Source: an uncultured Clostridia bacterium
GTDB lineage: Bacteria; Bacillota; Clostridia; Christensenellales; Borkfalkiaceae
Direction of reading: 5' to 3'
NCBI GenBank assembly: GCA_944328665.1
Contig: CALVHS010000030.1
Coordinates: 12,951-76,950, forward strand
DNA: 64,000 nt
The notes under the pieces were generated by a model. That model did not search any database. It saw only the letters and a list, made by a program, of their open reading frames with translations, and was not told the origin of the DNA. How positions within the stretch are numbered: position 1 is the first letter of the stretch; every line of letters begins with the position of its first letter. Both the position numbers and the translations under genes were made by a program. Shown here in pieces: positions 1 through 64,000 of the stretch.

Positions 1-1634
1 TCGCCTCGCTGATCGGCATCATTCAGCCCGCCTTTTCGCGCATCTTTCTGGATCGGCTCTTGACGGGGGAAAATCCGGACTGGCTGATCCCGTTTTTGGT
101 CGCGTTCGGCTTGCTGGCGGCGGTACAGCTCCTCATGGCATGGATACAAGCGGTGTGGTCGCTGCGGATCGACGGAAAGATGTCGGTGACGGGCAGCGCG
201 ACGTTCATGTGGAAGGTGCTGCGCATGCCGATGGTGTTTTTTTCGCAGCGCATGGCGGGGGACATCCAGCAGAGGGAGGGTTCGAATGCCAGCATTGCGG
301 GTTCCCTCGTCAACACGTTTGCCCCGCTCGTATTGGATACGGTCATGATGGTGTTTTACCTCGTCGTCATGCTCCGTTACAGCTGGATATTGACGCTCGT
401 CGGCATTGGCTCTATCCTCATCAACATGATCGTGGCGCGGCTGATATCGAAAAAGCGCGTCAACATCACCCGCGTGCAGATGCGCGACGCGGGCAAACTT
501 GCGGGCGCGTCGGTCGCCGGCATCGAGATGATCGAAACGATCAAGGCGAGCGGCGCCGAAAACGGCTATTTTGAAAAGTGGGCGGGCTATCAGGCGAGCG
601 TCAACACGCAGAAGGTCAAATTTTCCCGCCTCAACCAATATCTCGGGCTGATCCCCATGTTCGTTTCGAGCCTTTCCAATACGGCGGTTCTGGTCCTCGG
701 CGTGTGGCTGACCATGCAGGGGCAGTTCACGGTCGGCATGGTCATGGCGTTCCAAGGATTTTTGAACTCCTTTACCGCCCCCGCCGAAAAGCTCATCTCC
801 GCCGGTCAGACCCTGCAGGAGATGCGCACGGAAATGGAGCGGGTAGAGGACGTGATGCAGTACCCGACGGACGTCGAATTCACGGACGAAGGGGAGGACG
901 CCGAATACGACAAACTCAGCGGGCTCGTGGAGATGAAAAACGTCACGTTCGGCTATTCCAAACTCGCCCCGCCGCTCATTGAAAATTTCAACCTCACGTT
1001 AAAGCCGGGGAGCCGCGTGGCGTTCGTAGGGCCGTCCGGGTGCGGAAAGTCCACCCTTTCCAAGCTGATCTCCGGGCTGTATCGGCCGTGGAGCGGCGAG
1101 ATCCTGTTTGACGGAAAACCGATCTCCGCCATCGACCGCAGCGTGTTTACGGGTTCTCTGGCGGTCGTCGACCAGGATATCATCCTCTTTGAAGATACCA
1201 TCGCCAACAACATCAAGATGTGGGACTCGTCCATCGAAGATTTCGAGATGATCATGGCGGCGCGCGACGCAAAACTGCACGAGGATATCATGCAGCGCGA
1301 GGGCGGGTATCAATATAAGATCACGGAAGGCGGCAAAGATTTTTCGGGCGGGCAGCGCCAACGTATAGAGATCGCCCGCGTTCTTGCGCAGGATCCGACC
1401 ATCATCATCATGGACGAGGCGACGAGCGCGCTCGATGCAAAGACGGAATACGAGGTCGTAAATTCCATCAAGGAGCGGGGGATCACCTGCATCGTCGTGG
1501 CGCACAGGCTGTCCACCGTGCGTGACTGTGACGAGATCATCGTCATGGATAACGGCAGGGTGGTGGAACGCGGCACCCACGAAGAGCTCTATGCCTTGGG
1601 GGGCGCGTATACAAAACTTGTTTCCAGCGATTAA
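1..1634 (+). CDS. Bacteriocin/RiPP-type ABC exporter, permease + ATPase (N-terminus lies upstream of the window)
   Basis: The frame is open from the window edge (first full codon at nt 3), so the listed TTG at 60 is internal. A hydrophobic TMD is followed by an NBD with Walker A GPSGCGKST, signature FSGGQRQR and Walker B IIIMDEATSALD. The stop lies 9 nt before the SD+ATG of a second ABC gene. Confidence 0.9.
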   Translation, partial: ASLIGIIQPAFSRIFLDRLLTGENPDWLIPFLVAFGLLAAVQLLMAWIQAVWSLRIDGKMSVTGSATFMWKVLRMPMVFFSQRMAGDIQQREGSNASIAGSLVNTFAPLVLDTVMMVFYLVVMLRYSWILTLVGIGSILINMIVARLISKKRVNITRVQMRDAGKLAGASVAGIEMIETIKASGAENGYFEKWAGYQASVNTQKVKFSRLNQYLGLIPMFVSSLSNTAVLVLGVWLTMQGQFTVGMVMAFQGFLNSFTAPAEKLISAGQTLQEMRTEMERVEDVMQYPTDVEFTDEGEDAEYDKLSGLVEMKNVTFGYSKLAPPLIENFNLTLKPGSRVAFVGPSGCGKSTLSKLISGLYRPWSGEILFDGKPISAIDRSVFTGSLAVVDQDIILFEDTIANNIKMWDSSIEDFEMIMAARDAKLHEDIMQREGGYQYKITEGGKDFSGGQRQRIEIARVLAQDPTIIIMDEATSALDAKTEYEVVNSIKERGITCIVVAHRLSTVRDCDEIIVMDNGRVVERGTHEELYALGGAYTKLVSSD

Positions 1635-1643
1635 GGAGAGCAT

Positions 1644-3854
1644 ATGGGCTGGTTCGACGAACAAATAAAACAGAGAAAACAGAACGACGACGAGATGTTT
1701 GCCGAGGCGTTTGCGGGGATCGCGGGCGCGGTGACGGGAGAAAAGCTCTCGGCGCTCGACAGCGGCGAGCAGAGGACGAAAAACGCCGTCGGCGAGATCT
1801 TGCGCTATTATCGCGTCAAGCCGTGCGAGGTGCCCGATTCTGTCAAGGACATCAACGAGCGGTTGGAATATCTGCTGCGGCCGCACGGGATCATGCGCCG
1901 TACGGTCAAGCTGGAAAAGGGGTGGTACAAAGAGGCGGTCGGCGCGATGCTGGCGATCAAAAGATCGGACGGGTCTGCGGTGGCGCTGCTTCCGTCCGGC
2001 TTCGCGGGCTATACCTATTTCGACAGCGAAAAGGGCAAGCGTGTGCGGATCGATCGCAAGACGCAGGCGCTGTTCGAGGAGGAAGCGATCGCCTTTTATC
2101 CTTCGTTTCCTCTCAAAAAGATCGGGATGAAAGATCTGGCGGTGCATATCGTCAAGTCTCTGTCTGTCGCCGACTTTTTGCTGATCGCCCTGGCGTCGCT
2201 GGCGGTCGCCCTGGTGGGCTTGCTGTCGCCGAAATTGACGAACCTGCTCTTTTCCGACGTTTTGGAGAGCGGCAGCCTGCGGCTTTTGACGGCGATCGCC
2301 GTCTTTATGATCTGCGTGTCCGTCTCGTCCCTCTTGATCGGCGGCATAAAGTCTTTGCTGATGGCGCGCATCAACACCAAGATGGGCCTGTCCGTGCAGG
2401 CGGCGACGATGATGCGCATCCTCTCCCTCCCCGCCGATTTTTTCAAAGGATACAGCGCGGGCGACCTCGCTTCGCGCGCAAGCAACGTGCAGTCGCTGTG
2501 CAACATGCTCATATCCACCGTGCTTTCCACGGGGCTTACTTCGGTCTTTTCCGTGGTATACATCGGGCAGATCTTCGCCTATGCGCCCGCATTGGTGGCG
2601 CCCGCGCTCTTGGTGATCGCGGCGACGATCGTCGTTTCCATCCTGACCACGTATGCGCAGCTGCGGGTGAGCAGGCAGCAGATGCAGCTCGGCGCGGAAG
2701 AAAGCGGCTTGACGTACGCCCTCATTTCGGGCGTGCAGAAGATCAAACTGGCGGGCGCGGAAAAGCGCGCTTTTGCCAAATGGGGGAATCAGTTTGCGAA
2801 GTCTGCGCGCCTCGAATACGATCCTCCCGCGTTTTTGAAGTTCAACAGCGTCATCACTTCCGCCGTTTCTATGGCGGGAACGATCGCGATGTATTATTTT
2901 GCGGTGAAGAGCGGCGTCAGCGTCGCCGATTACTATGCGTTCAACGTCGCGTACGGCATGGTCTCGGGCGCGTTCATGTCTTTGGCGAGCATCGCATTGA
3001 CGGCGGCGAACATCAAACCCGTCTTTGAAATGATCAAACCCATCCTCGACGCCTGTCCGGAAGTTTCGGAAGGGAAGCGCGTCATCGAGCGCCTTTCGGG
3101 CGGGATCGAGCTCAACAACGTGAGCTTCCGCTATAACGAGAACATGCCGCCCGTCGTGGATAACCTGTCGCTGAAGATCCGCCCGGGGCAGTATGTCGCG
3201 CTCGTGGGCGCGACCGGGTGCGGAAAATCTACCCTTATGCGCCTGATGCTCGGCTTTGAAACGCCGCAAAAGGGGGCGATCTACTATGACGGCAAAGATC
3301 TTTCGTCCATCGATCTCAAATCGCTGCGCCGCAAGATCGGGGTCGTCATGCAGAACGGAAAGCTGTTTTCGGGCGACGTGTTCTCCAATATCACGATCTC
3401 CGCGCCCTGGCTGACGCTGGACGACGCGTGGGAAGCCGCAGAACTCGCGGGCATCGCCGAAGATATCCGCCGCATGCCGATGGGGATGCACACGATCATC
3501 TCCGAAGGTTCCGGCGGGGTGTCCGGCGGGCAGCGGCAGCGCCTGATGATCGCCCGCGCGATCGCGCCGAAACCCAAGGTGCTGATGTTCGACGAGGCGA
3601 CGAGCGCGCTCGATAATTTGACGCAAAAGAGGGTCTCGGACAGCCTGGATCGGCTGAAATGTACGAGGATCGTGATCGCGCACAGGCTTTCCACCATCCG
3701 CAGCTGCGACCGTATTTTGTATTTGGAAGGCGGCAAGATCATTGAGGACGGCAATTATGAAGAACTGATCGCCAAAGACGGAAAATTTGCCGAACTTGTC
3801 GCTCGGCAGCGGTTGGACGATACGGAATATGTGGGAAAGACGACGCTTTTTTGA
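1644..3854 (+). CDS. Second ABC exporter subunit, permease + ATPase with a ~165-aa N-terminal extension
   Basis: SD aaggagag precedes the ATG. The protein has an N-terminal soluble segment, then a TMD, then an NBD (GATGCGKST, VSGGQRQR, LMFDEATSALD). The paired arrangement with the upstream ABC gene resembles two-ABC NHLM/Nif11-type export sets (family names recalled, not searched). Confidence 0.9.
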   Translation: MGWFDEQIKQRKQNDDEMFAEAFAGIAGAVTGEKLSALDSGEQRTKNAVGEILRYYRVKPCEVPDSVKDINERLEYLLRPHGIMRRTVKLEKGWYKEAVGAMLAIKRSDGSAVALLPSGFAGYTYFDSEKGKRVRIDRKTQALFEEEAIAFYPSFPLKKIGMKDLAVHIVKSLSVADFLLIALASLAVALVGLLSPKLTNLLFSDVLESGSLRLLTAIAVFMICVSVSSLLIGGIKSLLMARINTKMGLSVQAATMMRILSLPADFFKGYSAGDLASRASNVQSLCNMLISTVLSTGLTSVFSVVYIGQIFAYAPALVAPALLVIAATIVVSILTTYAQLRVSRQQMQLGAEESGLTYALISGVQKIKLAGAEKRAFAKWGNQFAKSARLEYDPPAFLKFNSVITSAVSMAGTIAMYYFAVKSGVSVADYYAFNVAYGMVSGAFMSLASIALTAANIKPVFEMIKPILDACPEVSEGKRVIERLSGGIELNNVSFRYNENMPPVVDNLSLKIRPGQYVALVGATGCGKSTLMRLMLGFETPQKGAIYYDGKDLSSIDLKSLRRKIGVVMQNGKLFSGDVFSNITISAPWLTLDDAWEAAELAGIAEDIRRMPMGMHTIISEGSGGVSGGQRQRLMIARAIAPKPKVLMFDEATSALDNLTQKRVSDSLDRLKCTRIVIAHRLSTIRSCDRILYLEGGKIIEDGNYEELIAKDGKFAELVARQRLDDTEYVGKTTLF

Positions 3855-3969
3855 AAATTTTTTCAAAAAAGCCGTCCATCGGCGGCGCTCGCACGTATTA
3901 ATAATGGAAAGAAAAAACCGCTTCGGGAAAATTTTCGCGGGCAGATAAAGATCAGACACGGAGACAAAA

Positions 3970-4177
3970 ATGACGGAAGCAGACGAACAGCCGCTCGCAA
4001 AGGCGGCAAGATCCTCCGAAAAACCGATGGCTCTCGCCCAAGAAAACGGTATGTTCGGACGCGTTTGCAGCGGCGCGCAGATGCTGTCCGCCCCCCCCCG
4101 GGATATGTAGATCGTGCAAGTATAAGGCGTATGAAAAGGGACTGCGGGTGCGCAATGCCCCCGCAAATATAAAATAA
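3970..4177 (+). pseudogene. Decayed precursor-peptide copy (truncated leader plus Cys-less tail)
   Basis: The 46-codon ORF 3970-4110 reads ..PLAKAARSSEKPMALAQENGMF.., which parallels the leader segment EKARAAKSAKELMSLAKENGVEM. Nt 4115-4177 read CKYKAYEKGLRVRNAPANIK*, the conserved tail with its Cys residues replaced. The middle of the gene is missing. Confidence 0.7.
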
Positions 4178-4195
4178 GATATCGGAGGATACAAA

Positions 4196-4612
4196 ATGGA
4201 AAACGAGGAACTGATGGAAAAGGCAAGGGCGGCAAAGAGTGCCAAGGAGCTGATGTCTCTCGCCAAAGAAAACGGCGTGGAGATGACGGAAGAAGAGGCG
4301 CAGGCGTACTTTTCGCAGCTCAACAAGAGCGGCGAACTTGCCGACGACGAACTCGATTCGGTCGCGGGCGGCGGCTGCCATTCGGGCGGCGGCAAGCTGG
4401 TGGTCACCGTAGGCACCCAAAAGGACTGCTTTGTCTGCAAACACTGCGGCGCAACGGCGGAGAAAAACTTTGTCCCCGAGGGGCTCATGGCGATCACGGG
4501 GTATTCCCACTACTGCAAGGGGAAGAATATTATCTCCAACTGCGGTAACTGCAAATATTGCAACTACGAAAAAGGGCTTTGGGTGTGCAACAACCCCGTC
4601 AACATGAAGTAA
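4196..4612 (+). CDS. RiPP precursor P1: Nif11-like leader (aa 1-60, ..ELDSVAGGG) plus 78-aa core with 9 Cys
   Basis: SD ggagga precedes the ATG. The leader MENEELMEKARAAKSAKELMSLAKENGVEMTEEEAQAYFSQLNKSGELADDELDSVAGGG has the Nif11-leader look and a double-glycine end. The core contains CFVCKHC and CGNCKYC knuckles and the tail EKGLWVCNNPVNMK. Confidence 0.88.
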   Translation: MENEELMEKARAAKSAKELMSLAKENGVEMTEEEAQAYFSQLNKSGELADDELDSVAGGGCHSGGGKLVVTVGTQKDCFVCKHCGATAEKNFVPEGLMAITGYSHYCKGKNIISNCGNCKYCNYEKGLWVCNNPVNMK

Positions 4613-4633
4613 ATCATATCGGAGGATTTTAAG

Positions 4634-5011
4634 ATGGACGAAAAACTCATTGAAAGGGCAAGGGCGGCAAAGAGTGCCAAGGAGCTGATGTCTCTCGCCA
4701 AAGAAAGCGGCACGGAGATAACGGAAGAGGAGGCGCAGGCGTACTTTGCGCAGCTCAACAAGAGCGGCGAACTTGCCGACGAGGAGTTGGATAACGTCGC
4801 GGGCGGCGGCTGCCACGCAAAGGACGGCAGATTGGTGGTCACGATCCATTACAGCTGCGAACAGTTCGTCTGTAAGTCTTGCGGGCGTTCGGGCAAACAT
4901 ACCCACCACGTGGGCAACATCGTGACCGTTTACCCCGCCTGCGAGATCTGTAAATACTGCACCCATGAAAAGGGCTTGTGGCTTTGCAACAATCCCGCCA
5001 ATATAAAATAA
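4634..5011 (+). CDS. RiPP precursor P2: Nif11-like leader (aa 1-59) plus 66-aa core with 8 Cys
   Basis: SD ggagga precedes the ATG. The leader is nearly identical to P1 at the DNA level. The core contains CEQFVCKSC and CEICKYC, and the tail is EKGLWLCNNPANIK. Confidence 0.88.
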   Translation: MDEKLIERARAAKSAKELMSLAKESGTEITEEEAQAYFAQLNKSGELADEELDNVAGGGCHAKDGRLVVTIHYSCEQFVCKSCGRSGKHTHHVGNIVTVYPACEICKYCTHEKGLWLCNNPANIK

Positions 5012-5028
5012 AAAAGGAGAATACGAAA

Positions 5029-5463
5029 ATGGAAAACAAGGAACTTTTACAAAAGGCAAAAGAAGCGAAGTCTGCCGAAGAACTGATGACGATTGCCAAA
5101 GAAAACGGGGTGGAACTGACGGAAGAGGAGGCGTCGGAATATTTCGCGCGGCTGAATGTAAGCGGCGAACTTGCCGACGAGGAGTTGGATAACGTCGCGG
5201 GCGGCGGCTGCCAGACGAGCGTCAACGGAGAAAAATATACGGTCGTCACGTCGGGGCAGCGCTGTTTCAACGGCGGGTATGAAAACAACATCGAGACCGA
5301 ATTTTCCGTGAGCGGCAACGCCGTCAAGGTGCCCGCCTATACGACGGATCATTTGTCGCTGCGCTGTACGTGGTCAGATTTTTCGTCGGAAGGCTGCTGC
5401 GGATATTGCCGCCATCTGCAATTTAAGGGCGCCACGGGCTATTGCGGAAAATCTGCCAAGTAA
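5029..5463 (+). CDS. RiPP precursor P3: same leader (aa 1-60) plus a divergent 84-aa core with 7 Cys
   Basis: The internal ATG at 5029 is preceded by SD aaggaga, so the listed upstream start at 4978 overlaps the P2 tail and is unlikely. The leader ends ELDNVAGGG. The core (CQTSVNGEKYTVV...GCCGYCRHLQFKGATGYCGKSAK) lacks the P1/P2 tail motif. Confidence 0.85.
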   Translation: MENKELLQKAKEAKSAEELMTIAKENGVELTEEEASEYFARLNVSGELADEELDNVAGGGCQTSVNGEKYTVVTSGQRCFNGGYENNIETEFSVSGNAVKVPAYTTDHLSLRCTWSDFSSEGCCGYCRHLQFKGATGYCGKSAK

Positions 5464-5491
5464 AGAGCGGACGGCACGCAGGGCGGTGATT

Positions 5492-5607
5492 TGCTCTGCA
5501 AATTCTGCTGCGAGAGCGCTGCAGGCGTCAGATGCCGCCTGCAGCGACTGTAAATATTGCCCTCACAAAAAGGCCTGTGGTCCTGCGATGACACTGCAAA
5601 TATAAAT
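5492..5607 (+). pseudogene. Leaderless 3' remnant of a P1/P2-type core
   Basis: The remnant reads ..ACSDCKYCPHKK then shifts frame. Restoring one nt gives KKGLWSCDDTANI, which parallels CKYC..EKGLW.CNNP.NIK. No leader or start codon is present. Confidence 0.6.
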
Positions 5608-5622
5608 AAGGAAATCAAAACA

Positions 5623-6045
5623 ATGGCAAACAGCGAACTTATGGAAAAGGCAAAGCGGCAAAAAGCGCCTAAGAACTGATGACGATCGCCAAAGGAAACG
5701 GCATGGAACTTTCGGAAGAGGAGGCGGCAGCCTGCTTTGCGCAGCTCAACAAGAGCGGCGAACTTGCCGACGAGGAATTGGATAACGTCGCGGGCGGCGG
5801 CTGCGTGGCGACAGGGTTGTCGAAAATTGACGCGAATAACGAAGCCGGGCGACAGGATAACCATCACAGATGGTTATGAAAACAAACGGTGTAATATGCA
5901 GGAATGCAAAAACGTGATATTCGTGGTCGATCGCGTCGACGAATATAGTGTGCATTATCACTGCGAAAAGTGCGGGCGCGAGAGACTTAACGCGACATGT
6001 TATATTGAAATATTTATAAAGCATTGTTGCAACTCGGCATTTTAA
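5623..6045 (+). pseudogene. Fourth precursor copy, disrupted by a leader frameshift, an in-frame TAA and a core frameshift
   Basis: The ATG at 5623 gives MANSELMEKAK, then the frame slips. The continuing leader frame carries a TAA at 5670-5672 before ELMTIAKGNGMELSEEEAAACFAQLNKSGELADEELDNVAGGGC. After GGGC the plausible Cys-rich core (..ITITDGYENKRCNMQECKN...HYHCEKCG...KHCCNSAF*) continues in another frame to 6045. Confidence 0.7.
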
Positions 6046-6049
6046 GATT

Positions 6050-7447
6050 ATGAAATACATTCTCAATCCGAACGTCGCCCTGCGCAGTTGGCGGCTGGTG
6101 CCCTATGCTTACTACATACGGCATCGCCGCGACGCGCTGGGGCTGAGACAGGAAGAATTCGAACTGTTGAAAAAGTGCGACGGCGAATATGAATTTTCCG
6201 CCGAAGAGGAGGCCGTGCTCCGCCCGCTGGCGGAGCGCGGGCTTGCCTTCCCCGCAAAGGGCGGCGAGCGGCTCGGCGAGTGGCAAAGGCACAGGATTTG
6301 CGACAACCGCTACTTTCCGTCGTTGAGCTGGATGATCACGGGCAAGTGCAACTTTAACTGCCTGCATTGCTTTAACGCGGCGGACAACGCCCCGTTGATG
6401 AGCGAATTTTCTTGGGAAGAGGCGGAAAAGCTCATCGAAGAGGCGGAAAAATGCGGTATCAACGCCTTCACCCTCACGGGCGGAGAACCCATGCTGCACA
6501 AGCATTTTTTTGACATCGTCGAAAGCATCTACGCGCACGGCATGTATGTGCGGGAACTCAACACCAACGGGCATTTCATCACGCCCGAAAGCCTTGCCCG
6601 CCTGAAAGCCGTTGACGGCGATATCCGCATCAAGATCTCTTTCGACGGGATCGGTCATCACGATTGGCTCCGCAACCGCAAGGGGGCGGAAGAGGAGGCG
6701 CTGCGGGCGATCCGTCTCTCCGTCGGAGAGGGCTTTTTTACGCAGGTGCAGACGAACGTGCACCGTAAAAACCTCGATACCTTATTGCAGACGGCGGAGC
6801 GGATGGACGAGATGGGTGTGGAGCATATGCGCATCATCCGCACGACGGAAGCGCCCCGCTGGCTGCAAAACGCGGACGGCGCCACGCTCGATATCGGCGA
6901 ATATTACGATCGCATGGCAGAATTTTCACATGCGTATGCGCAAGTTCCGCACAAAATGAGCGTCGATATTTGGCAGTACGCGATGCTGTATCCCGCAGAG
7001 AGGGCGTACCGCGCCCGCCCCGTGGAGTACGCGGAGGGAGAGTTCCGCACCACCTTTCCCGTATGCCGCGGCAATCGCGGAATGGTCTCCGTAGACGCGA
7101 ACGGCGACATCGTTCCCTGCCATCAACTGTCCGGGTATTACGCGAAGCACGGCCTTTATATCGGGAACGTCAAAAAGGAAGGGCTGCAGCGCCTTTTGCA
7201 GAGCGGCGCTTATCTCGGGGAGGTATGTGCCACGCTGGGTACTTTGGCGCAGCGGAACGAGACGTGCGCTTCCTGCCGGTATTTCCGCTACTGCGGGGGC
7301 GGCTGCCGCGCCATCGCGCTCGCCTTTACGGGCGATAAGATGGGCAAAGACCCCGCCAAGTGTATCTTTTTCAAGCAGGGCTATTACGAGAACCTTGTGC
7401 GCGCCATGGGCGACTGGCGTGACCTTGCCCCCGTTGCGCGCGGGTGA
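6050..7447 (+). CDS. Radical SAM / SPASM-domain peptide maturase with a ~95-aa N-terminal (RRE-like) extension
   Basis: The CxxxCxxC motif is CNFNCLHC (Cys100/104/107), followed by a GGEP-type motif (TLTGGEP). A full SPASM pattern can be read directly: C-x12-G-x4-C (CRGNRGMVSVDANGDIVPC), then CASCRYFRYCGGGC (Cx2Cx5Cx3C), then a later KC. The N-terminal segment before the rSAM core is typical of precursor-recognition domains. Confidence 0.9.
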   Translation: MKYILNPNVALRSWRLVPYAYYIRHRRDALGLRQEEFELLKKCDGEYEFSAEEEAVLRPLAERGLAFPAKGGERLGEWQRHRICDNRYFPSLSWMITGKCNFNCLHCFNAADNAPLMSEFSWEEAEKLIEEAEKCGINAFTLTGGEPMLHKHFFDIVESIYAHGMYVRELNTNGHFITPESLARLKAVDGDIRIKISFDGIGHHDWLRNRKGAEEEALRAIRLSVGEGFFTQVQTNVHRKNLDTLLQTAERMDEMGVEHMRIIRTTEAPRWLQNADGATLDIGEYYDRMAEFSHAYAQVPHKMSVDIWQYAMLYPAERAYRARPVEYAEGEFRTTFPVCRGNRGMVSVDANGDIVPCHQLSGYYAKHGLYIGNVKKEGLQRLLQSGAYLGEVCATLGTLAQRNETCASCRYFRYCGGGCRAIALAFTGDKMGKDPAKCIFFKQGYYENLVRAMGDWRDLAPVARG

Positions 7448-7548
7448 TCATCATAAACGGGCGGGCGTTTACATGGCAGAGCCATTCCCGACGATCGAAA
7501 AAACAGGGGGGATCGCGCCGAAAAAGAGCGGCATGGAGAAAAACCGCC

Positions 7549-7581
7549 GGGCATCATGCGGGCTGTATGCCCGCATGATGC
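7549..7581 (+). terminator. Strong 14-bp hairpin after the maturase gene (non-canonical terminator candidate)
   Basis: The sequence is ggcatcatgcgggc-tgtat-gcccgcatgatgcc. No T-run follows on the + strand, so the termination function is uncertain. Confidence 0.45.
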
Positions 7582-7596
7582 CATAAAGGGGTAACG

Positions 7597-7794
7597 ATGG
7601 ACAAACGTTTGAAACGGCTGTTTGATTTTCAGCGTTTTGCCGGCAACAGACGGCTTGCGGCGCTCATTGAGAGGGCCGAGTTTTCGCATGCCGAATCGCT
7701 TTCCGACGAGGATTTGGAAAAGGTCAGCGCGGCAGGGGATATCGATACGGCGCGCATCGGCAAGGAAGGCGAAGGGCAAAATGGCAACGAGTGA
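7597..7794 (+). CDS. Small hypothetical protein (65 aa) with a leader-like ..SLSDEDLEKVSAAG.. motif
   Basis: SD aagggg lies 6 nt before the ATG. The composition looks coding. The 3' end overlaps the next gene's ATG by 14 nt. Confidence 0.6.
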   Translation: MDKRLKRLFDFQRFAGNRRLAALIERAEFSHAESLSDEDLEKVSAAGDIDTARIGKEGEGQNGNE

Positions 7795-8275
7795 ACATAC
7801 AATGGAGCAGATCTATAGGGAATACAGCGGCAAAGTGCTGCGGTATGCGCGCTCCAAGATATCCAACCCGCAGGATGCGGAAGATATCTGTTCCGCCGTG
7901 TTTTTAAAGATACAGCGCGGCCTGCCCCTCTATGACAGCGCAAGGTCGTCGCTTTCGACATGGATCTATTCGATCGCGCACAATGCCGTCGTCGATTTTT
8001 ACAGAAGGGCGCATGCGGCGGAACTATTGGATGAAGAGATCGCCTGTACGGAGGACGGCTTCGAAGATATCTATCGCGACGAGATGCTGGAAGCGCTCGC
8101 CGCCGCGCTGGAACGCCTGCCGCCGCGTGAAAGTGACGTCATCATATTGCATTACTATACGGGGAAAACGCTGAAAGAGATCGCGGATTTAATGAAAATG
8201 TCCTATTCAAACATGAAATCTCTGCACAAAAAGGCGCTTTCGCGGCTGAAAAAATTGCTGCAATTTGCGATATGA
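7781..8275 (+). CDS. ECF-type sigma-70 family RNA polymerase sigma factor (164 aa)
   Basis: A region 2-like segment (DAEDICSAVFLKIQRGL..WIYSIAHNAVVDFYRR) and a region 4 HTH (LPPRESDVIILHYYTGKTLKEIADLMKMSYSNMKSLHKKALSRLK) are present. The start is taken at the internal ATG at 7781 (MATSEHTMEQIY), because the longer listed ORF is Arg-rich upstream. Confidence 0.85.
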   Translation: MATSEHTMEQIYREYSGKVLRYARSKISNPQDAEDICSAVFLKIQRGLPLYDSARSSLSTWIYSIAHNAVVDFYRRAHAAELLDEEIACTEDGFEDIYRDEMLEALAAALERLPPRESDVIILHYYTGKTLKEIADLMKMSYSNMKSLHKKALSRLKKLLQFAI

Positions 8276-8411
8276 CCGATGCGGCGCGCCTTAGCCGTCG
8301 ATGGCGCGTGGGCACTTTTGCCCGGCCGCGGACATTGGCGGTTTTTTTGTGCCCTCTTTTTTGAAGAAGGGCAAAGGGCCGGATGTGCCCGTCGTCCGTT
8401 TTTTTGTCCGC

Positions 8412-8440
8412 GTATAATAATTTTTGGATTGACCATACTT
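8412..8440 (+). promoter_or_regulatory. Forespore-type (sigma-F/G-like) promoter candidate for sigG
   Basis: The sequence is GTATA-N17-CATACTT, compared with the recalled sigma-G consensus GHATR-N17/18-CATnnTA. It lies ~40 nt upstream of the sigG start. Confidence 0.4.
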
Positions 8441-8477
8441 TTCCGTAACGGGCGCTTGCCCGTGCGGAGGTTTTCGG

Positions 8478-9257
8478 ATGTTGAGCAAAGTAGAGATCTG
8501 CGGTGTAGATACGGCAGGGTTGCCCCTCTTATCCGCAAAGGAAAGCGACGAATTGATGAGGAGGCTCAAGGAAGGGGATCAAGAAGCGCGCAAACGGTTT
8601 ATAGTGGGCAATATGCGGCTCGTTTTGTCTCTCGTCAAGCGTTTTTGGGCGAAAAATGCCAACGCCGACGACGTGTTTCAAGCGGGCTGCATCGGTCTTT
8701 TAAAGGCGATCGACGGGTTTGATCCCAACCTCGGCGTGCGGTTTTCCACGTACGGGGTGCCGATGATCTTAGGGGAGATCAAGCGCTATTTGCGGGACGG
8801 GAATTCGCTGCGGGTATCGAGGAGCATCCGCGACACGGCGTATAAAGTCCTAAAAGCGCGCGAAAGCATCGAAAGCCGCGACGAGGAGGCGACCATCGAA
8901 AAGATCGCCGCCGAGATGAACGTGCGCGAAAAAGAGGTGGTCTACGCCTTGGATGCGATCTCCGATCCTGTATCCCTTTTCGATCCTGTCTATAACAAAT
9001 CGGGGGACACTCTCCTCTTGATGGATCAGATCTACGACGAAAAGAACAACGACGAGGTGTGGACGGAACATGCCGCCTTGGCGGAGGCGATGGCGCGCCT
9101 CGGGGAAAGGGAGCGCAAGATCTTGTTTTTACGCTACTTTGAGGGCAAGACGCAGACGGAGATCTCCGGTGAAGTGGGCATTTCGCAGGCGCAGGTATCA
9201 CGCCTCGAAAAGAGCGCGATCGACACCATCCGCCGCGATATCGCCTATGAATTTTAA
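8478..9257 (+). CDS. sigG: Sporulation sigma factor SigG
   Basis: The protein has an N-terminal KVEICGVDT signature. GNMRLVLSLVKRF, FSTYGVPMILGEIKRYLRD and ISQAQVSRLEKSAI closely parallel B. subtilis SigG along its full length. Confidence 0.9.
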   Translation: MLSKVEICGVDTAGLPLLSAKESDELMRRLKEGDQEARKRFIVGNMRLVLSLVKRFWAKNANADDVFQAGCIGLLKAIDGFDPNLGVRFSTYGVPMILGEIKRYLRDGNSLRVSRSIRDTAYKVLKARESIESRDEEATIEKIAAEMNVREKEVVYALDAISDPVSLFDPVYNKSGDTLLLMDQIYDEKNNDEVWTEHAALAEAMARLGERERKILFLRYFEGKTQTEISGEVGISQAQVSRLEKSAIDTIRRDIAYEF

Positions 9258-9414
9258 CGGCAAAGGGTTAAAGCGGAGAAAGCCGCAGGGGAGCGTTCCC
9301 TTGCGGCAATTTTTTTGATCAAAAAAGCTGCGGTCATCGCAGGGGCGGCAAAGGCGCGGCCGTTTTAAGCATCGTGCGCAAGTTGACGGTCTGCTTTTCC
9401 GCGCTTTTTTGCCT

Positions 9415-9765
9415 TCAGGCAAAATATTTGCCGAGCATGCGTTCGATCTCTTCGTTGGCGATGCCGGCGACGGGCGCAAACGCATTTTTTTCTTCCGTTT
9501 TTGCGGCCTCCGTCTTTTCGGCGGCGGGCGCGGCGGCGGGTTCGGCGGCGGGCGGCGCAAGCGCCGCAGCGAGCGTGCGCAGCTTCGCCGCGGCCGATAA
9601 AAGTTCGGGCGGCGTCATGCCGAAGATACGCACGCTGCGGAATGGTTCGCTCTGCCAAAGGGCGTCCGCATCCCCGCTTTCCAGGCGGGCGAGGGCGTCG
9701 AGCAAAGTCTGCGGTTTGTTTGCGCCCATTGCTCTCAGCAGGGCGACGAGCAATAAGATCTCCAT
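9415..9765 (-). CDS. Hypothetical protein (116 aa) with an Ala/Pro-rich linker
   Basis: SD gggagg lies 5 nt before the ATG on the minus strand. The composition is non-shadow-like at both ends. Confidence 0.6.
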   Translation of the reverse strand: MEILLLVALLRAMGANKPQTLLDALARLESGDADALWQSEPFRSVRIFGMTPPELLSAAAKLRTLAAALAPPAAEPAAAPAAEKTEAAKTEEKNAFAPVAGIANEEIERMLGKYFA

Positions 9766-9842
9766 AAAAAGCCTCCCGTTTGGTTGTCGGTGCCGCGCCG
9801 CCGCGCATATAATGCTATTATGAAACGATCGCGGAGGTGACC

Positions 9843-10112
9843 ATGAAAGATTTCAATTCTTATCGGCAGGAAGAAAACAAAGAGGAAGAGAAGGACGTTT
9901 CCGATCTTGCCGAGCGGCTGACGGCGGCGTTTGCGGGCAAAGGGGAAGGGGACGTGCTGCGGGCGATCTACGCCGAGGCGGAAAAGAGCCGCAAGGCGGG
10001 CACCCTTACCGACGCGGAACTGGATCGATTTTACGCGGTGCTTTCTCCCATGCTCGGCGGCGCGCAGCGCAAAAAACTCGCGGCGGTACTTGCCCGCCTC
10101 AAAAAGATGTAG
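9843..10112 (+). CDS. Hypothetical protein (89 aa)
   Basis: SD ggagg lies 6 nt before the ATG at 9843. The sequence is charged and helical-looking. The 3' end overlaps the convergent desulfurase gene by 14 nt. Confidence 0.6.
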   Translation: MKDFNSYRQEENKEEEKDVSDLAERLTAAFAGKGEGDVLRAIYAEAEKSRKAGTLTDAELDRFYAVLSPMLGGAQRKKLAAVLARLKKM

Positions 10113-11250
10113 CTTGCCGTTCGATCTCTTCCGCCGCCCGTAAAAACGCGGCGCATTCTCTCGGGGTGTTGAAAGGGGAAAGGCTCGCGCGCACCAATCC
10201 GCCGTCGGCGGTGCCCAGTGCCCTGTGCATGCGCGGCGCGCAGTGCAGCCCGCCGCGCACGGCGATGCGGTAGCGGTCGGAGAGCGCTTGCGCAAACAAC
10301 TCCGATTGCAGCGCGCGGCTGCGGAAGGCGACGATGCCGCAGGGGTTGGGTGCGGAAAACACCTCGATCCCTTCGATGGCTGCAAGCCCATGGCAGAGCG
10401 TGCCGCTCATGCGCAGGATCTTTTCCTTGCTGCCGCGCATATGCGCCGTCAGCCAAAGCGCCCCTTCCGCGAGGGAGACGGCGGCGGGGTAATTGAGGGT
10501 GCCCGCTTCCAGTCGGTCGGGATAGAAGGCGGGCATATCGGGGTCGTCGCTTACGCTTCCCGTCCCGCCGTAAAGGAAGGGCGCGGGGGAAAACCGCTCG
10601 GAGAGGAGCAGCGCGCCGGAGCCGGCGATGCCGTGCAGCCCTTTGTGTCCCGCCATGCACAGCGCGTCGATGCCCGACTTTTTCATGTTGACGGGGATGT
10701 GCCCGCATGCCTGTGCGCCGTCGCAGAGCAGCAGGACTTTTTGCGGCAGGGCGGCGCGTACGGCGGCGGGATCGATCGCCGCGCCCGTCACGTTGGAGGA
10801 GAGGGTGAATACCGCCGCGGCGGTGTCTTCGCGTGCGGCGCGGGCGAAGGCAGCGGGCGGCACCGTGCCGTTTTCCAGCCCGAGCAGCGTCAGGCGTATC
10901 CTGCCCTTCCGCTCCAAAAAGAAGAGCGGGCGCAGCACGGAATTGTGTTCCATGACGGTGGAAATGACGTGCGGCGGCGTTCCGGCGGGCTGCGCGTCGG
11001 CAAAGCCGAAGATGGCGGCGTTGAGCGCTTCCGTACAATTTTTGGTGAAGATCACCCGTTCGTTTCCGTATCCTCCGAAAAATTCGTTCAGCAGGGTGCG
11101 GCAGCGCAATATGTTTTCCGCAAGGGCGACGGAGAGGGCGTGCCCGCTCCGCCCCGGATTGGCGTTGGCGGTGCGCACCGCCTCGCAGGCGGCGGAAAGG
11201 ACGGAAGGCGGTTTGCGGCCGCCCGTGGCGGCGTTGTCAAAATAGATCAT
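10099..11250 (-). CDS. Class V aminotransferase / cysteine desulfurase family protein
   Basis: The protein begins MIYFDNAATGG and contains TKNCTEALN and the HKGLHG PLP-lysine context, with a full-length class V fold pattern. Confidence 0.88.
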   Translation of the reverse strand: MIYFDNAATGGRKPPSVLSAACEAVRTANANPGRSGHALSVALAENILRCRTLLNEFFGGYGNERVIFTKNCTEALNAAIFGFADAQPAGTPPHVISTVMEHNSVLRPLFFLERKGRIRLTLLGLENGTVPPAAFARAAREDTAAAVFTLSSNVTGAAIDPAAVRAALPQKVLLLCDGAQACGHIPVNMKKSGIDALCMAGHKGLHGIAGSGALLLSERFSPAPFLYGGTGSVSDDPDMPAFYPDRLEAGTLNYPAAVSLAEGALWLTAHMRGSKEKILRMSGTLCHGLAAIEGIEVFSAPNPCGIVAFRSRALQSELFAQALSDRYRIAVRGGLHCAPRMHRALGTADGGLVRASLSPFNTPRECAAFLRAAEEIERQATSF

Positions 11251-11255
11251 GCTTT

Positions 11256-11263
11256 ATTGTATG
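11256..11263 (-). promoter_or_regulatory. CATACAAT element 5 nt upstream of the desulfurase ATG (-10-like; leaderless candidate)
   Basis: The minus strand reads gccgCATACAATaaagcATG and no SD is present. The geometry is identical to that upstream of yunB. Confidence 0.3.
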
Positions 11264-11315
11264 CGGCTGCGGCGCGCTTTATCGCGCCTTTTTCTGTCTG
11301 CAAAGGAGAAAATTT

Positions 11316-11573
11316 ATGCAATCTTATCTGGCGGTGTTCCGTTCCCGCACGCAGGCGCTCGACTGCGCCGCGCGGCTGCGGCAGGCGGGGGTGTCCGCTT
11401 CCGCCGTCGCCACGCCCAAAGAGGCGAAGGCGGGCTGCGGGCTTTCGGTCAAGATCGGCGCATTCGGCATGGCGCAGGCAAAACGCGTCGTGGCGGGAGG
11501 AAGGTATTCCTCGTTTGTCGGTTTTTTTTGTATGGAGACGGCGTGCGGGAGAGACCTGATCTATCCCGCTTGA
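11316..11573 (+). CDS. DUF3343-like small protein (putative Se/S carrier-like)
   Basis: SD aaaggag precedes the ATG. The AVFRSRTQAL.. opening and CG motif match what I recall for the DUF3343 family, which is often next to cysteine desulfurases. Confidence 0.7.
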   Translation: MQSYLAVFRSRTQALDCAARLRQAGVSASAVATPKEAKAGCGLSVKIGAFGMAQAKRVVAGGRYSSFVGFFCMETACGRDLIYPA

Positions 11574-11582
11574 CGGGAAAAA

Positions 11583-11608
11583 GCGCGCCGCCGCATGCGG
11601 CGGCGCGC
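11583..11608. terminator. Perfect 26-nt GC palindrome (hairpin) after the DUF3343 gene
   Basis: The sequence is gcgcgccgccgc-at-gcggcggcgcgc. It is flanked by an A-run on the 5' side, with no clear T-run on the 3' side. Confidence 0.4.
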
Positions 11609-11616
11609 GAAAACAA

Positions 11617-11645
11617 TTGAAATTGCGCGAGGAATGTGGTAAAAT
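11617..11645 (+). promoter_or_regulatory. Sigma-A-type promoter of nth (TTGAAA-N17-TAAAAT with TGn)
   Basis: The sequence is ttgaaa ttgcgcgaggaatgtgg taaaat. The -10 ends 6 nt before the nth ATG. Confidence 0.55.
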
Positions 11646-11651
11646 ATAGCT

Positions 11652-12287
11652 ATGGACAAGCAGGCACGGGAAAAAGCTTTGAAGATCTTATCCGAAGTCT
11701 ACGCGGGCGCGCGGCCCGCGCTGCACTATAAAACGGCGTACGAATTGCTCATCGCCGTCATTTTGTCCGCGCAATGCACGGACGAACGGGTCAATAAGGT
11801 CACGGCGGAGCTCTTTAAGGAACATACCACGCCCGAGGCGATGCTCACCCTCTCCCGGGAGGAATTGGAAAGATATATTTTTTCCTGCGGATTATATAAG
11901 AGCAAGGCGGCGCATATCCTTTCCGCCTCGCGCGACATCGTGGAAAAGTTCGGAGGCAGCGTGCCGGAAGGCTTCGCCGAATTGAAGTCGCTGGCAGGCG
12001 TGGGGCAAAAGACGGCGAACGTCGTCTCCTCCGTCTGGTTCGATAAGGACGCGATCGCGGTGGATACGCACGTGTTCCGCGTGAGCAACCGTCTGGGGCT
12101 GGCGCATGCCGATACTCCGTTGAAAACGGAAGAACAACTCAAAGAGGCGATCCCGCAAAAAAACTGGTCGGACGCCCATCATTGGCTCATCTGGCACGGC
12201 AGAAAGATCTGCCGCGCGCAAAAGCCGGACTGCGGCGTCTGCCCTTTGCGGGATTGCTGCGATCGTTACATAAAAGAGAGGGGGTGA
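11652..12287 (+). CDS. nth: Endonuclease III
   Basis: An HhH-GPD motif (LAGVGQKTANVV) and a C-terminal Fe-S loop (CRAQKPDCGVCPLRDCC) are present. Confidence 0.93.
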   Translation: MDKQAREKALKILSEVYAGARPALHYKTAYELLIAVILSAQCTDERVNKVTAELFKEHTTPEAMLTLSREELERYIFSCGLYKSKAAHILSASRDIVEKFGGSVPEGFAELKSLAGVGQKTANVVSSVWFDKDAIAVDTHVFRVSNRLGLAHADTPLKTEEQLKEAIPQKNWSDAHHWLIWHGRKICRAQKPDCGVCPLRDCCDRYIKERG

Positions 12288-12291
12288 ACGT

Positions 12292-13566
12292 ATGCCGTCG
12301 CTTTTTACGGATAAAGTCAAGATCACGGTCAAGTCGGGGAACGGCGGGGACGGCATGAATTCTTTCAAGAGCTTTAAAGGGTATGCCCTCGGCGGCCCCG
12401 ACGGCGGGGACGGCGGCAGGGGCGGCGACGTATATGTCGTCGGCGACAAGGACAAGGGCGATCTTGCCGATTTTCGGTTCGGCGCCAAGTTTACGGCGGG
12501 AGACGGCGAGCGGGGCGGCACCAACAACCGCTTCGGCAAAGGCGGAGAGGACGTCGTCATTTCCCTTCCTCTCGGTACCCTCGTGCGGGATGCGGAGACG
12601 GGCAAGATCCTGTGCGACGTGTATACGGACGGAGAAAAGAAGCGGATCGTCCGCGGCGGCAACGGCGGCAAGGGGAACGTGCGCTTTACGACGGCGCGCC
12701 GCCATGCCCCGCACTTTGCTCAAAAAGGGGAAAAGACGCAGGCGCATACCCTGATCCTTGAATTGAAAGTCATCGCGGACGTGGGGCTGATCGGTTTTCC
12801 CAATGTGGGCAAAAGCACGTTGTTGTCCAAGATCAGCGCGGCGCGGCCGAAGATCGCCAACTATCATTTTACCACCCTTTCTCCCAATTTGGGGGTGGTC
12901 AAATATTACGATAAGTCCTTCGTGGCGGCGGATATCCCGGGATTGATCGAGGGCGCGGCGGAAGGCGCGGGGCTCGGGCATGATTTTTTGCGCCATATCG
13001 AAAGGACGCGCATGCTCGTGCACGTCGTCGATATTTCCGGCATGGAAGGGAGAGACCCGTACGAAGATCTCAAAAAGATCAACAAGGAGCTGAAAGAGTA
13101 CAGCGAAAAGCTCGCGTCCCTGCCGCAGATCGTCGCCCTCAACAAATGCGACGTTTACGGCGCGGAAGAGAACATGCGGCTATTTAAAAAGAAGTGCCGT
13201 AAGTATAAGACGTATCCGATCACGGCGGTCACGGGCGAAGGCACGCGTGAGCTGATTGAAGGCATCTTTGCGGTCTTGGACACGCTGCCGCCCGCCGAGC
13301 CCGTCCCCTCGGACGAATTTGTCTATGAAAGGCCGGACGTGGACGAGTTTTTTGTCGAAAAGGACGAGCAGGATGCCGTTTGGTACGTCACGGGCGGGTT
13401 GGTGGATATACTCGAGCGCAATGTGGTGCTTTCCGATCCCGATTCGATGGCGTATTTCCAAAAGGTCTTAAAAGACAAAGGCGTGATCAAGGAGTTGAAG
13501 AGGCGGGGCGTCGCCGAAAACGACGTGGTCATCGTCGGCGGCGTGGAGTTTGAATTTAAAGAATAA
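12292..13566 (+). CDS. obg: GTPase Obg/CgtA
   Basis: The protein has a Gly-rich Obg fold N-domain (GNGGDG.., GGDGGRGG), G1 GFPNVGKSTL, and a C-terminal OCT-like domain. Confidence 0.95.
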   Translation: MPSLFTDKVKITVKSGNGGDGMNSFKSFKGYALGGPDGGDGGRGGDVYVVGDKDKGDLADFRFGAKFTAGDGERGGTNNRFGKGGEDVVISLPLGTLVRDAETGKILCDVYTDGEKKRIVRGGNGGKGNVRFTTARRHAPHFAQKGEKTQAHTLILELKVIADVGLIGFPNVGKSTLLSKISAARPKIANYHFTTLSPNLGVVKYYDKSFVAADIPGLIEGAAEGAGLGHDFLRHIERTRMLVHVVDISGMEGRDPYEDLKKINKELKEYSEKLASLPQIVALNKCDVYGAEENMRLFKKKCRKYKTYPITAVTGEGTRELIEGIFAVLDTLPPAEPVPSDEFVYERPDVDEFFVEKDEQDAVWYVTGGLVDILERNVVLSDPDSMAYFQKVLKDKGVIKELKRRGVAENDVVIVGGVEFEFKE

Positions 13567-13577
13567 GAGGAAGAGAC

Positions 13578-13871
13578 ATGTTGACGAGCAAACAGAGGAG
13601 CAATTTGAAGGGCATCGCGGCGAATTTGTCGCCCATCGCACAGCTCGGAAAGGGCGGCGTGAGCGATAATATGATACGTTCCCTTTCCGACGCGCTGGAA
13701 GCGCACGAACTGGTCAAGGTCAACGTTTTGACCAATGCGGAAGAGGACGCAAAGTCGCTCGGCGGGCAGCTCGCCGAAGCGCTCAAAGGGGAATGTGTGG
13801 CGGTGATCGGCAGAAAGATCATCCTGTACCGCCGCTCTTCCCGCAAAGACTTCGCGCACATCGCTTTTTAA
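13578..13871 (+). CDS. yhbY: YhbY-like CRM-domain RNA-binding protein
   Basis: LTSKQRSNLKGIAANLSPIAQLGKGGV.. is the typical YhbY opening. The 97-aa protein sits downstream of obg. Confidence 0.88.
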   Translation: MLTSKQRSNLKGIAANLSPIAQLGKGGVSDNMIRSLSDALEAHELVKVNVLTNAEEDAKSLGGQLAEALKGECVAVIGRKIILYRRSSRKDFAHIAF

Positions 13872-14013
13872 GGAGGCGAGCAAAAAAGGAGACGGGCTGC
13901 CTGCGCGAGGACGGGCTTGCCGAAAGATCGGCGGAGGGCTGTCCTGTCTGACGGCGGCGGGCTTCGCCGTTGCGGGCATCGCGCCGCGCTGAAAGAAGAT
14001 CGACTTTTCAAGG

Positions 14014-14050
14014 AAAAAACGGCTCTCCGCGGTCTGCGGGGAGCCGTTTT
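14014..14050. terminator. Bidirectional intrinsic terminator between yhbY and glyQS
   Basis: A 12-bp stem (acggctctccgc / gcggggagccgt) with a 5-nt loop is flanked by A6 and T4. Confidence 0.75.
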
Positions 14051-14063
14051 GGATCGGATCTTG

Positions 14064-15443
14064 TCAGATCTCCAATGATTTTTCGATATATGCCGACACT
14101 TCGTCGACGTCGAGGCGGATCTGCGCCATCGTGTCGCGGTCGCGGACGGTGACCGTGCCGTTTTCCAACGTATCAAAGTCGATGGTGACGCAATGCGGGG
14201 TGCCGATCTCGTCCTGGCGGCGGTAGCGCTTGCCGATCGAGCCGGCTTCGTCATAGGTGACCATAAACCGTTTGCTCAGTTTTTTGTATACCTCGCGCGC
14301 TTTTTCGCCCAAGTTCTTTTGCAGGGGCAGGACGGCGGCCTTGTATGCCGCCAAGGCGGGATGGAAGTGCATCACCGTGCGCACGTCGCCGCCTTCCAGT
14401 TCTTCTTCCTCGTACGCTTCGCACAGGGCGGCGAGCATCAGCCTGTCCGCGCCGATGGAATATTCGACGACGTAGGGGATGTAATGCTCGCCCGTGGCGG
14501 GGTCGAGATAATTCATGTTCTTGCCCGAATACTCCTGATGGCGGGAAAGGTCGTAGTCCGTGCGGTCGTGGATGCCGTTCAGTTCCGACCAACCCATGGG
14601 GAAGAGGTACTGGATGTCGCAGGCGGACTTGGCATAGTGCGCCAGTTTGTCGTGGTCTTTAAAGCGCAGGTGCTCTTCCCGGAAGCCGAGATCCAGCAAA
14701 AAGTTTTTCGCCTTCTGCTTGTATTCTTCGTAATACGCGAGGTCGGTGCCCTCTTTACAGAACCACTGGTGCTCCATCTGCTCGAATTCGATGGTGCGGA
14801 AGATGAAATTCCCGGGCGTGATCTCGTTGCGGAACGCCTTGCCGATCTGCGCGATGCCGAAGGGCACCTTGGCGCGGGTGGTGCGCTGCACGTTCAAAAA
14901 GTTGACAAATTCGCCTTGCGCCGTCTCCGGGCGGAGATAAATTTTGTTTTGGCTTTCGTCCGTCACCCCGCGCGAAGTCTCAAACATCAGGTTAAAGGTG
15001 CGGATGGGCGTCCAGTTGTGTTTGCCGCAGTTCGGGCAGGCGACTTTGTGTTCGGCGATGTACGCCTCCATCTCTTCGTTGGTCATCGTGTCGGGGTTGA
15101 CCTTGCCCTTGGAATGCGCCTCGATGAGGTTGTCCGCACGGAAACGCGCCTTGCACTCCTTGCAGTCCATCTTCGGGTCGGTGAAGGAAGCGGTGTGCCC
15201 GCTCGCTTCCCACACGCGCGAGTTCATCAGGATGGCGGCGTCCACGCCGTACGAGTTTTCGCTCTCCTGCACGAAGCGCTTCCACCACGCTCGCTTGATA
15301 TTGTTTTTGATCTCCACGCCCACGGGGCCGTAGTCCCAGGTATTGCCCATGCCGCCGTAGATCTCGCTCCCGGGGAAGATGATGCCCCGCGCTTTGCAGA
15401 GATTGACGATCTTATCCATTGTTACCGCTCTTTTGTCTGCCAT
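14064..15443 (-). CDS. glyQS: Glycine--tRNA ligase (single-chain GlyQS type)
   Basis: The full-length protein resembles class II GlyRS (IIFPGSEIYGGMGNTWDYGPVGVE.., anticodon-binding C-terminal domain). Confidence 0.95.
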   Translation of the reverse strand: MADKRAVTMDKIVNLCKARGIIFPGSEIYGGMGNTWDYGPVGVEIKNNIKRAWWKRFVQESENSYGVDAAILMNSRVWEASGHTASFTDPKMDCKECKARFRADNLIEAHSKGKVNPDTMTNEEMEAYIAEHKVACPNCGKHNWTPIRTFNLMFETSRGVTDESQNKIYLRPETAQGEFVNFLNVQRTTRAKVPFGIAQIGKAFRNEITPGNFIFRTIEFEQMEHQWFCKEGTDLAYYEEYKQKAKNFLLDLGFREEHLRFKDHDKLAHYAKSACDIQYLFPMGWSELNGIHDRTDYDLSRHQEYSGKNMNYLDPATGEHYIPYVVEYSIGADRLMLAALCEAYEEEELEGGDVRTVMHFHPALAAYKAAVLPLQKNLGEKAREVYKKLSKRFMVTYDEAGSIGKRYRRQDEIGTPHCVTIDFDTLENGTVTVRDRDTMAQIRLDVDEVSAYIEKSLEI

Positions 15444-15484
15444 ATCCGATACCTCAAAAAAAATCTGTCCGTTTGCACAATATC

Positions 15485-15512
15485 ATTTTACATTTTTAGC
15501 GGAAAAAGTCAA
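15485..15512 (-). promoter_or_regulatory. Sigma-A-type promoter of glyQS (TTGACT-N16-TAAAAT)
   Basis: The minus strand reads ttgact ttttccgctaaaaatg taaaat. This leaves a ~35-nt 5' UTR with SD gagg. Confidence 0.55.
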
Positions 15513-15561
15513 CGTTTTTCGCCCTCCCTTCACACATTCGGCAAAATTTCGTCCCCGGCGT

Positions 15562-16413
15562 TCAGACGCGCAGTTTTTTGACCAGCAGAGGCACCAGCGT
15601 GATCGCGGTAAAGACGGTCACGAAATATTGCAGGAATTTATGCCACAGCACTTGTTCGGGCAAAAAGGACAAAAGAAGGTAGGGTACCGCCGCGGCGACC
15701 GCCAAAAGCAGCAGGCGTACCCCGCGTTTCCACCACTTGTCCGCGTCCGCAAAGCGGATAAAATTGTCCTCGATCAGCAGCCCCGCCGCCGTCGCCGTCG
15801 CGATCGCCGCCATTTCGAACATCGACTTTGTCTGCAGCGCGGGGATGAAGAGGGGGATGCAGGAGACGAGCGCCACGCCGAGATAGACGTACAGCCGGGC
15901 GCCGTACGCCTTTGCATAGAGCAACTGCCACAGCGCCGCCGTGCCGATGCCGACCGCAAGCCCTGCCAGCACGTCCGAGGGATAATGCACGCCGAGATAG
16001 AGGCGGGAGAGGGAGACGAGCAGGATAAAGAGGGCGCAGGGCAGGACGCGGGAGAACTTTTTCAGACGGAAAGAGAGCGCCGTAAAAAAGCTGCCCGAAG
16101 CGGTCGCGTGCCCGCTGGGGAAGGACATGTCCGGATCGAGCCCTTCTGTCAAAAAGGTGTCCGCTTTGGCGACGTCGCCCGCCGCATACGGGCGCAGGCG
16201 GCGGGCTCCGCTCTTCAGCGCCGTCGTCAGGCAGCTTGCCGAAAGTACGGTCACGATCGCCCGTTCGCCGAATTTTTTATCGAAGCAGAGATAGAGGACG
16301 GCGATGGCGCCCGCGACCACCGTCTCTTCCCCGAGCAGGCTGAAGAGGGTAAAAAAGATATCCAGTGCGCCGCAGCGCACCTTTTCCAGCGCCTGTAAGA
16401 TGAATACGTCCAT
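15562..16413 (-). CDS. PAP2-family membrane phosphatase
   Basis: The acid-phosphatase motifs KSGARRLRP, PSGH and SRLYLGVHYPSD are present in a multi-TM protein. The start is set at MDVFILQ.. (16413) because the promoter -10 lies inside the longer listed ORF. Confidence 0.85.
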   Translation of the reverse strand: MDVFILQALEKVRCGALDIFFTLFSLLGEETVVAGAIAVLYLCFDKKFGERAIVTVLSASCLTTALKSGARRLRPYAAGDVAKADTFLTEGLDPDMSFPSGHATASGSFFTALSFRLKKFSRVLPCALFILLVSLSRLYLGVHYPSDVLAGLAVGIGTAALWQLLYAKAYGARLYVYLGVALVSCIPLFIPALQTKSMFEMAAIATATAAGLLIEDNFIRFADADKWWKRGVRLLLLAVAAAVPYLLLSFLPEQVLWHKFLQYFVTVFTAITLVPLLVKKLRV

Positions 16414-16441
16414 TTTTTTGTTTCCGATGCGTGATGCCCCC

Positions 16442-16470
16442 ATTATAGCAAAAGGGGGCAAACAATGCAA
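16442..16470 (-). promoter_or_regulatory. Sigma-A-type promoter of the PAP2 gene (TTGCAT-N17-TATAAT, extended TG)
   Basis: The minus strand reads ttgcat tgtttgcccccttttgc tataat. Confidence 0.6.
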
Positions 16471-16581
16471 CATTTTAGAAAGTGTCTGCAAAATATTGAT
16501 AAAATACAGTACGCTCTTCACGAAGCGGATAAAGGCCAAATAAAAAAGCGGGCTGCGGGGAGAATATCCTTGCAGCCCGCT

Positions 16582-16609
16582 TTGCTTTTGCGCGTATTTG
16601 TGCTATAAT
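16582..16609 (+). promoter_or_regulatory. Sigma-A-type promoter (TTGCTT-N16-TGcTATAAT) ending 6 nt before the ATG at 16616
   Basis: The sequence is ttgctt ttgcgcgtatttgtgc tataat atagcc ATG. Confidence 0.5.
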
Positions 16610-16615
16610 ATAGCC

Positions 16616-16918
16616 ATGTTATCCGTTTTGGCTTCCCGTAAAGAGGGATATCGTTTTTATTTTGAACTGCGCGACGGCGGAAGGACGTTCGGGGGCGGGC
16701 TGACGGAGGCGGGGCTGTTGATCTGCGATCCCGCCTGTACGCAAAAAGAGCTGATGCTGCGCACCCTGGTCAATAAATGCAGGAACGACTTTGTTCCCGC
16801 CGTGTCCGCGCGGGACGAATGGGGGGTCGCCCTCGGCAGATTCGGGTTCGAACGGAAGGGCGAGCTGTTTTATTCTTCTTGGGACAAGCTTCGTTTGCCG
16901 CACGACTGCGGACATTGA
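16616..16918 (+). CDS. Hypothetical protein (100 aa)
   Basis: The composition looks coding (..GYRFYFELRDGG..). The competing minus-strand ORF is Arg/Pro/Gly-rich and shadow-like. The start is chosen at the first ATG, because the listed TTG at 16598 overlaps the -10. Confidence 0.55.
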   Translation: MLSVLASRKEGYRFYFELRDGGRTFGGGLTEAGLLICDPACTQKELMLRTLVNKCRNDFVPAVSARDEWGVALGRFGFERKGELFYSSWDKLRLPHDCGH

Positions 16919-16938
16919 ACGGTCGTGGGCTTTGCCGC

Positions 16939-16967
16939 TTGCAAAAAACGGCGGAGTGTGTTATACT
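16939..16967 (+). promoter_or_regulatory. Sigma-A-type promoter of fhs (TTGCAA-N17-TATACT)
   Basis: The sequence is ttgcaa aaaacggcggagtgtgt tatact gta. Confidence 0.5.
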
Positions 16968-16999
16968 GTAAAAAATAGATCGCATTGGAGGGAACGGTC

Positions 17000-18652
17000 A
17001 TGTTGAGCGATATCGAGATCGCACACAGCTGTAAAATGAAAGACATCGGCGAGATCGCCGCCTCTCTCGGCTTGCAAGAGGAGGATATCGAGCGGTACGG
17101 CAGGTATAAGGCGAAGATCTGCCTGCCTCCGCATGCAAAGAAGAGGGGAAAACTCATCCTCGTCACGGCGATCAACCCTACGGCTTCGGGCGAGGGCAAG
17201 ACGACCGTCTCCATCGGGCTTGCCGACGGCATGAAAAAGAACGGCGTCAAGGTCTGCCTCGCCCTCAGGGAGCCTTCCCTCGGGCCCGTGTTCGGCATCA
17301 AGGGGGGCGCCGCGGGCGGCGGATACGCGCAGGTCGTGCCGATGGAGGACATCAACCTGCATTTTACGGGAGATCTGCACGCCATCACGGCAGCCAACAA
17401 CCTGCTCGCCGCCGTGCTCGACAATCATTTGTTCCGCGGCAACGCGCCGGACATCGATCCGGAAAAGGTCTATTTCCGCCGCTGTCTGGACATGAACGAC
17501 CGCTCCCTGCGCAACATCACGATCGGGCGCGGAGGAGAGGGATTGGAGAGGGAAGAACATTTTGAGATCACCGCCGCCAGCGAGGTCATGGCGATCTTAT
17601 GCCTTTCCACTTCCCTGCAAGATCTAAAGCGCCGCCTCGGCAACATCATCGTCGGGGAAAACAGGAAGGGAGAATATGTCTTTGCGCGCGATTTGCACGT
17701 CGAAGGCGCCATGTGCGCCCTCTTGAAGGACGCGATCAAGCCCAATCTCGTGCAGACGCTCGAAGGCACGCCCGCCATCGTGCACGGCGGGCCGTTCGCC
17801 AACATCGCGCACGGCTGTAACAGCGTCATGGCGACGTACGCCGCCCTCTCGCTCGCCGATTATGTGGTGACGGAGGCGGGGTTCGGCGCCGATCTGGGTG
17901 CGGAAAAGTTCCTCGATACCAAGTGCCGCGTGGCGGGCATACAGCCCGACTGCGTCGTCGTCGTGGCGACGGTCAAGGCGCTCAAACTGCACGGCGGGGC
18001 GGATAAGGCAAACCTATCCGAAGAAGATCTTGCCGCGCTGCAAGCGGGGCTGCCCAATCTGTTCAAGCATATCGAAAATATCAAAAATATCTATCATAAG
18101 CCCGTCGTCGTGGCGATGAACCGCTTTGCGAGCGATACGCCCGCCGAGATCGAACTCGTCATGGAGAGCGTGCGGGCAGCGGGTGCCGAAGCCGTCTTTA
18201 CCGATGTCTTTTTGCGGGGCGGAGAAGGGGGCAGGGCGCTGGCGGAAGCGGTCGTCGCCGCCGCGGAAGAGAAGAGCGAGCTTGCCTTCGCCTATGATCT
18301 GAACGATCCCGTAGAGAAGAAGATAGAGGATATCGTCACCCGCGTTTACGGCGGGGCGGGCGTCACCTATTCGCCGGAGGCGAAGGAAAAGATCGCCGAA
18401 GCGGAGGCGCGCGGGTACGGAAAGCTGCCCGTCATCATCGCCAAGACGCAATATTCCCTCTCCGACGACGCCAAGCTCCTCGCCCGTCCCGAAGGGTTCA
18501 CCGTACACGTGCGCGACGTCATCGTCAAGGGCGGCGCAGAATTCGTGGTGGCGGTCGCGGGCAATATCATGCTGATGCCCGGCCTCGGCGCGCATCCCGC
18601 CGCCGAGCGCATCGACGTGGACGGGCAAGGGGAGATCGTGGGCCTGAGCTGA
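17000..18652 (+). CDS. fhs: Formate--tetrahydrofolate ligase
   Basis: SD ggaggg precedes the ATG. The protein begins MLSDIEIA, contains TAINPTASGEGKTT, and resembles FTHFS along its full length. Confidence 0.95.
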   Translation: MLSDIEIAHSCKMKDIGEIAASLGLQEEDIERYGRYKAKICLPPHAKKRGKLILVTAINPTASGEGKTTVSIGLADGMKKNGVKVCLALREPSLGPVFGIKGGAAGGGYAQVVPMEDINLHFTGDLHAITAANNLLAAVLDNHLFRGNAPDIDPEKVYFRRCLDMNDRSLRNITIGRGGEGLEREEHFEITAASEVMAILCLSTSLQDLKRRLGNIIVGENRKGEYVFARDLHVEGAMCALLKDAIKPNLVQTLEGTPAIVHGGPFANIAHGCNSVMATYAALSLADYVVTEAGFGADLGAEKFLDTKCRVAGIQPDCVVVVATVKALKLHGGADKANLSEEDLAALQAGLPNLFKHIENIKNIYHKPVVVAMNRFASDTPAEIELVMESVRAAGAEAVFTDVFLRGGEGGRALAEAVVAAAEEKSELAFAYDLNDPVEKKIEDIVTRVYGGAGVTYSPEAKEKIAEAEARGYGKLPVIIAKTQYSLSDDAKLLARPEGFTVHVRDVIVKGGAEFVVAVAGNIMLMPGLGAHPAAERIDVDGQGEIVGLS

Positions 18653-18749
18653 GGCGCAAAAAGCCGCCGCGGGGCGGCGGGCCGCGGCAGACGCACCCGT
18701 GCGTCTTTCGCATTCCAAAAAGAGCAATCCATTATAATCGAGGTAGACT

Positions 18750-20408
18750 ATGCCGAAGACGGAGACGTTCGCTTTGCCGGAAGCGACCAATTTTATCGAA
18801 CAGATCATCAACGAAGATATTGCCGCGGGCAAGCTGCGCCCCGAGCAGGTGCAGACGCGCTTCCCGCCCGAGCCGAACGGCTATCTGCACATCGGGCACG
18901 CCAAGAGCATGTTCGTCAATTTCGGCACGGCGCTCAAATACGGCGGCAAGTGCAACCTCTTTTTTGACGACACCAACCCTTCCAAGGAAAAGACGGAGTT
19001 CGTCGACGCGATCAAACGGGATATCCATTGGCTGGGGTATGACTGGGCGCGCGAATGTTACGCGTCCGACTTCTTCGACACCATCTACGAATTTGCCCTT
19101 CGCCTCATCCGCGAGGGCAAGGCGTTCGTGTGCGACCTTTCTCCCGAAGAGATCAAAAATACGCGCGGCACGCTGACCGAGCCGGGCACGGAAAGCCCGT
19201 ATAGGAACCGCTCTCCCGAAGAGAATCTGCGCCTCTTCGAGGAAATGAAGGAGGGAAAATATAAAGACGGGGAAAAATGCCTGCGCGCCAAGATCGACAT
19301 GGCGTCTCCCAACGTCAACCTGCGCGACCCCGTCATTTACCGCATCCTGCATGCGACCCATCACAGGACGGGGGACAAGTGGTGCATCTATCCGATGTAC
19401 GACTATGCGCATCCCATCTGCGATTATCTGCAGGGCGTCACCCATTCTCTCTGCACCCTCGAATTCGAAGATCACCGCCCCCTTTACGACTGGGTGGGGA
19501 TCTCTCTGGGGTTTGCCCCCAAGCCTCGCCAGATCGAGTTTGCGCGGCTGAACATCACCAACACCGTGATGAGCAAGCGCTATCTCAAAAAACTGGTGGA
19601 GGAGGGCTTTGTGCACGGATGGGACGACCCGCGCATGCCCACGCTTGCGGGGATGGCAAACCGCGGCGTTCCCGCGGCGGCGGTGCGCGATTTTTGTTCC
19701 CGCATCGGCATCGCCAAAGCAAATTCCGAGTGCGAATATTCCTATTTTGAGGCGTGTATCCGCGAATATTGCAACGCCCACGCCGCGCGCGCGATGGCTG
19801 TCTTAGATCCCATTCGGGTCACCCTCACCGATTACGAGGGGGAAGAGGAGACGGACTTCGACGTCAATCCGCTGGACGCGTCCGCCGGCAGGCGCAAGGT
19901 CGTGTTCGGCAAGCACCTCTACATCGACGGCGGAGACTTTGCCCTCGATCCGCCCCCCAAGTATTTTCGCCTCAAAAAGGGAGGGTACGTCCGCCTGAAA
20001 AACGCATATATCATCCGCTGCGACGACGTCGTGTTCGACGGGGAAGGCAATGTCAAGGAAGTGCTTTGTTCGTATGTTCCCGAAAGCCACAGCGGCTGCG
20101 ATACGAGCGGCATTAAGGTCAAGGGCGTCATCCAGTGGGTGAACGCGGACAGGGCGGTGCCCGCCGAGGTGCGGCAGTACGAAAGTCTTTTGAAAGACGC
20201 CGCCTATGCCGGGCAGGATTTTTCCGAGCGGATGAACGAGGAAAGTGAAAAGATCGTGCCGGCGCAGGCGGAGCCTTTCCTCGCCGCGGCGGAGGACGGG
20301 GAGGCGTTTCAGCTCCTGCGCACGGGCTATTATAAAAAATGTACGCAGGACGGCAAGCTCGTCCTGTCCGAGATCGTTTCCCTCAAGGACAATTTTAACA
20401 AAAAATGA
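18750..20408 (+). CDS. glnS: Glutamine--tRNA ligase
   Basis: A HIGH motif (PNGYLHIGHAKS), a VMSKR motif and a GlnRS-type C-terminal beta-barrel region are present. Confidence 0.93.
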   Translation: MPKTETFALPEATNFIEQIINEDIAAGKLRPEQVQTRFPPEPNGYLHIGHAKSMFVNFGTALKYGGKCNLFFDDTNPSKEKTEFVDAIKRDIHWLGYDWARECYASDFFDTIYEFALRLIREGKAFVCDLSPEEIKNTRGTLTEPGTESPYRNRSPEENLRLFEEMKEGKYKDGEKCLRAKIDMASPNVNLRDPVIYRILHATHHRTGDKWCIYPMYDYAHPICDYLQGVTHSLCTLEFEDHRPLYDWVGISLGFAPKPRQIEFARLNITNTVMSKRYLKKLVEEGFVHGWDDPRMPTLAGMANRGVPAAAVRDFCSRIGIAKANSECEYSYFEACIREYCNAHAARAMAVLDPIRVTLTDYEGEEETDFDVNPLDASAGRRKVVFGKHLYIDGGDFALDPPPKYFRLKKGGYVRLKNAYIIRCDDVVFDGEGNVKEVLCSYVPESHSGCDTSGIKVKGVIQWVNADRAVPAEVRQYESLLKDAAYAGQDFSERMNEESEKIVPAQAEPFLAAAEDGEAFQLLRTGYYKKCTQDGKLVLSEIVSLKDNFNKK

Positions 20409-20432
20409 CGCCCCGCAGGCGCCTTGCGGCAG

Positions 20433-20461
20433 TTGACGGCGCGCCCTGCGGCGTGTATAAT
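20433..20461 (+). promoter_or_regulatory. Sigma-A-type promoter (TTGACG-N17-TATAAT)
   Basis: The sequence is ttgacg gcgcgccctgcggcgtg tataat. It lies ~55 nt upstream of the GTG start at 20518. Confidence 0.55.
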
Positions 20462-20517
20462 AGAATTGCCGAATCCCGCGGGGCGCAGCCCCGCAGTATC
20501 CAACGAGGTCGTGTATC

Positions 20518-21528
20518 GTGAAGATCTGTAAGAATTGCGGACAGCAGACGGACGACGGTAAGGTACGCTGTCCTTATTGCGGCTTTTTGTTCGAGGACAA
20601 CATGGATGACGTCCTCCGCAAGATGAAAAGCACGCTGAAAAATTACAGGAAGGAAGAAAGCGCCCGCGCCGCACAGCAAAAGGCAGCCGCGCCGTCGCCG
20701 GCGGCAGCCTCTGCTCCCGCCGCGCCCGCGCGCGCAGCCGAAGGAGAACGCGCACAGGGCGCTCCGGCTGCGCGGGATCCGCGCGAACGCTTCGAACTGT
20801 TGAGCGAGGTCGCCCAGCTGAAAGGGGAGGTGCGCGTTTTGCAGGGAGAAGTGGACAGGCTGCACGGCAGCCGTCAGCCGGGGGTGCAGCCCCTGCCTTC
20901 CGCTTATCTTGTGTCGCCGCGGCACAACGCCGCGCCGCAGGCTGCGCAGGAACCCGCGCGCAGGCCTCGCCGCACGTTGAGGACGCGCAGCGTCAACCGC
21001 ATCGTGCTCTCCTTTCTCGGCGCCGTCCTGCTGGCGGTGAGCATGTGCGTGTTTTCCTTCGCCTGGGTGCGGGACATCAGCCTGGACGCCTACGGCGGCA
21101 GCATGAGCGGGTATCAGGCGCTCGTGCATCTCTTTTCGCAAGGGGATACGGGGGCGCGCGGCTTTGTCGGCGTGCTCGTCGGCATCATGCGGCACGAATA
21201 TGCCTCGAGCGAGCTGATCAACGGCATCTGCCGCGACGTCTGCCGCTTTGTCGTGCGTTGGGGCACCGCGGCGTATGCGGTCTGCCTGCTTTGCAGCCTG
21301 CCCCTCCTCGTGAGCATCGGCGGCAAGATCCGCCTCGGCATCTGGCACAGCTTTTGGGCGTGGATCTCCTTCCTCGTCTCGTTGGCAGTCTTTGCCGCGC
21401 TCTGCTGGACGTTCGGTTTTTCTTCGCTCACCGTCGCCTTTATGGTCGGGGTGGGGGCGAACCTCGTGCGGGCGGTCTTGCTCTGTTTTTACCGGCAGGA
21501 ACGTTATTACGAGGGCGGCCTGCAATGA
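20518..21528 (+). CDS. Hypothetical membrane protein with an N-terminal zinc-ribbon
   Basis: The protein has a CKNCG..x..CPYCG ribbon, a coiled/Ala-Pro-rich linker, and several C-terminal TM helices. It has a GTG start with SD gaggt. Confidence 0.7.
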   Translation: MKICKNCGQQTDDGKVRCPYCGFLFEDNMDDVLRKMKSTLKNYRKEESARAAQQKAAAPSPAAASAPAAPARAAEGERAQGAPAARDPRERFELLSEVAQLKGEVRVLQGEVDRLHGSRQPGVQPLPSAYLVSPRHNAAPQAAQEPARRPRRTLRTRSVNRIVLSFLGAVLLAVSMCVFSFAWVRDISLDAYGGSMSGYQALVHLFSQGDTGARGFVGVLVGIMRHEYASSELINGICRDVCRFVVRWGTAAYAVCLLCSLPLLVSIGGKIRLGIWHSFWAWISFLVSLAVFAALCWTFGFSSLTVAFMVGVGANLVRAVLLCFYRQERYYEGGLQ

Positions 21529-21674
21529 CCGGAAAATAAGATACGGGCGCCCCCGTGCGATGCGCGGGGGCGCCCTTTTGCCGTTTTGGCGGATCGGCAA
21601 AAATTTCCTTCTCCTTTTCGGGTATGCCTCCCGCGCGGCGGGGGCATAATAAGGGACGTAAGGAGGATGACGCC

Positions 21675-22265
21675 ATGTCGTTTGAGGGAACGAAAACTTT
21701 TACCAATCTCGCCCGTTCGTTTGCGGGGGAAAGTCAGGCGGGGATGCGATATCAGCTGATCGCAAAGCTCGCCACGGCGGAGAAGTATGCGGTGCTCGCC
21801 GATACCGTCCGCACGATCGCAAAGAACGAGACATATCATGCCAAGACGTTTTTTGATACCATTCTGCAAAAGGCGGGCAGCTGTGAAAAGATCGACCTGA
21901 ACGCGGGTTATCCGTTTCACTTCGGGACTCTGGAACAAAACCTCGCATTCGCGGCAGAAGATGAGCGCGCGGAATACGAGGAGGTCTATCCCGCTTTTGC
22001 GGAGGAGGCCGAACGGGAGGGTTTTGCCGACGTCGCGGCGTTGTTTCGCAGGGTCGCGGGGGTAGAAAAGGAGCACGGCATCGTGTTCCGCTATCTGTAT
22101 GAAGCCTTCCGCGGCGGCACCTTGTACAAGCGAGAAAAACCGACGCTTTGGGTATGCAGCGAGTGCGGTTACCGCGCCACGGCAGAAGAAGCGTGGCAGG
22201 TCTGCCCGCTGTGTAAGGCGGGACGGGGTTTCGTAGAGATACACTTACCGTTCGATACAAAATAA
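21675..22265 (+). CDS. rbr: Rubrerythrin
   Basis: SD aggagg precedes the ATG at 21675. A ferritin-like diiron domain (..GESQAGMRY.., ..E..YH..) is followed by a C-terminal rubredoxin knuckle pair CSECG...CPLC. Confidence 0.9.
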   Translation: MSFEGTKTFTNLARSFAGESQAGMRYQLIAKLATAEKYAVLADTVRTIAKNETYHAKTFFDTILQKAGSCEKIDLNAGYPFHFGTLEQNLAFAAEDERAEYEEVYPAFAEEAEREGFADVAALFRRVAGVEKEHGIVFRYLYEAFRGGTLYKREKPTLWVCSECGYRATAEEAWQVCPLCKAGRGFVEIHLPFDTK

Positions 22266-22275
22266 GGAGAAAAGC

Positions 22276-22407
22276 ATGAAAAACAACAAGACGGCTTCTT
22301 CCGCGCCCGAAAAGCAGGCGCAAAATCCCAAAAGCGCTTCGGGCGGCAAATGCTGCTCCAAGAGCACGGGCAAAGGGGCGAAAGCCTGCTCCAAGTCCAA
22401 GGAATAA
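22276..22407 (+). CDS. Candidate small protein (43 aa), Lys/Ser-rich with a KCCSKS..KACSKS motif
   Basis: It is not in the ORF track (<60 aa). A strong SD aaggaga lies 5 nt before the ATG, 10 nt after the rbr stop. Confidence 0.4.
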   Translation: MKNNKTASSAPEKQAQNPKSASGGKCCSKSTGKGAKACSKSKE

Positions 22408-22409
22408 AG

Positions 22410-22523
22410 ATGAAGGAGAAAAAAGCTCGCAAGGGGGAGATGTTCTCTCCGTATGACGAGGACGGCAGCTATACGGGCGCGCCCGAAGAGGGAAAGCCCG
22501 TGCAGGACGCCGACGATCTTTGA
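22410..22523 (+). CDS. Candidate small acidic protein (37 aa)
   Basis: It starts 2 nt after the previous stop and reads MKEKKARKGEMFSPYDEDGSYTGAPEEGKPVQDADDL. An intrinsic terminator follows directly. Confidence 0.35.
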   Translation: MKEKKARKGEMFSPYDEDGSYTGAPEEGKPVQDADDL

Positions 22524-22528
22524 TCCGT

Positions 22529-22561
22529 AAAAAATGCGCCGAGCTGACGGCGCATTTTTTT
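22529..22561. terminator. Bidirectional intrinsic terminator
   Basis: The hairpin atgcgccg-agctga-cggcgcat is flanked by A6 and T7. It sits between convergent genes. Confidence 0.8.
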
Positions 22562-22570
22562 ACGGGCGGG

Positions 22571-23422
22571 TCACCGCGTCCGTTTCAGTTTGTTTTTGAC
22601 GCTCGCGTCGTAACATAATACCGTTGCGGCGACGCCGACGTTCAGGGAATCGCACTTGCCGAGCATGGGGATGGCGACCATTTCGTACGCGCCGTCGTAC
22701 CATTCGCGGGTGATGCCGTAACGTTCGCTGCCCATGACCAACGCCGTTTTTTTGCCGTACGGCTCTTCAAAATAATATCTCTCGGCGCGCGTGTCGGCAA
22801 GATAGACGGTAAAGCCGTGCTCTTTCAGCCACGCGCGGCATTCGCCGACGCTCTCAAACGGAAAGACGGGCACGGACAGGACGGCGCCCTGGCTGCCCTT
22901 GATGAGTTTGGGGTGGGTCATGCGCACCTTGCGGTTGCACAAAAACACGCCGTCCAGCCCCGCGCCGTCCGCCATGCGCAGCATGGTGCCCACATTGCCC
23001 GGGATCTCGATGCCGTCCAAGACGAGGACGACCGCGTTTTGCGGCGGGACAAACGCCGCAAGGTCGAAGGAGGGGAGCGCCGCGAGTGCCATCAGCCCGT
23101 CGGGGCGGTCGCGTTCGGACAGCTTTTCGTATGTTTTTGCGGATACCGTATACAGGTTTTCCGCGCGCTGCGCCAATTTTTCGGCGAGGGCGGCGGCTTC
23201 GCTCGTGCGGATGTGTTCCGGGCAGAGGATGAGCGAATCGATGTGCGTGCGGAACTGTTCGCACATCTTCAGGATCCAGATCCCCTCCGCTACGAACAAT
23301 TTATGAGGGTTGGGCTTAGAGTTGGACAAGATGCCTTTGACCTGCTTGATCTTGGGGTTTTGTTCGCCGATCGCGAGGAAACCGTGCGCGGCGAGCACTT
23401 CTTCGATGGTATTCATAGGCAA
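22571..23422 (-). CDS. TrmH/SpoU-family RNA 2'-O-methyltransferase
   Basis: SpoU motifs are present (LDGIEIPGNVGTMLRMADGAG, SLNVGVAATV), along with an N-terminal substrate-binding-like domain. Confidence 0.88.
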   Translation of the reverse strand: MPMNTIEEVLAAHGFLAIGEQNPKIKQVKGILSNSKPNPHKLFVAEGIWILKMCEQFRTHIDSLILCPEHIRTSEAAALAEKLAQRAENLYTVSAKTYEKLSERDRPDGLMALAALPSFDLAAFVPPQNAVVLVLDGIEIPGNVGTMLRMADGAGLDGVFLCNRKVRMTHPKLIKGSQGAVLSVPVFPFESVGECRAWLKEHGFTVYLADTRAERYYFEEPYGKKTALVMGSERYGITREWYDGAYEMVAIPMLGKCDSLNVGVAATVLCYDASVKNKLKRTR

Positions 23423-23598
23423 ATACTAACAGATTTTTCCGCCGTTGTCAAGCCGTCGCGCTGCGGCATACGATGAAACGGGGCGGGGCGCACGCGTTTG
23501 TAAAATTTTGGTAAAGAAAGGGTGAAAAGGCGGAACGGCGGTTGAGATATTGTGCGCGGTATGGTATAATGGCGGAAAATTTCGTGCGAGGAGGGAAC

Positions 23599-24285
23599 AT
23601 GGAAGTACGGGAAAAGAAAGAAGGCGTATCCGCCGAGGGCGCGGATAAGGCCCGCAAGCGCGGCATTTTTGCCGTAAAAATATTTCAATACCGCCTCGTC
23701 ACCCTCTTTTTGCTGATGATCGTGATGTCTTTTGCGGGATTTGTGGTGGAAAACCTGTTCCGTCTTTTCCGTGACGGCGTGCTGAACAGCCGCCGGCAGA
23801 TCCTGCCCTTTTTGTTCGCTTACGGCATCGCCGTGTTTGCCATGTATGTGGCGATCGGCACGCCGAAGGAGATGCGCTTTTTCTGCTGGCGCATTTTCAG
23901 GAAGGAGAGCAAACTTTCGGCGGCGGCAAAGTATGTCTGCTATTTCCTCATCCTCTTCGCCTTCATCTTTTTTGGGGAGGTGCTTTTCGGCAGCTTTGTG
24001 GAATGGGTGTCCGGCGTGGTGCTTTGGGATTACACGGGCATCCCGCTGTGTTTTACAAAATACACGAGCGTGCCCACCGCGCTGGGACTGTCGGCGGGGG
24101 TCATGCTCTTTATGCGCTTCGTGTTTGAGCCGTTGATGAAAAAACTCGACCGCATCCCCGACAAGGTGCTGTTGGGGCTGGACATCGGGCTGGGGGTGCC
24201 CGTCGTCGCCGACTGGATCGCGATGCTCGTCCTGATGTTCGGCTTCGGCATCTCTGAAAATTGGTGGTCCATTCGGGTTTGGTGA
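23599..24285 (+). CDS. Multi-pass membrane protein, DUF1113 / putative ABC-transporter type IV-like
   Basis: SD gaggaggg precedes the ATG at 23599. The protein has several TM helices and the family-typical W.WDY(T/S)..P motif (VLWDYTGIPL). Confidence 0.7.
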   Translation: MEVREKKEGVSAEGADKARKRGIFAVKIFQYRLVTLFLLMIVMSFAGFVVENLFRLFRDGVLNSRRQILPFLFAYGIAVFAMYVAIGTPKEMRFFCWRIFRKESKLSAAAKYVCYFLILFAFIFFGEVLFGSFVEWVSGVVLWDYTGIPLCFTKYTSVPTALGLSAGVMLFMRFVFEPLMKKLDRIPDKVLLGLDIGLGVPVVADWIAMLVLMFGFGISENWWSIRVW

Positions 24286-24304
24286 GCGGGCGTTCCCCGA
24301 TCCG

Positions 24305-24333
24305 TCATAACTTTTCAATCTTCGACATAGACT
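24305..24333 (+). promoter_or_regulatory. Mother-cell (sigma-E-like) promoter candidate for spoIIID
   Basis: The sequence is tCATAAc-N14-CATAGACT, compared with the recalled consensus kmATATT-N14-CATACAhT. Confidence 0.35.
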
Positions 24334-24364
24334 ATAACATCGCGGAAAAAGCGGGGGGATATCT

Positions 24365-24619
24365 ATGTGGGAGTATATGGAACGGCGGGCGGTGCGCTCG
24401 GCAGAATATATCTTGGAGACGGGCGGGACGGTCAGGGATTGCGCCTCGCATTTCGGCGTCAGCAAATCGACTGTACATAAGGACGTATCCGAGCGGCTCG
24501 CCGCGATCGATCCCTCTCTCTTTTGCGAAGTGCGGCGGGTCTTGGAAAAAAATCTTGCCGAGCGGCACATCCGCGGCGGGGACGCGACACGCCGCAAATA
24601 CCGCGGCGAAAAAAAATAG
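24365..24619 (+). CDS. spoIIID: Sporulation transcriptional regulator SpoIIID
   Basis: The HTH FGVSKSTVHKD, the ERHIRGG..AT motif and the ~84-aa size parallel B. subtilis SpoIIID. Confidence 0.9.
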   Translation: MWEYMERRAVRSAEYILETGGTVRDCASHFGVSKSTVHKDVSERLAAIDPSLFCEVRRVLEKNLAERHIRGGDATRRKYRGEKK

Positions 24620-24625
24620 TCGTCC

Positions 24626-24653
24626 CGGCGGGCAGGCATTGCCCGCCGTTTTC
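24626..24653 (+). terminator. Intrinsic terminator after spoIIID
   Basis: The hairpin cggcgggca-ggcat-tgcccgccg is followed by tttt. Confidence 0.7.
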
Positions 24654-24715
24654 CTGTATCGGCGTAAATTTCCGACCCCTTTGCGCGGCGGGCGCCCCTC
24701 AGATTCTTGTCAAAT

Positions 24716-24744
24716 TTTTTCAAGTGTGTTAAAATAGATAAAAT
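24716..24744 (+). promoter_or_regulatory. Sigma-A-type promoter (TTGTCA-N17-TAAAAT)
   Basis: The sequence is ttgtca aattttttcaagtgtgt taaaat. It lies ~65 nt upstream of the ATG at 24809. Confidence 0.55.
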
Positions 24745-24808
24745 CATACGGCAAGGCGCTTTTTTTGCTTTGTTTAGTTCAGTTTATTGACAAAAGAGGG
24801 CGGTTGTT

Positions 24809-27751
24809 ATGGCAAAATTGTTGGGGATAGACGTCGGTTCGACTACGGTCAAAGCGGCAGTCCTTTCCGAATCCCTCGAGATCTTGTATACGAGTTACGA
24901 GCGCCATTACGCGCGCGTCAAGGAGTGCGTGCTTCATCAGCTCGGCGTCGTGCGCGAAAAATTCGGCGGCGATTTTTGTATCAGCGTCACGGGTTCGGCG
25001 GGGTTGGGCCTTGCCGAGCGCAGCGGCCTTCCCTTCGTGCAGGAAGTGCAGGCGGCATTCACCGCCATCCGCAGGTATTATCCGGACGCGGACGCGGCGG
25101 TGGAACTGGGCGGCGAGGACGCCAAGATCATCTTCATCACGGGCGGCACCGAGCAGCGCATGAACGGCAGCTGCGCGGGCGGCACGGGCGCCTTTATCGA
25201 TCAAATGGCGACCCTCCTCGATCTCTCCGTCGGCGAGATGGACGAGCTTTCTTTGAAGGCGGAAAAGGTGTATCCCATCGCCTCCCGCTGCGGTGTGTTC
25301 GCCAAATCGGACATCCAGCCCCTTCTGAATCAGGGCGCGCGGAAGGAGGATATCGCCGCCAGCATCTTTCAGGCGGTGGTCGATCAGACGGTTTCGGGCC
25401 TCGCGCAGGGCAGGCGCATCAAGGGCAAAGTCCTCTTTTTGGGCGGCCCGCTCTACTTTCTCAAAGGGCTGCGCAGGGCGTTCCGAAAGACGCTCGCCCT
25501 CGACGGCGAGCATGCCGTATTCCCCGATAACGCCCCTTCCTTTATGGCGATCGGCGCGGCGCTGTATGCGGCGAACGTGGATGCCGTGCCCATCGGCGAG
25601 GCGATTTTCCGCATCGAAAACGCGAAGGGCAGCGACGACGTAGTGACGGGCGACCCGCTCTTCAAAGACCGCGCCGAATACGAGGACTTTGTCTCCCGCC
25701 ATAAAAAAAGCGACCTCGCCTTTGCGGACATCCGTTCTTACCGCGGGGACGCCTATCTCGGCATCGACAGCGGTTCGACCACGACCAAACTTATCCTCGT
25801 CACGCCCGACGCGAAGATCTTATATTCGCATTATCAATCGAACAACGGGCAGCCGCTCGACATCGTTTTAGAGCGCCTGCGCGAGATCTATTCCCTCGCG
25901 GAAGGGCGGGTGCGCATCGCGGGGGCGGCGGTCACAGGCTACGGCGAGGATATGATGAAGGCGGCGCTCAAGGCGGACTTCGGCATCGTCGAAACGGTCG
26001 CCCATTTCAAGGCGGCGCTCTGGTTCGACCCGCAGGTGGATTTCATCATCGATATCGGCGGGCAGGACATCAAGTGCTTTAAGATCAAAAACGGCGTCAT
26101 CGATTCCATCATGCTCAACGAGGCGTGTTCCTCCGGCTGCGGCTCTTTTATCCAGACTTTCGCCAAGGCGATGGGGATGGAGATCGACGAATTTTCCAAA
26201 TTGGGATTGTTTGCCAAACATCCCGTGGAACTGGGGAGCCGCTGCACCGTGTTCATGAACAGTTCGGTCAAGCAGGCGCAAAAGGAGGGGGCGAGCGTCG
26301 AGGATATTTCGGCGGGGCTGTCCGCTTCTATCGTCAAAAACGCCATCTATAAAGTGATCCGTGCGCGGACGCCGGACGAACTGGGCGAGCATATCCTCGT
26401 GCAGGGGGGCACCTTTTTGAACGACGCCGTGCTGCGTTCGTTCGAGATCGAGACGGGCAAGCAGGTCGTACGTCCCGGCATTGCGGGATTGATGGGCGCC
26501 TTCGGCGCGGCGCTCTACGCCAAAGAAAATATCCGAGGGGAAAGTACGGTCATCTCCGAAGAGGAGTTGAAGGGTTTCACATATACTTCCAAAAGCCACG
26601 TCTGCAAGGGGTGCACTTCTCACTGCAGCGTGAACGTCATCGGCTTTTCGGACGGGAGAAAGTTTATCTCCGGCAACAAGTGCGAAAAGGGAGCGGGGCG
26701 CAAACCGCACTCCGACGAGTTGGATATCTACGCCTATAAATACGAGCGCATCCAAAAGAGCGTCACGGGCGCCGCCGGCAGGCGGGGCAGGGTAGGCATC
26801 CCGTTGGCGCTCGTCTTTTACGAACAGCTCCCGCTGTGGGCGGGCTTTTTCGAGACGTGCGGCTTTGAAGTGGTGCTGAGCGAGCGCTCCTCCCGCGAAT
26901 TGTACTTCCGCGGGCAGCATACCGTCGCCAGCGATACCGTCTGTTATCCCGCAAAGCTCACGCACGGGCACATAGAAAGTTTGCTCGACAAGGGCGTGGA
27001 TTTTATCTTTTATCCCTGCGAGAGCTATAATTTGGACGAACACGATTCGACCAATCATTATAACTGCCCCGTCGTCGCGTATTATCCGGAACTTCTCAAG
27101 GCGAACAACGAGCGGCTGTCGGAAGAAAACTTCGTCATGCCGTACATCGATCCGAACGACAGGCGGACAACGGTGCGCGCCCTCAAAAAGGCGCTCAAAA
27201 AATACAAGCTTTCCGCGGGGCTCATCAAAAGGGGGCTGAAAGAGGGCTTTGCACGGCTGGAAGCGTATTATCGCGACGTGCGCGACAAGGGCGGCGAGAT
27301 CACCGCCAAAGCGGAGCGGCTGGATCTGCCCGCCGTCATCCTCGCGGGCAGGCCGTACCATATCGACCCGGAGATCAATCACGGCATCGGCAAACTGCTC
27401 ACTTCGCTGCATATCGCCGTGCTCTCGGAAGACAGCGTCTTTTTCAAGGGAAAGGAAGTGCTCGTCAACGTCCTCAACCAATGGACGTATCACGCCCGCC
27501 TGTACCGCGCGGCGGAATATGCGGGCGAGCATGACAACGTCAACCTCGTGCAGCTCGTCTCTTTCGGGTGCGGCATCGACGCGATCACGACGGACGAAGT
27601 GCGTTCCATTTTGGAAAAGAGCGGAAAATTGTACACACAGATCAAGATCGATGAGATCAACAACCTCGGCGTGGTGAAGATCCGCCTTCGCAGCATGCTC
27701 GCCGCGATCGAGGAGCAAAAGAGGCGCAGGGATGAAGAAAAAAAGAGATGA
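24809..27751 (+). CDS. Double BadF/BadG/BcrA/BcrD-type ATPase (acyl-CoA dehydratase activase-like) fused to a dehydratase-related domain
   Basis: Two actin-fold ATPase repeats are present (LGIDVGSTTVKA.. and LGIDSGSTTTKL.., each with a CAGGTGAF / CSSGCGSF Fe-S ligand context). They are followed by a ~330-aa domain of the 2-hydroxyacyl-CoA dehydratase-related type. Confidence 0.85.
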   Translation: MAKLLGIDVGSTTVKAAVLSESLEILYTSYERHYARVKECVLHQLGVVREKFGGDFCISVTGSAGLGLAERSGLPFVQEVQAAFTAIRRYYPDADAAVELGGEDAKIIFITGGTEQRMNGSCAGGTGAFIDQMATLLDLSVGEMDELSLKAEKVYPIASRCGVFAKSDIQPLLNQGARKEDIAASIFQAVVDQTVSGLAQGRRIKGKVLFLGGPLYFLKGLRRAFRKTLALDGEHAVFPDNAPSFMAIGAALYAANVDAVPIGEAIFRIENAKGSDDVVTGDPLFKDRAEYEDFVSRHKKSDLAFADIRSYRGDAYLGIDSGSTTTKLILVTPDAKILYSHYQSNNGQPLDIVLERLREIYSLAEGRVRIAGAAVTGYGEDMMKAALKADFGIVETVAHFKAALWFDPQVDFIIDIGGQDIKCFKIKNGVIDSIMLNEACSSGCGSFIQTFAKAMGMEIDEFSKLGLFAKHPVELGSRCTVFMNSSVKQAQKEGASVEDISAGLSASIVKNAIYKVIRARTPDELGEHILVQGGTFLNDAVLRSFEIETGKQVVRPGIAGLMGAFGAALYAKENIRGESTVISEEELKGFTYTSKSHVCKGCTSHCSVNVIGFSDGRKFISGNKCEKGAGRKPHSDELDIYAYKYERIQKSVTGAAGRRGRVGIPLALVFYEQLPLWAGFFETCGFEVVLSERSSRELYFRGQHTVASDTVCYPAKLTHGHIESLLDKGVDFIFYPCESYNLDEHDSTNHYNCPVVAYYPELLKANNERLSEENFVMPYIDPNDRRTTVRALKKALKKYKLSAGLIKRGLKEGFARLEAYYRDVRDKGGEITAKAERLDLPAVILAGRPYHIDPEINHGIGKLLTSLHIAVLSEDSVFFKGKEVLVNVLNQWTYHARLYRAAEYAGEHDNVNLVQLVSFGCGIDAITTDEVRSILEKSGKLYTQIKIDEINNLGVVKIRLRSMLAAIEEQKRRRDEEKKR

Positions 27752-29027
27752 AAGGCAGGACGCCGTCGCCGATTTCCGCGACGAGTATCCGAAATTTACG
27801 AAAGAGATGAAGCATACGCACAAGATCCTGGTGCCCGATATGCTCCCCGTTCACTTCGGCATCATTGTCGAGATCTTAAAAAAAGACGGCTGGGACATCG
27901 AGCTTTTGCACAACGATTCGCGTGCGGTCATCGACGAGGGGCTAAAACACGTCCATAACGATACCTGCTATCCCGCGCTTTGCGTCACGGGGCAGTTTAT
28001 CGACGCCTTAAAGAGCGGAAAATACGACGTCGAGCACACCGCGGTCATGATCACCCAGTCGGGCGGCGGCTGCCGCGCGTCCAATTACATTCCCCTCATC
28101 CGCAAGGCGCTCAAGGCGGAGTTTCCGCATGTGCCCGTCGTCTCCCTCAATTTTGCGGGGCTGGAAAAGGACAGCGGCTTTCCCGTCGATCTCGTGACGC
28201 TCGCCAAGCTGGCGTTCGCCATCTTTTACGGGGATACGCTTGCCTCTCTTTATAACCAATGCAAACCGTATGAAGAGGAAGAGGGCGCTTCCGACAGGGC
28301 GCGCGAGGACTGCGTTCGGTATATTTTGGAGGCGTTTGACCGCAAAAAGTATCTGCGCTACCGGCGCATCACGCGGTATTTGCTGGAACGCTTTCAAAAG
28401 GTGGAAGGGAAAAGGGAAGGAAAGGTCAAGGTCGGCATCGTAGGGGAGATCTACGTCAAATATTCTCCCCTCGGCAACAACCGTCTCGAAGAATTTTTGC
28501 TTTCGGAAGGGTGCGAGCCGGTCGTGCCCGCCCTCATGGATTTTGTCATGTATTGTGCCGTCAACAACGTCAACGACGCCAAATTATACAACAAAAAGAG
28601 CGCGGCGACCCCGCTGTTTGCCCTCGTCTACCGATATTTGCACCGCGTGCAGAAAAAGATCATCCGCCTCACGGAAAAATACGGGTTCGAGCCGCTGCAC
28701 GACTTCGAGCACCTGCGGCGTTGTGCGGACAAGGTCATCAACCAAGGGGTAAAGATGGGCGAAGGCTGGCTGATCCCCGCGGAGATGGCGGCGCTGGCGG
28801 AGACGGGGACGGATAACATCGTCTGCGCCCAGCCTTTCGGCTGCCTGCCCAACCATATCGCGGGCAAAGGGACGATCCGCACCCTGAAAGAGATGTATCG
28901 ATATGAGAACATCGTCGCGGTCGATTACGACCCTTCGGCGACCAAAGTCAATCAGGAGAACCGCATCAAACTGATGCTCGCCACCGCGCGGGAAAATTAT
29001 GGACGAATAAAAAATCAAGAAAAATAG
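27732..29027 (+). CDS. 2-hydroxyacyl-CoA dehydratase-family (D-component-like) protein
   Basis: The gene overlaps the upstream gene by 20 nt. The motifs NDTCYPA, SGGGCRASNY and AQPFGCLPNH are typical of this family. Confidence 0.8.
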   Translation: MKKKRDERQDAVADFRDEYPKFTKEMKHTHKILVPDMLPVHFGIIVEILKKDGWDIELLHNDSRAVIDEGLKHVHNDTCYPALCVTGQFIDALKSGKYDVEHTAVMITQSGGGCRASNYIPLIRKALKAEFPHVPVVSLNFAGLEKDSGFPVDLVTLAKLAFAIFYGDTLASLYNQCKPYEEEEGASDRAREDCVRYILEAFDRKKYLRYRRITRYLLERFQKVEGKREGKVKVGIVGEIYVKYSPLGNNRLEEFLLSEGCEPVVPALMDFVMYCAVNNVNDAKLYNKKSAATPLFALVYRYLHRVQKKIIRLTEKYGFEPLHDFEHLRRCADKVINQGVKMGEGWLIPAEMAALAETGTDNIVCAQPFGCLPNHIAGKGTIRTLKEMYRYENIVAVDYDPSATKVNQENRIKLMLATARENYGRIKNQEK

Positions 29028-29374
29028 CGGTCGGATATCCCCGATCGGTCGACAGATGTCATCGTTGCCCGCACACGGCAATTTAGATCTTTCTCTTACG
29101 ATCAGCGATCCCGGACAAAGGAATGACGGCGTGAGCGCATTCGGCAAGGGAAGCAAGACGTGCCGCCCGCAAAATTGCGGACGGCACGCTTCGCATGGAA
29201 AAATGGTAACGGGTGAGCATTTTCGTACAAGGCAGGCATTTCGGGCGTTTTGCAGAAGCTGCCGCCTTTGCCTATATTATATATTCGCGCCGAGGCGGGT
29301 GGCAAGCCTATCTTGTCACGCTTTTGTAATAAATTCGTAATAAATTTGTCCTCCGTACACGATCGGCTTGCGGG

Positions 29375-29404
29375 GCATATTCGGGCGGGGCGGGCGCATA
29401 CAAT
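29375..29404 (+). promoter_or_regulatory. Sigma-E-like promoter candidate for yunB (gCATATT-N15-CATACAAT)
   Basis: The 8-mer CATACAAT ends 5 nt before the yunB ATG. There is no convincing SD. Confidence 0.35.
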
Positions 29405-29409
29405 GGCGT

Positions 29410-30105
29410 ATGGCATACGCGAGCGAATTCCGCTATAAAAACAGCCGCCACAGGCGGGGTGGGCAGACCTCCCGCAGGAAGGCGTTTGTCTTTGCCTCCC
29501 TTCTTTTGGCGGCGGTCGTCTTTGTCACCGTGTTTTTGCAAAAAAACGTCTCCGGCGTGCTCTATAACGCCGGTGAGGCATTCGTGCGCGCCGCGGCGGA
29601 ATCCGCGCTCAACGACGCGGTCGCGGAGACGCTTGCGGGCGCGGGGTACGCTTCTTTCGTCACCGTGCAAAGGGACGGGGAAGGGAGAGTGCTCTCCATA
29701 GAAGCGAACGCCGCAGATATCAATCTCTTTGCCCGCATGACGGCGAGCGCCGCGATGGCAAAGATCGCCGAGCGCGCGGCGGCGGGCATCCGCGTGCCCG
29801 TGGGCGCCTTTACAGGCATCGGTTTTTTGGCCGGCGCGGGGCCTTCCGTCACCTTCCGCATCCTTTCGGCGGGCAGCGTCGCCTGCTCTTTCCGCTCGGA
29901 ATTTACGGGGGCGGGGATCAACCAGTCGCTGCATTCCGTCTATCTCGACCTCGAGGCGACGGTGGGCATCGTCATGCCTTCGGGCACGGACGAGATCGTT
30001 GCGCGCGCCGAGGTGCTCGCCGCGGAGAGCGTCATCGTGGGGGAGGTGCCGGAAATCTTTTTCGGGGCGGACTTGTTCGGAGATGGATATCGCGTCGGCG
30101 GATGA
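29410..30105 (+). CDS. yunB: Sporulation protein YunB
   Basis: A basic N-terminus is followed by one TM helix. The conserved block is VPVGAFTGIGFLAGAGPSVTFRI..GINQSLHSVYLDLEATV. The start is taken at the first ATG of the frame. Confidence 0.8.
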   Translation: MAYASEFRYKNSRHRRGGQTSRRKAFVFASLLLAAVVFVTVFLQKNVSGVLYNAGEAFVRAAAESALNDAVAETLAGAGYASFVTVQRDGEGRVLSIEANAADINLFARMTASAAMAKIAERAAAGIRVPVGAFTGIGFLAGAGPSVTFRILSAGSVACSFRSEFTGAGINQSLHSVYLDLEATVGIVMPSGTDEIVARAEVLAAESVIVGEVPEIFFGADLFGDGYRVGG

Positions 30106-30134
30106 ACGGATGCGGAAAGGTGCCCCGTTTTTTG

Positions 30135-30163
30135 TTGACTTTTTTTTGATTTTACGGTAAGAT
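30135..30163 (+). promoter_or_regulatory. Sigma-A-type promoter of the pheST leader (TTGACT-N17-TAAGAT)
   Basis: The sequence is ttgact tttttttgattttacgg taagat. Confidence 0.5.
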
Positions 30164-30169
30164 ATAGAA

Positions 30170-30428
30170 AAGCGATGCAAAGGCTGTGACGAAGACAGGC
30201 GGGGCAGATGCGCACTTGGCAGAGAAGGGGATCCGAAGGCTGCAAGGTCTCCCGAAGGGCGCGCCCGGCTATTCCCTTCCGAGCCGCTTTCCCGAACCCG
30301 GTCGTGCAGTAAGGAAAGCCGATCTCCGCGCGTCAGGCGGACAAAGAGGCGGGGCTTCCCGCGAACATGGGTGGTACCGCGCCGGCATGACCGTCGCCCC
30401 GTGAAGTTTTCACGGGGCGCGTTTTTTT
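30170..30428 (+). promoter_or_regulatory. T-box riboswitch leader of pheST
   Basis: An AGAGA box is at 30221-30226 and the conserved T-box sequence gggtggtaccgcg is at 30369-30381. The terminator hairpin cgccccgtgaa-gtt-ttcacggggcg is followed by T7 (30395-30428). Confidence 0.85.
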
Positions 30429-30473
30429 GCCGTCGCCGTCATCCTTTGTCATCGCCCTTTTTCGGAGGTTTTT

Positions 30474-31502
30474 ATGAAAGAACAGGTAGAAAAGATCCGC
30501 GCGGAGATCGCCGCGGGGATCGAGGAAGCCAAAAACGGGACGAGGCAGGCGCTCTTTGCATTGAAGATGCGCTATCTCGGCAAGACGGGGGAGATCTCCG
30601 CCCTTTCCAAGGGGATGCGCAGCGTGCCCGCCGAAGAGCGGCCCGCCATGGGCAAGCTGGTCAGCGAGGTGCGCGCATGGGCGGAGGCTCTTTTCGACGA
30701 GACGGAGGCGCTGCTCAAAAAAAAGGAATTGCAAGAGCGCTACGAGCGGGAACGCTTAGACGTCACCATGCCTGCGCGCTTTGCCGAGACGGGCACCCTT
30801 CATCCCGTCAATATCGTCAAAAAAGAGATCGTCGAATGTTTCGAAGGGATGGGGTTTGAGATCTTCGAAGGGCCGGAGATCGAAAAAGATTATTACAATT
30901 TTCAGGCGCTGAATATCCCCGCCGATCATCCCGCGAGAGACATGCAGGACACCTTCTTCATCACGGACGAGCTGTTGCTGCGCTCGCAGACGTCCTGCGG
31001 GCAGATCCGCGTGATGGAAAACAAGAGGCCGCCCATCAAGGTGCTCAGCCCGGGCAGGGTGTACCGTTCGGACAGCGACGCGACCCATTCGCCCATGTTC
31101 CATCAAATGGAGGGGCTGGTCGTCGATAAGGGCATCACGCTGTGCGACCTCAAGGGGATCCTCGACGAATTTGCCCGCCGCATGTTCACGCCGGAAACAA
31201 AGACGCGGCTGCGCCCGTCCTATTTTCCGTTTACCGAGCCGAGCGTGGAGGTGGATCTTTCCTGCCATAACTGCGGGGGCAAGGGCTGCCGCCTGTGCAA
31301 GGGAACGGGATGGATCGAGATCCTCGGCGCGGGCGTCGTCAACCGCCGCGTTTTGGAAAATTGCGGCATCGACCCCGACGAGTACACGGGCTTTGCCTTC
31401 GGCATGGGGCTGGAACGCATCGCGATGATCAAATACGGCATCAACGATATGCGGTATCTGTTCGAAAACGACGTGCGGCTTTTGAAGCAGTTCAAAGATT
31501 GA
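30474..31502 (+). CDS. pheS: Phenylalanine--tRNA ligase alpha subunit
   Basis: The full-length protein is PheS-like with class II motifs (..[18 protein letters not shown].., GAGVV..) and SD cggagg. Confidence 0.95.
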
Positions 31503-31517
31503 CGGGAGGAAACGGCG

Positions 31518-33905
31518 ATGAAAGTACCTTTCAGTTGGCTCAAAGATTATGTGGACATCGATATTTCCGCCGAACAGCTGCAAGAAAAACTCTTTTCCTG
31601 CGGGTTCGAGGTGGAAGAACTCAAATATCTCGGCGAAGAGATCGACCGCTGCGTCGTCGGCAGGATCGTGCGCCTCGAAAAACATCCGGACGCCGATAAA
31701 TTGCAGATCTGCAGCTTGGACTGCGGCGAATACGGCGGGGATATCCGGATCGTTACGGGGGCGGACAACGTCTTTGAAGGGGCGCTGGTGCCCGTGGCGT
31801 TGGACGGTTCTTCTCTGCACGGGGGCGTAAAGATCAAAAAAGGCAAGCTGCGCGGGGTCGAATCGTGCGGCATGCTCTGTTCGGGGGAGGAGCTCGGCAT
31901 CAACGAGGACTGGTATGACGGCGCGGGCGTAAACGGCATCCTCATCCTGAAAGGGGAGATCCCCGTGGGAACGGATATCAAAGAGGTGGTGGGACTGGAC
32001 GACTATCTCTTCGACATTGCCGTGACTGCCAACCGCCCCGACTGCCAAAGCGTGTACGGCATCGCGCGCGAAGTCGCCGCCGTGCTCAAAAAACCGCTGC
32101 GGCCCGTCGACCTGGCATACGAAGCGGAAGCGTTCAGCACGAGCGAGCGCGTGCGCGTGCATGTGGAGGCGCCGGACCTGTGCCCCCGTTACATCGCCCA
32201 TTATGTGCGCGATCTTAAGATCGCCCCTTCTCCGCAGTGGCTGCGCCGCCGCCTCGCCCTGTGCGGCATCCGCGCCATCAGCAATGTGGTGGATATCACC
32301 AACTTCGTGCTGCTCGAACTGGGGCAGCCCATGCACGCTTTCGATCTTTCTAAGATCGAAGGGGACGAGATCTGCGTCCGCCGCGCCGCGGCGGGGGAGA
32401 AGATCGTCACCCTCGACGAAAAGGAATTTACGCTGAACGACAAGGTCTTGGTCATCGCCGACGCCGTAAAGCCGGCGGCGCTGGCGGGGGTCATGGGGGG
32501 CAGCGGCAGCGGCATCGGTGCGGATACGAAAGAAGTCCTTTTTGAGAGCGCCAAGTTCGAGCGCGCCAACATCCGCCGTACTTCCCGCGCGCTGGGGCAG
32601 AAGAGCGATTCTTCCTCCCGCTTTGAAAAGGGGGTGGACGCCTATACGACGGGCATCGCCATCAACCGCGCCCTCCACTTCATCGATGCGCTCGGCTGCG
32701 GCAGGATCGCCTGCGACCGCTACGACATCGAGGAGAAGGCGGCGGAGCCCGTCGTCGTCAAGACTTCCTGCGCGCGCATCAATGCGCTGCTCGGCATCGA
32801 AGTGCCCGCGGAGGAGATCAAAGACATCCTCCGGAGGCTGCACTTCAACGTGTCTGCCAAAGGGGACGCGCTGACCGTCACCGCGCCCGCTTACCGCGAG
32901 GATATCGAAGGGTATCCCGACCTCGCGGAGGAGGTCATCCGCATGTACGGCTACGAGCACATCAAGGGGACGTTCATGCCCACGGCGCAGGTCACGGGCG
33001 GCGGCTATTCTTCCGCGCAGCGCGAAGAGGAGCGCATAAAGCGCATCATGCGCGGGCAGGGCTGCAACGAGATCATCACCTATTCCTTTATTTCTCCGAA
33101 AGATTATGCCCTGCTGCGCTTGGAGGAGGAAGGGGAGCGGGCGATCCGCATCAAAAATCCGATCGGCGAGGACATGAGCCTCATGCGCACCACGCTGGCA
33201 CCCTCCATGCTGACCACCCTCGTGCGCAATGTCCGCCGCGGCAATGCGCGCGCCCGCCTCTTTGAATCGGCAAACGTCTATCTTGCGGACGAGATGCCTT
33301 TGACCGACCTGCCGCGGGAGGAAAAACGCCTTTCCTTCGGCGTTTACGGCGCGGGCGAGGACTTTTATACCGCCAAGGGCATCCCCGAAGCGATCGCCGC
33401 CGAGTACGGCGTCCGTTTTGCCTACGAGGCGGCGGAAAAGCCTTTCCTGCATCCCGGAAAGTGCGCTAAGATCCTCTTCGGCGGGGAGGAGATCGGTTGG
33501 TTGGGCGCGCTGGCGCCCGACATCGCCGAAGCGCTTTCTTTGGAGACGGAAGTGTTCCTCGGAGAGCTGGATCACGCCAAATTACAGCCCCTCCTTGCGG
33601 GCACGCTGCACTTTGCGCCGCTGCCCGCCTTCCCCGAAGCAGTGCGCGACCTCGCCCTCGTCTGCGGCGAGCAGGTGCTTTGCGCCGATATCGAAAGCGG
33701 CATCCGCGAGGCGTGCAAATATGTCACCGGCGTGAAGCTGTTCGACGTTTATCGCGGCGGGCAGATCGGGGAGGGCAAAAAGAGCATGGCGTTTACCGTC
33801 ACCTTTACCCCCCGCGACAAGGCGTTTTCGCCCGACGACGTGGACGGGTACGTTCGCCGCATCTTGAAAACGCTCGGAGAAAAGGTCGGCGTCGTTCTCC
33901 GCTGA
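31518..33905 (+). CDS. pheT: Phenylalanine--tRNA ligase beta subunit
   Basis: The protein begins MKVPFSWLKDYV and has a tRNA-binding OB domain, B3/4 and B5 domains, and a C-terminal FDX-ACB-like domain. Confidence 0.95.
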   Translation: MKVPFSWLKDYVDIDISAEQLQEKLFSCGFEVEELKYLGEEIDRCVVGRIVRLEKHPDADKLQICSLDCGEYGGDIRIVTGADNVFEGALVPVALDGSSLHGGVKIKKGKLRGVESCGMLCSGEELGINEDWYDGAGVNGILILKGEIPVGTDIKEVVGLDDYLFDIAVTANRPDCQSVYGIAREVAAVLKKPLRPVDLAYEAEAFSTSERVRVHVEAPDLCPRYIAHYVRDLKIAPSPQWLRRRLALCGIRAISNVVDITNFVLLELGQPMHAFDLSKIEGDEICVRRAAAGEKIVTLDEKEFTLNDKVLVIADAVKPAALAGVMGGSGSGIGADTKEVLFESAKFERANIRRTSRALGQKSDSSSRFEKGVDAYTTGIAINRALHFIDALGCGRIACDRYDIEEKAAEPVVVKTSCARINALLGIEVPAEEIKDILRRLHFNVSAKGDALTVTAPAYREDIEGYPDLAEEVIRMYGYEHIKGTFMPTAQVTGGGYSSAQREEERIKRIMRGQGCNEIITYSFISPKDYALLRLEEEGERAIRIKNPIGEDMSLMRTTLAPSMLTTLVRNVRRGNARARLFESANVYLADEMPLTDLPREEKRLSFGVYGAGEDFYTAKGIPEAIAAEYGVRFAYEAAEKPFLHPGKCAKILFGGEEIGWLGALAPDIAEALSLETEVFLGELDHAKLQPLLAGTLHFAPLPAFPEAVRDLALVCGEQVLCADIESGIREACKYVTGVKLFDVYRGGQIGEGKKSMAFTVTFTPRDKAFSPDDVDGYVRRILKTLGEKVGVVLR

Positions 33906-33950
33906 CCGCGCGCGTTTGAGTTTTTATGCAAAAGAATAAATTTTTATACA

Positions 33951-33976
33951 TTTTCGGGGCGGAAACGCCCCGAAAA
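33951..33976. terminator. Hairpin after pheT (ttttcggggcg-gaaa-cgccccgaaaa)
   Basis: The stem is 11 bp. The U/A runs are part of the stem rather than trailing it, so this is only a weak terminator call. Confidence 0.4.
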
Positions 33977-33978
33977 TA

Positions 33979-34007
33979 TTGCATTCCGGCGAAAGATATG
34001 GTATAAT
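33979..34007 (+). promoter_or_regulatory. Sigma-A-type promoter (TTGCAT-N17-TATAAT, extended TG)
   Basis: The sequence is ttgcat tccggcgaaagatatgg tataat. It lies ~38 nt upstream of the ATG at 34045. Confidence 0.6.
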
Positions 34008-34044
34008 ACGGGGTATATACGTCGCAACGGAGAGGGAAACGGCC

Positions 34045-35343
34045 ATGAAGATGTTCAGCCCCGAGATCGAAAGGATGGAGAGGAAGGAGATCCGCGCGAT
34101 GCAGCTCGAGCGGCTCCGCCATATCGTGCGTTACGCCTACGAAAACGTGCCCATGTACAGGCAGCGTTTTGACGGGATCGGGCTGAAGCCGGAGCATATC
34201 CGTACGCTCGGGGACATCGAAAAGATCCCGTACACGACCAAGGACGATCTGCGCGACAACTATCCTTTCCGTCTCTTGGCGGTGCCGATGAAAAAGATCG
34301 TGCGCGTGCATGCTTCGAGCGGCACGACGGGTAAGCCGATCACCTGCGGCTATACGCGGGCGGATCTCGACGGCTGGTCGACCTGTATCGCGCGTATTTT
34401 GGCGATGGCGGGGGCGACGGAGGAGGACATCTTCCACGTCGCTTTCGGTTACGGGCTGTTCACGGGCGGGTTCGGGCTGCATTACGGCATCGAAAAGCTG
34501 GGCGCCGCCGTTGTGCCCGTCTCTTCCGGCAATACAGAGCGGCAGATCATGCTCCTGAAAGATTTCGGTGCCACGGCGCTCGTCGCCACGCCGAGTTACG
34601 CCATGTATCTGGCGGAGACGGCGAAAAAGCTGGGCGTTTTGGAGGATCTGAAGGTGCGCTTGGTCTGTATGGGGGCGGAGGCTTCCACGGCAGAAATGCA
34701 CGAGGCGCTCCGCACCATCCTCGGGGCATTCCCTACCGAAAATTACGGGCTCACCGAAGTGGGCGGCCCGGGCGTCGCGGGAGAGTGCCGCGAAAAGGCG
34801 GGCATGCACATCAACGAGGATATGTTTTATCCCGAGATCGTCAATATCGAGCAAAACCGCGCCCTGCCGGAAGGGGAGAGGGGAGAATTGGTGCTGACCA
34901 CGCTGACGAAGGAGGGGATGCCCGTTCTCCGCTACCGCACGAAGGACATCACCTCGCTGACATACGAACCCTGCCGCTGCGGCAGGACGACGGCGCGCAT
35001 GGCGCGCGTGGTGGGGCGCACGGACGATATGCTCATCATCCGCGGCGTCAACGTGTTCCCGTCTCAGATCGAAAGCGTGCTGATGGCGATGCCCGAACTG
35101 GGCAAGACGTACGAGATCGTCGTCGACCGCGTTCGGTACATGGACACGATCGAGGTGCATGTCGAGGTGGAGGACGCGGATCTTTTGACAGATTACGGCA
35201 AACTCGAAGAGCTGGTCGCCAAGATCAGACACCGTCTGCGCGTGGTCATACAGTTGGACGTCAAGGTCAAATTGGTCGAACCGTTTTCCATCAGGCGGAC
35301 GGAAGGCAAGGTCAAACGGGTCACCGACCTCAGAAAAATGTGA
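34045..35343 (+). CDS. Phenylacetate--CoA ligase family (PaaK-like) adenylate-forming enzyme
   Basis: SD ggagaggga precedes the ATG. The sequence MFSPEIERMERKEIRAMQLERLRHIV..YTTKDDLRDNYPF..HASSGTTGKP is typical of PaaK-type ligases. Confidence 0.9.
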   Translation: MKMFSPEIERMERKEIRAMQLERLRHIVRYAYENVPMYRQRFDGIGLKPEHIRTLGDIEKIPYTTKDDLRDNYPFRLLAVPMKKIVRVHASSGTTGKPITCGYTRADLDGWSTCIARILAMAGATEEDIFHVAFGYGLFTGGFGLHYGIEKLGAAVVPVSSGNTERQIMLLKDFGATALVATPSYAMYLAETAKKLGVLEDLKVRLVCMGAEASTAEMHEALRTILGAFPTENYGLTEVGGPGVAGECREKAGMHINEDMFYPEIVNIEQNRALPEGERGELVLTTLTKEGMPVLRYRTKDITSLTYEPCRCGRTTARMARVVGRTDDMLIIRGVNVFPSQIESVLMAMPELGKTYEIVVDRVRYMDTIEVHVEVEDADLLTDYGKLEELVAKIRHRLRVVIQLDVKVKLVEPFSIRRTEGKVKRVTDLRKM

Positions 35344-35379
35344 ACCGGAAGAGCAGGACACGGGGAGGCAGGTCTTAAA

Positions 35380-37098
35380 ATGAAGAAATTACTGTTGGGC
35401 GATTTTGCCGTCGCGCGCGGCGCGTGGGAGGCGGGCGTGCACGTCGCAGCCGCATATCCCGGTACTCCCTCCACGGAGATCACGGAAGAATTGGCACGTT
35501 ATCCGGAAGTGTACAGCGAGTGGTCTCCCAACGAAAAGGTCGCCTTGGAAGTGGGCATCGGCGCATCCCTGCGCGGCGCGCGCGCCATCGTCTCGATGAA
35601 ACACGTAGGGCTGAACGTCGCCTGCGATCCTCTTTTTACCGCTTCTTACACGGGCGTGAACGGCGGTCTCGTCATCGCCGTGGCGGACGATCCGTCCGTC
35701 TTTTCCTCGCAGAACGAACAGGATACGCGGTTGACCGCCGTCAGCGCCAAAGTGCCCGTATTGGAGCCTTCCGACAGCGCCGAGGCGAAGGAGTTTACCA
35801 AGTTGGCGTTCGCATTATCCGAAAAATACGATACGCCCGTCATCTTGCGGCTCACGACCCGCGTCGCTCATTCGCAGTCGGCGGTGGAAACGGAAGAACG
35901 CAGGGAGGTGCCTCTGCGCGCATACGAAAAAAATATACCCAAATACGTCATGATGCCCGCCAACGCGCGCGTCAAACACGTCACGGTGGAACTGCGCACC
36001 GAAAAACTTTCGGAGGACGCAAATGATTTTTCGATCAACCGCATCGAGGCGGGGGACGGAGAATTGGGCGTCATCTGTTCGGGCGGGGTGTACGAATATG
36101 TCAAGGAGGCGCTGCCGGGAGCGAGCATCTTGAAATTGGGCATGGTATATCCGCTTCCGTATAAGCTCATCGAAAAATTCGCCGAGAGCGTCAAGCGCTG
36201 CATCGTGGCGGAAGAACTTGCCCCGCATATCGAGACGCTCGTCAAAGCGGCGGGCATCCGTGTGGAGGGGAAGGAAATATTTCCCCTTGAAGGGGAGTTT
36301 TCCGCCAAGCTCATCCGCGAGCGGGTGCTGGGGGAAAAGTCCTGCGCGGCCTGCGCCAACGTGCCCGCACGTCCCCCCGTCCTCTGCGCCGGCTGCCCGC
36401 ACAGGGGGGTGTTTTATATCCTTTCCAAGCGCAAACTCAGCGTCTTGGGGGATATCGGCTGCTATACGTTGGGCGCGGTGCCGCCCCTCTCCGCGATGGA
36501 CGCCGTCGTCTGCATGGGGGCCAGCATCGGCATGGCGGTCGGCTTCGACAAATCCGATCCCGAAGCGCACAGGCATTCCGTGGCGGTCATCGGCGACTCC
36601 ACGTTTATCCACAGCGGCATCACGGGGCTGATCGACGCCGTCTATAATAAAGCGAAGATCACCGTCATCATCCTTGACAATCGGACGACGGGCATGACGG
36701 GGCATCAGAACCATCCCGCGACGGGCAGGACGATCAAAAACGAGGATACATACGAACTCGACCTCGCCGAAGTTTGCCGTGCCGTCGGCGTGCGCCGCGT
36801 GCGCACCGTCGATCCCGTCGATCTCGCGGCGACGGAGGAAGCGATCTGCGCCTCCCTTGCGGAGGAGGAAGTCTCCGTCGTCATCGCCAAAAGGCCGTGC
36901 GCGCTTTTGGCAAAAAAGATGTACCGCGGGTTCAAGGTCAACGATAAATGCAAAAAGTGCGGAGCGTGCCTGCGGCTCGGCTGTCCCGCCGTCGTCAAAG
37001 GGAAGGAGGGCGTCGAGATCGACGCTTCCCTCTGCACGGAATGCGGGCTGTGTCAAAAGGTTTGTAAGTTCGGCGCGATCGAAGGGGAGGCAGAATGA
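35380..37098 (+). CDS. iorA: Indolepyruvate:ferredoxin oxidoreductase alpha subunit
   Basis: The N-terminus includes AAYPGTPSTEI, there is a TPP-binding region, and the C-terminal dicluster motifs are CKKCGACLRLGCP and CTECGLCQKVCKF. Confidence 0.9.
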   Translation: MKKLLLGDFAVARGAWEAGVHVAAAYPGTPSTEITEELARYPEVYSEWSPNEKVALEVGIGASLRGARAIVSMKHVGLNVACDPLFTASYTGVNGGLVIAVADDPSVFSSQNEQDTRLTAVSAKVPVLEPSDSAEAKEFTKLAFALSEKYDTPVILRLTTRVAHSQSAVETEERREVPLRAYEKNIPKYVMMPANARVKHVTVELRTEKLSEDANDFSINRIEAGDGELGVICSGGVYEYVKEALPGASILKLGMVYPLPYKLIEKFAESVKRCIVAEELAPHIETLVKAAGIRVEGKEIFPLEGEFSAKLIRERVLGEKSCAACANVPARPPVLCAGCPHRGVFYILSKRKLSVLGDIGCYTLGAVPPLSAMDAVVCMGASIGMAVGFDKSDPEAHRHSVAVIGDSTFIHSGITGLIDAVYNKAKITVIILDNRTTGMTGHQNHPATGRTIKNEDTYELDLAEVCRAVGVRRVRTVDPVDLAATEEAICASLAEEEVSVVIAKRPCALLAKKMYRGFKVNDKCKKCGACLRLGCPAVVKGKEGVEIDASLCTECGLCQKVCKFGAIEGEAE

Positions 37099-37670
37099 GC
37101 ATGCAAGACGTAAAAAAGACGGACATCCTCATCGTCGGCGTCGGCGGGCAGGGAACGCTGTTGGCGAGCCGCGTGCTCGGAAAGTACGCGCTCGATGCGG
37201 GTTTTGACGTCAAGTTGAGCGAAGTGCACGGCATGGCGCAGCGGGGCGGCAGCGTGATGACATATGTGCGCATCGGCAAGGACATCGCCTCTCCCGTCAT
37301 CGACGAAGGGGGAGCCGACTTCATCCTCGCCTTTGAAAAGTTGGAAGCGCTTCGCTACCTGCATTATCTTTCCCCCGAAGGGCAGATCCTGTATTCCACG
37401 CAGGAGATCATGCCCATGCCCGTGGTGACGGGCGCGGCGGAGTATCCGCGCGATATCGAGGCACGGCTGCCGGGCACGGGGATAGACGCGCTGGGGCTGG
37501 CGCTGGAAGCGGGCAATGGCAGGGCAGCCAACTCCGTCATGCTCGGAGCGCTGTGCAAAAAACTCGGTTTCGACCGGGAAAAGTTTGAGGCGGCTTTGCT
37601 CGCCTGCATACCGCAAAAGACGGCGGAAATAAACAAAAAGGCGTTCGCGCTCGGCTGCGGCGCCGTTTGA
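37095..37670 (+). CDS. iorB: Indolepyruvate:ferredoxin oxidoreductase beta subunit
   Basis: The gene has a 4-nt overlap with iorA. The opening is IVGVGGQGTLLASRVLG...SEVHGMAQRGGSV. Confidence 0.9.
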   Translation: MSMQDVKKTDILIVGVGGQGTLLASRVLGKYALDAGFDVKLSEVHGMAQRGGSVMTYVRIGKDIASPVIDEGGADFILAFEKLEALRYLHYLSPEGQILYSTQEIMPMPVVTGAAEYPRDIEARLPGTGIDALGLALEAGNGRAANSVMLGALCKKLGFDREKFEAALLACIPQKTAEINKKAFALGCGAV

Positions 37671-37694
37671 CGACAGGGCAGAGAGGGGAAGATC

Positions 37695-39008
37695 ATGGCA
37701 AAGGTGAAAGACTATATTTACCGTCCGGAATTTGAATGCATGTCCCGTCCGGAGCTGGAAGCGCTGCAGAGCGAACGGCTCCGCAAGACGGTGGAGCGCG
37801 TCTATCAAAATTGCGGGCCGTACCGCGCCAAGATGGACGCCTGTAAACTCAGGCCGTCGGATATCCGCTCGGTGAAAGATCTCGCAAAACTCCCCTTTAC
37901 GGTCAAACACGACCTCAGGGAGGCATACCCGTTCGGGTTTTATTCCGCCGCGCAGAGCGAGATCGTCGAAGTGCACGCCTCGAGCGGCACGACGGGGAAG
38001 CTGACCGTCGTCGGGTATACGCAGAACGATATCGGCGTTTGGGCGGAGATCGCCGCGCGCTCCCTCGCGATGGCGGGCGTCACCGAGGATTCTCTCGTGC
38101 ACGTCGCGTATGGATACGGGCTCTTCACGGGCGGCTTGGGCGCTCATTACGGGGCGCAGAAGATCGGGGCGTCCACCGTGCCCGCCAGTGCGGGCAACAC
38201 CATTCGCCAGCTCACCCTGCTGCGCGATTTCGGCGCGACGCATCTGTGCTGCACGCCTTCGTATGCCATCTTTCTCGGCACGGAGATCGAAAAGGCGGGC
38301 ATGAACATTGAAGATTTTTCTCTTATCGGCGGCGCGTTCGGCGCCGAGCCGTGGACGTACCAAATGCGCGGCGAACTGGAGCGCCTTCTGCATATCGACG
38401 CGCTGGACATCTACGGACTTTCCGAGATCTGCGGGCCGGGCGTCTCCATGGAATGTATGCAAAAGCACGGCAACCATGTGCAGGAAGATCACTTTATCCC
38501 CGAGATCATCGACCCGGAAACGCTCGAGCCGCTCCCCTTCGGCAGCGAGGGGGAACTCGTCTTTACCACCATCACCAAGACGGGACAGCCGCTCATCCGC
38601 TATCGCACGCGCGACCTATGTACGCTGTATGACGAAAAGTGTGCCTGCGGCAGGACGACGGTCAAGATGGGCAAGGTCAAGGGCCGTTCGGACGATATGC
38701 TCATTATCCGCGGCGTCAACGTATTCCCGTCTCAGATCGAAGCGGCGATCATGAACGTGGCGGGCGTTTCCCCGCATTATATGATCTACGTCGACCGCGT
38801 CAACAACCTCGACGTGATGGAGATCGACATCGAGCTGGACGGCAACCTTGCGCCCGACCGCGTTTCCGAGATCGAATCGATCCAAAAGAAGGTGGAGACG
38901 GAAGTCAATTCGTACATCGGCGTCAGCGCGCGCATCAAGCTGTGTGAAAGCGGTTCGATCCGGCGCAGCGAGGGCAAGGCGGTGCGCGTCATCGACAGAA
39001 GGGGATGA
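37695..39008 (+). CDS. Second PaaK-like phenylacetate--CoA ligase family enzyme
   Basis: It is a paralog of 34045-35343 (..FTVKHDLREAYPF..HASSGTTGKL..). Confidence 0.9.
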   Translation: MAKVKDYIYRPEFECMSRPELEALQSERLRKTVERVYQNCGPYRAKMDACKLRPSDIRSVKDLAKLPFTVKHDLREAYPFGFYSAAQSEIVEVHASSGTTGKLTVVGYTQNDIGVWAEIAARSLAMAGVTEDSLVHVAYGYGLFTGGLGAHYGAQKIGASTVPASAGNTIRQLTLLRDFGATHLCCTPSYAIFLGTEIEKAGMNIEDFSLIGGAFGAEPWTYQMRGELERLLHIDALDIYGLSEICGPGVSMECMQKHGNHVQEDHFIPEIIDPETLEPLPFGSEGELVFTTITKTGQPLIRYRTRDLCTLYDEKCACGRTTVKMGKVKGRSDDMLIIRGVNVFPSQIEAAIMNVAGVSPHYMIYVDRVNNLDVMEIDIELDGNLAPDRVSEIESIQKKVETEVNSYIGVSARIKLCESGSIRRSEGKAVRVIDRRG

Positions 39009-39128
39009 CGGCGTGCGGTATAGGCGGATCTTTGAGAATTTTTTGGCATGTCCCTTGCAGACGGCGGGGGATATGCCGGCATGACAGCGCAGAGAGCGTG
39101 AAAAATTTGCAGATAAGGAGGATGTGCC

Positions 39129-39551
39129 ATGTTGGTCAAACAGCTTTCCGTTTTTATGGAAAACAGGCCGGGGAGATTGTATAAGCTCACCCATACGCTC
39201 GGGGAGGAGGGGATCGACTTCGTCACCCTTTCCATCGCCGATACCAAAGATTTCGGCATCGTGCGCTTTATCGCGCGCGACAACGATCGCGCGTACGAAG
39301 TGCTGAAAAAGGCGGGGTTCACCGTCGGTATCACGGAACTGATCGGCGTGGAGGTGGAAGACCGCCCCAACGCCCTCGCAAAGGTCGTGCAGCTGATGGA
39401 GGAGAGCGACATCAACGTCGAATACCTCTATTCTTTCGTGCTGACCAACCATAATACGGCAAAGATCCTGATGCGCGTCAGCGATACGGACAGGGCCGTG
39501 GAAATTTTGCGGGAGAAGGGGATCCGCCTTCTTTCGGAAAAAATATTGTAG
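39129..39551 (+). CDS. ACT domain-containing protein
   Basis: SD aaggagg precedes the ATG. A tandem ACT-like sequence is present (QLSVFMENRPGRLYKLT.., GVEVEDRPNALAKVV..). Confidence 0.85.
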   Translation: MLVKQLSVFMENRPGRLYKLTHTLGEEGIDFVTLSIADTKDFGIVRFIARDNDRAYEVLKKAGFTVGITELIGVEVEDRPNALAKVVQLMEESDINVEYLYSFVLTNHNTAKILMRVSDTDRAVEILREKGIRLLSEKIL

Positions 39552-39597
39552 GACGTTCGGCAAAATAAGAAAAAAAAGGGACTTCGTTTGCCGACAA

Positions 39598-39646
39598 GCA
39601 AAAAGCCGCCCCGCGGCGCATCGTGCGCCGCGGGGCGGCTTTTTTA
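39598..39646. terminator. Strong bidirectional intrinsic terminator
   Basis: A 16-bp stem (gccgccccgcggcgca / tgcgccgcggggcggc) with a 3-nt loop is flanked by an A-run and T6. It sits between convergent genes. Confidence 0.85.
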
Positions 39647-39649
39647 TGG

Positions 39650-41128
39650 TCACAGGACAAAGGCGTCGGACGTGCGGATAAAGATGCGCCGCATCGGCCC
39701 GTCTTCGGGCATCACCGTTTCGCGGCAGCGAAAGACGCCGAGGAAGAGGAACGCGATATATCTTCCTTCAAAATCGCGGATCCGTTTAAAGACCAGCCGC
39801 TCTTCCGCCCCCTGCTGCAGGGCGGCGCCCGCGTTCTTTGCCTTGCCGGAAAATTCTTCCGTGATCGTGCTTCCGTCGCGGCTGATCAGGCAGCGCTTGT
39901 CGCCCTGTATGCCGTCCTCCGGGGCGAGGAACCAGGCGAGCGTTTCCTTTTCCGTCCTGCCCTTCAGCGTTTCGGGTACGAACAGGTTTTTGGCGAGGGG
40001 CGCCGCGCAGCGGAAGATCTTAGCGCAGCCCTCCTTGATGTTGCTCCCTTTCCACCAGTCGCCCGTTTGCAGAGTCAGGCGGAATTGCGGCGGGGGCAGG
40101 TCGGGCGCCTCCTCCTCTTCGACAAAAAACGCCGCCGTTTTTTCATCTTCCCGGCGCGGCGCTTTGGCGGTGATCGCGGGCACGCTGTCCGTCTCTTCGA
40201 TCAACCGCAAAAATGCCCCTTCGCGCGTCTCTTCGCTCTGGCCGCCGTCGCTCGCGACCATGCGCAGGGCAATCAGCGCCAGCCCTTCGGCGAAGATGTC
40301 CTTCGCGGCGGCGATGCGCGCGCGTTTCGTTTCCGGATCGTCCGCCTCCCCGATCTCGTCCGATACGTCGGCAGGGGAGCGCAGCTTCAGCCCTTCATAA
40401 TGGCGGACAAAGAAGCCGCTGCCGCATTGTCCGAGGAGACGGGCGCACTTTTCTTCCTGCGCCCGCGTGCAGCGTTCTTTCTGGCGCACGGGGATCCCTT
40501 CCGGTTTTTTGAGCAAAACGCCCGCTTCCGCCCTGTTTTCCAAATATAAGAGGAGATTCGCCGCGATATAGGCGGCGAAGCCGAGGATGATGGCGGCGGC
40601 GGCGACCGCGTCCCAACCGGGGGAGAGGGTCAGCGCCCCCGCGGCTGCCATGCGGACGGCATAGGCGATGCCGACCGCGGTCGGGACCGCCGCGTAGAAC
40701 ACCAGCCATACCGCGAGGCGGCGCTCGGCGATGAGCGCGTCCGCGCGCTGCCAAAAAGTGCACAGCAGCAAAAAGATCTGTCCCACAAAGATCAGCGCCG
40801 TCAAGGCGGCGTTCAGGATAAAGATCCCGTCCCGCTCGCCCGCCAAGGCGGCAAGCAGGCAAAGGCAGAGCAGCGTCAGCAGGGCGCCGATGCCCTGCAT
40901 GACGGCGGCAAACGCCCTCTCTTCGCGTGCGCGCGAGCCGATCGCCGTAAAGGGCAGGGCGGTCAGCAGGCACAGCAGCCACATCGGCGCAATACGAGAG
41001 CCCTCTTGCGAGCCTGCCGCGACCGCCGCCGCGGCGATCGCTCCCGCCGCGATGCTTGCCGCAAAGAACAGGCGCGAAGCGCCGCGCCCTTCCGGGGCGG
41101 ATGCCTTGTTACTTGAACTTTTTTGCAT
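39650..41128 (-). CDS. Hypothetical membrane protein (492 aa): N-terminal multi-TM domain plus ~270-aa soluble C-terminal region
   Basis: This is a long ORF with a hydrophobic N-half and a mixed-composition C-half. I do not recognise a family. Confidence 0.7.
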   Translation of the reverse strand: MQKSSSNKASAPEGRGASRLFFAASIAAGAIAAAAVAAGSQEGSRIAPMWLLCLLTALPFTAIGSRAREERAFAAVMQGIGALLTLLCLCLLAALAGERDGIFILNAALTALIFVGQIFLLLCTFWQRADALIAERRLAVWLVFYAAVPTAVGIAYAVRMAAAGALTLSPGWDAVAAAAIILGFAAYIAANLLLYLENRAEAGVLLKKPEGIPVRQKERCTRAQEEKCARLLGQCGSGFFVRHYEGLKLRSPADVSDEIGEADDPETKRARIAAAKDIFAEGLALIALRMVASDGGQSEETREGAFLRLIEETDSVPAITAKAPRREDEKTAAFFVEEEEAPDLPPPQFRLTLQTGDWWKGSNIKEGCAKIFRCAAPLAKNLFVPETLKGRTEKETLAWFLAPEDGIQGDKRCLISRDGSTITEEFSGKAKNAGAALQQGAEERLVFKRIRDFEGRYIAFLFLGVFRCRETVMPEDGPMRRIFIRTSDAFVL

Positions 41129-41254
41129 GTTTTTCTCCTCACCGTGTTGTGACGTTATCGATTTTTATCATAGCATAAAAGGGGGAAGCTGTCAAATCGT
41201 TTTGCGGCAGATTTCGCCATATCGTCGATTTTTATCTCCGGGGCCCCGCGCGCG

Positions 41255-41283
41255 TTGACGAAAAGGCGGCATTGTGGTATACT
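41255..41283 (+). promoter_or_regulatory. Sigma-A-type promoter candidate (TTGACG-N17-TATACT) ~215 nt upstream of the GH13 gene
   Basis: The sequence is ttgacg aaaaggcggcattgtgg tatact gta. Confidence 0.45.
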
Positions 41284-41498
41284 GTAGGGGAGGAATACGG
41301 ACCCGATCAAAAGCGGCAAGATCTTGGGATGGATCGCCGCGAAGAGGATGCGGCGATACCCGCGCATTGCAAAGAGGATGAACGGCAAGGCGCACAAAAG
41401 TTGCCGCAAAAGGCGTGGTCCCTATTGTTCCCTTACAGTATACTGTATATCCGTGGGAGGCTCGCCGCCCGCAAAACGACCGGCGAGGAGGGGCTTTT

Positions 41499-42821
41499 AT
41501 GTGGTTTGACGAGAGTTGCTTTTATCAGATCTATCCGCTTGGCTATTGCGGGGCGGAAAAGGAAAACGACGGAGGGGCGGTGCGCCGCCGTTTTTGCGAG
41601 ATCGAAAAAAATATCCCCTCCATCAAAGAGGCAGGTTTCAACGCCGTCCTCTTCAATCCGCTCTTTGAAAGCGAACGGCACGGCTATGACACGACCGATC
41701 TTTTCCGAGTGGACAGGCGGCTCGGCGACAATGCCGACTTCAAGCGGCTGACGGAAAAATTCCGTGCGGCGGGCATCCGCGTCGTGCTCGACGGGGTGTT
41801 CAACCATGTCGGCAGGCGCTTTTTTGCCTTTGAAGAAGTCAGGCGCCTGCGCGAAAGTTCGGATAAAAAAGATTGGTTTTTCATCGATTTCAACGGGGAT
41901 TCTCCCTATCGGGACGGATTTCGGTACGAGGGATGGGAAGGGCACATGGAGCTTGTCAGGCTCAACCTGCAAAACGACGGCGTGCTCGATCACATTGCCC
42001 GCGCGGTGCGCTTTTGGATAGATGAGTTCGGCATCGACGGGCTGCGCCTGGATGTGGCGTACCTCTTGCCGGAGTGGTTTTTCGAATGGCTGCGCCGCGT
42101 CGTAAAAGAACGGCGGCAGGACTTTTTCCTGATGGGGGAAGTGATCCACGGGCAAAATTTTGCCAAGAACATCACGCCCGACAGGCTGGATTCCATCACC
42201 GATTACGAATGTTACAAGGGGCTGACGTCCGCTCTCAATTCGGACAATCTCTTCGAGATCGAACATTCCCTCGAACGGCTGTTCGGCGGGCAGCCGTGGT
42301 GCCTGTATACGGGCAAAAACCTCTTTTCCTTTGCGGACAATCATGACGTGACGCGCGCCTTTTCCGCCCTTTCCGACAAGCGCAAGGTGTACGCGATGTA
42401 TGCGATCCTGTATGCGATGCCCGGCATCCCCTGCGTCTATTACGGCAGCGAATACGGCGCGGAGGGGGTGAAAGGCGGGGGCGCGGACGGCGACGACGCG
42501 CTCCGCCCCCGGATGGACGGGATCGACCGCGAAAAAGTTCCCGCGCTGACCGCATTCATCCGCAAACTGAACGAGATCCGCAGGAGAGAGCGTGCTTTTG
42601 CTTACGGGACGTATGAAAAGTGCGTCCTCAGCAACAAATATATGTGCTTTAAGCGGGAATGCGGCGGCGAGCGCATCTATTGCGCCTTTAACATCTCGGA
42701 CGGGGACGTGACCGTCCGCGTGGAGGAGGCGGAGGGGACAGACCTGCTGACGGGCGAGATACGCAACCTGAACGACATATATCTGCCGCCTTTCTCCGTC
42801 AAATATTTCAAGAAGAATTGA
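41499..42821 (+). CDS. GH13 alpha-amylase-family glycoside hydrolase
   Basis: SD gaggagggg precedes the ATG at 41499. GH13 conserved regions are present (VLDGVFNHVG, GLRLDVAY, MGEV, FADNHD). Confidence 0.9.
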   Translation: MWFDESCFYQIYPLGYCGAEKENDGGAVRRRFCEIEKNIPSIKEAGFNAVLFNPLFESERHGYDTTDLFRVDRRLGDNADFKRLTEKFRAAGIRVVLDGVFNHVGRRFFAFEEVRRLRESSDKKDWFFIDFNGDSPYRDGFRYEGWEGHMELVRLNLQNDGVLDHIARAVRFWIDEFGIDGLRLDVAYLLPEWFFEWLRRVVKERRQDFFLMGEVIHGQNFAKNITPDRLDSITDYECYKGLTSALNSDNLFEIEHSLERLFGGQPWCLYTGKNLFSFADNHDVTRAFSALSDKRKVYAMYAILYAMPGIPCVYYGSEYGAEGVKGGGADGDDALRPRMDGIDREKVPALTAFIRKLNEIRRRERAFAYGTYEKCVLSNKYMCFKRECGGERIYCAFNISDGDVTVRVEEAEGTDLLTGEIRNLNDIYLPPFSVKYFKKN

Positions 42822-42843
42822 TCTCTCTTTCAAAATATTTCTT

Positions 42844-42880
42844 TTCCGTGCGCCGCCGCCTGCGGCGCACGGAAAATTTT
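42844..42880 (+). terminator. Intrinsic terminator after the GH13 gene
   Basis: The hairpin ttccgtgcgccgc-cgcct-gcggcgcacggaa is followed by aatttt. Confidence 0.7.
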
Positions 42881-42903
42881 AAAGTTTTGTGCGCGAAAAG
42901 GGG

Positions 42904-42932
42904 TTGACATCTTTTGCTTTAATTTGTATAAT
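42904..42932 (+). promoter_or_regulatory. Consensus sigma-A promoter (TTGACA-N17-TATAAT)
   Basis: The sequence is ttgaca tcttttgctttaatttg tataat. Confidence 0.7.
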
Positions 42933-42985
42933 TATTCTTATAATTGTATAAATATCCACATTGCGGTGTGGGAGGAGGCGGAAAG

Positions 42986-44641
42986 ATGGATGCGGTGCTG
43001 TACGTCGGCGTGCTGCTCGTCTATTTTGCGGCGATGATCTTCATCGGCGTCAAAAACAGAAAGGGTGCAAATTCCGTGCAGGGGTATGTGCTGGGAGGAA
43101 GGACGGTGGGCCCGTGGCTTTCGGCGTTTGCCTACGGCACTTCTTACTTTTCGGCGGTCATCTTTATCGGATACGCGGGGCAGTTCGGCTGGAATTTCGG
43201 CATCGCCGCGACGTGGATCGGCATCGGCAACGCGGTGCTCGGTTCGCTGCTCGCCTGGGCGGTGCTGGGCAGGCGCACGCGCGTGATGACCCAACAGCTG
43301 GATTCCGCGACCATGCCCGACTATTTCGGCAAGCGCTTCGGGGACGAAAAACTCAAGATCGCCGCTTCCGTGATCATCTTTATCTTTCTCATCCCGTACA
43401 CGGCTTCTCTGTATAAAGGGTTGGGCAGCCTCTTTACGATGGCGTTCGACATCCCGTATTGGGTGTGTATCCTCATCATGGCGGCGGTGACGGCGGCCTA
43501 TGTGTTGATCGGCGGTTATATGGCGACCGTGTGGAACGATTTTATCCAAGGGATCATCATGCTGTTCGGCATCGTCGTCGTGGTGGCGGCTGTGCTGATG
43601 AGCAAGGGCGGGCTGACGGAGGCGATCGGGCAGCTTTCCGCGATCCCTGCGGGGGAGATGCAGGGGGCGTATGTTTCCTTTTTCGGCCCCGACCTGTACG
43701 GGCTGATCATGGTCGTCATCCTGACCGGGCTCGGCACGTGGGGCTTGCCGCAGATGGTGCAAAAATTTTACGCCGTCAAGAGCGAGAGTTCCATCAAGAC
43801 GGGGATGATCGTCTCCACCGTATTTGCGCTCGTCGTGGCGGGCGGGTGTTATTTTCTCGGCGGGTTCGGCAGGCTGTTCGTGGAGGACGCATCCGGGAAT
43901 TTCGATGCGATCGTTCCCGCCATGCTGTCCGAAAGCCTGCCCGCCGTGCTCATCGCGCTCGTGCTCGTTTTGGTCGTCTCCGCTTCCATGAGCACCCTCT
44001 CTTCCCTCGTCATGAGTTCGAGTTCCACGCTCACGCTCGATCTCATCAAGGGGATCAAGAAGGATCTGCATCCGAAAAGCCAGATGTTTCTGATCCGCCT
44101 GTTCGTGGCGCTGTTTATCGCCGTCAGCGCGGTCATCGCCATCGTATACGACCGGTACGGCCTCTCGTTTATCGCGCAGATGATGGGGGTAAGCTGGGGC
44201 GCGCTTGCGGGGGCGTTCCTCGCGCCCTATCTGTTCAGTTTATATTGGAAGCGCACGAGCAGGGCTGCCTGTTGGGCATGTTTCTTCTTCGGCGTGGCGG
44301 CGAGCCTCGCCGCCCTCGTCGTCTCTCTCTGCGCTTCTTCCCTGCCGCCTTCTTTTACGGAGTCCTTCCTGTATCGCTATGTCTTTTCCTCTTCCGTCTA
44401 TGTGGGGGCTTGGACGATGCTCGCCGGGTTTATCATCGTGCCCGTTCTCTCTCTTTTCGGCAAAAGAAAGGATAAGGAGAGGCTGGACGCCCTCTTCAAG
44501 CCGTTCGAAGAGCTGAACGAGGCCGTGGAGGAGGCGGCGGGCGGATATCTGCGCAAAGAGCCGGCGCCTTATACGATCGGAGAGCCGAGCGAGGATCCCG
44601 CCCTGTTTTTAGAAGGATCGTCCCGCGGCGGCAAAGAATGA
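42986..44641 (+). CDS. Sodium:solute symporter (SSF) family transporter
   Basis: SD ggaggagg precedes the ATG at 42986. The protein has ~13 TM helices and an opening (..YVLGGRTVGPWLSAFAYGTSYFSAV..) typical of SSF/PanF-PutP-like carriers. The substrate cannot be determined from the sequence. Confidence 0.88.
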   Translation: MDAVLYVGVLLVYFAAMIFIGVKNRKGANSVQGYVLGGRTVGPWLSAFAYGTSYFSAVIFIGYAGQFGWNFGIAATWIGIGNAVLGSLLAWAVLGRRTRVMTQQLDSATMPDYFGKRFGDEKLKIAASVIIFIFLIPYTASLYKGLGSLFTMAFDIPYWVCILIMAAVTAAYVLIGGYMATVWNDFIQGIIMLFGIVVVVAAVLMSKGGLTEAIGQLSAIPAGEMQGAYVSFFGPDLYGLIMVVILTGLGTWGLPQMVQKFYAVKSESSIKTGMIVSTVFALVVAGGCYFLGGFGRLFVEDASGNFDAIVPAMLSESLPAVLIALVLVLVVSASMSTLSSLVMSSSSTLTLDLIKGIKKDLHPKSQMFLIRLFVALFIAVSAVIAIVYDRYGLSFIAQMMGVSWGALAGAFLAPYLFSLYWKRTSRAACWACFFFGVAASLAALVVSLCASSLPPSFTESFLYRYVFSSSVYVGAWTMLAGFIIVPVLSLFGKRKDKERLDALFKPFEELNEAVEEAAGGYLRKEPAPYTIGEPSEDPALFLEGSSRGGKE

Positions 44642-44653
44642 CGCGCGGGCAAA

Positions 44654-44687
44654 GCCGTCTGTCGGCGGACAGGCGGCTTTTTTTTTC
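44654..44687 (+). terminator. Intrinsic terminator after the symporter
   Basis: The hairpin gccgtctgtc-ggcg-gacaggcggc is followed by T10. Confidence 0.85.
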
Positions 44688-44704
44688 GCATTGCGGCAAT
44701 TCGG

Positions 44705-44733
44705 TTGACAAACGGAGCCGCGCAGGGTATAAT
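44705..44733 (+). promoter_or_regulatory. Consensus sigma-A promoter (TTGACA-N17-TATAAT)
   Basis: The sequence is ttgaca aacggagccgcgcaggg tataat. Confidence 0.7.
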
Positions 44734-44799
44734 AATTGTGTCATTAAAACACATGACAAATATGACAAGCAGTTCCGCCCCGTGCGGAACGGAGAAGGT

Positions 44800-47700
44800 A
44801 TGAAAGTGAGCAGATCTATGAGGAAGAGAGGTTTTTTGTGTCTGTGGGCGGCGGCGCTGTTTGCGTTGCTTTTTGCGCTGTCGGCCTGTGCGGGGCCTTC
44901 GGAGGACAGAAATGAGCCCGCCGTCCCGCCCGAACGGGTGAGCGACATTTCTTTCCCGCCCGAGGACGGCACTTTGCCGGAGGCGTACGGCGGGGCGGAA
45001 AACGCCGCCTTTCTTGCGGGCAAGCTGGCGGGACGCACGTTGTATCACAGCGAATCCGTGGTCGACGTGACGGCGTCCGTGCTCTTTATCGATGCGGGGC
45101 AGAAGGTATACGGCAGCAAAGATTATAAAGACGGGATCTTGCTGACCTCTTCCGTGAGCGTCAGCGACAACGCGTTTGCCCCTTCCAGGGCGATCCAGCG
45201 CTGGTTCGGCGAGGACAAGGCGATCGTGCGCGGCGCGGCGTCCGATCCTTCCGTTTGGGAAGGCAGCGATGTCGAATGGTCTGCGGATGCGCCTGCCGAA
45301 GTGCTGGACAGAGAGACGTATGCGGCGCGCTACGGCCTTTGGGGGGACGAATTGACCGATTACGTCATCACGTCGGAGACCATCCTGTCCTCCACGCCCG
45401 CCGCCAAGGGGGAGGACGGCAATTATACGATGACGCTTTCCCTCGACCCGCAGGCGTCCACCTATTATTATCAAAACCAGATGGTGACGATGGGGGATCT
45501 CGACGAACCGCCCGTCTTTTCCTCGGTCGAACTGACGTTCACTTTCGGTGCGGACTGGACGCTGTATTCCCTTCGCATCGAGGAGGAATATTCTTCTAAA
45601 AAACTGGTGACGGCGTCCTGTAAGGGGAGCGCCCTCGTCACCTTCTCGTATGAGGAAGAGGACGTCGACGTCTCCGCTTATGAGGCCTATTTCAAACAGT
45701 ATGCGGACGAGGACACGACGGGGCAGGAAGAGGATGCGCGTACGGCGGCGGATTATATCGCCGAAGGGCTTGCGCCCCTGTTCGAGCAGGAGGCTGCGTT
45801 GGACGTCACCGCCGCGGCGGACGGCGTCTCCGTCTCGGCAAAACTTCTTTTGGATATGCGCGGCAGGGTTTTCCGCTCGCTGAAAGGGCAGGCGGGCGCG
45901 CTGACCTTCGCCTATGAAGGAGACAGGATCTATCTGTCCTATAAAGACTTGCAGGGATATGTGCAAGCCGGCGAGTTTGCCGCGCTCGCGGGGGTGCCCG
46001 CGGCGGCAGCGGGGGTGCAGGACTTGGATCTCGATGCGGTCTTTGCCGCCCTGGCGGGTGCTTCCGTGGAAAAGGAAGGGGAGGATGTGACCCTTTCCTG
46101 CGCCCTTTCCGCCGGGCTGCCTGCGGAATTGCGGCTCTCTTTTACGGAAAAGGAGGATGCGGTGACGTTTACCGGCGCTGAAGCGCGGATCTCCGCATTC
46201 GGAAAAGAGATCTCCGTGCAGGCTGTCCCCGCGGCGGAGACGCCCGAGATCGAAGTGCCCGAAAAGGCGGTCGATCTCGCGCCGTACATACGCAGCATCG
46301 CAGCCCTCGCGCAGGGCGGAAAATACGATCTGACCCTCTCCTTTGCGCAGCCCGCGCTCGGCGTGTCCGTGAAGGGGAGCCTGCTCGTTGACGCGCCGGC
46401 GGGCGCGCTGCGCGGAGAATGGGAGTTCGGCATCGCCGGGCAGATCCTTCCCGTTTCCTTTACCTGTTTGGAAGGCACCGTCTATCTGCGCGTGTTCGAT
46501 ATCCGTATAAAGGCGTCCGTTTCCGAAGTTTCCGCGCTCGTGAACGGCATTCTCGCACAGGCGGGCGTGACCCTGCCGGAGATGCCGCAGGCGGATGCGG
46601 GCGAGATCGTCGCCGCGCTGTTGGCGCTGCCGTACGATTCGATGATCAAAGAACTGTCCTTGACCGAAGAAGGGCTGATCGCCGTCATCAACGCGGACGG
46701 TTTGCTCTCTTCCCTTACGGGCGGGAACGTCGTTTTGGGGGATATCGCCGCGGCGTTCGACCCCGAAGAGGGCGCCGTCATCGCCGCCGCGGGCGCGCAG
46801 ATCTCCCTGCGCGGCAGCGCGGAAGAGGTCGTAGCCCCCGCCGGTGAATATGTCGCGCTGTCCGATCTGGAAGCTTTCTTCGGCAGCGAGGCGTTCACGT
46901 TTGCGGCGCAGTGGTCGCAGGGGGATGTTTCCGTTGCGGCGGACGGCCGCCTGTCGGCTGCGGGAGAGATGCCCGCCCTGACCGCGCGCGTTCTCGTCGC
47001 AGACGGGGGATCTTCTCATTATGCGGAAGTGACCTTTGCGGAGGGGATGCTTTGGGCGAGTTATTCCCGTGCGGGCTTCGGCGCGGACACGGCATTAAAA
47101 ATAAAGCTGCCGGCTTCTTCTCTCGCGGAAGCCGCCGAAGGGCTGGCGCCGATCTTGGAAATGCTCGGCATCGACCTCTCCGGCGTCGACGTGAGCGCCC
47201 TGCTCGCGGGAGTGCTGTCCCCCGTTTCGGCTGCGGAAATTGAATGGGAAGGGGACGCGCTCCGCATAACGGCGGGCGGGCTTTCGCTGACGATCGCGGC
47301 GGCGCATGACGCAGCTTCCGTCCTGCCGCCCGAAGAGGAGGGGTATATGGATATGTCCTTCCTGCCGCAGCTTGTCGGAGACGTGACGGAAACGGCATCT
47401 CATTTTGCGTCAGGGTACGACCTTTCGGCAAAGCTGTTTGCGTCCATATCGGGGCAGACTGTCTTGGATGCGGACGTGCGCGTGAAAATCGGGTTTGACG
47501 AAAGCGGCGTCCTGTGCGCGCAGATCTCCCTGGATATTGCCGGCTGGGGGCTGTTCTTTACGGGTGAAGCGCACACGGAGATCGTGCTTTCCGGCGGCAA
47601 TATCTATATCGTGCGGGAACAGACGTCTGTGTACGATGCGGCGACGGGCGCTCCCGTGCCTTTGGAGGAGCCGTCCGTCGAGCGCCGCGCGATGACGGCG

Positions 47701-48177
47701 GAACATTTCCTGCTTACGGCGGAAGAACAGCTGTATTTCGCCTTGAACGTCAGCGAGACGCTGCAGGGGCTGATCGAAGCGACGAGCGGCATGCTGCTGG
47801 GTACGCCGGGCGACGTCGGCGAGTGGTTTACCGTCGCCGGCAGGCTGTCCTCTTCGGAGGGAGCGGACGGCCATTATGCGGTGACGCTGGATCTCGGCAA
47901 GATCCTCGGCGGCTCGCTTTTGAGCGGAGAGGTGTCGCTGCGCCTCTATCGCGGCGAGGGCGGGATCTTGTCGGCGGAGGCGGAAGGCGCGCTGAACGCG
48001 ATGGGTATGCTGCGGCTGGATCTGAAGGGCACGCAGATCGTCGTCAACGCTCCCGGCGAGGCTGTGGATATGGACGGCGCGGGCGAGGCGCTCGCCGCTC
48101 TTGCGGAGGCATTCGGCTATGCGGACGGGGCGGCGCTCGCCGCCGCCGTCGCCGAAGGCGGCATGCTCGCGTGCTGA
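44800..48177 (+). CDS. Large predicted lipoprotein (1125 aa) of unknown function
   Basis: SD ggagaagg precedes the ATG at 44800. The signal peptide has the lipobox LFALSAC. The mature part is long and rich in Ala/Gly/Glu/Leu, with no motif I recognise. Confidence 0.8.
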   Translation: MKVSRSMRKRGFLCLWAAALFALLFALSACAGPSEDRNEPAVPPERVSDISFPPEDGTLPEAYGGAENAAFLAGKLAGRTLYHSESVVDVTASVLFIDAGQKVYGSKDYKDGILLTSSVSVSDNAFAPSRAIQRWFGEDKAIVRGAASDPSVWEGSDVEWSADAPAEVLDRETYAARYGLWGDELTDYVITSETILSSTPAAKGEDGNYTMTLSLDPQASTYYYQNQMVTMGDLDEPPVFSSVELTFTFGADWTLYSLRIEEEYSSKKLVTASCKGSALVTFSYEEEDVDVSAYEAYFKQYADEDTTGQEEDARTAADYIAEGLAPLFEQEAALDVTAAADGVSVSAKLLLDMRGRVFRSLKGQAGALTFAYEGDRIYLSYKDLQGYVQAGEFAALAGVPAAAAGVQDLDLDAVFAALAGASVEKEGEDVTLSCALSAGLPAELRLSFTEKEDAVTFTGAEARISAFGKEISVQAVPAAETPEIEVPEKAVDLAPYIRSIAALAQGGKYDLTLSFAQPALGVSVKGSLLVDAPAGALRGEWEFGIAGQILPVSFTCLEGTVYLRVFDIRIKASVSEVSALVNGILAQAGVTLPEMPQADAGEIVAALLALPYDSMIKELSLTEEGLIAVINADGLLSSLTGGNVVLGDIAAAFDPEEGAVIAAAGAQISLRGSAEEVVAPAGEYVALSDLEAFFGSEAFTFAAQWSQGDVSVAADGRLSAAGEMPALTARVLVADGGSSHYAEVTFAEGMLWASYSRAGFGADTALKIKLPASSLAEAAEGLAPILEMLGIDLSGVDVSALLAGVLSPVSAAEIEWEGDALRITAGGLSLTIAAAHDAASVLPPEEEGYMDMSFLPQLVGDVTETASHFASGYDLSAKLFASISGQTVLDADVRVKIGFDESGVLCAQISLDIAGWGLFFTGEAHTEIVLSGGNIYIVREQTSVYDAATGAPVPLEEPSVERRAMTAEHFLLTAEEQLYFALNVSETLQGLIEATSGMLLGTPGDVGEWFTVAGRLSSSEGADGHYAVTLDLGKILGGSLLSGEVSLRLYRGEGGILSAEAEGALNAMGMLRLDLKGTQIVVNAPGEAVDMDGAGEALAALAEAFGYADGAALAAAVAEGGMLAC

Positions 48178-48193
48178 AAAACGTGCGATTTTT

Positions 48194-48224
48194 TCTCCCC
48201 GTCGGAAGGCGGGGAGATTTTTTT
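48194..48224 (+). terminator. Intrinsic terminator after the lipoprotein gene
   Basis: The hairpin tctccccg-tcggaagg-cggggaga is followed by T7. Confidence 0.8.
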
Positions 48225-48236
48225 GGGCGCAAACGC

Positions 48237-48265
48237 TTTACAAGCCGCAGAAAATATGGTAATAT
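48237..48265 (+). promoter_or_regulatory. Sigma-A-type promoter of the leuA leader (TTTACA-N17-TAATAT)
   Basis: The sequence is tttaca agccgcagaaaatatgg taatat. Confidence 0.5.
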
Positions 48266-48271
48266 AAAGAC

Positions 48272-48553
48272 AACATCTCCATAGAGAACGCTGTGAAGCG
48301 GAACAGTATTTCGGAGCGCAGGAAAGCAGAGAGCCGTCGTTTGGTGCGAGGCGGTCGAAGCGTCCGGAAGAACTCGCCGCCGAGCGGCCTGGCCGAAAGG
48401 TTCGCCGAGTAGAGACAGGACGGGTGCTCGCCGTTAAAAGAGCGGAATATGCGCCGAAAGGCAAGTATTTGTGAGTGCGCGCCGCAAGGCGCGAAGAGAA
48501 GTGGTACCGCGGGCCCGATTTCGCCTTCTTACGAGACGAGATCGGGCTTTTTT
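48272..48553 (+). promoter_or_regulatory. T-box riboswitch leader of leuA (candidate CUC Leu specifier)
   Basis: The elements are AGTA at 48305-48308, AGAGAG at 48328-48333, distal-loop GGTGCGA at 48343-48349, gaagaaCTCgcc (CTC at 48373-48375), and the T-box sequence gtggtaccgcg at 48501-48511. The terminator stem is gcccgatttcg/cgagatcgggc followed by T6 (48513-48553). Confidence 0.85.
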
Positions 48554-48588
48554 ATCGTCCGCGGCATGCCGCGGCAAGGAGGACGAAG

Positions 48589-50256
48589 ATGAAAAATTAC
48601 CAAAAGTATGCCAAGCAGTATTTCCTGCCCCGCGAGCGCTGCATGCGTTGGGCGGAAAAAGATCGCGTGGAAAAGGCGCCCGTCTGGTGCAGCGTCGACC
48701 TGCGGGACGGCAATCAGGCGCTCATCGAGCCGATGAGCCTCGCCCAAAAGGTAGATTTTTTCAAGCTGCTTTTAAAAGTCGGCTTTAAGGAGATCGAGGT
48801 GGGTTTCCCCGCGGCGAGCGAGACGGAATACGCCTTTTTGCGCACCCTCATCGAGCAGGAACTCATCCCCGACGACGTGACGGTGCAGGTGCTCACCCAG
48901 GCGCGCGAGCATATCATCCGCAAGACGTTCAAAGCGATCGAAGGGGCGAAGAACGTCATCGTACACGTCTATAATTCTACGTCTGTCGCCCAGCGCGAGC
49001 AGGTATTCAAAAAAGACAAAGCGGAGATCTTGCAGATCGCGGTGGACGGGGCAGCCCTTTTGCGGCAGCTCACCGACGAGGCGGGGGAAAAATACCGCTT
49101 CGAATACAGTCCGGAAAGTTTTTCGGGCACGGAGCCGGAATATGCGCTCGAGGTGTGCAACGCCGTTTTGGACATCTGGCGCCCGACGGCGGAGAGGAAG
49201 GCGGTCATCAACATCCCGACCACGGTGGAAAATGCGATGCCGCACGTGTTCGCGCAGCAGTGCGAATATATCTCCGAGAACCTGCGCTACAGGGAGAACG
49301 TCGTCTTGAGCCTGCACCCGCACAACGACCGAGGCTGCGGCGTCGCTACGGCGGAAATGGGGCTTTTGGCGGGTGCGGACAGAGTGGAAGGCACCCTCTT
49401 CGGCAACGGAGAGCGCACGGGCAACGTCGACGTCGTCACCCTCGCCATGAACATGTATTCGCAGGGGGTCGATCCCCGGCTCGATTTTTCCTGCATGCCC
49501 GAGATCTGCGAAAAATACACCGAATATACCGGCATGGAGGTCTCGCCCCGGCAGCCGTATGCGGGTTCGCTCGTCTTTGCCGCTTTTTCCGGCTCCCATC
49601 AGGACGCCATCGCCAAGGGGATGCAGTGGCGCAAGGAACACGGCGATTCGCTCTGGAGCGTGCCCTATCTCCCCATCGATCCCGCGGACGTGGGCAGGGA
49701 ATACCAAACGGACGTCATCCGCATCAACAGCCAGTCGGGCAAGGGGGGCGTCGGTTATATCTTACAGGAAAATTACGGGCTGGAACTGCCGCCGAAGTTC
49801 AAAGAGGCGATGGGGTATGCTGCAAAAGGGGTGTCCGACAGGACGCACAAGGAACTCAAGCCCGCGGAAGTGTACCGCGTCTTTCTCGATACGTTCGTGC
49901 AAAACCGCGGCGTGTTCGACGTGCCCGAATGCCATTTCCGGCAGATCGCGGCGGGCATCGCGGCGGAGGTCACCGTCGAAGAGAAGGGGAAGCGCACGCA
50001 GGTGTGCGCGGAGGGGAACGGCCGCCTCGACGCGGTCACCAACGCGCTGAAAAAATATTTCGGCGCCGATTTCACGCTGACAAAATATGAGCAGCGCGCG
50101 CTGAGCGATACGTCCGAGTCGAAGGCGCTCTCTTTTGTCGGGGTAGAGCGGGAAGGCAGATCTTATTGGGGCGCCGGCGTGGCGGAGGATATCATCCAGT
50201 CCTCGATCGACGCGCTCGTCTCCGCATTGAACAACTTTTTCTCGAATGGCAAATAG
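48589..50256 (+). CDS. leuA: 2-isopropylmalate synthase (long, LeuA type)
   Basis: SD aaggagg precedes the ATG at 48589. The N-terminal sequence includes WCSVDLRDGNQAL, followed by an HMGL-like TIM barrel, HPHNDRGCGVA, and a C-terminal regulatory domain. The listed upstream starts run through the T-box terminator. Confidence 0.93.
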   Translation: MKNYQKYAKQYFLPRERCMRWAEKDRVEKAPVWCSVDLRDGNQALIEPMSLAQKVDFFKLLLKVGFKEIEVGFPAASETEYAFLRTLIEQELIPDDVTVQVLTQAREHIIRKTFKAIEGAKNVIVHVYNSTSVAQREQVFKKDKAEILQIAVDGAALLRQLTDEAGEKYRFEYSPESFSGTEPEYALEVCNAVLDIWRPTAERKAVINIPTTVENAMPHVFAQQCEYISENLRYRENVVLSLHPHNDRGCGVATAEMGLLAGADRVEGTLFGNGERTGNVDVVTLAMNMYSQGVDPRLDFSCMPEICEKYTEYTGMEVSPRQPYAGSLVFAAFSGSHQDAIAKGMQWRKEHGDSLWSVPYLPIDPADVGREYQTDVIRINSQSGKGGVGYILQENYGLELPPKFKEAMGYAAKGVSDRTHKELKPAEVYRVFLDTFVQNRGVFDVPECHFRQIAAGIAAEVTVEEKGKRTQVCAEGNGRLDAVTNALKKYFGADFTLTKYEQRALSDTSESKALSFVGVEREGRSYWGAGVAEDIIQSSIDALVSALNNFFSNGK

Positions 50257-50265
50257 AGAGCGCAG

Positions 50266-50302
50266 AGGCGCGCCCCCGCATTTTCCGCGGGGACGCGCCT
50301 TT
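50266..50302 (+). terminator. Hairpin terminator candidate after leuA
   Basis: The hairpin aggcgcgcccccgc-attttc-gcggggacgcgcct is followed by only ttt. Confidence 0.55.
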
Positions 50303-50451
50303 ATCTGCGGCGCCGTCCGCGCCGCGGGGAGAGATTTTTCCGCGCTCGCGGCGAAAAAATATTTTATTTGTTGACAGCCGCCGAAAAATATGTTACTCTA
50401 TTATAGAGGAACGTTCATCTGTTCAAGAGCAGCTTTACGGGAGGGGAGGAG

Positions 50452-51456
50452 ATGTCCGAGATGAAAAAAAAGGTGACCCTGCGCGATATCGCGGAAAAGA
50501 CGGGGCTGTCCGTCAACACCGTTTCGCGCGTTCTCAACAAAAAGCCGTATTATACGAAAGAGGTCGAAGAAAAGGTCAACGCAGCCTGTAAGGAACTGGG
50601 ATATATCGTGGATATGAACGCTTCCGGCCTGCGCAGCGGTTCGACGCGCACCGTTGCCATCTTATACGACGATCTCATCAATCCGTTCTATTCGTATACG
50701 ACGGACATCATCTCCAAGCGGTTTGAAAAGCGCGGCTATAACTGCATCATGTTTTCCAACAACGACCGCTCGCCTTACGTCGATTACGAGCTGATGCGCA
50801 GCGTGATGGCGAGAAAGCCGGACGGGATCCTTTCCTTTTTGGAACCCGCCGCGGACATGGTGGATTTTATCCGCAACGCGGGCATCCCGTTCGTCATCTT
50901 CGGGCGGGACGGAGCGCCTTATCAAATGGTCGGCGTGGATGCGGACGAGGTGTACGGCGGCAGGATCGCGGGGGAGCATCTGCTCGCGCGCGGATACCGC
51001 AAGATCGCCTACATCGGCAGCTGGCACGACGTCAAAGTCTGCCTCGACAGGCAGAGGGGACTGCAAGAGGCGCTCGCCGCGGGGGGCGTAGAACTGAAAG
51101 AGGAGCACGTCTTTTATATCCGCGAGCAGGAATTTGCGCCCATGATCGACAAGATCGTCGCCGACGATGTGGACGGGATCCTCTGTTTTAACGACATCAT
51201 CGCCTTTATCGTCATCGAGGCGCTGGAAGAGCGCGGGCTGGAAGTGGGCGGCGATTTCGGCGTCGTGGGCTTTGACAATATCCAGCAGATGATGCGCATG
51301 CCCCGTTTTTTGACGACGGTGGACGTAGGGAGCCGCGACTTCGCCGAGGCGGGCGCGGACGTGATGCTCGACCTTTTGTCGGGCAGTGAAGAAGAGCGTC
51401 CTTCTTTCCGTGAGACGCACAAGTCTTTTCTCGTCAAAGGACGATCGACAAGATGA
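50452..51456 (+). CDS. LacI-family transcriptional regulator
   Basis: The HTH is VTLRDIAEKTGLSVNTVSRVLN and the effector domain is periplasmic-binding-like. SD ggaggagg precedes the ATG. Confidence 0.92.
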   Translation: MSEMKKKVTLRDIAEKTGLSVNTVSRVLNKKPYYTKEVEEKVNAACKELGYIVDMNASGLRSGSTRTVAILYDDLINPFYSYTTDIISKRFEKRGYNCIMFSNNDRSPYVDYELMRSVMARKPDGILSFLEPAADMVDFIRNAGIPFVIFGRDGAPYQMVGVDADEVYGGRIAGEHLLARGYRKIAYIGSWHDVKVCLDRQRGLQEALAAGGVELKEEHVFYIREQEFAPMIDKIVADDVDGILCFNDIIAFIVIEALEERGLEVGGDFGVVGFDNIQQMMRMPRFLTTVDVGSRDFAEAGADVMLDLLSGSEEERPSFRETHKSFLVKGRSTR

Positions 51457-51464
51457 TATTTTCA

Positions 51465-51501
51465 GGGGCGCGCCTTCCGGGAACGGGAGGCGCGCCCCTT
51501 T
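51465..51501. terminator. Hairpin between convergent lacI-family and SGNH genes
   Basis: The hairpin ggggcgcgcct-12 nt-aggcgcgcccc is followed by ttt. Confidence 0.55.
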
Positions 51502-51533
51502 ATGCGTAAAAGGCGCGGCGCTTTTTGGCGGTG

Positions 51534-52268
51534 TCAGGCAGAGCCCTCCTTGCGGCGGGCGTAGGGGAAAAGCCGTTCCGTTTCCCGGATGATACAGGCG
51601 GCGATGAGGTCGTGCCCCGCTTGGTTGGGATGGATGCCGTCGTCCGAAAGGTAGTCGAGCATGTCCGGCTTCATCAAAAATTCGCTGCGGCAGCGCAGGA
51701 GGGGGCATCCGTGCGTGAGCGCCGCCTGCACGACGGCGGCGCTGTAACATTCCTGATGGCGGGCGATGTTGGTGACGTCGCCCGCAAAAAATTTCAGCAC
51801 TTCGGCGCCGTCCGCGCGTTTGGCGATAAAATTCGTAAAATAGCGCTGCGAGCTGACGGGCGGCAGATCGCAAAAGACCGCCCGCACCCCCGCCTCGGCA
51901 AAGCCGGCGATCATCTCCTCTAAAAGTTCTTCGAAAAGGGGCAGGGGGGTGCGGGGCAGATGATAGGCGAAGGGGTCGCGCGCGACTTCCTGCCAGTCGT
52001 AGTCGCAGTCGTTGCCGCCGAGGGCGACGACTGCCGTCTCTCCTCTCCTGTCCTCTTTCAGGTACTCGGGCAGCAGTTTTTTGACGCATTTTGCGAGGGT
52101 CATGCCGAAGGCGGAGCGGTTGTCCACTTCGATGCCGAAATGCGCCGCCGCACTCTCCACGGCGCATCTGCCGATGCGCCGTATTTTGCTGCCTTCTAAA
52201 TAAAGGCCTCTCGGGATGGAATCTCCGAAGAGCGTGACGGTACCCGTAAGGGGGACGGTTCTTTGCAT
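51534..52268 (-). CDS. SGNH/GDSL-family hydrolase
   Basis: Block I is FGDSI, block III is GGND, and block V is DGIHPN. SD aaaggag precedes the ATG. Confidence 0.88.
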   Translation of the reverse strand: MQRTVPLTGTVTLFGDSIPRGLYLEGSKIRRIGRCAVESAAAHFGIEVDNRSAFGMTLAKCVKKLLPEYLKEDRRGETAVVALGGNDCDYDWQEVARDPFAYHLPRTPLPLFEELLEEMIAGFAEAGVRAVFCDLPPVSSQRYFTNFIAKRADGAEVLKFFAGDVTNIARHQECYSAAVVQAALTHGCPLLRCRSEFLMKPDMLDYLSDDGIHPNQAGHDLIAACIIRETERLFPYARRKEGSA

Positions 52269-52480
52269 GTTGGCTCCTTTGCCGCCGCGGCGGCGGAAAA
52301 ATCTTCTTTTCTTTTATGGTAGCACTGCGGGCGCGGCAAGTAAAGGAACTGTTGCCTTTTTTCTCTCTACCCGTGCACACGGCAAAAGTAGAGCGGTCAT
52401 TTTGCACTCTACTCTGCGTAGAGAGGGGGATCCCTGTGGGATTTTTGCGAAAATTTTACAGAATATGCCCCTTTTGTATC

Positions 52481-52508
52481 TTGCTTTGCGCCCGATTTAT
52501 GATATAAT
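52481..52508 (+). promoter_or_regulatory. Sigma-A-type promoter (TTGCTT-N16-TATAAT) ending 6 nt before the ATG at 52515
   Basis: The sequence is ttgctt tgcgcccgatttatga tataat aaaggc ATG. Confidence 0.5.
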
Positions 52509-52514
52509 AAAGGC

Positions 52515-53096
52515 ATGGACGAACTGAAGGGCATCCTTTCGCGCAATCTCGTCAGGTGCCGCCGCGCGGCGGGACTGACGCAGCTGCAGGTGGCGGAAAA
52601 ACTCAATTATTCGGACAAGGCGGTCTCCAAGTGGGAAAGGGGGGAAGGGCTCCCCGATCTGGCGGTGCTCGTCGCGCTCGCGCGCCTGTACGGCGTCACG
52701 CTCGACTATCTCGTTTCCGAACATGCGGAAAAGGAGAGGCCGCCCCGCGGCAAGGGACGCAGCCGCCTCGTTTGGACGCTGTGCTCTTGTGCCCTCGTCT
52801 GGGTGATCGCCACGGCGGTGTTCGCGCTGCTCGGCATTTTCAAGGCGGAGGGGAGGATCTGGCTGAGTTTTGTCTTTGCCGCGCCCGTCACATGCATCGT
52901 GCTCGTCGTGTTTTCGGCGCTGTGGGGAGGCAGGTACTGCGTGTTCGCTTCCGTTTCCGGCATGTTGTGGACGTGTGCTTTGGCGGTTTTTTTGTGCTGG
53001 CGGGCGGAAAACGTCTGGCTGGTGTTCGTGGCGGCGGCGCCCCTGCAGGTCTTGGCGGTGTTTTGGTTTATTTTGCGTCCGAAAAAGGCAAAATAA
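52515..53096 (+). CDS. XRE-family HTH regulator with a C-terminal multi-TM domain
   Basis: The HTH is LTQLQVAEKLNYSDKAVSKWERGEGLPD. The C-terminal half has ~4 hydrophobic helices. Confidence 0.88.
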   Translation: MDELKGILSRNLVRCRRAAGLTQLQVAEKLNYSDKAVSKWERGEGLPDLAVLVALARLYGVTLDYLVSEHAEKERPPRGKGRSRLVWTLCSCALVWVIATAVFALLGIFKAEGRIWLSFVFAAPVTCIVLVVFSALWGGRYCVFASVSGMLWTCALAVFLCWRAENVWLVFVAAAPLQVLAVFWFILRPKKAK

Positions 53097-53125
53097 TTGC
53101 AAATCATTCTTTTTTGTGATATAAT
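53097..53125 (+). promoter_or_regulatory. Sigma-A-type promoter of alr (TTGCAA-N17-TATAAT, extended TG)
   Basis: The sequence is ttgcaa atcattcttttttgtga tataat. Confidence 0.55.
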
Positions 53126-53208
53126 TTTTTTTGGGCGATGCTCCGTACGCACGCTTTGCCCGCCCTTCGCATAAACTGGTGGCAGAAAAAGCCGCGGGAG
53201 AGAAGGGA

Positions 53209-54225
53209 ATGCAGCAAAACGAAGCGATCGTCTATCTCGGCCGTATCCGCCGCAACGCCGCCAAGCTGGCGGCGCGCGCGGGCGGGGCAAAGTTTTGTGC
53301 CGTCGTGAAGGCGGACGCATACGGGCACGGCGCGGCGGAGGTCGCGCGCGCCCTTGCGGGCAGGGCGGATATGTTTGCCGTCGCCCTCGCGGACGAAGGG
53401 ATGCGGCTGCGCCTTTCCTGTGGCGCGGACATCTTAGTGCTCGTTCCGCCCCTTTCCTTTGAAGAGGCCGCGCGCGGCATCTTTGCGGGGCTGATCTTTT
53501 CCGTCGGAGACGGCGAGGACGCGGCGCTGCTTGCCCGTGCGGCAAAGCGGCTCGGGCGGCGCGCCCGCTGCCATCTGCAGGTCAACACGGGCATGAACCG
53601 CTTCGGCTTCGACAGGAAGGGCCTGCTTGCGTTTTGCGGGGCGGAGGAGGCGTCTCTCTCCGTGGAAGGGATCTATTCCCATTTTTACCGCCCGCAGGAT
53701 GCCGCCGTGACGGCGGAGCAGTTTTCGAAGTTCCAAGAGGCGTGCGCCCTTGCGGAAGGGGCGTTCGGCCCCCTCGTCAAGCACATCGCCGCCACCGGCG
53801 GCCTGCTTGCGGACGGGCGGTACGCGCTCGACATGGTGCGGCCGGGGATCGGATTGTACGGGTATCTTCCCGAAGGGTTTGCGGGCGGGCCGACCCTCGA
53901 AAAAGGGATGCGCATATATGCATGCGCCGCGGCGTGCCGCGCATATCGCGGCGGCGGCGCGGGCTATGGCGGATATACCGCCGAGGAAGGCAGCCCCCTT
54001 TCCGTCGTGCGCTGCGGGTATGCCGACGGTTTTTTCCGCAGCGGCGGCATCGGTAACGTAAACGATTTGTGCATGGATGCCTGCCTCTACCCGCAAAAGC
54101 TGAAAAAATACGGGCGGGTGTGCGTGCTTTCCGATGCGGAAGAGTATGCGCGCGCACACGGCACCATTGCATATGAAGTGCTCGTGCATGCGGGCAGAAG
54201 GGCGGTGAAGATCTATGCCGGATGA
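53209..54225 (+). CDS. alr: Alanine racemase
   Basis: The start is at MQQNEAIVYL with SD gggagagaaggg. The PLP-lysine motif VVKADAYGHG and a C-terminal beta domain are present. Confidence 0.88.
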   Translation: MQQNEAIVYLGRIRRNAAKLAARAGGAKFCAVVKADAYGHGAAEVARALAGRADMFAVALADEGMRLRLSCGADILVLVPPLSFEEAARGIFAGLIFSVGDGEDAALLARAAKRLGRRARCHLQVNTGMNRFGFDRKGLLAFCGAEEASLSVEGIYSHFYRPQDAAVTAEQFSKFQEACALAEGAFGPLVKHIAATGGLLADGRYALDMVRPGIGLYGYLPEGFAGGPTLEKGMRIYACAAACRAYRGGGAGYGGYTAEEGSPLSVVRCGYADGFFRSGGIGNVNDLCMDACLYPQKLKKYGRVCVLSDAEEYARAHGTIAYEVLVHAGRRAVKIYAG

Positions 54226-54763
54226 CGGAGCGCAAAAGGCGGAGCTCCGCCGCGCGATGAAGGCGGCGCGCGCCGCCTGTACGGACAGATATGACAGGGA
54301 CGGCGCGCTCTTAGAAAACTTTTTTTCCCTCTCTTTCAAGGGGGCGCATTCCTTTTTTCTCTACAACGCGTCCGGAAGCGAAGCCGCGACGGGCGGGATC
54401 GCCGCACGCCTGTTGGCGGAGGGGAAGGAAGTGTACTTTCCGCGCGTGGAGGGCAAAACGATGGCGCCCGTCCGCTATACGGGACAAGCTCTGCGCAGGG
54501 GCGCCTTCGGCATCGGAGAGCCGTCGGGCGAGCCCTATGGCGGCACGCCGGACGTCTGCGTGCTGCCCCTTTTGGCGGCGGACGGAGAATTTTTTCGTTT
54601 AGGTCACGGGGGCGGCTATTACGACAGATACTTGTCCGGAAAGGAGATATACAAGGTCGGGCTGGGGTATGATTTTCAGCTCGTCGGAAACGTCCCGCAC
54701 GAGCCGCACGACGTCAGGCTGGACGCGCTCGTGACGGACAAGCGCATTTTGATACGGAGGTAA
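54215..54763 (+). CDS. 5-formyltetrahydrofolate cyclo-ligase
   Basis: The motifs FGIGEP and GHGGGYYDR are present. The gene overlaps the alr stop by 11 nt. Confidence 0.85.
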   Translation: MPDDGAQKAELRRAMKAARAACTDRYDRDGALLENFFSLSFKGAHSFFLYNASGSEAATGGIAARLLAEGKEVYFPRVEGKTMAPVRYTGQALRRGAFGIGEPSGEPYGGTPDVCVLPLLAADGEFFRLGHGGGYYDRYLSGKEIYKVGLGYDFQLVGNVPHEPHDVRLDALVTDKRILIRR

Positions 54764-54767
54764 CACC

Positions 54768-55388
54768 ATGAACAACGAGAGATTCAACCCGTTCGGCAGC
54801 ATCCTCGAATATCTCAGGCGGTCGGCGACGCCGTTTTTCCTCAACCTTATGTTCGGCATGACGTTGTTCGCCATTGCCGCGATCACGAACACGGAAATGC
54901 GGGTCATCCTTACGGTCCTGATCGCCGTACTTACCTATTTTACCGATTTTATGCTCATCCGCTCGATGGGGGAGCTCGCTTACAAGATGAAGACCGCGGG
55001 GGAAAGGAGGCGCGCCGGACAGCCGTCTGGCATGTCGGAAAAGGGCGTGGAAGGGTATAAATACGCCAAAGAATACCGCCCGTACAAGGGATTCGTCATC
55101 GGCGCCGTCGTTTCCCTCGTTCCGATCGTTTTCATCATCGTCGACGTCTGCACGCAGAGCGCGGGGGCGCGGCTCGTATACGGGATGATCGCGGGCTGGG
55201 CGTTCTTTCCCGTGTTCAACCTGCATACGGAGGCGGATATCCTCTTTACGCTCATTCCCTGCGCGGTCATGATCATCGTCTCGGGCATCGCCTATATCGT
55301 GGGCAGCGGCAGAGAAAAACTGCGCCAGTTCGCGCTTGAACAGCGCGAGGCGGAGATCGAAAAGGCCAAGGGGGCGAGAAAGCGTTGA
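54768..55388 (+). CDS. Hypothetical membrane protein (206 aa)
   Basis: SD ggagg precedes the ATG. The protein has four to five hydrophobic helices and no recognisable motif. Confidence 0.7.
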   Translation: MNNERFNPFGSILEYLRRSATPFFLNLMFGMTLFAIAAITNTEMRVILTVLIAVLTYFTDFMLIRSMGELAYKMKTAGERRRAGQPSGMSEKGVEGYKYAKEYRPYKGFVIGAVVSLVPIVFIIVDVCTQSAGARLVYGMIAGWAFFPVFNLHTEADILFTLIPCAVMIIVSGIAYIVGSGREKLRQFALEQREAEIEKAKGARKR

Positions 55389-55912
55389 GGATCATCGGCG
55401 GCAGATACCGCGGGCGGGTGCTCACCGCCTTCAAGGGGAAGGAGATCCGTCCCACGGCGGACAGGGTCAAAGAATCCCTCTTCAACATCCTCGCGCCCGA
55501 GATCGGCGGGGCGAACGTCCTCGACCTATTTGCCGGCAGCGGCAGCGTGGGGCTGGAAGCGCTCTCGCGGGGCGCCGATTATGTCGTCTTTAACGATATT
55601 TCCGCGGACAGCCTCGCCGTGCTGAAAAAGAACTGCGCGGCGCTCAAAGTGGAACCGAAGATATACAGGCTGGACTACCGAGAACTGCTCGAAAGGCTGG
55701 ATATCACCTTCGACGTCATCTTCATCGATCCGCCGTATAAGAGCGGGTTCGGCAAGGACGCGCTTTCCGTCATCGCGCGGCGGAAACTGCTCAATACGGG
55801 CGGGATCGCCGTGTTTGAAAGCGACCGGCCGTTCGAAGGGGAGGTCGGGCTCGTTCCGTATGACGAGCGGCGCTACGGCGCCACCTATCTCACCTTCTTT
55901 TCGCCCGACTGA
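55385..55912 (+). CDS. rsmD: 16S rRNA (guanine966-N2)-methyltransferase RsmD
   Basis: The protein begins (M)RIIGGRYRGR..RPTADRVKESLFNIL and has the motifs DLFAGSG and DPPY. The TTG start overlaps the upstream stop. Confidence 0.88.
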   Translation: MRIIGGRYRGRVLTAFKGKEIRPTADRVKESLFNILAPEIGGANVLDLFAGSGSVGLEALSRGADYVVFNDISADSLAVLKKNCAALKVEPKIYRLDYRELLERLDITFDVIFIDPPYKSGFGKDALSVIARRKLLNTGGIAVFESDRPFEGEVGLVPYDERRYGATYLTFFSPD

Positions 55913-55930
55913 GGGGCGGGGAGGAACGCT

Positions 55931-56425
55931 ATGAAAAAATGTCTCTTTGCGGGGACTTTCGACCCGCCCACCCTCGGGCACAAAGACGTGGTCATGAAGT
56001 GCCTCGCCCTCTTTGACGAGGTCATCGTCGCCATCCTCATCAATCCCAATAAAAAGCCTCTTTTCACCGTGGAAGAGCGGCTGTCCATGCTGAAAAAGGT
56101 GTTCGCCTCCTATCCCAACGTGCGCGTGCTTTCCTATGACGGGCTGACCGTCGACCTGCTGAAAAGGGAGGGGGTGCGCTTCTATGTGCGCGGTATCCGC
56201 AACGGCACCGATTACGATTACGAGGCACAGCTCAATTATATCAACGTAGACATGTACAAGGATATGATCACCGTTTTCCTGCCCACGCGGCAGGAGTTTT
56301 TGCACATCAGTTCCGGCTTAGTCAAAGATGCGCTGCGCTTTCATAAAGACGTCGGCCGCTATATCCCGGAAGAGATCAGGGGGGATCTGAAAAAATATTT
56401 GCAAGAGGCGGATAAAAATGTTTGA
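55931..56425 (+). CDS. coaD: Pantetheine-phosphate adenylyltransferase
   Basis: The motif GTFDPPTLGH and the ~160-aa size fit, as does the rsmD-coaD gene pair. Confidence 0.93.
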   Translation: MKKCLFAGTFDPPTLGHKDVVMKCLALFDEVIVAILINPNKKPLFTVEERLSMLKKVFASYPNVRVLSYDGLTVDLLKREGVRFYVRGIRNGTDYDYEAQLNYINVDMYKDMITVFLPTRQEFLHISSGLVKDALRFHKDVGRYIPEEIRGDLKKYLQEADKNV

Positions 56426-57443
56426 AAGGGAAGAAAAGATCCCCGAAGCGGAGGAGATCCTCGCGGAAACGCCGTTGCCCGCGCCGTTGAAAAAGGTCAA
56501 GGCGGAGCGGGACGCGCTCGCTTCCTCCGTGATCCGCGGGGAGACGGACAAACTGCTCGTCATCGTCGGGCCGTGTTCCGCGCATGAGAGCAGGCCCGTG
56601 CTCGAATATGTCGAGCGGTTGGGCAGGCTCAACGAGCGCGTAAAGGACAGGCTCGTGCTCGTGCCCCGCATCTATACAAACAAGCCGCGGACCAAGGGCG
56701 TCGGTTATAAGGGCATGTTTACCCAGCCCGACCCGAAGAGCAAGGAAGATATCTTGAAGGGCATCCACACCATCCGCCGCCTGCACATCGACGCGATCGG
56801 CGTGAGCGGGCTGTCTGCCGCGGACGAGATGCTCTATCCGGAAAATTACGCCTATGTAGAAGATCTGCTCACGTACATCGCCGTGGGGGCGCGCTCGAGT
56901 GAAAACCAGATGCATCGCCTCGTCGCGAGCGGCATCGAACTGCCCGTGGGCATCAAAAATCCCATGAGCGGTTCCGTGCCCGTGCTCATCAACTCCGTCT
57001 ATGCCGCCCAGAGCGGCGGGCAGGTGTTCAAATACCAGGGCTGGCAGGTGCGCGCGTCGGGCAATCCTCTCGCCCACGCCGTACTGCGCGGCGCGGTGGA
57101 CGGGTACGGCAACGACATCCCCAATTTTCATTACGAGACGGTCATGAAGGTGATCGAGGGGTATGCCGCGGCGGGGCTCGCCAATCCCGCCATCATCATC
57201 GATGCCAACCATTCCAATTCGGGCAAGCGGTTCAAACAGCAGATCCGTATCGTGGAAGAGGTGCTGAACAATCGTATTTACGATAAAGATTTCAAAAAAT
57301 ACGTCAAGGGTTTTATGATCGAGAGTTTTCTCGAAGAGGGGAATCAAAAGGAGGACGTCGTCTACGGCAGATCCATCACCGATCCCTGCCTGGGTTGGGC
57401 GGATACCGAGCGGCTCATCCTCGACATCGCGGAAAAGGTCTGA
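56418..57443 (+). CDS. 3-deoxy-7-phosphoheptulonate (DAHP) synthase, class I
   Basis: The sequence LLVIVGPCSAHE..RIYTNKPRTKGVGYKGM.. is present, and the ~340-aa size fits. Confidence 0.88.
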   Translation: MFEREEKIPEAEEILAETPLPAPLKKVKAERDALASSVIRGETDKLLVIVGPCSAHESRPVLEYVERLGRLNERVKDRLVLVPRIYTNKPRTKGVGYKGMFTQPDPKSKEDILKGIHTIRRLHIDAIGVSGLSAADEMLYPENYAYVEDLLTYIAVGARSSENQMHRLVASGIELPVGIKNPMSGSVPVLINSVYAAQSGGQVFKYQGWQVRASGNPLAHAVLRGAVDGYGNDIPNFHYETVMKVIEGYAAAGLANPAIIIDANHSNSGKRFKQQIRIVEEVLNNRIYDKDFKKYVKGFMIESFLEEGNQKEDVVYGRSITDPCLGWADTERLILDIAEKV

Positions 57444-57454
57444 AGGAGGTCGGC

Positions 57455-58252
57455 ATGAAGGTTTCCTGCCTCGGCCCCGCGGGGAGCTATTCCGAATTGG
57501 CGGCGCGCGCGCTCTGTCCGCAGGCGGAATTGCTCCTCTGTAAAAGTTTTTACGGGGCGGTCGGTTTGCTGAAAGAAGGGAAGGCGGACGCCGCCGTGCT
57601 GCCCGTCGAAAACACGCTGCAGGGCGCGATCGCGCAAAATCTCGACCTGCTGTACGCTACGCCCGGCATCTTTGCGGTGCGGGAGTATCTTTTGCCCGTC
57701 GAACACAGGCTGATCGCGCGGGAAGGGGCTGCGCTTGCGGGCATCCGCCGCGTCTTTTCTCACCGGCAGGCGATCCTGCAATGCGGAAAATTTCTCGCGG
57801 AGCAGTTGCCGGACGCGCAGCTCGTCTATGCCGATTCGACGGCGGAGAGCGTCACGCACCTCGCGGGGGAGGAGGACGCCGCCATCGTCGGCGCGCATTT
57901 TTGCGGTACGGGGCTGCGGTTTTTGACGGACAACATCGCCGACGAGCGCAAAAATTTTACCCATTTTCTGCTCGTGGAGCGGGGAGAGGAAAGTTTGCCC
58001 CTCCATTCGTCGCGCATCTATTTTGCGGCGGCGTGCCCGCACGAACCGGGCGCGCTTTTGAAGATGCTGCAGATCTTGGCGGCATTCGATCTGAACATGA
58101 CCAAGATCGAATCCCGCCCCATCAAAAATTCTCCGGGGGAGTATTGCTTTTTCGTGGAATTTGAGGGAGACAGGGCGGAGAGCGGGGTGCGCGCCGTCCT
58201 CGACCGGCTGAAAAAGTATACGAGGGGATTCCGCTTGCTGGGCTGTTATTGA
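57455..58252 (+). CDS. pheA: Prephenate dehydratase
   Basis: SD gaaggagg precedes the ATG at 57455. The PDT domain begins LGPAGSYSE and the C-terminal ACT domain has TKIESRP. Confidence 0.9.
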   Translation: MKVSCLGPAGSYSELAARALCPQAELLLCKSFYGAVGLLKEGKADAAVLPVENTLQGAIAQNLDLLYATPGIFAVREYLLPVEHRLIAREGAALAGIRRVFSHRQAILQCGKFLAEQLPDAQLVYADSTAESVTHLAGEEDAAIVGAHFCGTGLRFLTDNIADERKNFTHFLLVERGEESLPLHSSRIYFAAACPHEPGALLKMLQILAAFDLNMTKIESRPIKNSPGEYCFFVEFEGDRAESGVRAVLDRLKKYTRGFRLLGCY

Positions 58253-58256
58253 TCGG

Positions 58257-59234
58257 CTATGCGGGGAAAAGCGCGCACAGCGCCAGGCAGATCAAGAACG
58301 CCGCCGCTCCCTGTGCCGATTTCAAGAGCAAAAAGGCGCCCGCGGACGCGCCCGCCTTTTTGAGATAGCCGAGCTGTTGGGCGAGGATACAGGCGCCGCC
58401 GAAGGTGATGAGGAACGCCGCGGGCGGCAGGGCGGCAGTGCCCGTCTGCGCGAGCGCGCGGCAGCCGTGCGTCACTTCCAAAAGCCCCGCGGCAAAGCCC
58501 GCGCCCGCGCCCTCGGCGCCGAGCGGGGCGAACAGTTTTTCGAAGAGAAGGGCGAGAGGGGCGAGCAGCTTTATCGCGGCGAGCATCTCCGCCAGGACAT
58601 AAAACAGGGAGACGAACCCGCCCACGCAGAGGATGGACAGCATGGCGCCGTATACGCTTTCGTAGAGCAGATTGTCCGCCTTGGGCAGGGGCGGCAGGGG
58701 GGATGCGGAAGGCCGCCGCTTTTTTCTGAAGCGCGCGGCGAGAAGGGATACGCCGACGACGCCCGCCAGATGCGAGGCAAAGAGGAGCAGCCCGCAGCGC
58801 ACGTCGCCGAACATCGCCGTTCCCACGCTGCCGATGACGAACATCGGCCCGGAAGTGGAGCAAAGCGCGCCGGCAAAGGCGGCGTCGCGCCTGCCGATCG
58901 TGCCGCTTTCGGCGAGGTCTGCCGTCACGCGGCTGCCCACGGGGTAGCCGGAAAGGGCGCTCATCAGAAAGGCGTAGGCAGCGGCGCCCGGCAAACGGAA
59001 CGCCTTTTGCATGCAGGGGGAAAGTTTTGCCGACGCCTTCGCCGCGAAGCCGAATTTTGTCAGCAGCGCCGTGAACACGAAAAAGGGGAAGAGAGAGGGC
59101 AGGATAAAGTTGAGCCACAGCCGCAACCCGTTCAGGCAGGCGGCGGAATACCGCGCGGGAGAGGCGATCAGCAGGGCGAGGATCGCCGCTAATGCCGCGG
59201 AAGCGGCGGCGGCATATTTGGTTTGTTTGTTCAT
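58257..59234 (-). CDS. ylbJ: Sporulation integral membrane protein YlbJ
   Basis: This is a multi-TM protein with a GLRLWLNFILPSLFPFFV opening and nucleoside-recognition-like repeats, as in YlbJ. Confidence 0.8.
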   Translation of the reverse strand: MNKQTKYAAAASAALAAILALLIASPARYSAACLNGLRLWLNFILPSLFPFFVFTALLTKFGFAAKASAKLSPCMQKAFRLPGAAAYAFLMSALSGYPVGSRVTADLAESGTIGRRDAAFAGALCSTSGPMFVIGSVGTAMFGDVRCGLLLFASHLAGVVGVSLLAARFRKKRRPSASPLPPLPKADNLLYESVYGAMLSILCVGGFVSLFYVLAEMLAAIKLLAPLALLFEKLFAPLGAEGAGAGFAAGLLEVTHGCRALAQTGTAALPPAAFLITFGGACILAQQLGYLKKAGASAGAFLLLKSAQGAAAFLICLALCALFPA

Positions 59235-59265
59235 ATTCTATTTTTACGGACAAGGAGCTTCGGAT

Positions 59266-60057
59266 ATGAAAAAGACGCTCGGACTCGCGCTCGGTGCGGG
59301 CGGCGCGCGCGGCATCGCGCATATCGGATTTTTGCAGGCGCTGGACGAAGCGGGCATCCGTCCGTCCTTCGTCGCCGGCTCTTCGATGGGCAGCATCGTG
59401 GGCGCCTGTTATTGTAAGGGGATGAAGCCCGCGGAGATGCTCGACATCGTGCGGGAACTCAAGCCTTCCGACATCGTCAACCTCGGCATTTCGCCCATCA
59501 CGAAGCTGGGGCTGATGAAGTGGACGAAGGTGAGGCGGATGATGTCGGATTTTTTGGAAAACAGCGATTTTTCCGACCTCTCCATCCCGTTTTGCTGCGT
59601 GGCGGTCGATCTGATCTCGGGCAGGCTCGCAGAACTGTCCTCGGGCAGCGTGGTGGACGCCGTACTCGCTTCCGGTTCGATCCCCACGGTGTTCCGTCCC
59701 GTGGAGAGGGAAGGGATGCTGCTCATCGACGGGGGCGTCCTGTGCCGCGTGCCCGTAAAGCAAGTCAAAAAGATGGGGGCGGACGTCGTCGTTGCCGTGG
59801 ACGTGCTCGGCAAATGCCGCCCCGTGGAAAAGGTCAACAACGTCGTTTCCCTCATCATGCGCACCTATGATATCATGGATGCGTACAAGACGGCGACGCA
59901 AAAGCGCGGCCTGCGCCGCTACTACGATCTTTGGCTGGAACCGGAGATGGGGAACGTCAATCAATACCGCGTAAAATTCGATCAGTCCGTCTATGACGCG
60001 GGCTATGTCTGCGGTCTGCGGAATGCGGAAAAGATCGCGGCGCTCTTGGAGCGCTGA
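59266..60057 (+). CDS. Patatin-like phospholipase
   Basis: SD aaggag precedes the ATG at 59266. The oxyanion motif GAGGARG, the GxSxG motif (GSSMG) and the catalytic DGG are present. Confidence 0.9.
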   Translation: MKKTLGLALGAGGARGIAHIGFLQALDEAGIRPSFVAGSSMGSIVGACYCKGMKPAEMLDIVRELKPSDIVNLGISPITKLGLMKWTKVRRMMSDFLENSDFSDLSIPFCCVAVDLISGRLAELSSGSVVDAVLASGSIPTVFRPVEREGMLLIDGGVLCRVPVKQVKKMGADVVVAVDVLGKCRPVEKVNNVVSLIMRTYDIMDAYKTATQKRGLRRYYDLWLEPEMGNVNQYRVKFDQSVYDAGYVCGLRNAEKIAALLER

Positions 60058-60073
60058 CGCCGCGGGAGAGAGT

Positions 60074-61378
60074 ATGGATCTTTTCGATCTCAACAACAAC
60101 GAATACGACGCCAAGCCGCTCGCCGACAAGATGCGCCCCAACACCCTCGACGAATTTATCGGGCAGAAACACATCGTCGCGGAGGGGAGCCTCCTGCGGC
60201 GCGCCATCAAGCTGGACAGGCTCGGCAGCTGCATTTTTTGGGGGCCGCCCGGCTGCGGCAAGACGACCCTCGCGCACATCGTCGCTTCCACGACGCACGG
60301 CGATTTCGTCAAGCTCAACGCTGTGCAGAGCGGCGTCGCCGACGTAAAAAAGGCGGCGGAGAAAGCAAAAAACGCCCTGAAGATGTTCGGCAAAAGGACC
60401 TATCTTTTGCTGGACGAATGTCATCGCTTCAGCAAGACGCAGTCAGATTCCCTGTTGCCAGCCATCGAGCAGGGCACGCTCATCCTGATCGGCTCCACGA
60501 CGGAAAATCCCTATGCGTCTATGACCCCCGCCATCCTTTCCCGCTGCCGCGTGTTCGAGTTCAAACGCCTCTCCGAAGAGGAGATCTCGGCGGCGCTGCG
60601 GGGCGCGCTCACTTCCCGCAAGGGATTGTATGCGTATAAGGCGCAGGCGGACGAAGAGGCGGTGCGGCACATTGCCCGCATGAGCGCGGGAGATCTGCGC
60701 GCGGCGTACAATGCGCTGGAATTGGCGGTGCTCACCACGCCGCCCGATGCTTCGGGCGGCATCCGCGTCACGCTGGCGGATGCGGAGCAGTCCATCCAAC
60801 GCAAGGCGCTCTCTTATAACGAGGACGCCTATTACGATTTTCTGTCCGCCTTCTGCAAAAGCCTGCGCGGCAGCGACGCGGACGCGGCGCTCTATTACGC
60901 GTTCCGCCTCATCGAAGGCGGGTGTGACCCCCTCGCCGTTTTCCGGCGGCTGATCGTCCACGCGAGCGAGGACGTGGGCATGGCGGATCCGAACGCCCTC
61001 GTCGTCGCCTCTTCCGCCCTGACCGCCTATGAAAAGATCGGCGCGCCCGAAGGGCTGATCCCGCTGAGCGAGGCGATCGTCTACGTCTGCGAAGCGGAAA
61101 AGTCCGATTCCGTCATCCTCGCCATGGAAGGGGCGCGGAAGGCGGCGCGCGAGGTGCGCGACGACGATATCCCGCCCTATCTGAAGGACAATACCTTCGG
61201 GGACGGGCAGAGCAAGGCGCAGAGCGGGAAGTATCTGTACCCGCACGATTTCGGCGGCTGGGTGGAACAGCAATACCTGCCCGACAGCCTGCGGGGAGAA
61301 AAGTGGTATATCCCCAAAGGAAAAGGCTTCGAACGGACGGTTTTTGAGATCCGCCGCAGGAAAGGTAAAAAGAGTTAA
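60074..61378 (+). CDS. rarA: Replication-associated recombination protein A (AAA+ ATPase)
   Basis: The N-terminal sequence is LADKMRPNTLDEFIGQKHI and the Walker A is GPPGCGKTT. A MgsA C-terminal domain is present. Confidence 0.92.
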   Translation: MDLFDLNNNEYDAKPLADKMRPNTLDEFIGQKHIVAEGSLLRRAIKLDRLGSCIFWGPPGCGKTTLAHIVASTTHGDFVKLNAVQSGVADVKKAAEKAKNALKMFGKRTYLLLDECHRFSKTQSDSLLPAIEQGTLILIGSTTENPYASMTPAILSRCRVFEFKRLSEEEISAALRGALTSRKGLYAYKAQADEEAVRHIARMSAGDLRAAYNALELAVLTTPPDASGGIRVTLADAEQSIQRKALSYNEDAYYDFLSAFCKSLRGSDADAALYYAFRLIEGGCDPLAVFRRLIVHASEDVGMADPNALVVASSALTAYEKIGAPEGLIPLSEAIVYVCEAEKSDSVILAMEGARKAAREVRDDDIPPYLKDNTFGDGQSKAQSGKYLYPHDFGGWVEQQYLPDSLRGEKWYIPKGKGFERTVFEIRRRKGKKS

Positions 61379-61388
61379 AGCGCAGAGA

Positions 61389-61418
61389 TTGACAAAGACC
61401 GCTTCCGTGCGGTATACT
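61389..61418 (+). promoter_or_regulatory. Sigma-A-type promoter (TTGACA-N18-TATACT)
   Basis: The sequence is ttgaca aagaccgcttccgtgcgg tatact gta. Confidence 0.55.
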
Positions 61419-61465
61419 GTAAGAGAAAAAACGATTCATTTTTGATCCCGAGAGAGGAGAAGAAC

Positions 61466-63694
61466 ATGATAAAACTCATTCGCGGCGGCTGTTACTATAT
61501 GGACGGTGTGATGGTCAGGCAAAGCCAGGCATTCCGCACGTCTGCGGAAAAGGAAGCGGCGCGCAAAGGTACCATGACCTATCGCATCCTGAAGGAACAC
61601 AACAGGGGGGACGAAGAAAACCTGCGGATATCGTTCGACGCGATCGCCTCGCACGATATCACCTATGTCGGTATCATCCAGACGGCGAAGGCGAGCGGGC
61701 TTATGGAATTCCCTCTTCCCTATACCCTCACCAACTGCCATAATTCGCTGTGCGCGGTCGGCGGCACCATCAACGAGGACGATCACGTCTTCGGGCTTTC
61801 CGCCGCCCGAAAATACGGCGCAAATTTCGTGCCCCCGCATATCGCGGTCATCCATCAATATATGCGCGAGACGGAGGCAAAAGCGGGCAGGATGATCTTG
61901 GGCAGCGACTCGCATACCCGTTACGGCGCGCTCGGTACGCTGGGCATCGGCGAGGGCGGTCCCGAGCTCGTCAAACAGATCCTCAACCAGACGTACGACA
62001 TCAAACGCCCGGAGACGGTCGCCGTCTATCTGCGCGGCAGTCTCAAAAAGGGAGTGGGGCCGCAGGACGTCGCCATCGCCCTCTGCGGCGCCGTGTTCAA
62101 AAACGGGTTCGTTAAAAACAAGATCCTCGAATTTATCGGCCCCGGCATCAAAAATCTGTCGATGGACGTGCGCAACGGCATCGACGTGATGACGACGGAG
62201 ACGGCATGCCTTTCGTCCGTCTGGGAAACGGACGAAAAGACGCGCGAATATTACCGCATCCATGGCAGGGAAAAAGATTTCAAGGAAATGCATCCCGCCG
62301 ATCCCGCCTATTACGACTGCGGCATTTCCGTCAACCTTTCGACCATCGAGCCGATGATCGCGCTGCCCTTTCACCCGAGCAACGCCTATACCATCCGCGA
62401 ATTCAACGAGCACCCGCGGGAGATCCTTGCGGAAGCGGAGGCGATCGGCAGAAAACTCAAGGGGGACGACACGTTCACTCTTACCGATAAAGTGAAGGAC
62501 GGCAGGGTATACGTCGATCAGGGCATCATCGCCGGCTGTGCGGGCGGCATGTACGAGAACATCGTCGAGGCGTGCGAGATCCTCAAGGGCAAGTCGACGG
62601 GCGCGGGCGCGTTTTCGCTGAGCGTCTACCCGTCCTCGCAGCCCGTTTACCGCGCCTTGGTCGAAAACGGCTACGCCGCGCGGCTGATGGACGAGGGCGT
62701 CGTCTTGAAGACCGCCTTCTGCGGCCCCTGCTTCGGCGCAGGGGACGTGCCCGCCAACAACGGGCTTTCCATCCGTCACACGACCCGTAATTTTGAAAAT
62801 CGCGAAGGCAGCAAGCCTGCGGCGGGACAGCTGGCGGCGGTCGCGCTGATGGACGCGCGTTCCATCGCCGCCACGGCGGCAAACGGCGGCATCCTCACGC
62901 CCGCCACCGAGGCGGAATATGTGCGCCGGTTCCGCAAATATTTCTTTGACGCGGACATTTACCGCAGCCGCGTATACCGCGGCGCGGGCAGGGCGGACAG
63001 GGAAGCGCAGCTCGTCTACGGCCCCAACATCGCCGACTGGCCGCAGCAGATCCCGCTCGGCAAAAACCTGCTCATGCGCGCGGTCAGCGTGCTGACCGAT
63101 CCCGTGACGACGACGGACGAACTGATCCCTTCGGGAGAGACTTCCTCCTACCGTTCCAATCCGCTCAAGCTGGCGGAGTTCACCCTTTCCCGCAAAGACC
63201 CGCACTATGTCGCCAAGGCGAAGGCGGTCAAGGAGGACGAAGCGGTGCGCCGCGAGACGGGCAGGCTCCCCGAAGAGCTGCTCAAAAAGGTGGAAAAACT
63301 AGAGATCTCCGAGGAGGGCACGATCTACGGCAGCTGCATCGTCGCCGTAAAGCCGGGCGACGGCTCCGCGCGCGAACAGGCGGCGTCCTGTCAGCGCGTG
63401 CTCGGCGGCATCGCCAACATCGCCGTCGAATATGCCACCAAGCGATACCGCAGCAACCTCATCAACTGGGGGATGCTGCCCCTGACGGCGGAAAAGCCGC
63501 ACATCAAAGTGGGTGACTATATCTATATCGAAGGGATCGACGAGTATATCCGCCGCGGCGCCAAGCGCATCCCCGCAAAGCAGCTGAGCGGCGGCACGGT
63601 CAAGGACATCGTGTTCGGAATGGGCGCGTTGACGGAGGACGAAAAGAACATCATCCTCGACGGCTGTCTTATCAACTTCAACGCCGGTCGCTGA
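61466..63694 (+). CDS. Aconitase-family hydratase (aconitate hydratase-like, 742 aa)
   Basis: SD gagaggag precedes the ATG at 61466. The Fe-S ligand contexts GSDSHT and CGPCFG, the motif NRNFENREG, and a swivel domain at the C-terminus are present. Confidence 0.88.
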   Translation: MIKLIRGGCYYMDGVMVRQSQAFRTSAEKEAARKGTMTYRILKEHNRGDEENLRISFDAIASHDITYVGIIQTAKASGLMEFPLPYTLTNCHNSLCAVGGTINEDDHVFGLSAARKYGANFVPPHIAVIHQYMRETEAKAGRMILGSDSHTRYGALGTLGIGEGGPELVKQILNQTYDIKRPETVAVYLRGSLKKGVGPQDVAIALCGAVFKNGFVKNKILEFIGPGIKNLSMDVRNGIDVMTTETACLSSVWETDEKTREYYRIHGREKDFKEMHPADPAYYDCGISVNLSTIEPMIALPFHPSNAYTIREFNEHPREILAEAEAIGRKLKGDDTFTLTDKVKDGRVYVDQGIIAGCAGGMYENIVEACEILKGKSTGAGAFSLSVYPSSQPVYRALVENGYAARLMDEGVVLKTAFCGPCFGAGDVPANNGLSIRHTTRNFENREGSKPAAGQLAAVALMDARSIAATAANGGILTPATEAEYVRRFRKYFFDADIYRSRVYRGAGRADREAQLVYGPNIADWPQQIPLGKNLLMRAVSVLTDPVTTTDELIPSGETSSYRSNPLKLAEFTLSRKDPHYVAKAKAVKEDEAVRRETGRLPEELLKKVEKLEISEEGTIYGSCIVAVKPGDGSAREQAASCQRVLGGIANIAVEYATKRYRSNLINWGMLPLTAEKPHIKVGDYIYIEGIDEYIRRGAKRIPAKQLSGGTVKDIVFGMGALTEDEKNIILDGCLINFNAGR

Positions 63695-63708
63695 GGGGGG
63701 ATGCTTTC

Positions 63709-64000
63709 GTGCTGACTTTGTCCGATTATAAAGACGCGATCGATCTTATCTATAAGCCGAAGCCGCCCGTTTCCCTTACGGAAGAGGAAAAGAGCGCCAT
63801 CTGCGACGAGATGCTCGGCGTGCTTTTGGAAGAGCGCAACGAGATCGCCGCTTTCAGCTACCCCTATAAAGTCAAACGCGACCTCATTTGGGGGTATCTC
63901 AACGAGCGGCTGCCCAATCCCGTCACTCCGCGCTTCCTCGAGATCCAGGACAAGCTCTTTTGGGCGGAGACGCTGGAAAACGGCATCGTTTCTCTCGATT
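63709..64000 (+). CDS. Partial CDS (N-terminus only); resembles the N-terminal region of macro-domain protein-ADP-ribose hydrolases
   Basis: A GTG start lies 8 nt after a G-rich SD, and the ORF is open to the window end. The pattern ..LIWGYLNERLPNPVTPRFLEIQDKLF.. recalls the helical N-domain preceding macro domains. The domain itself is outside the window. Confidence 0.5.
   Translation, partial: MLTLSDYKDAIDLIYKPKPPVSLTEEEKSAICDEMLGVLLEERNEIAAFSYPYKVKRDLIWGYLNERLPNPVTPRFLEIQDKLFWAETLENGIVSLD

Follow-up and report, generated by a model that had tools for sequence, protein, structure and literature searches.

A Nif11-leader radical-SAM gene cluster of gut Clostridia with hypervariable, Cys-rich cores and a shared junction cysteine

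The window, i.e. the whole 64,000-nucleotide stretch of DNA analysed here, begins with a gene cluster that is real, so far uncharacterised and frequent among gut Clostridia. It is of the already known Nif11/NHLM radical-SAM RiPP kind, in a form that is new. Its genes, all on the + strand, are an ABC pair of NHLM type, six precursors (three intact, three decayed) and a single RRE-like/radical-SAM/SPASM enzyme. With a probability of roughly 0.45, we read it as a leader-guided maturation and export cassette for a hypervariable array of Cys-rich mini-proteins, in which the radical-SAM (rSAM) enzyme modifies the Cys at the leader–core junction, likely to a thioether, before C39 cleavage and export.

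Every element that the original prediction had placed on the + strand was recovered in place upon re-checking. The extent of 1-7447 given to the locus covers these elements, but the cluster runs on to about 8300 and takes in a small ORF and an ECF sigma factor. The reading as a RiPP locus was probed at the leaders, the enzyme and the cores, none of which contradicted it. The wide spread of the family, the zinc-ribbon look of the cores and the shared Cys at +2 after the double glycine had not been part of that prediction.

Among related loci with upstream sequence, a leader-bearing precursor lies near the rSAM gene in 67 of 71, and the ABC1/ABC2 pair is present in 31 of the 37 having at least 8 kb upstream, which excludes chance co-occurrence. 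The order ABC1, ABC2, one to ten precursors, rSAM is kept in dozens of gut Clostridia. The enzyme occurs in at least 179 species genomes (Lachnospiraceae, Oscillospiraceae and relatives) with conserved gene order, and is 56-86% identical across loci while the cores change completely; the leader alone matched 2,093 protein clusters (at 50% identity). Among cultured bacteria, Sporofaciens musculi, Petralouisia muris and Bacterium D16-36 carry short loci with one precursor. The cluster showed no immunity gene, and a bacteriocin role is therefore unsupported.

Exporters, precursors and regulatory genes

The first gene (1..1634, +), open at the left window edge, comprises the 3' 543 codons of ABC1, the NHLM-type peptidase/permease/ATPase subunit (PF00664, PF00005). 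Cut by the window edge, it scored 708.7 bits against TIGR03796 (NHLM_micro_ABC1; cut-off 853.3). As this match covers only profile positions 168-709, the C39 peptidase part is placed upstream of the window. The full-length ortholog in a related locus (L003, 92% identity) carries the domain (PF03412 Peptidase_C39, 119.8 bits) and exceeds the TIGR03796 cut-off (978.6 > 853.3). ABC2 (1644..3854, +), the NHLM-type permease/ATPase subunit without a peptidase domain, starts 10 nt past the ABC1 stop and scored 748 bits against TIGR03797 (cut-off 709.4). The predicted dual-ABC NHLM set is borne out by ABC2 and, for ABC1, by the full-length ortholog. The position of an HlyD-like partner falls outside the window for the source locus; related loci have a 159-aa protein upstream of ABC1 that matches the HlyD-type model TIGR03794 with 43 bits (cut-off 156.2), at profile positions 1-47 only.

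Precursor W1 (4196..4612, +) combines a 60-aa Nif11-type leader ending in VAGG/GC, the slash marking the double-glycine site, with a 78-aa core containing nine Cys. W2 (4634..5011, +), 57% identical to W1, has a 66-aa core of the same family with eight Cys, and W3 (5029..5463, +) joins a W1-type leader to an 84-aa core of another family with seven Cys (CQTxVxGxxYTVVTS...CGxCxHLxFKGxxGYC), relatives of which occur in L025, L037 and L070. These values agree with the three intact precursors, 66-84 aa cores and 7-9 Cys predicted beforehand. For W1, 245 homologous clusters were found, and its AF2 model (pLDDT 72.9) shows three leader helices and core beta-hairpins. All three leaders end in VAGG/G. 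Against the Nif11-leader model TIGR03798 (cut-off 32.3), W3 scored above the cut-off (36.0 bits), and W1 (31.9 bits) and W2 (31.4 bits) 0.4-0.9 bits below it, with E = 6e-9 to 1.7e-7. The leaders, about 60 aa long, follow the canonical double-glycine register (L-12 S-11 .. E-8 L-7 .. V-4 .. G-2 G-1) and match a solved "Nif11 domain-containing protein" in the PDB (9zn4_A, E = 2e-5). Model, structure and register concur with the initial assignment as Nif11-type leaders with a double-glycine site.

The three decayed copies, likewise predicted, are real as judged by tblastn and by lesions shared with independent contigs. Remnant A (3997..4174, +) consists of a leader piece (3997-4053) and a C-terminal core piece (4106-4174) in different frames, which tblastn with the intact precursors recovered as AKAARSSEKPMALAQENGM and CRSCKYKAYEKGLRVRNAPANIK; the leader HMM gave E = 0.0035. 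Remnant B (5473..5604, +) retains frameshifted C-terminal core pieces of the W1/W2 family (tblastn: ACSDCKYCPHKK and QKGLWSCDDTANI). Pseudogene P4 (5623..6045, +), of a third core family, contains two frameshifts and an in-frame stop in the leader; its ortholog in L004 (9572-9982) is intact. The P4 lesions recur in two independent metagenome contigs (L081 and L082; 99.2-99.5% identity, no gaps), hence they are not assembly errors.

Past the rSAM gene, the C-terminal part of a 65-aa ORF (7597..7794, +) imitates the end of the leader, with AA replacing GG (LSDEDLEKVSAA/G). Using hhalign, it was aligned to the last 17 leader positions with a probability of 78% and E = 1.8e-5; searches of Pfam and NCBIfam gave no match. 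An ECF-type sigma-70 factor follows (7802..8275, +; TIGR02937, 105.8 bits; Sigma70_r2 and r4), and terminator-like hairpins at 8324-8343 and 8380-8398 end the unit ahead of sigG. Of 80 loci, 31 have the sigma factor next to the cluster, though not always in the same place, and 30 have the small ORF, in 29 cases together with the sigma factor; the pair travels with the cluster. The ECF sigma factor is dedicated to the cluster, and the small ORF is a possible sigma-factor partner or regulator. In related loci, a conserved ECF-like motif (TTAGCC, 16-17 nt, CGTATAAA) precedes the precursor arrays or the small-ORF/sigma pair. Its full form, with an A/T-rich tract ahead of the TTAGCC-type box, was counted at about 19 sites in about 17 loci, leaving out four minus-strand matches and duplicate overlapping matches. 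These sites are all on the + strand, immediately upstream of arrays or the small ORF; other matches to the loose pattern fall within genes and appear chance-like. The window holds a weak variant (3855..3900, +), in which CGTATTA (3894-3900) comes after an A/T-rich tract; it fails the strict pattern because its spacer is longer and its upstream box weaker. We infer that the ECF-like element acts as a promoter.

The radical-SAM/SPASM enzyme and the junction cysteine

The maturase gene (6050..7447, +) encodes a protein matching PF04055 (72.1 bits) and the SPASM model PF13186 (28.4 bits). Its CxxxCxxC motif has three invariant Cys (C100, C104 and C107). Towards the C-terminus, eight further Cys are conserved, seven of which (C339, C357, C406, C409, C415, C419 and C438) form the 7-Cys SPASM pattern, with C393 in addition; the forecast of one rSAM enzyme with a full SPASM motif is confirmed. 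As all eight are conserved, both auxiliary clusters may be fully ligated. In the sactisynthase CteB, by contrast, the substrate Cys binds at an open site, and this difference counts against the preferred reading. In the AF2 model (pLDDT 90.6), residues 1-85 form a confident, RRE-like domain (three strands, helix, strand, helix, strand), albeit Pfam, its RRE/PqqD models included, gave no match to residues 1-97 at E <= 1. The nearest folds found with Foldseek are SkfB, PqqE, CteB and SuiB, and anSME was also matched. The alignments to CteB and SuiB span 466-488 columns, nearly the whole query length, and thus probably take in the N-terminal domain.

None of the NCBIfam equivalog models reached its curated cut-off. 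The best HMM match, heme b synthase AhbD (133.8 vs. a cut-off of ~500 bits), and NirJ (107.4 bits) were rejected as assignments, the neighbours being precursors, ABC exporters and a sigma factor. The same applies to the StsB-family sactipeptide maturase (NF045574, 101.3 vs. 625 bits), the ranthipeptide maturase PapB (NF047865, 73.6 vs. 340 bits) and the Nif11-class rSAM maturase 3/splicease (TIGR04103, 80.2 vs. 725 bits); W1-W3 contain no YG, a dipeptide present in 38 of 177 related cores. An assignment as anaerobic sulfatase maturase was also discarded, since the sequence aligns in the SPASM region only (E ~3e-4), the junction GG-G-C-x has no P/A-x-R and the fold match is generic (TM 0.54-0.70). 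The original prediction had named a grouping with non-RiPP SPASM enzymes as evidence against it. Such a grouping was not found: AhbD is far below its cut-off, the fold is nearest to RiPP maturases, and the gene adjoins precursors in nearly all loci. Sequence and fold do not separate thioether formation from other SPASM reactions.

The cores are hypervariable and wholly different between families. Most show paired, zinc-ribbon-like CxxC motifs and some have a single Cys. The CxxC count is 304, compared to 105.6 ± 8.9 in shuffles (2.9 times), and no core passed the gathering threshold of a Pfam zinc-ribbon family (Zn_ribbon_3, IBR, GATA, DZR and B-box at 11-17 bits); the cores thus resemble zinc ribbons, yet fit no curated family. 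No match to Pfam, NCBIfam or PDB sequences and no description in the literature was found, which sustains the earlier view that these cores are unlike known RiPP families.

Conserved between core families is the junction Cys alone. It occupies +2 after the double-glycine site (GG/G-C, GG/A-C etc.) in about 80-86% of cores, i.e. in 149 of 174 cores from rSAM-anchored loci and, when 1.84 billion representatives were searched independently with the leader only, in 104 of 131, with Cys at +1 in 15 more. The background Cys frequency within cores is 9.7%, and a Cys near the junction is missing in 9-14% of cores. When the Gly run has two residues instead of three, a non-Gly residue occupies +1 and Cys keeps +2. 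Cores with the junction Cys as sole Cys adjoin the same enzyme type, for example in the L030 array.

Proposed maturation and alternative readings

In the preferred reading, the rSAM enzyme would dock the leader via its N-terminal domain and modify the junction Cys, taken as the target because it is the only residue common to the substrates. The likeliest chemistry would be formation of an S–C thioether from the junction Cys thiol; on Cys-rich RiPPs, SPASM enzymes most commonly form thioethers. The bond could run to the alpha-carbon of residue +1, directly before the Cys, and so yield a sactionine of the thiomorpholine type known from enteropeptins, or it could reach a more distant acceptor. 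The non-junction Cys would bind zinc or form disulfides. The C39 domain of ABC1 would cleave after GG, and ABC1/ABC2 would export a product starting with Gly-Cys. The ECF sigma factor and the small leader-mimic protein may drive the precursor–rSAM operon from the conserved promoter. The pseudogenes, the growth of arrays and the turnover of cores suggest that selection is diversifying, as it would be in antagonism or in other interactions between cells. The preferred reading has to contend with best HMM matches to heme-pathway enzymes, though far below their cut-offs, with the cores that have no Cys near the junction, with the blank Pfam result for the N-terminal domain and with the weak form of the promoter motif in the window. 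A more far-reaching proposal, possible but on balance doubtful, is a generic tag-modify-export path in place of a conventional RiPP whose core dictates the chemistry: one rSAM enzyme would install a single new modification at the invariant Gly-Cys junction of thousands of unrelated folded cargoes (zinc-ribbon-like or single-Cys beta-rich), yielding in gut Clostridia a new class of secreted mini-proteins with modified N-termini, and the leader-mimic protein would link the ECF sigma factor to the C39 peptidase of the exporter.

The high Cys content of many cores (5-12 Cys) would also suit a multi-bridge sactipeptide or ranthipeptide logic, in which several thioethers arise from many core Cys, the junction Cys is the first donor, and the CxxC motifs supply donors, not metal ligands. 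The sactisynthases SkfB and CteB among the nearest structural relatives, and StsB and PapB among the weak HMM matches, point the same way. We nevertheless consider this unlikely: single-Cys cores adjoin enzymes 56-62% identical to that of the window, the junction Cys alone is conserved between core families, the Cys are set in strongly enriched paired CxxC knuckles, and the relevant family cut-offs are all missed by a wide margin. To our knowledge, known sacti or SCIFF cores do not resemble these CxxC-paired cores. Alternatively, the enzyme might make a non-cross-linking change at or beside the junction Cys (C-alpha-formylglycine as in anSME, epimerisation or another local edit), with the cores as independently folded cargo. 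This would fit the junction Cys as only shared residue, the placement of anSME among the close structural matches, and the eight conserved Cys, which recall the fully ligated SPASM domains of the anSME type. It is rendered improbable by the missing C/S-x-P/A-x-R sulfatase-type motif and by a sequence similarity to anSME that is limited to the SPASM region; moreover, anSME is not known to have an RRE-like leader-binding domain, and no Nif11 precursor is known to undergo an edit of this sort.

Many cores look autonomously folded, judging from zinc-ribbon-like patterns, sub-threshold Zn_ribbon matches and AF2 beta-hairpins, and leader plus ABC1 suffice for cleavage and export. The mini-proteins may accordingly leave the cell with essentially no modification, bound to zinc or linked by disulfides, as class-II-like bacteriocins or signals, with the rSAM enzyme serving a subset or another substrate. 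The near-constant pairing of rSAM gene and precursor, and an enzyme that is conserved while the cores change completely, make this quite improbable, and it gives the junction Cys no role. Close to refuted is a cofactor- or heme-type SPASM enzyme located beside a bacteriocin locus by chance. Its basis is that AhbD (134 bits), TIGR04053 and NirJ are the top NCBIfam matches, but the cut-offs exceed these scores 4-5 times, the neighbourhood lacks heme-pathway genes, the gene order with precursors holds over at least 67 loci in many genera, and the fold contains, like those of SuiB and CteB, an RRE-like domain.

Relation to known systems and implications

The Nif11-type leader with double-glycine end, the tandem ABC genes matching TIGR03796/TIGR03797, and several hypervariable cores per locus with one maturase are shared with NHLP/Nif11 (N11P) systems with NHLM export (Haft, Basu and Mitchell 2010, PMC2887384). 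The characterised systems use LanM, cyclodehydratase or splicease/epimerase maturases, whereas the maturase here is an rSAM/SPASM enzyme outside assigned families, the cores (30-100 aa) are CxxC-rich with Cys at +2, and the HlyD-like partner in related loci is reduced to 159 aa with the first 47 profile positions only. Spliceotides (PlpX, PMC11002830) likewise involve an rSAM/SPASM enzyme acting on Nif11/NHLP-leader precursors. Spliceases depend on an X-Tyr-Gly site and on PlpY, an RRE protein separate from the enzyme; here, the RRE-like domain is fused to the enzyme and the W1-W3 cores lack YG. SkfB, CteB, PapB and StsB resemble the enzyme in RRE-like, rSAM and SPASM architecture and in their Cys-containing substrates, and SkfB and CteB are among the closest solved folds. 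The present system differs from sacti- and ranthipeptide maturation in StsB and PapB scores far below the cut-offs, a Nif11-type leader without a SCIFF-type precursor, and much longer cores of CxxC pairs, some with one Cys.

Enteropeptins, short peptides (MKG-Orn-C-PPS) from Enterococcus, contain a thiomorpholine in which a radical-SAM thioether connects the Cys thiol to the alpha-carbon of the directly preceding residue (PMC12395415). Such a change, being purely local, would explain the conservation of the x-Cys junction alone; the link to the present rSAM enzyme is by analogy only. The enteropeptin cluster also encodes arginase and methyltransferase steps. Prochlorosins, with Nif11 leaders and the promiscuous ProcM, share the natural combinatorial logic of one enzyme, a conserved leader and many unrelated cores per genome, but are made by LanM lanthionine chemistry in marine cyanobacteria, with no rSAM enzyme; we know of no conserved junction Cys among them. 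In the QhpD/QhpC system of quinohemoprotein amine dehydrogenase, an rSAM/SPASM enzyme puts Cys thioethers into a small leader-bearing protein, and the leader comes off afterwards in an ABC-linked pathway. QhpC is one conserved subunit of an enzyme, whereas the precursors here form an array of hypervariable cores that are predicted to be secreted.

In scale, the family comprises at least 179 species genomes and more than 2,000 distinct precursor clusters, and for the enzyme and cores no curated model (NCBIfam, Pfam), solved structure or paper was found. As the data point to one residue, the Cys at +2 after GG, the modification is directly testable. If it is a local junction change on unrelated folded domains, RiPP logic would be extended from peptides to a mini-protein library, and the enzyme would be a portable N-terminal tagging enzyme. 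That arrays both expand and decay suggests secreted effectors that evolve fast within the gut ecosystem.

Composition and distribution of the cluster

As a general statement, the locus can be described with high certainty as a radical-SAM RiPP-type maturation and export cluster. All elements placed at 1–7447 by the original prediction (two ABC exporters, Nif11-like precursors and one radical-SAM/SPASM enzyme) are present as listed, each on the + strand. The proposed extent was too short, as a 65-aa small ORF (7597–7794, +) and an ECF-type sigma factor (7802–8275, +; TIGR02937, 105.8 bits) 3′ of the radical-SAM gene also belong to the cluster. This pair was found in 29/80 related loci, either after the radical-SAM gene, between the second exporter gene and the precursor array or, at one locus, upstream. 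Because it moves with the cluster, the pair is considered a part of it.

The first exporter gene, ABC1, runs past the left window edge and ends at 1634 (+), matching TIGR03796 (NHLM peptidase/permease/ATPase) over profile positions 168–709 with 708.7 bits. As the edge cuts the gene and 167 profile positions are missing, the C39 domain is attributed to the missing part. Its full-length ortholog in the related locus L003 (92% identical) carries Peptidase_C39 (PF03412, 119.8 bits) and scores 978.6, above the cut-off of 853.3. ABC2 (1644–3854, +) exceeds the TIGR03797 cut-off of 709.4 with 748 bits. A 159-aa protein is encoded upstream of ABC1 in related loci; its match to the NHLM HlyD model is confined to positions 1–47 of the profile. 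An Rfam scan of the window located no RNA element within the cluster; the sole match was a T-box leader (RF00230, 104.2 bits) at 48284–48531.

The three intact precursors W1 (4196–4612, +), W2 (4634–5011, +) and W3 (5029–5463, +) have leaders of ~60 aa that score 31.9, 31.4 and 36.0 bits, respectively, against the Nif11-leader model (cut-off 32.3). A PDB sequence search matched the window leaders to the solved Nif11-domain protein 9zn4_A (E = 2e-5). The three decayed precursors of the original prediction proved real: remnant A (+; leader piece 3997–4053, C-terminal piece 4106–4174), remnant B (5473–5604, +) and the pseudogene P4 (5623–6045, +), which has two frameshifts and one in-frame stop. 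Across P4, the window agrees with two independent metagenome contigs at 99.2–99.5% identity, without gaps. Assembly error is thereby ruled out as the source of the frameshifts, and the lesions, common to both contigs, are biological.

Over 1,669 clusters are homologous to the radical-SAM enzyme; the best 120 are 58–99% identical to it and bear "radical SAM protein" as their most specific name. A scan with one genome per species placed the enzyme in at least 179 species, mostly Lachnospiraceae, Oscillospiraceae and gut-sample Clostridia; among those in culture are Sporofaciens musculi, Petralouisia muris and Bacterium D16-36. The gene order ABC1, ABC2, precursor array (1–10 copies), radical-SAM gene is conserved. 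Of the 71 loci for which upstream sequence is available, 67 have a leader-bearing precursor at most 6 kb from the radical-SAM gene; 37 loci extend 8 kb or more upstream, and 31 of these have the ABC pair. Searched alone against 1.84 billion representatives, the 62-aa leader matched 2,093 clusters (clustering at 50% identity), of which 725 reached E ≤ 1e-10. The working logic is that of NHLP/Nif11 systems with NHLM export (PMC2887384), and the prochlorosins share the use of one enzyme for many cores. No publication on the cluster family was found in the literature searched, most subscription journals lying outside its scope. The sources consulted on this point included Haft 2010, the rSAM compendium, the Hungate1000 bacteriocin survey and the human-microbiome RaS-RiPP review.

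The leader–core junction and the cores

Consensus positions of the double-glycine register are well established for C39-processed leaders. The leader end ELSDDELDNVAGG fits this register exactly (L-12, S-11, E-8, L-7, V-4, G-2, G-1), and cleavage is thus predicted between the second and third Gly. In the rSAM-anchored loci, Cys occupies position +2 in 149/174 cores, the Cys background frequency across cores being 9.7%. The junction reads GG|G-C or, with a two-residue Gly run, GG|A/S/T/K/R/N/D-C. An independent sample collected by leader only gave Cys at +2 in 104/131 cores and at +1 in 15 more; 17 of its cores hold no further Cys. A lipobox reading of GGGC and the G/S-rich linkers was rejected, given the exact double-glycine register, Gly at −3 and the lack of a hydrophobic signal peptide.

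In a comparison of 80 loci, cores of different families are unrelated, and one array often holds several; the window has three (W1/W2, W3 and P4). Since enzymes 56–86% identical to one another adjoin unrelated cores, sequence comparison predicts that the leader and the x-Cys junction are what the enzymes must recognise. Paired CxxC motifs make up most cores (n = 304 vs 105.6 ± 8.9 in shuffles), with at least one in 155/177 unique cores and at least two in 104/177; plain CxxC..CxxC units of 31–45 aa are the shortest. Other cores have just one Cys, then a linker rich in Gly/Ser and a beta-rich domain. In the array of locus L030 (2267–4595), for example, nearly all cores carry a CGGGG/CGGS linker ahead of a beta-rich domain containing one to three Cys; their N-termini are lipoprotein-like, yet stand behind a Nif11 leader.

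The cores are unlike any described class, and the corresponding claim of the original prediction held up: no match was obtained in NCBIfam, Pfam or PDB sequences. Pfam searches of ten diverse cores returned sub-threshold zinc-ribbon or zinc-finger matches only; among PDB sequences, the W1-family profile and W3 found matches for the leader only. An AF2 model of W1 (pLDDT 72.9) has a three-helix leader and core beta-hairpins. When the whole-precursor model was compared with the PDB by Foldseek, nothing significant emerged (best E = 0.57), the helical leader dominating the matches.

The radical-SAM enzyme and its predicted reaction

The enzyme (6050–7447, +) combines a CxxxCxxC motif (PF04055) with a SPASM domain, and eight C-terminal Cys are conserved among 83 homologs. 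It reached no NCBIfam equivalog, scoring (bits/cut-off) 134/500 for AhbD, 107/515 for NirJ, 101/625 for StsB, 80/725 for nif11-class maturase 3 and 74/340 for PapB. In membership tests, its cluster fell outside every curated maturase family. The AF2 model (pLDDT 90.6, pTM 0.90) comprises an 85-residue N-terminal strand/helix domain, the radical-SAM barrel and the SPASM domain, an architecture similar to that of sacti- and ranthipeptide maturases. Its closest structures are SkfB (E = 1.3e-15), PqqE, CteB, SuiB and anSME. Alignment to SuiB (TM 0.63) spans about 480 columns and thus probably includes the N-terminal domain; Pfam detected no RRE/PqqD match in residues 1–97. The model supports a leader-binding RiPP maturase, the fold leaving the reaction unspecified.

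Some related loci (L005 12146–14462; L009 12146–14532; L032 11397–13654; also L006 and L048) encode a second radical-SAM/SPASM enzyme, 28% identical to the first, absent from the window and without NCBIfam assignment. It is accompanied by its own Nif11-leader precursors with Gly-rich CxC-repeat cores, e.g. NCLCVVGGGGS..CACVVGGGG..CACAMAGDG.

The components with their conservation, the register and the junction Cys are observed; the mechanism is inferred. In the preferred reading, the radical-SAM enzyme would bind the Nif11 leader and modify the junction Cys, most likely to a thioether. Enteropeptins form a thiomorpholine by linking a Cys thiol to the residue before it, at the alpha-carbon (PMC12395415); a purely local thioether of this kind would account for a nearly free +1 residue next to a fixed Cys. 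The distal CxxC pairs would probably bind zinc or form disulfides, and C39 cleavage after GG with export by ABC1/ABC2 would release a product starting Gly-Cys. The full chain, from junction-Cys modification to export and regulation, is assigned a probability of roughly 0.45.

Three rivals are set against this reading. Multi-bridge thioether formation would draw on the Cys-rich cores and has to be weighed with those cores that offer a single Cys. A PapB-like C-x3-D ranthionine motif was considered for the opening residues of the W1/W2 family (CHxKDGRL) and rejected, as the Asp is missing in W1 itself (CHSGGGKL) and in the other core families. The same applies to splicease chemistry, as the window cores lack the X-Y-G sites of spliceotides (PMC11002830). 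Alternatively, the enzyme might make an edit that forms no cross-link, as in epimerisation or conversion to formylglycine; the fold does not tell this from thioether formation, and the fixed Cys at +2 bears on both. Finally, the precursors may be unmodified cargo; the sub-threshold zinc-ribbon matches can be read alongside this rival, and the close association of enzyme and precursors alongside the preferred junction-Cys modification.

Regulation and biological role

A non-coding motif, composed of an A/T-rich tract, TTAGCC, 16–17 nt and CGTATAAA, is conserved in ~17 loci. On the + strand, it directly precedes either a precursor array or the small ORF/sigma pair (e.g. L005 9450–9500; L013 9492–9540; L025 6174–6225), and some loci have it twice (L027 634 and 4234; L077 202 and 2189). 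A weaker variant occupies 3855–3900 in the window, immediately 3′ of ABC2. ECF promoters of the SigW/SigX/SigM type have −10 CGTA elements, and the motif resembles, and is predicted to be, an ECF-like promoter. Its two locations suggest a putative autoregulated sigma regulon, in which the ECF sigma factor would likely drive a precursor–rSAM(–small ORF–sigma) operon. A generic sigma-70 promoter scan performed no better than shuffles (4 sites vs 3.0 ± 1.6). Terminator-like hairpins at 8324–8343 and 8380–8398 end the unit ahead of sigG.

The small ORF belongs to no known family. Its N-terminal motif LFDYQRFxxNxRL is conserved, and hhalign pairs its C-terminal stretch LSDDELExVNAAG with the final 17 positions of the leader (probability 78%, E = 1.8e-5). 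This leader-end mimic, LSDEDLEKVSAA|G, keeps the double-glycine register with Ala-Ala for Gly-Gly at −2/−1; a short tail of variable, acidic sequence follows. Judged by this likeness, the protein could control the sigma factor by serving as a C39-peptidase decoy or substrate, and may link sigma activity to the C39 exporter.

Sequence reading placed a putative SpoIIAB-like anti-sigma kinase near the cluster in nine loci and a putative STAS-type anti-anti-sigma protein in six (examples of these additions lie at L015 18–443 and L023 4727–5059). Directly downstream of the window cluster lies the gene for the sporulation sigma factor SigG (8478–9257; NF006071, 371.3 bits vs a cut-off of 372), which identifies the host as a spore-forming member of the Clostridia. 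Further on, GC rises to 0.64–0.67 at 9500–11500, compared to about 0.57 elsewhere, overlapping an ORF (10099–11250, −) that reads as class-V aminotransferase/cysteine-desulfurase-like.

No immunity gene is evident at the cluster. The combination of array expansion, family turnover and pseudogenes suggests diversifying selection on secreted effectors.

Follow-up and report, generated by a model that had tools for sequence, protein, structure and literature searches.

A tandem array of precursor genes from an uncultured, spore-forming gut Clostridia provides, with a probability we put at about 0.7, the substrates for a ribosomal peptide or bacteriocin cluster of the Nif11-leader (N11P) type, in which leaders recombine, cores are old, and units turn over by birth and death. 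It is a real and well-supported variant of the known theme of combinatorial precursors behind Nif11 leaders. The array lies in a 64-kb window, the whole stretch of DNA analyzed here.

Layout of the array and its neighbors

Six same-strand precursor units stand in tandem at 3970-6045, the number that an earlier sequence-only reading had given. Three are intact and three are pseudogenes. An NHLP-type exporter pair flanks the array on one side and a radical SAM (rSAM)/SPASM maturase on the other. A leader HMM search combined with blastn found no seventh copy in the whole 64-kb window. The features are:

3..1634, + strand: 3' part of the ABC1 exporter (NHLM_micro_ABC1, C39 PCAT); TIGR03796, 708.7 bits, profile positions 168-709
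1644..3854, + strand: ABC2 exporter partner (NHLM_micro_ABC2), 736 aa; TIGR03797, 748 bits, cutoff 709.4
3970..4177, + strand: psi-P0, decayed type-A precursor, from three-frame translation and repeat families D2, D3 and D6
4196..4612, + strand: P1, intact, 138 aa; 60-aa Nif11-type leader (end VAGGG) and 78-aa type-A Cys-rich core
4634..5011, + strand: P2, intact, 125 aa; mosaic leader and 66-aa type-A core
5029..5463, + strand: P3, intact, 144 aa; leader family common to the array and 84-aa type-B core
~5486..5607, + strand: psi-T4, leaderless, frameshifted type-A core-tail remnant, from repeat families D3 and D5 and three-frame translation
5623..6045, + strand: psi-P5, pseudogene with the array's leader family and a type-C core
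6050..7447, + strand: putative rSAM/SPASM peptide maturase, 465 aa; Pfam Radical_SAM, Fer4_12 and SPASM, with an N-terminal RRE-like domain

Judged by sequence, the units are Nif11-type (TIGR03798) double-glycine precursors. P3 scores 36.0 bits, above the TIGR03798 cutoff of 32.3, and P1 (31.9) and P2 (31.4) fall just under it; against Pfam Nif11 (cutoff 23.8), the scores are 24.7, 22.9 and 17.8. Homologues are named "Nif11-like leader peptide family RiPP precursor" in the sources. Leaders end in VAGGG in all units, and across the family (n = 153) the commonest endings are AGGG (54), SGGG (53), VAGG (18) and VSGG (14). Between 3700 and 7700, promoter-like sites (3 vs 2.5 expected from shuffles) and terminator-like sites (10 vs 5.9 ± 2.1 in shuffles) show no clear excess.

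The exporter and maturase genes complete the cluster. The window start cuts the 5' end of ABC1, which is full-length (727 aa, with Peptidase_C39) in the related sequences L001 and L002. The maturase carries a CxxxCxxC motif (C100/C104/C107) and the conserved SPASM Cys residues. Its AF2 model (pLDDT 90.8) is matched best by Foldseek to SkfB, SuiB, PqqE, anSME and CteB (E = 1e-13 to 1e-15), and the match to SkfB, SuiB and CteB extends to the N-terminal domain, the likely RiPP recognition element (RRE). SkfB is also the best PDB sequence match (E = 1.7e-12). No NCBIfam equivalog reaches its cutoff (StsB 101/625 bits, PapB 73.6/340, and AhbD, the best, 133.8/500). Gene adjacency and fold together suggest that this enzyme modifies the peptides.

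Family knowledge suggests how such a cluster would work. Each precursor would consist of a helical leader of ~60 aa with a double-glycine end, an invariant Cys, and then a long Cys-rich core. The leader would be recognized by the single rSAM/SPASM maturase through its RRE-like domain, and the C39-peptidase ABC exporter pair would cut the leader off and secrete the product. All copies would share a leader module because each must fit the same maturase and exporter.

The three units that had been described as decaying (3970-4177, 5492-5607 and 5623-6045) carry the lesions reported for them. Of its leader, psi-P0 keeps only the N-terminus; part of its interior is deleted, the reading frame breaks in a C9 stretch (4092-4100), and its tail reads CKYK...GLRVRN vs CKYC...GLWxCN, with the tail Cys residues lost. 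It is the decayed counterpart of L006_4 in the related locus L006 (RVCSGAQMLSAPP / PGICRSCKYKAYEKGLRVRNAPANIK vs CHVCGSAQMLSDPGTCKSCKYKTYEKGLWLCNNPANTK). In psi-T4, whose best matches are type-A tails, there is a 1-nt deletion and the stop codon is lost. As for psi-P5, it has lost 1 nt near 5656, meets a TAA in frame at 5670-5672 and shifts frame within the core near 5841; after repair, its core matches L006_6 (score 190).

Leader tracts and core families

Perfectly identical runs of ~50 nt between P1 and P2 and ~53 nt between P2 and P3 had been noted in the leader DNA, and both lengths are exact:

4222..4271 (= 4657-4706), + strand: P1/P2 leader tract, 50 nt identical; 17 consecutive concordant polymorphic sites, P = 0.003
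4763..4815 (= 5161-5213), + strand: P2/P3 tract, 53 nt identical; leader 3' end, GGG, Cys codon, CA

The P2/P3 run does stop, as described, 2 nt past the first core Cys codon (TGC, 4811-4813). Its extra two nucleotides, CA, begin a His codon (CAC) in one copy vs a Gln codon (CAG) in the other at core position 2. P2 and psi-P5 share a further run of 42 nt (4744-4785 = 5735-5776). Pairwise nucleotide alignment, the check proposed with the original observation, places leader identity between units (0.76-0.88) above core identity (0.50-0.57; shuffled baseline 0.46-0.50).

Runs of this length are unlikely to arise by chance. A Sawyer-type run test that permuted 60 polymorphic leader sites in four sequences gave P = 0.003 for P1/P2, 0.003 for P2/P3, 0.008 for P2/P5 and 0.003 globally. 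The P2 leader is a mosaic, P1-like in its 5' part and like P3 and P5 in its 3' part. A ((P1,P2),(P3,P5)) tree accounts for most informative sites, and singletons are clustered, so the mosaic could derive partly from unsampled donors or locally relaxed constraint.

Two DNA-level explanations for where the tracts lie were considered and set aside. AGCGG, the B. subtilis Chi sequence, opens the 53-nt run, and this pentamer occurs at chance frequency (234 vs 234 expected). A DNA motif or G-quadruplex at the leader/core junction has been proposed for procA; across the relatives of our array the protein motif at the junction is conserved but the DNA is not (GTCGCGGGCGGCGGCTGC in the window, GTCTCCGGTGGTGGTTGC in L062).

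Beyond the junction, the evidence points away from the claim that cores diverge and cargo diversifies. Three different old core families are present instead, one in P1 and P2, one in P3 and one in psi-P5, and each has orthologues in other species. The P1 core is 71% identical to that of L006_1 (leader 48%), and the P2 core is 64% identical to that of L004_1. The type-B core of P3 (CQTxVNG..YTVVTS...GYCGKS) belongs to cluster 1, which comprises 11 cores in 9 loci, and an orthologous core adjoins the rSAM gene in L084. Core clusters across related loci make up at least 43 discrete families. In reciprocal-best pairs between species, mean core identity is 0.77 and mean leader identity 0.72. Cores are thus discrete, old, and non-homologous or deeply diverged families, each conserved between species. 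Since this conservation roughly equals that of the leaders, the break behind the Cys codon is a module junction and not the onset of rapid divergence: sequences become unalignable there because homologous leader modules meet non-homologous cargo.

For the cores, Pfam gave no significant match, just faint zinc-ribbon ones, and PDB no sequence match. The AF2 model of P1 (pLDDT 77) has a helical leader and a beta-hairpin core, and Foldseek found nothing better for it than E = 0.9. Cores here are 66-84 aa long (family median 72 aa), and a Cys lies within three residues of the core start in 142/153 family cores.

How the leaders came to be alike

The claim that recombination or gene conversion acts on leader DNA is strengthened by synonymous identity, mosaic tracts, leader/core discordance and a chimera in a relative. 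At identical residues, P1 and P2 use the same codon at 42/47 leader positions vs 14/31 core positions (Fisher P = 6e-5), and their synonymous difference (pS) is 0.79 across the core and 0.156 across the leader. The P1 core has an orthologue in L006, so the P1/P2 split predates speciation from L006; leader pS nevertheless lies far below that of the rSAM gene to its relatives in L084 (0.45) and L006 (0.61).

The same discordance extends through the family. Our survey set comprised 153 intact precursors in 73 of 83 scanned sequences, the 73 being those with leader hits. Leaders are more alike than cores in 209/211 within-locus pairs, which are non-independent and, like all the pairwise family statistics, come from MAG contigs. 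A leader's closest match is usually a paralogue at its own locus, and a core's lies in another locus; in the 73 related loci, leaders cluster by genome and cores by type. Between L006_1 and L006_3, leaders agree at 95% of nucleotides and cores are unrelated; the identity stops at TGCCA, the same run end as in P2/P3. L055_1 joins an L062_1 leader (94% nt) to an L062_2 core (99% nt), with the crossover ~20 nt upstream of the junction. This clean leader-1/core-2 chimera is a product of unequal crossover.

These patterns show that the leader DNA of neighboring copies recombines repeatedly, by gene conversion and unequal crossing-over, leaving mosaic tracts and very low synonymous divergence within an array. 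Homology ends at GG(G)-Cys, so every conversion tract ends there too. Through unequal crossover between homologous leaders, units are gained, lost and re-paired, and copies that can be spared decay. Between species the leader nonetheless drifts. Identical runs of at least 30 nt span the junction in only 2/52 testable pairs family-wide; recent conversion is therefore episodic rather than continuous.

Birth-and-death turnover, also proposed from the sequence, is borne out by the three fixed pseudogenes here and by further pseudogenes in at least six related loci (L017, L022, L025, L042, L061 and L080). The comparison with relatives that had been suggested reveals wide differences in copy number (1-8 per locus) and array content: L084, a relative at 86% identity, has a completely different array.

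Core-cassette replacement might instead dominate over leader conversion. A unit would duplicate, and foreign or neighboring cores would be joined to resident leaders by crossover where the 3' end of the leader is conserved, also after horizontal transfer, so that leader likeness would reflect recent duplication. L055_1 is a re-pairing of just this kind, 23/35 multi-copy loci mix unrelated core clusters, and array order in the window is not collinear with L006. However, the P2 leader mosaic needs exchange inside the leader and not at the junction alone, and P1 and P2, whose cores are of one type but saturated with synonymous differences, are nearly identical over a segment of the leader. We consider dominance of core replacement unlikely, although the two processes are not mutually exclusive. 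Direction does not tell leader conversion and core replacement apart.

Far less probable is an account with no recombination, in which old duplicates keep similar leaders because purifying selection, on protein or on mRNA, is much stronger there than on cores. The leader must suit a single maturase and exporter, and its protein motifs (ELSDEELDNVAGG) are kept family-wide. Yet synonymous sites are homogenized too, as the P1/P2 comparison demonstrates, and the tracts are mosaic. Moreover, orthologous leaders elsewhere are no better conserved than cores at the amino-acid or synonymous level: synonymous codon identity is 0.72 for leaders and 0.56 for cores within loci, but 0.48 and 0.43 between loci. 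The no-recombination reading is already largely refuted.

Least credible of all is an assembly artifact, with repeated leaders causing a chimeric or collapsed metagenome assembly and sequencing errors posing as lesions; the source is evidently metagenome-type sequence and the C9 homopolymer holds one lesion, but five independent assemblies agree base-for-base and the identical runs, at just 50-53 nt, are below typical final assembly k-mers. The five, from different samples and assemblers, agree on structure and on all lesions covered: L001 and L002 span the whole array, L085 begins at 4471 and L086 at 5532, and in all four the pseudogene lesions within the covered part recur without indels. 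Assembly error had been named as what would undo the case for decay; because five metagenome assemblies carry the same lesions, it does not account for them. Among strain SNPs, only 4748 toggles between paralogue states (the window and L085 have G, L001 and L002 have T). The SNP at 4976 looks like a synonymous change private to the window, and the psi-T4 and psi-P5 SNPs seen in L085 and L086 match no paralogue state. Strain SNPs thus give no clear sign of ongoing conversion.

Relation to known systems and wider meaning

The array had been likened to the prochlorosins (ProcA/ProcM), Nif11-leader class II lanthipeptides of marine picocyanobacteria for which recombination has been proposed as a diversifying force (bioRxiv 10.1101/2020.03.09.984088; PMC10783134). 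The resemblance holds for the Nif11-type leaders ending in GG, for one maturase serving many precursor paralogues, and for the abrupt change from leader to core at a G-rich GG-coding motif. It fails for the enzyme and the cores. The maturase is rSAM/SPASM rather than LanM, and a Pfam scan of 19 window ORFs (long ORFs plus the three precursors) found no LanM or lanthionine synthetase. Cores here are long and belong to separate families that are kept from species to species, whereas prochlorosin cores are short Ser/Thr/Cys sequences, hypervariable between close relatives and indel-diversified. Unlike in prochlorosins, the leader is no better conserved than the core between species, and a single tandem array adjoins its maturase in a gut Clostridia host. 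Given the rSAM/SPASM maturase and long cores, the array is analogous to prochlorosins and not a member of that family.

Closer in leader and export is the N11P/NHLP precursor group with its NHLM ABC exporter pair, for which Haft, Basu and Mitchell in 2010 described partners of the TOMM and lanthionine kinds, chiefly from cyanobacteria and proteobacteria, and already invoked intragenic recombination (PMC2887384). Our array shares the TIGR03798 leader, the TIGR03796/TIGR03797 exporter pair, large paralogous families, and family similarity that stops at the Gly-Gly motif. It differs in that the partner is an uncharacterized rSAM/SPASM family in gut Clostridia and that the GG motif is, with rare exceptions, followed by Cys.

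Ruminococcin C and other multi-precursor sactipeptide/ranthipeptide clusters of gut Clostridia (PMC6779426, PMC6760926) likewise have tandem precursor paralogues by rSAM/SPASM maturases in gut Firmicutes and Cys-rich cores, and the nearest folds to our maturase are SkfB, SuiB and CteB. Products of this class are marked by thioether cross-links from Cys sulfur to carbon. In our cluster, known from its genes and predicted fold, an rSAM/SPASM enzyme with an RRE-like domain adjoins Cys-containing precursors. Unlike those clusters, it combines Nif11-type double-glycine leaders with PCAT export and unrelated cores in one array, and none of the named maturases, StsB and PapB included, matches its rSAM at equivalog level. 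Spliceotides, which pair a Nif11/NHLP leader with the PlpX splicease, require an X-Tyr-Gly splice motif (PMC11002830). The P1, P2 and P3 cores contain no YG dipeptide.

Conotoxin superfamilies join a conserved signal/pro region to a hypervariable toxin. Gene conversion between homologous modules occurs in PKS/NRPS clusters, according to a 2026 review that treats RiPP diversification via enzyme promiscuity only, not leader conversion (PMC13500794). As in both, a shared module is homogenized by homologous recombination within the cluster, the cargo differs, and units are duplicated and lost; here, unlike in either, that module is a RiPP leader. In the literature searched, we found no description of this rSAM/N11P family of Clostridia, nor of leader gene conversion in RiPPs.

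A bolder reading, which we offer only tentatively, is that of a natural cassette system. At least 43 unrelated, conserved clusters of foldable Cys-rich mini-protein cores would be shuffled within and between genomes behind a locally homogenized leader, each placed there by crossover in the conserved 3' end of the leader or at the GG-Cys junction. The leader would co-evolve with the N-terminal domain of the rSAM enzyme, whose target may be the near-invariant Cys after the cleavage site. If true, this would imply new rSAM chemistry independent of core sequence and a selectively maintained mechanism of modular diversification in gut bacteria.

The array is a clean sequence-level case of a RiPP leader that evolves in concert within an array and drifts between species. 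Its cores act as conserved, exchangeable cassettes, which reverses the prochlorosin picture of conserved leaders and hypervariable cores, and the case explains how one maturase and one exporter go on serving many cargo types. As the modification site, the obvious first hypothesis is core position 1 with its near-invariant Cys. With at least 1476 maturase homologues at E <= 1e-100, this large uncharacterized rSAM/N11P family of gut Clostridia is a target for enzymology and bacteriocin discovery.

An array of intact and decaying precursor genes

Six units lie in tandem on the + strand at 3970-6045, as the sequence-only reading had claimed. Three are intact precursor genes (P1-P3) and three are pseudogene units (psi-P0, psi-T4, psi-P5):

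3970-4177, +, psi-P0
4196-4612, +, P1, intact, 138 aa; Cys codon after leader, 4376-4378
4634-5011, +, P2, intact, 125 aa; Cys codon after leader, 4811-4813
5029-5463, +, P3, intact, 144 aa; Cys codon after leader, 5209-5211
~5486-5607, +, psi-T4
5623-6045, +, psi-P5
6050-7447, +, radical SAM/SPASM protein (rSAM), 3' of the array

All three intact genes have a GGAGG-type ribosome-binding site of their own, and each encodes a charged leader of ~60 aa with a VAGGG end, then a Cys and a Cys-rich core of 66-84 aa. P3 scores 36.0 bits against TIGR03798, the Nif11-type RiPP leader model (cutoff 32.3), P1 and P2 score 31.9 and 31.4 bits, and all three leaders also match Pfam Nif11. Pfam searches of the cores returned nothing significant, merely faint zinc-ribbon matches, and the splicease XYG motif is absent from the P1, P2 and P3 cores.

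The other three units are decaying, as had been proposed. In psi-P0 part of the interior is deleted, the frame breaks at a C9 run and tail Cys residues have been lost; psi-T4 is a frameshifted type-A tail without a leader; and psi-P5 lacks 1 nt near 5656, contains a TAA at 5670-5672 and shifts frame within its core near 5841. Assembly errors are ruled out by agreement among four near-identical metagenome contigs of other assemblies. L001 and L002, from unrelated samples, are 99.8% identical to the window and carry all lesions, with only two SNPs in the array. L085 and L086 (99.1-99.4% identical) cover the array from 4471 and 5532, respectively, with no indels. At SNP 4748 the window and L085 have G and L001 and L002 have T, toggling a P2 Ala/Ser residue between the P3/P5 and P1 states; SNP 4976 is a synonymous Leu change in the window only. 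Two such SNPs are too few for calling ongoing conversion.

Homogenized leaders within the window

Both long identical runs are exact: 50 nt between P1 and P2 (4222-4271 = 4657-4706) and 53 nt between P2 and P3 (4763-4815 = 5161-5213). The latter ends 2 nt past the P2 Cys codon, as originally described, and the sequences are unalignable beyond it because homology stops there. P2 and psi-P5 share a 42-nt run. The expected excess of leader over core nucleotide identity also holds (0.76-0.88 versus 0.50-0.57), the core values being scarcely over a shuffled baseline of 0.46-0.50.

Three tests (synonymous sites, mosaic structure and time scale) point to a leader that has been homogenized, not merely constrained. 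First, P1 and P2 have cores of the same type, and their synonymous difference is 0.156 for the leader and 0.79 for the core; at residues identical in the two, the same codon is used at 42/47 leader and 14/31 core positions (Fisher P = 6e-5). Second, the P2 leader is a mosaic, its 5' half matching P1 at 17 consecutive polymorphic sites and its 3' end matching P3 and psi-P5. Permuting the 60 polymorphic leader sites gave run-test P values of 0.003 (P1/P2), 0.003 (P2/P3), 0.008 (P2/P5) and 0.003 (global). Third, core orthologues of P1 and P2 occur in related loci L006 (71% identity) and L004 (64%), respectively, so the P1/P2 split is older than those species. The synonymous difference of rSAM to the window is 0.61 in L006 and 0.72 in another relative, L003, but only 0.156 for the P1/P2 leader.

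Leaders, cores and recombinants in related loci

At least 1476 homologues of rSAM reach E <= 1e-100. We collected 80 related loci from species-representative genomes, mainly MAGs from the gut that belong to Lachnospiraceae, Oscillospiraceae and other Clostridia. Scanning 83 sequences (82 fetched loci plus the window) with a leader HMM detected precursors in 73, and the cores of the 153 intact precursors (1-8 per locus) form at least 43 clusters. Unrelated core clusters are mixed in 23 of 35 multi-copy loci.

Core families present in the window
Type A: P1, P2, tails of psi-P0 and psi-T4; 72 cores, 36 loci
Type B: P3; 11 cores, 9 loci
Type C: psi-P5

Within loci, leader similarity exceeds core similarity in 209 of 211 pairs, but between loci it does not: reciprocal-best core orthologues have leader identity of 0.72 versus 0.77 for the core, and among the 35 pairs with core identity >=0.6, 24 have a leader less conserved than the core. 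At the nucleotide level the leader is again no better conserved in most of 13 orthologue pairs. The closest leader is usually a same-array paralogue; the closest core belongs to a different genome. For leaders, synonymous codon identity is 0.72 within loci and 0.48 between them; for cores it is 0.56 and 0.43. This contrast rules out a leader merely under stronger constraint; the leader module instead bears the signature of concerted evolution.

Recombinants are visible among relatives. Two L006 precursors (L006_1, L006_3) have 95% identical leader DNA and unrelated cores, with identity ending at TGCCA. L062 has two adjacent precursors, and the related genome L055 has a single one made from both, its leader that of L062_1 (94% nt) and its core that of L062_2 (99% nt). 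The crossover lies ~20 nt 5' of the junction, within a shared ...GATGACGA...TCTGTCTCCGGTGGTGGTTG stretch. The L055 precursor is the product of an unequal crossover of neighbouring units via leader homology, an event that removes one unit and joins a leader to a different core.

That recombination maintains the leader is well supported by synonymous sites, mosaic runs, the within/between-locus contrast and these recombinants. The companion claim that cores diverge was wrong in mechanism: cores are old families, each conserved separately, and are not diversifying from one another. Birth and death of units is also well supported, given the 1-8 copies per locus. psi-P0 and psi-P5 have intact counterparts in L006 (L006_4 and L006_6), whose unit order is non-collinear with the window, and at least six loci (L017, L022, L025, L042, L061, L080) hold frameshifted, truncated or stop-containing copies.

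In L084, the closest non-conspecific relative found (rSAM 86% identical), only a P3-type (type-B) core precedes rSAM, which it adjoins, in the region 1-837 of contig ERZ17292901 k87_11856593. Its leader is 5'-truncated to ELSDDELDAVAGGG and abuts an unrelated divergent XRE-type HTH gene. No psi-T4 or psi-P5 traces are left in L084, and exporter genes 5' of rSAM are absent from its 3-kb contig; this cluster may be rearranged or decaying.

The sole feature common to all cargo types among the 153 precursors is a Cys near the core start. The Cys opens the core in 119 and follows the GG motif within three residues in 142, in any core family, and may be where rSAM recognizes or modifies its substrates.

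Some Lachnospiraceae loci carry a second Nif11-like precursor class 3' of rSAM (L007 12221-13012, L008 11717-13037, L011 12762-13046, L034 12928-13654), absent in the window, with cores of Cys/Gly-rich repeats such as NCLCVIGGGGS...CACVVGGGG. L034 has two copies with identical protein sequence.

Predicted maturation genes and known systems

The neighbouring genes fit a peptide-maturation cluster. Upstream of the array, exporter gene ABC2 matches TIGR03797 at 748 bits, over its cutoff; its partner ABC1 (TIGR03796), truncated by the window edge, is complete in L001 and L002, with a C39 peptidase domain. rSAM has no NCBIfam equivalog and matched no named maturase family. Foldseek on its AF2 model (62 sequences, pLDDT 90.8) retrieved the RiPP rSAM/SPASM maturases SkfB, SuiB, PqqE, anSME and CteB (E = 1e-13 to 1e-15). 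SuiB aligns with the model through the N-terminal domain as well, suggestive of a leader-binding module that resembles an RRE (RiPP recognition element). The P1 model (pLDDT 77) has a helical leader and a beta-hairpin core, and Foldseek found no structural neighbour for it. rSAM would modify the Cys-rich cores, guided by the leader, and the C39 ABC pair would then cleave after GG and export the product.

Thirteen of 14 SNPs separating the window rSAM from L085 and L086 fall within 6104-6403 (300 nt, codons 19-118), encoding the putative leader-binding domain, and change six residues (19, 33, 55, 56, 82, 83). The other ~1000 nt hold one SNP. This cluster resembles a tract imported by recombination; the P2 and P3 leaders are unchanged alongside it.

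A 28-nt near-perfect A/T-rich palindrome, GCTTTTTTGAAAATTTTTTCAAAAAAGC, at 3845-3872 upstream of psi-P0 overlaps the final bases of ABC2 (stop codon 3852-3854) and could be a terminator or operator. Immediately 5' of the exporter genes, L001 820-3386 encodes a HAMP/SpoIIE-type phosphatase, a HATPase_c_2 (anti-sigma-kinase-like) protein and a third product of 158 aa that matched no domain; together they may regulate the cluster as a partner-switching module. Farther 3' of rSAM lie genes for an ECF sigma factor, sigG, nth and obg, which point to a spore-forming Clostridia host; its GC content is ~58%.

Haft et al. 2010 defined Nif11-leader precursors that expand into paralogous families, have a GG boundary and occur with this exporter pair, and already suspected intragenic recombination (PMC2887384). 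The proposed resemblance to prochlorosins, the best-known Nif11-leader case, stands for leader type and one-maturase-many-substrates logic. It fails for maturase class, core length, core discreteness and conservation, tandem layout and leader behaviour. Prochlorosin leaders are conserved across picocyanobacteria and their short cores are hypervariable via indels, by a diversifying mechanism still debated (bioRxiv 10.1101/2020.03.09.984088; PMC10783134), whereas the leader here is homogenized inside arrays and drifts between species. A review from 2026 ascribes gene conversion to PKS/NRPS systems and leaves RiPP leaders unmentioned in that context (PMC13500794), and our literature search found no description of this Clostridia family pairing rSAM with Nif11-derived precursors (N11P). 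The finding is real, and its main remaining value lies in the uncharacterized rSAM chemistry and the cassette-like exchange of conserved cores.

Follow-up and report, generated by a model that had tools for sequence, protein, structure and literature searches.

In the prochlorosin/ProcM system of marine cyanobacteria, several precursors with conserved Nif11-type double-glycine (GG) leaders and hypervariable cores share a single tailoring enzyme and a peptidase-containing ABC exporter. Sactipeptide and ranthipeptide systems (SkfA/SkfB, subtilosin/AlbA, ruminococcin C, SCIFF/CteB and freyrasin/PapB) combine a SPASM/Twitch maturase gene with Cys-containing precursors, and CxxC donors are present in the sactipeptides subtilosin A and thurincin H. 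QhpC becomes a subunit of quinohemoprotein amine dehydrogenase that carries three Cys-Asp/Glu thioethers and a quinone cofactor, and anSME enzymes recognize the motif C/S-x-P/A-x-R. The spliceotides (PlpA/PlpX/PlpY), in which Nif11/NHLP leaders occur with a SPASM radical SAM enzyme, have been reviewed (PMC11002830), and the SCIFF family TIGR03973 serves as the antiSMASH 'ranthipeptide' rule (PMC13289728). Comparable clusters of anaerobes, with NHLP/Nif11, radical SAM and C39-ABC components, have been given as putative only (Letzel 2014).

We analysed a 64,000-nucleotide stretch of DNA (the window) from an uncultured Clostridia bacterium, in which an NHLP-type exporter pair is followed by three precursor genes, P1, P2 and P3, and then by a radical SAM/SPASM gene (Table 1). 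The locus resembles the prochlorosin system in all the points named above and the spliceotides in its leader type and enzyme class, and, as in sactipeptide and ranthipeptide loci, a SPASM-type radical SAM gene lies beside Cys-containing precursors. Judged by sequence, P1, P2 and P3 may well be precursors of secreted mini-proteins of ~65-85 residues and not of short peptide antibiotics, a reading that we hold tentatively. We also think it quite possible that the cores are secreted mini-metalloproteins in which the Cys at the cleavage junction is the likely radical SAM target.

Table 1. Features of the precursor locus in the window.
Feature	Position	Strand	Evidence
Exporter subunit 1 (ABC1), NHLP-type (peptidase/permease/ATPase), C-terminal 543 aa	3..1634	+	TIGR03796, 708.7 bits, profile positions 168-709
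NHLP bacteriocin export ABC transporter subunit 2 (ABC2; permease/ATPase, without peptidase)	1644..3854	+	TIGR03797, 748 bits (cutoff 709.4)
Palindrome, A/T-rich, 12-bp stem, at ABC2 gene end	3845..3872	.	Pattern scan
psi-0, decayed P1/P2-type precursor	3970..4174	+	tblastn and three-frame translation
P1 precursor, 138 aa	4196..4612	+	TIGR03798, 31.9 bits (cutoff 32.3)
P2 precursor, 125 aa	4634..5011	+	TIGR03798, 31.4 bits (cutoff 32.3)
P3 precursor, 144 aa	5029..5463	+	TIGR03798, 36.0 bits, above cutoff 32.3
Frameshifted remnant, P1/P2-type core C-terminus (..CSDCKYCPHKK / QKGLWSCDDTANINK)	5473..5605	+	tblastn, three-frame translation
psi-P4, decayed fourth precursor	5623..6045	+	tblastn, three-frame translation
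Radical SAM/SPASM enzyme, 465 aa	6050..7447	+	Pfam Radical_SAM PF04055, 72 bits; SPASM PF13186, 28 bits
Conserved 65-aa protein between radical SAM and sigma genes, leader-like ..LSDEDLEKVSAAGD.. motif	7597..7794	+	Homologs in related loci
Sigma factor, ECF-type, sigma-70 family (probable start)	7802..8275	+	TIGR02937, 105.8 bits

The first exporter gene encodes Pfam ABC_membrane and ABC_tran domains. The N-terminal C39 peptidase domain of its product lies outside the window, beyond its start, and the full-length orthologs of three related loci (L001, L085 and L087) carry Peptidase_C39 (PF03412). The matches of the two subunits to TIGR03796 and TIGR03797 make up the paired ABC transporters of the NHLP/Nif11 bacteriocin export system. 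Judging from sequence, the palindrome at the ABC2 gene end may act either as a terminator or as an operator. An antisense ORF of 1078 aa (999-4235) overlapping the ABC genes was rejected as a GC-content artefact. At the other end of the locus, homologs of the 65-aa protein, a candidate regulator or anti-sigma factor, occupy the same position in 30 related loci. The sigma gene, whose probable start is an ATG inside ORF 7622-8275, encodes a protein with 49% identity to the product of the sigma gene located after the radical SAM gene in related locus L017, and a sigma factor of this cluster was present in 31 of 82 loci. Terminator-like hairpins were found by pattern scan at 8324-8398, 3' of the sigma gene, and a scan for sigma-70 promoters gave background level only.

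P1, P2 and P3 are intact precursors with a Nif11-type leader (against TIGR03798, P3 scores above the cutoff and P1 and P2 just below it), each preceded by a GGAGG-type ribosome-binding site; the start of P3 is the ATG at 5029 and not the GTG at 4978 of the longest ORF. The three leaders end in VAGGG-Cys, as the preliminary description had stated, and the double-glycine leader end ..ELD[SN]VAGG/GC (the slash marks the end of the leader) is common to P1, P2, P3 and psi-P4. P1 consists of a Nif11-like leader (4196-4372), ending in VAGG, and a core of 79 aa with 9 Cys (4373-4609), which contains G-C-H, a KLVVT strand, CFVCKHCG, an insert with H-Y-C, and CGNCKYC-x8-C-NNPVNMK; its cysteine motifs are CFVCKHC and CGNCKYCNYEKGLWVCNNPVNMK. 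In P2, the leader (4634-4807) is followed by a core of 67 aa with 8 Cys (4808-5008) containing G-C-H, RLVVT, C-x4-C-x2-C-G, an insert with H-T-H-H, and CEICKYC-x8-C-NNPANIK, with the cysteine motifs CEQFVCKSC and CEICKYCTHEKGLWLCNNPANIK. The P3 leader (5029-5205) precedes a core of 85 aa with 7 Cys (5206-5460) whose C-terminal end is GCCGYCRHLQFKGATGYCGKSAK. The leaders of the window's precursors share 76-88% DNA identity, with identical runs of 50-53 nt, versus 47-55% for the cores. When the family profile was compared with the PDB, the Nif11 domain of known structure 9zn4_A was matched at 1e-5, and the leader was the only part with a PDB match.

Three decayed paralogs, which had been missing from the preliminary list, flank P1-P3. 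psi-0 has lost an internal part and acquired a frameshift, so that its leader N-terminus is joined to its core C-terminus; its tail is CRSCKYKAYEKGLRVRNAPANIK, and its segment VCSGAQMLSAPP..CRSCKYK is similar to the P1 homologs P0005 and P0006. The remnant downstream of P3 retains a P1/P2-type core C-terminus. The psi-P4 leader contains an in-frame stop and frameshifts ahead of ..NVAGGGC.., and its core is of a third type (..PGDRITI..C.....C..IFVVDR......YHCEKCG), which is also found in a related locus (L008:9572-9982).

Searches of metagenomic proteins identified at least 245 full-length homologs of P1 at E <= 1e-3, with E = 1e-82 to 4e-29 among the 120 listed, and one P1-type precursor was found on 206 contigs. 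The tail motif reported from P1 and P2 is kept in these homologs. Homologs of the P1/P2-type core were always found in one locus type, and the same architecture surrounds three independently chosen P1 homologs (P0093, P0062 and P0105). We examined 85 loci (80 found through the enzyme, four through P0093, and the window) and detected 227 leader-bearing ORFs in 75 of them, mostly just upstream of the enzyme gene. The proposal that the cores are exported is thus supported by the GG-containing Nif11 leaders, the upstream NHLP ABC pair and the same architecture in homologous loci.

Alignment of the P1/P2-type cores revealed a conserved unit consisting of GG/G-C, a beta strand, C-x4-C-x2-C-G, a variable insert and C-x2-C-x11-C-N-N-P. 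This unit departs from the earlier account, in which P1 and P2 shared a first motif C-x2-C-x2-C: P2 and the family carry C-x4-C-x2-C(G), and the first Cys of P1 is shifted from that consensus, as in the rest of its subgroup. The terminal block C-x2-C-x2-C-x8-C described earlier is present in P1 and P2 but does not extend to the whole family, in which C-x2-C-x11-C alone is invariant and about half of the members have the middle Cys of 'CxxCxxC'. We therefore rejected 'CxxCxxC' as a conserved unit, its middle or third Cys being optional. When a profile of the P1/P2-type core was run against 1.84 billion representatives, only 90 proteins were found, nearly all of them 90-150 aa long with the match after a ~60-aa leader, and the domain is therefore absent from other kinds of protein that could give a hint of its function.

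The P3 core, which had been thought unrelated, represents a second conserved family with members in at least 8 further loci; a word-indexed homolog search with this core returned only 8 close matches. The family alignment gives the pattern GC.T..G..YTVVTS..CF.G.Y ... LR..W ... CG.C.HL.F.G..GYC. P3 and P1/P2 have in common the junction GC, the VVT strand and the CxxC-x11-C tail spacing, and hhalign aligned the P3 and P1/P2 profiles over the tail with an E value of 9e-5 and a probability of 59%. Many sister cores in related loci carry CPxCG...CxxCG modules after the junction Cys, and some related loci encode repeat cores in which C-x-C-V-x-GGGG occurs three times. Cys accounts for 9.7% of core residues. 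Among 194 non-redundant cores, the number of Cys is even in 100 and odd in 94, and a universal rule of one plus an even number fails in an abundant subgroup with 10 Cys. The minimal conserved set, without the junction Cys, is six in P1/P2-type and four in P3-type cores.

The only feature common to these 194 cores of many types is a Cys close to the GG site. It lies within positions +1 to +4 in 176 of them (91%), across all types, and at +2 in 141. Thirteen cores have a single Cys, which in the few full-length, SH3-like ones is the junction Cys, and some cores consist of the junction Cys, a Gly/Ser-rich linker and an autonomous domain (GCGGGGS.. followed by an SH3-like fold). Peptides of the same loci that have a GG leader of non-Nif11 type lack the junction Cys, which is thus linked to the Nif11 leader rather than to the exporter. 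Since no other feature is common to every core type occurring with the enzyme family, the junction Cys is, on sequence grounds, the most likely residue for the radical SAM enzyme to act on. The preliminary description had noted the core-initial Cys but had missed that it is common to all core types.

In the variable insert, a [C/H]-x(1-2)-[C/H] pair occurs in 109 of the 113 P1/P2-type cores, compared with 46 +/- 5 for shuffled inserts. The pair is CxxC in 47, HxH in 30 and HxC in 23 cores, each kind occurring in 8-15 clusters at 55% identity, and Cys/His interchange at this one four-ligand site was found in at least 33 lineages. Of the 32 cores whose insert lacks Cys, 31 have HxH, versus 8 of the other 81 (Fisher test, uncorrected for phylogeny). 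Where the second knuckle Cys is lost, an extra Cys compensates, and in six short variants both knuckle Cys and the insert pair are absent together. Gly follows CxxC in 38% of cases, against a background of 11%, and Pro occurs inside CxxC in 16%, against 3.5%. Two CxxC-type knuckles with four ligands can be assigned in both cores of this type, CKHCG plus H-Y-C and CGNC in P1 and CKSCG plus H-T-H-H and CEIC in P2. AlphaFold2 predicted the unmodified P2 core with a pLDDT of 89.3 and a pTM of 0.67, and the ten N-terminal residues reached 90; in this model the junction Cys region is confidently placed, so the Cys may belong to a site instead of being free. The P3 core, predicted from a shallow alignment of 8 sequences, had a pLDDT of 34, too low to be informative.

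Because of the Cys/His statistics of the insert pair and the confident fold predicted for the P2 core, we favour metal knuckles over multiple thioethers or disulfides in the P1/P2-type cores. The earlier suggestion of metal knuckles or a zinc ribbon is in this respect supported by the interchangeable site, the Gly/Pro enrichment and the P2 model, but the cores match no zinc-ribbon family or fold. Pfam at E <= 10 returned no significant zinc-ribbon family for the three cores, the best sub-cutoff matches being zf-B_box (0.0099), Zn_ribbon_LapB (0.14) and Zn_ribbon_10 (1.1). Foldseek with the P2-core model gave no usable match (best E 5.6 in the PDB and 1.7 in BFVD), a weak negative result, small domains being hard for this program. 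At the proposed second site, of four Cys, no His substitution was observed, and these Cys could equally be thioether donors or form disulfides as bind metal. About half of the P1/P2-type cores, P1 and P2 included, have one further tail Cys outside the two-site scheme.

The radical SAM/SPASM enzyme is the sole conserved tailoring enzyme of the locus type; no second one is conserved across the loci. Its CX3CX2C motif lies at residues 100/104/107, its C-terminal part has eight conserved Cys, the SPASM Cys set being complete, and its homologs at E <= 1e-20 comprise 1664 cluster representatives. No NCBIfam family matched it at cutoff. The best score was to AhbD (134 bits versus a cutoff of 500), and the thioether-maturase families were likewise below cutoff (StsB 101/625, PapB 74/340 and nif11-class maturase 3 80/725 bits). 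The nearest solved structure is SkfB, a single-thioether synthase, at E 1.7e-12, a weak match limited to the radical SAM core; anSME was matched by the SPASM part only, at E 3e-4. Conservation extends over the first 90 residues of the enzyme, where the window's residue has a mean identity of 0.59, and Pfam at E <= 10 gave no RRE/PqqD match in the first 97. An assignment of P1-P3 to the SCIFF ranthipeptides was rejected, as they had no TIGR03973 match in an NCBIfam scan at E <= 0.01.

It is conceivable, if somewhat unlikely, that the cores are multiply thioether-bridged RiPPs, in which most or all Cys would form Cys-to-carbon thioethers in a new knotted topology and CxxC would reflect the placement of donors. 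A SPASM radical SAM enzyme as the sole tailoring enzyme beside Cys-rich precursors would suit such products, as would its weak best matches, which include SkfB in the PDB and StsB and PapB in NCBIfam, and the lack of a parity rule in the Cys counts. The triple C-x-C-V-x-GGGG repeats of some related loci resemble classical ring-forming motifs, and donors are spaced as CxxC in subtilosin A and thurincin H, which makes the earlier argument that this spacing is unlike that of sactipeptides a weak one. However, Cys-to-His interchange, ligand compensation and all-or-none loss of a module are unexpected of thioether donors, the Gly/Pro signature of the knuckles points to metal, and AlphaFold2 predicts a confident fold for the unmodified P2 core. 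The leader and enzyme are the same for cores with a single Cys and for SH3-like ones without other Cys, and the scores to curated thioether maturases all lie far below cutoff. The same replacement of Cys by His, here in pairs at one site, argues against disulfide-rich secreted toxins or bacteriocins, exported unmodified or slightly modified and folding through disulfides, which we consider very unlikely. The GG leaders with an adjoining peptidase-containing ABC exporter, as in class II bacteriocins, the abundance of Cys in the cores and the even minimal Cys sets are consistent with such toxins; on the other hand, Cys totals are odd nearly as often as even, and the always-present radical SAM enzyme would be left without a role. 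The producers are strict gut anaerobes, a setting that would not favour extracellular disulfides. An even, pairwise-conserved Cys complement was not found, P1, P2 and P3 having 9, 8 and 7 Cys and His pairs replacing Cys pairs. A disulfide-only reading, one of those offered in the preliminary description, is thus disfavoured by the His substitutions and the mixed parity.

The near-universal junction Cys would also fit another radical reaction, such as formylglycine formation of the anSME type, attachment of a lipid or tether, or modification of a neighbouring residue with the Cys binding an auxiliary cluster. The layout of a GCGGGGS.. linker before an SH3-like fold is that of a lipoprotein N-terminus, and the enzyme falls in no curated functional family. 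We nevertheless judge such a reaction improbable: literature searches produced no precedent, the anSME recognition motif is missing after the junction Cys, the resemblance to anSME is confined to the SPASM part of the enzyme, and the loci share no conserved gene for lipid handling. It is similarly improbable that the metal-binding cores are cargo displayed or delivered through an N-terminus modified in this way. The enzyme might instead be inactive on P1-P3, serving other substrates or some members only, with the cores as plain leader-tagged exports. The great diversity of the cores, the presence of GG-leader peptides without a Nif11 leader in related loci and the lack of an RRE domain detectable by sequence in the first 97 residues of the enzyme are compatible with inactivity. 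There is only a slim chance of it, given that Nif11-leader ORFs usually lie directly upstream of the enzyme gene in the loci that have them (75 of 85), that gene order is the same around the three independently chosen P1 homologs, that the junction Cys goes with the Nif11 leader and not with the exporter, and that sequence conservation in the enzyme includes its first 90 residues.

Returning to secreted metal-binding cores with a modified junction Cys, we infer metal binding, the modification site and its chemistry, cleavage and export along the following lines. The Nif11 leader would act as a handle for the radical SAM/SPASM enzyme in the cytoplasm and for the C39-peptidase ABC exporter pair, which would cleave after VAGG and export the core. 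The most probable reaction at the junction Cys would be the formation of one thioether staple, of the sactionine or ranthionine type, near the new N-terminus. A P1/P2-type core would form a small beta-rich domain with two four-ligand metal sites, most likely for zinc. Site 1 would consist of the C-x2-C-G knuckle and the [C/H]-x-[C/H] pair of the insert, and site 2 of the Cys after the first strand together with C-x2-C-x11-C, four Cys that recur in P3 and other core types; P3 would be a relative with site 2 only. One enzyme and one exporter would thereby handle a whole array of cores that diversify behind conserved leaders, probably expressed under the control of the ECF sigma factor of the locus. 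We regard as rather doubtful the wider proposition that RiPP machinery, instead of making a peptide antibiotic, secretes rapidly diversifying, autonomously folding, metal-binding mini-proteins (zinc-ribbon-like, two-site and SH3-like) to which the enzyme adds a new N-terminal modification, be it a staple, a tether or a reactive group, at the single invariant junction Cys, the same for every type of cargo.

Among Clostridia of gut and rumen, the system is widespread. The enzyme and the cores belong to no curated family, no paper on either was found in literature searches, and searches that included motif strings found no description of the P1-P3 precursor family. Should the cores prove to be folded domains that bind metal, the machinery of ribosomal natural products would extend from peptides to small secreted proteins. 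The junction Cys offers a defined, testable candidate target for the radical SAM enzyme, and the predicted number of metal sites is two for P1 and P2 and one for P3. That such arrays of secreted mini-proteins diversify and have a sigma factor of their own suggests that they play a part in competition or signalling between anaerobes of the gut. The enzyme family has cultured carriers (Sporofaciens musculi, Petralouisia muris and strain D16-36), and therefore experiments are feasible.

Compared with the described systems, the locus differs from that of the prochlorosins in having a radical SAM/SPASM enzyme instead of a LanM and in residing in gut Clostridia; the P1-P3 cores, moreover, are 65-85 residues long, beta-rich and predicted to fold, and they combine a ligand pattern of Cys and His with an invariant junction Cys. 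A spliceotide identity was rejected, since the X-Y-G motif is missing, with no 'YG' in the P1-P3 cores, and no PlpY-like partner gene is conserved. For the junction Cys we propose a single N-terminal Cys-to-carbon staple like that of SKF. Unlike sactipeptides and ranthipeptides, in general, the precursors have a Nif11-type leader and cores two to three times longer, one core site behaves like a metal site, and the thioether is only proposed. QhpC/QhpD resembles the proposed system in layout, a SPASM radical SAM enzyme modifying a leader-bearing Cys-containing polypeptide of ~80 residues that a dedicated ABC transporter exports after processing, but QhpC is a single gene without a Nif11 leader or a diversifying array. 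With zinc ribbons and rubredoxin-like knuckles, the cores share paired CxxC motifs 10-40 residues apart, Gly after the second Cys, frequent Pro inside and Cys/His interchange at one site. They differ in having no significant Pfam family or Foldseek structure match and in carrying a leader tag for export, while zinc ribbons usually bind nucleic acids or proteins in the cytoplasm; the CPxCG...CxxCG modules of many sister cores in related loci are textbook ones.

The three tandem intact precursor genes, P1, P2 and P3, all have a GGAGG-type ribosome-binding site in front. Against TIGR03798 (Nif11-like leader; cutoff, 32.3 bits), the first ~60 residues scored 36.0 bits in P3, 31.9 in P1 and 31.4 in P2; in each, the leader runs up to ..ELD.VAGGG, with Cys as the next residue. 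DNA identity among the three genes is 76-88% in the leaders, which contain identical runs of 50-53 nt, and 47-55% in the cores, the parts behind the VAGG cleavage site. That the leaders are conserved while the cores diverge, and that decayed copies are present, indicates birth-and-death turnover of the array, although the paralog frameshifts may be sequencing errors instead of decay.

Features in and around the precursor locus
Feature	Position	Strand	Remarks
ABC1, NHLP-type bacteriocin exporter subunit	upstream, cut by window edge		TIGR03796, 708.7 bits over the part present
ABC2, NHLP-type bacteriocin exporter subunit	1644-3854		upstream of precursors; TIGR03797, 748 bits, above cutoff
A/T-rich near-perfect palindrome	3845-3872		GCTTTTTTGAAAAAATTTTCAAAAAAGC; overlaps ABC2 stop codon
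Decayed paralog	3970-4174		internal deletion and frameshift; tail CRSCKYKAYEKGLRVRNAPANIK
P1 precursor	4196-4612	+	138 aa, intact
P2 precursor	4634-5011	+	125 aa, intact
P3 precursor	5029-5463	+	144 aa, intact; real start ATG 5029, inside ORF listed from GTG 4978
Decayed paralog	5473-5605		frameshifted tail fragment
Decayed fourth precursor	5623-6045		in-frame stop and frameshifts
Radical SAM/SPASM enzyme	6050-7447		465 aa; downstream of precursors
Conserved small ORF	7597-7794	+	65 aa; between radical SAM and sigma genes
ECF-type sigma factor	7802-8275		followed by terminator-like hairpins
SigG	8478-9257	+	directly behind the locus; NF006071, 371.3 bits (cutoff, 372)

The enzyme has a CX3CX2C motif (residues 100/104/107) and, towards its C-terminus, eight conserved Cys, which would be enough for two auxiliary clusters. 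It reached the cutoff of no curated NCBIfam family (top, AhbD, 134 bits versus 500), and among solved structures the closest is that of SkfB, a thioether synthase (E only 1.7e-12). No immunity gene was evident. The genes farther downstream are housekeeping genes, encoding SigG, a cysteine desulfurase family protein, Nth, Obg and GlyRS; the presence of SigG marks the host as a spore-forming member of the Clostridia. The palindrome is conspicuous in a window of 59% GC.

The contigs of three different P1 homologs have an identical gene order: partner-switching regulators (some loci only), a ~158-aa membrane protein, the C39-peptidase ABC1, ABC2, a precursor array with as many as eight or nine genes, the radical SAM/SPASM enzyme, and the small ORF with the sigma factor. 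With the enzyme as query, a scan of a single genome for each species yielded 179 confirmed relatives, and 80 loci were kept. The enzyme-bearing loci are nearly all titled gut or rumen Clostridia, with a few bins titled Phocaeicola, Eggerthellaceae or Ornithospirochaeta; cultured carriers are Sporofaciens musculi, Petralouisia muris and strain D16-36. A leader HMM detected 227 leader-bearing ORFs in 75 of 85 loci (these 80, four found via P0093, and the window), most of them directly upstream of the enzyme gene. Together with the shared locus order, this bears out the link to an export machinery proposed in the preliminary description, as opposed to unrelated cytoplasmic proteins. Clustering of all larger ORFs of the loci revealed no second conserved tailoring enzyme. 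Subsets of the loci (among them L087:13853-15529 and L041:13231-14808; L numbers denote related loci) have further genes: a GH3-family adenylating enzyme in about six, which could perform an extra tailoring step there, and a MatE transporter in about ten. The partner-switching set upstream of ABC1 (L001-L004, L085, L087) consists of a SpoIIE-type PP2C phosphatase, a HATPase_c_2 anti-sigma kinase and a STAS protein.

Thirty related loci have homologs of the small ORF, 62-65 aa long (for instance at L085:14149-14346 and at L017:11389-11577), with the consensus ..LFD[FY]Q[RK]F..N.RL...I...E......LSD[DE][DE]L..V.AAG[DE]... Its C-terminal half mimics a double-glycine leader (ELSDEELDNVAGG), with AAG present and no core. 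Speculatively, it may act as an anti-sigma factor, or as a decoy cleaved or exported by the peptidase-exporter, in which case secretion and transcription would be coupled.

We found 245 full-length P1 homologs at E <= 1e-3, almost always from gut metagenomes and either unnamed or labelled 'Nif11-like leader RiPP precursor'; a literature search found no published description of this precursor family. The family core reads GG|G-C-[HY]-x2-3-G-[RK]-L-V-V-[TS] - x3-4 - C-x4-C-x2-C-G - variable insert - C-x2-C-x11-C-N-N-P-x-N-x-K. The initial observation of Cys-rich cores is real and conserved: the motifs quoted for P1-P3 are all in the sequence, and the tail motif and knuckle spacing recur among the 245 homologs. 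The ideas of export and metal knuckles that came with it were supported; the CxxCxxC unit and an unrelated P3 core were not. P2 and the consensus have C-x4-C-x2-C as their first motif, and only about half of the family members retain the middle Cys in the tail block. A core-only profile search of 1.84 billion proteins matched just 90 representatives, nearly all of them proteins of 90-150 aa with the match behind a ~60-aa leader; the core domain is thus restricted to these precursors.

Only about one-third of the leader-bearing ORFs have a P1/P2-type core. The others include the P3 type, C..CKYW...C.NP.N, a textbook zinc ribbon (CPxCG...CxxCG, in many cores), C-x-C-V-x-GGGG repeats, and an SH3-like type behind a GCGGGGS linker and devoid of further Cys. 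The P3 type is conserved, occurring in at least eight other loci. In common with P1/P2 it has the junction GC, a ..VVT.. strand with a Cys behind it and the C-x2-C-x11-C tail, and in hhalign the tails aligned with an E of 9e-5 and a probability of 59%, which makes P3 a divergent relative of P1/P2. Three C-x-C-[VI]-x-GGGG-like repeats occur in Nif11-leader precursors downstream of the radical SAM gene in some Lachnospiraceae and Christensenellaceae loci (L009:12146-13012, L010:11642-13037, L013:12146-13046, L036:12817-13654). They resemble a classical ring-forming motif and, judged by enzyme family, may be the best candidates for thioether chemistry.

The one feature common to cores of all types is the junction Cys, the residue directly behind the double-glycine cleavage site. 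Of 194 non-redundant cores, 141 (73%) have it at +2 after GG and 176 (91%) have a Cys within +1 to +4, at an overall Cys content of 9.7%. A Cys at the start of every core had been seen in P1-P3, but its importance as the key common feature had not been recognised. In 13 cores there is a single Cys; the few of these that are full length are SH3-like, and their one Cys sits at the junction. The junction Cys is absent from those GG-leader peptides of the loci whose leader is not of the Nif11 type; this residue thus tracks the leader-enzyme pair and not the exporter. Two stretches of short peptides with a non-Nif11 GG leader (L001:8487-9180 and L001:14411-14668) have plain CxxC...CxxC zinc-ribbon-like cores (e.g. 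..CKGCG..x13..CDEC.. and ..CPQCG..CPYC..) and no junction Cys. In L034:2267-4595, L050:7941-8327 and 9402-9794, and L031:804-1238, a GCGGGG(S) linker precedes an SH3/KOW-like domain with few or no more Cys; a junction Cys with a Gly/Ser linker resembles lipoprotein N-termini.

The role of the remaining Cys was assessed from their spacing and substitution. CxxC is by far the most frequent spacing in cores. Gly comes next to it in 38% (background, 11%), and Pro occupies the first position inside it in 16% (3.5% in the background), an enrichment that is a classical knuckle signature. The otherwise hypervariable insert contains a [C/H]-x(1-2)-[C/H] pair, ~12 residues behind the C-x2-C-G knuckle, in 109 of 113 P1/P2-type cores; shuffled inserts gave 46 +/- 5 cores (maximum, 59). 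Of these pairs, 47 are CxxC, 30 HxH and 23 HxC, each kind spread over 8-15 separate clusters (55% identity); P1 has H-Y-C and P2 has H-T-H-H. HxH occurs in 31 of 32 Cys-free inserts versus 8 of 81 Cys-containing ones (Fisher's 3e-19, cores treated as independent of phylogeny). The CKDDG group, which lost the second knuckle Cys, gained an extra Cys in the insert, and six short variants lack both knuckle Cys and the insert pair together. A four-ligand metal site predicts that Cys and His interchange, that the number of ligands is conserved and that the ligands are lost either all together or not at all; we favour such a site and on this basis infer metal binding. None of these three patterns is expected of thioether donors or disulfides, making it unlikely, if worth serious consideration, that most Cys are turned into thioethers, and very improbable that the cores are disulfide-rich toxins. 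The other four conserved Cys (the one after the first strand and C-x2-C-x11-C) show no His substitution, and P1 and P2 each have one further tail Cys outside the proposed sites. No zinc-ribbon family or fold matched the cores. As the preliminary description had proposed, the structure was predicted: the unmodified P2 core folds confidently in AlphaFold2 (50-sequence alignment; mean pLDDT, 89.3; pTM, 0.67) into an all-beta model, with pLDDT 90 in the N-terminal block.

The best-supported reading, held tentatively, is that the leader would bring the enzyme to the precursor in the cytoplasm, where it would modify the invariant junction Cys or a residue beside it; by analogy with SkfB acting on SKF, the most probable reaction would be one Cys-to-carbon thioether. 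The C39 ABC pair would then cut behind VAGG and export the core, which would fold on metal, at two sites in P1 and P2 (knuckle plus insert pair; post-strand Cys plus tail) and one in P3. Another radical reaction on the junction Cys, giving for example formylglycine or a tether, is improbable, and there is only a slight chance that the enzyme is inactive on the P1-P3 cores. That the loci encode a secreted mini-protein library with one common, new N-terminal radical modification is a possible but doubtful extension of the tentatively favoured reading.

Window genes matched no curated sactipeptide or ranthipeptide maturase or precursor family. The enzyme class and Cys-rich substrates are shared with sactipeptides/ranthipeptides, the thioether here being only putative; the antiSMASH ranthipeptide rule is TIGR03973 (PMC13289728), which P1-P3 do not match. 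Spliceotides have the leader type and enzyme class in common with this locus (PMC11002830), but their X-Y-G motif is missing from the window cores. Analogous putative clusters of NHLP/Nif11, radical SAM and C39-ABC genes were described in anaerobes by Letzel et al. 2014 (PMC4289311), with cores of <=59 residues. As in prochlorosins/ProcM, one enzyme and conserved Nif11 leaders accompany an array of hypervariable cores, but with a radical SAM enzyme and protein-sized cores in the present case. The locus is of an otherwise known type, that of exported, radical-SAM-associated Nif11-leader precursors, with cores that are unusual in being protein-like and likely metal-binding.
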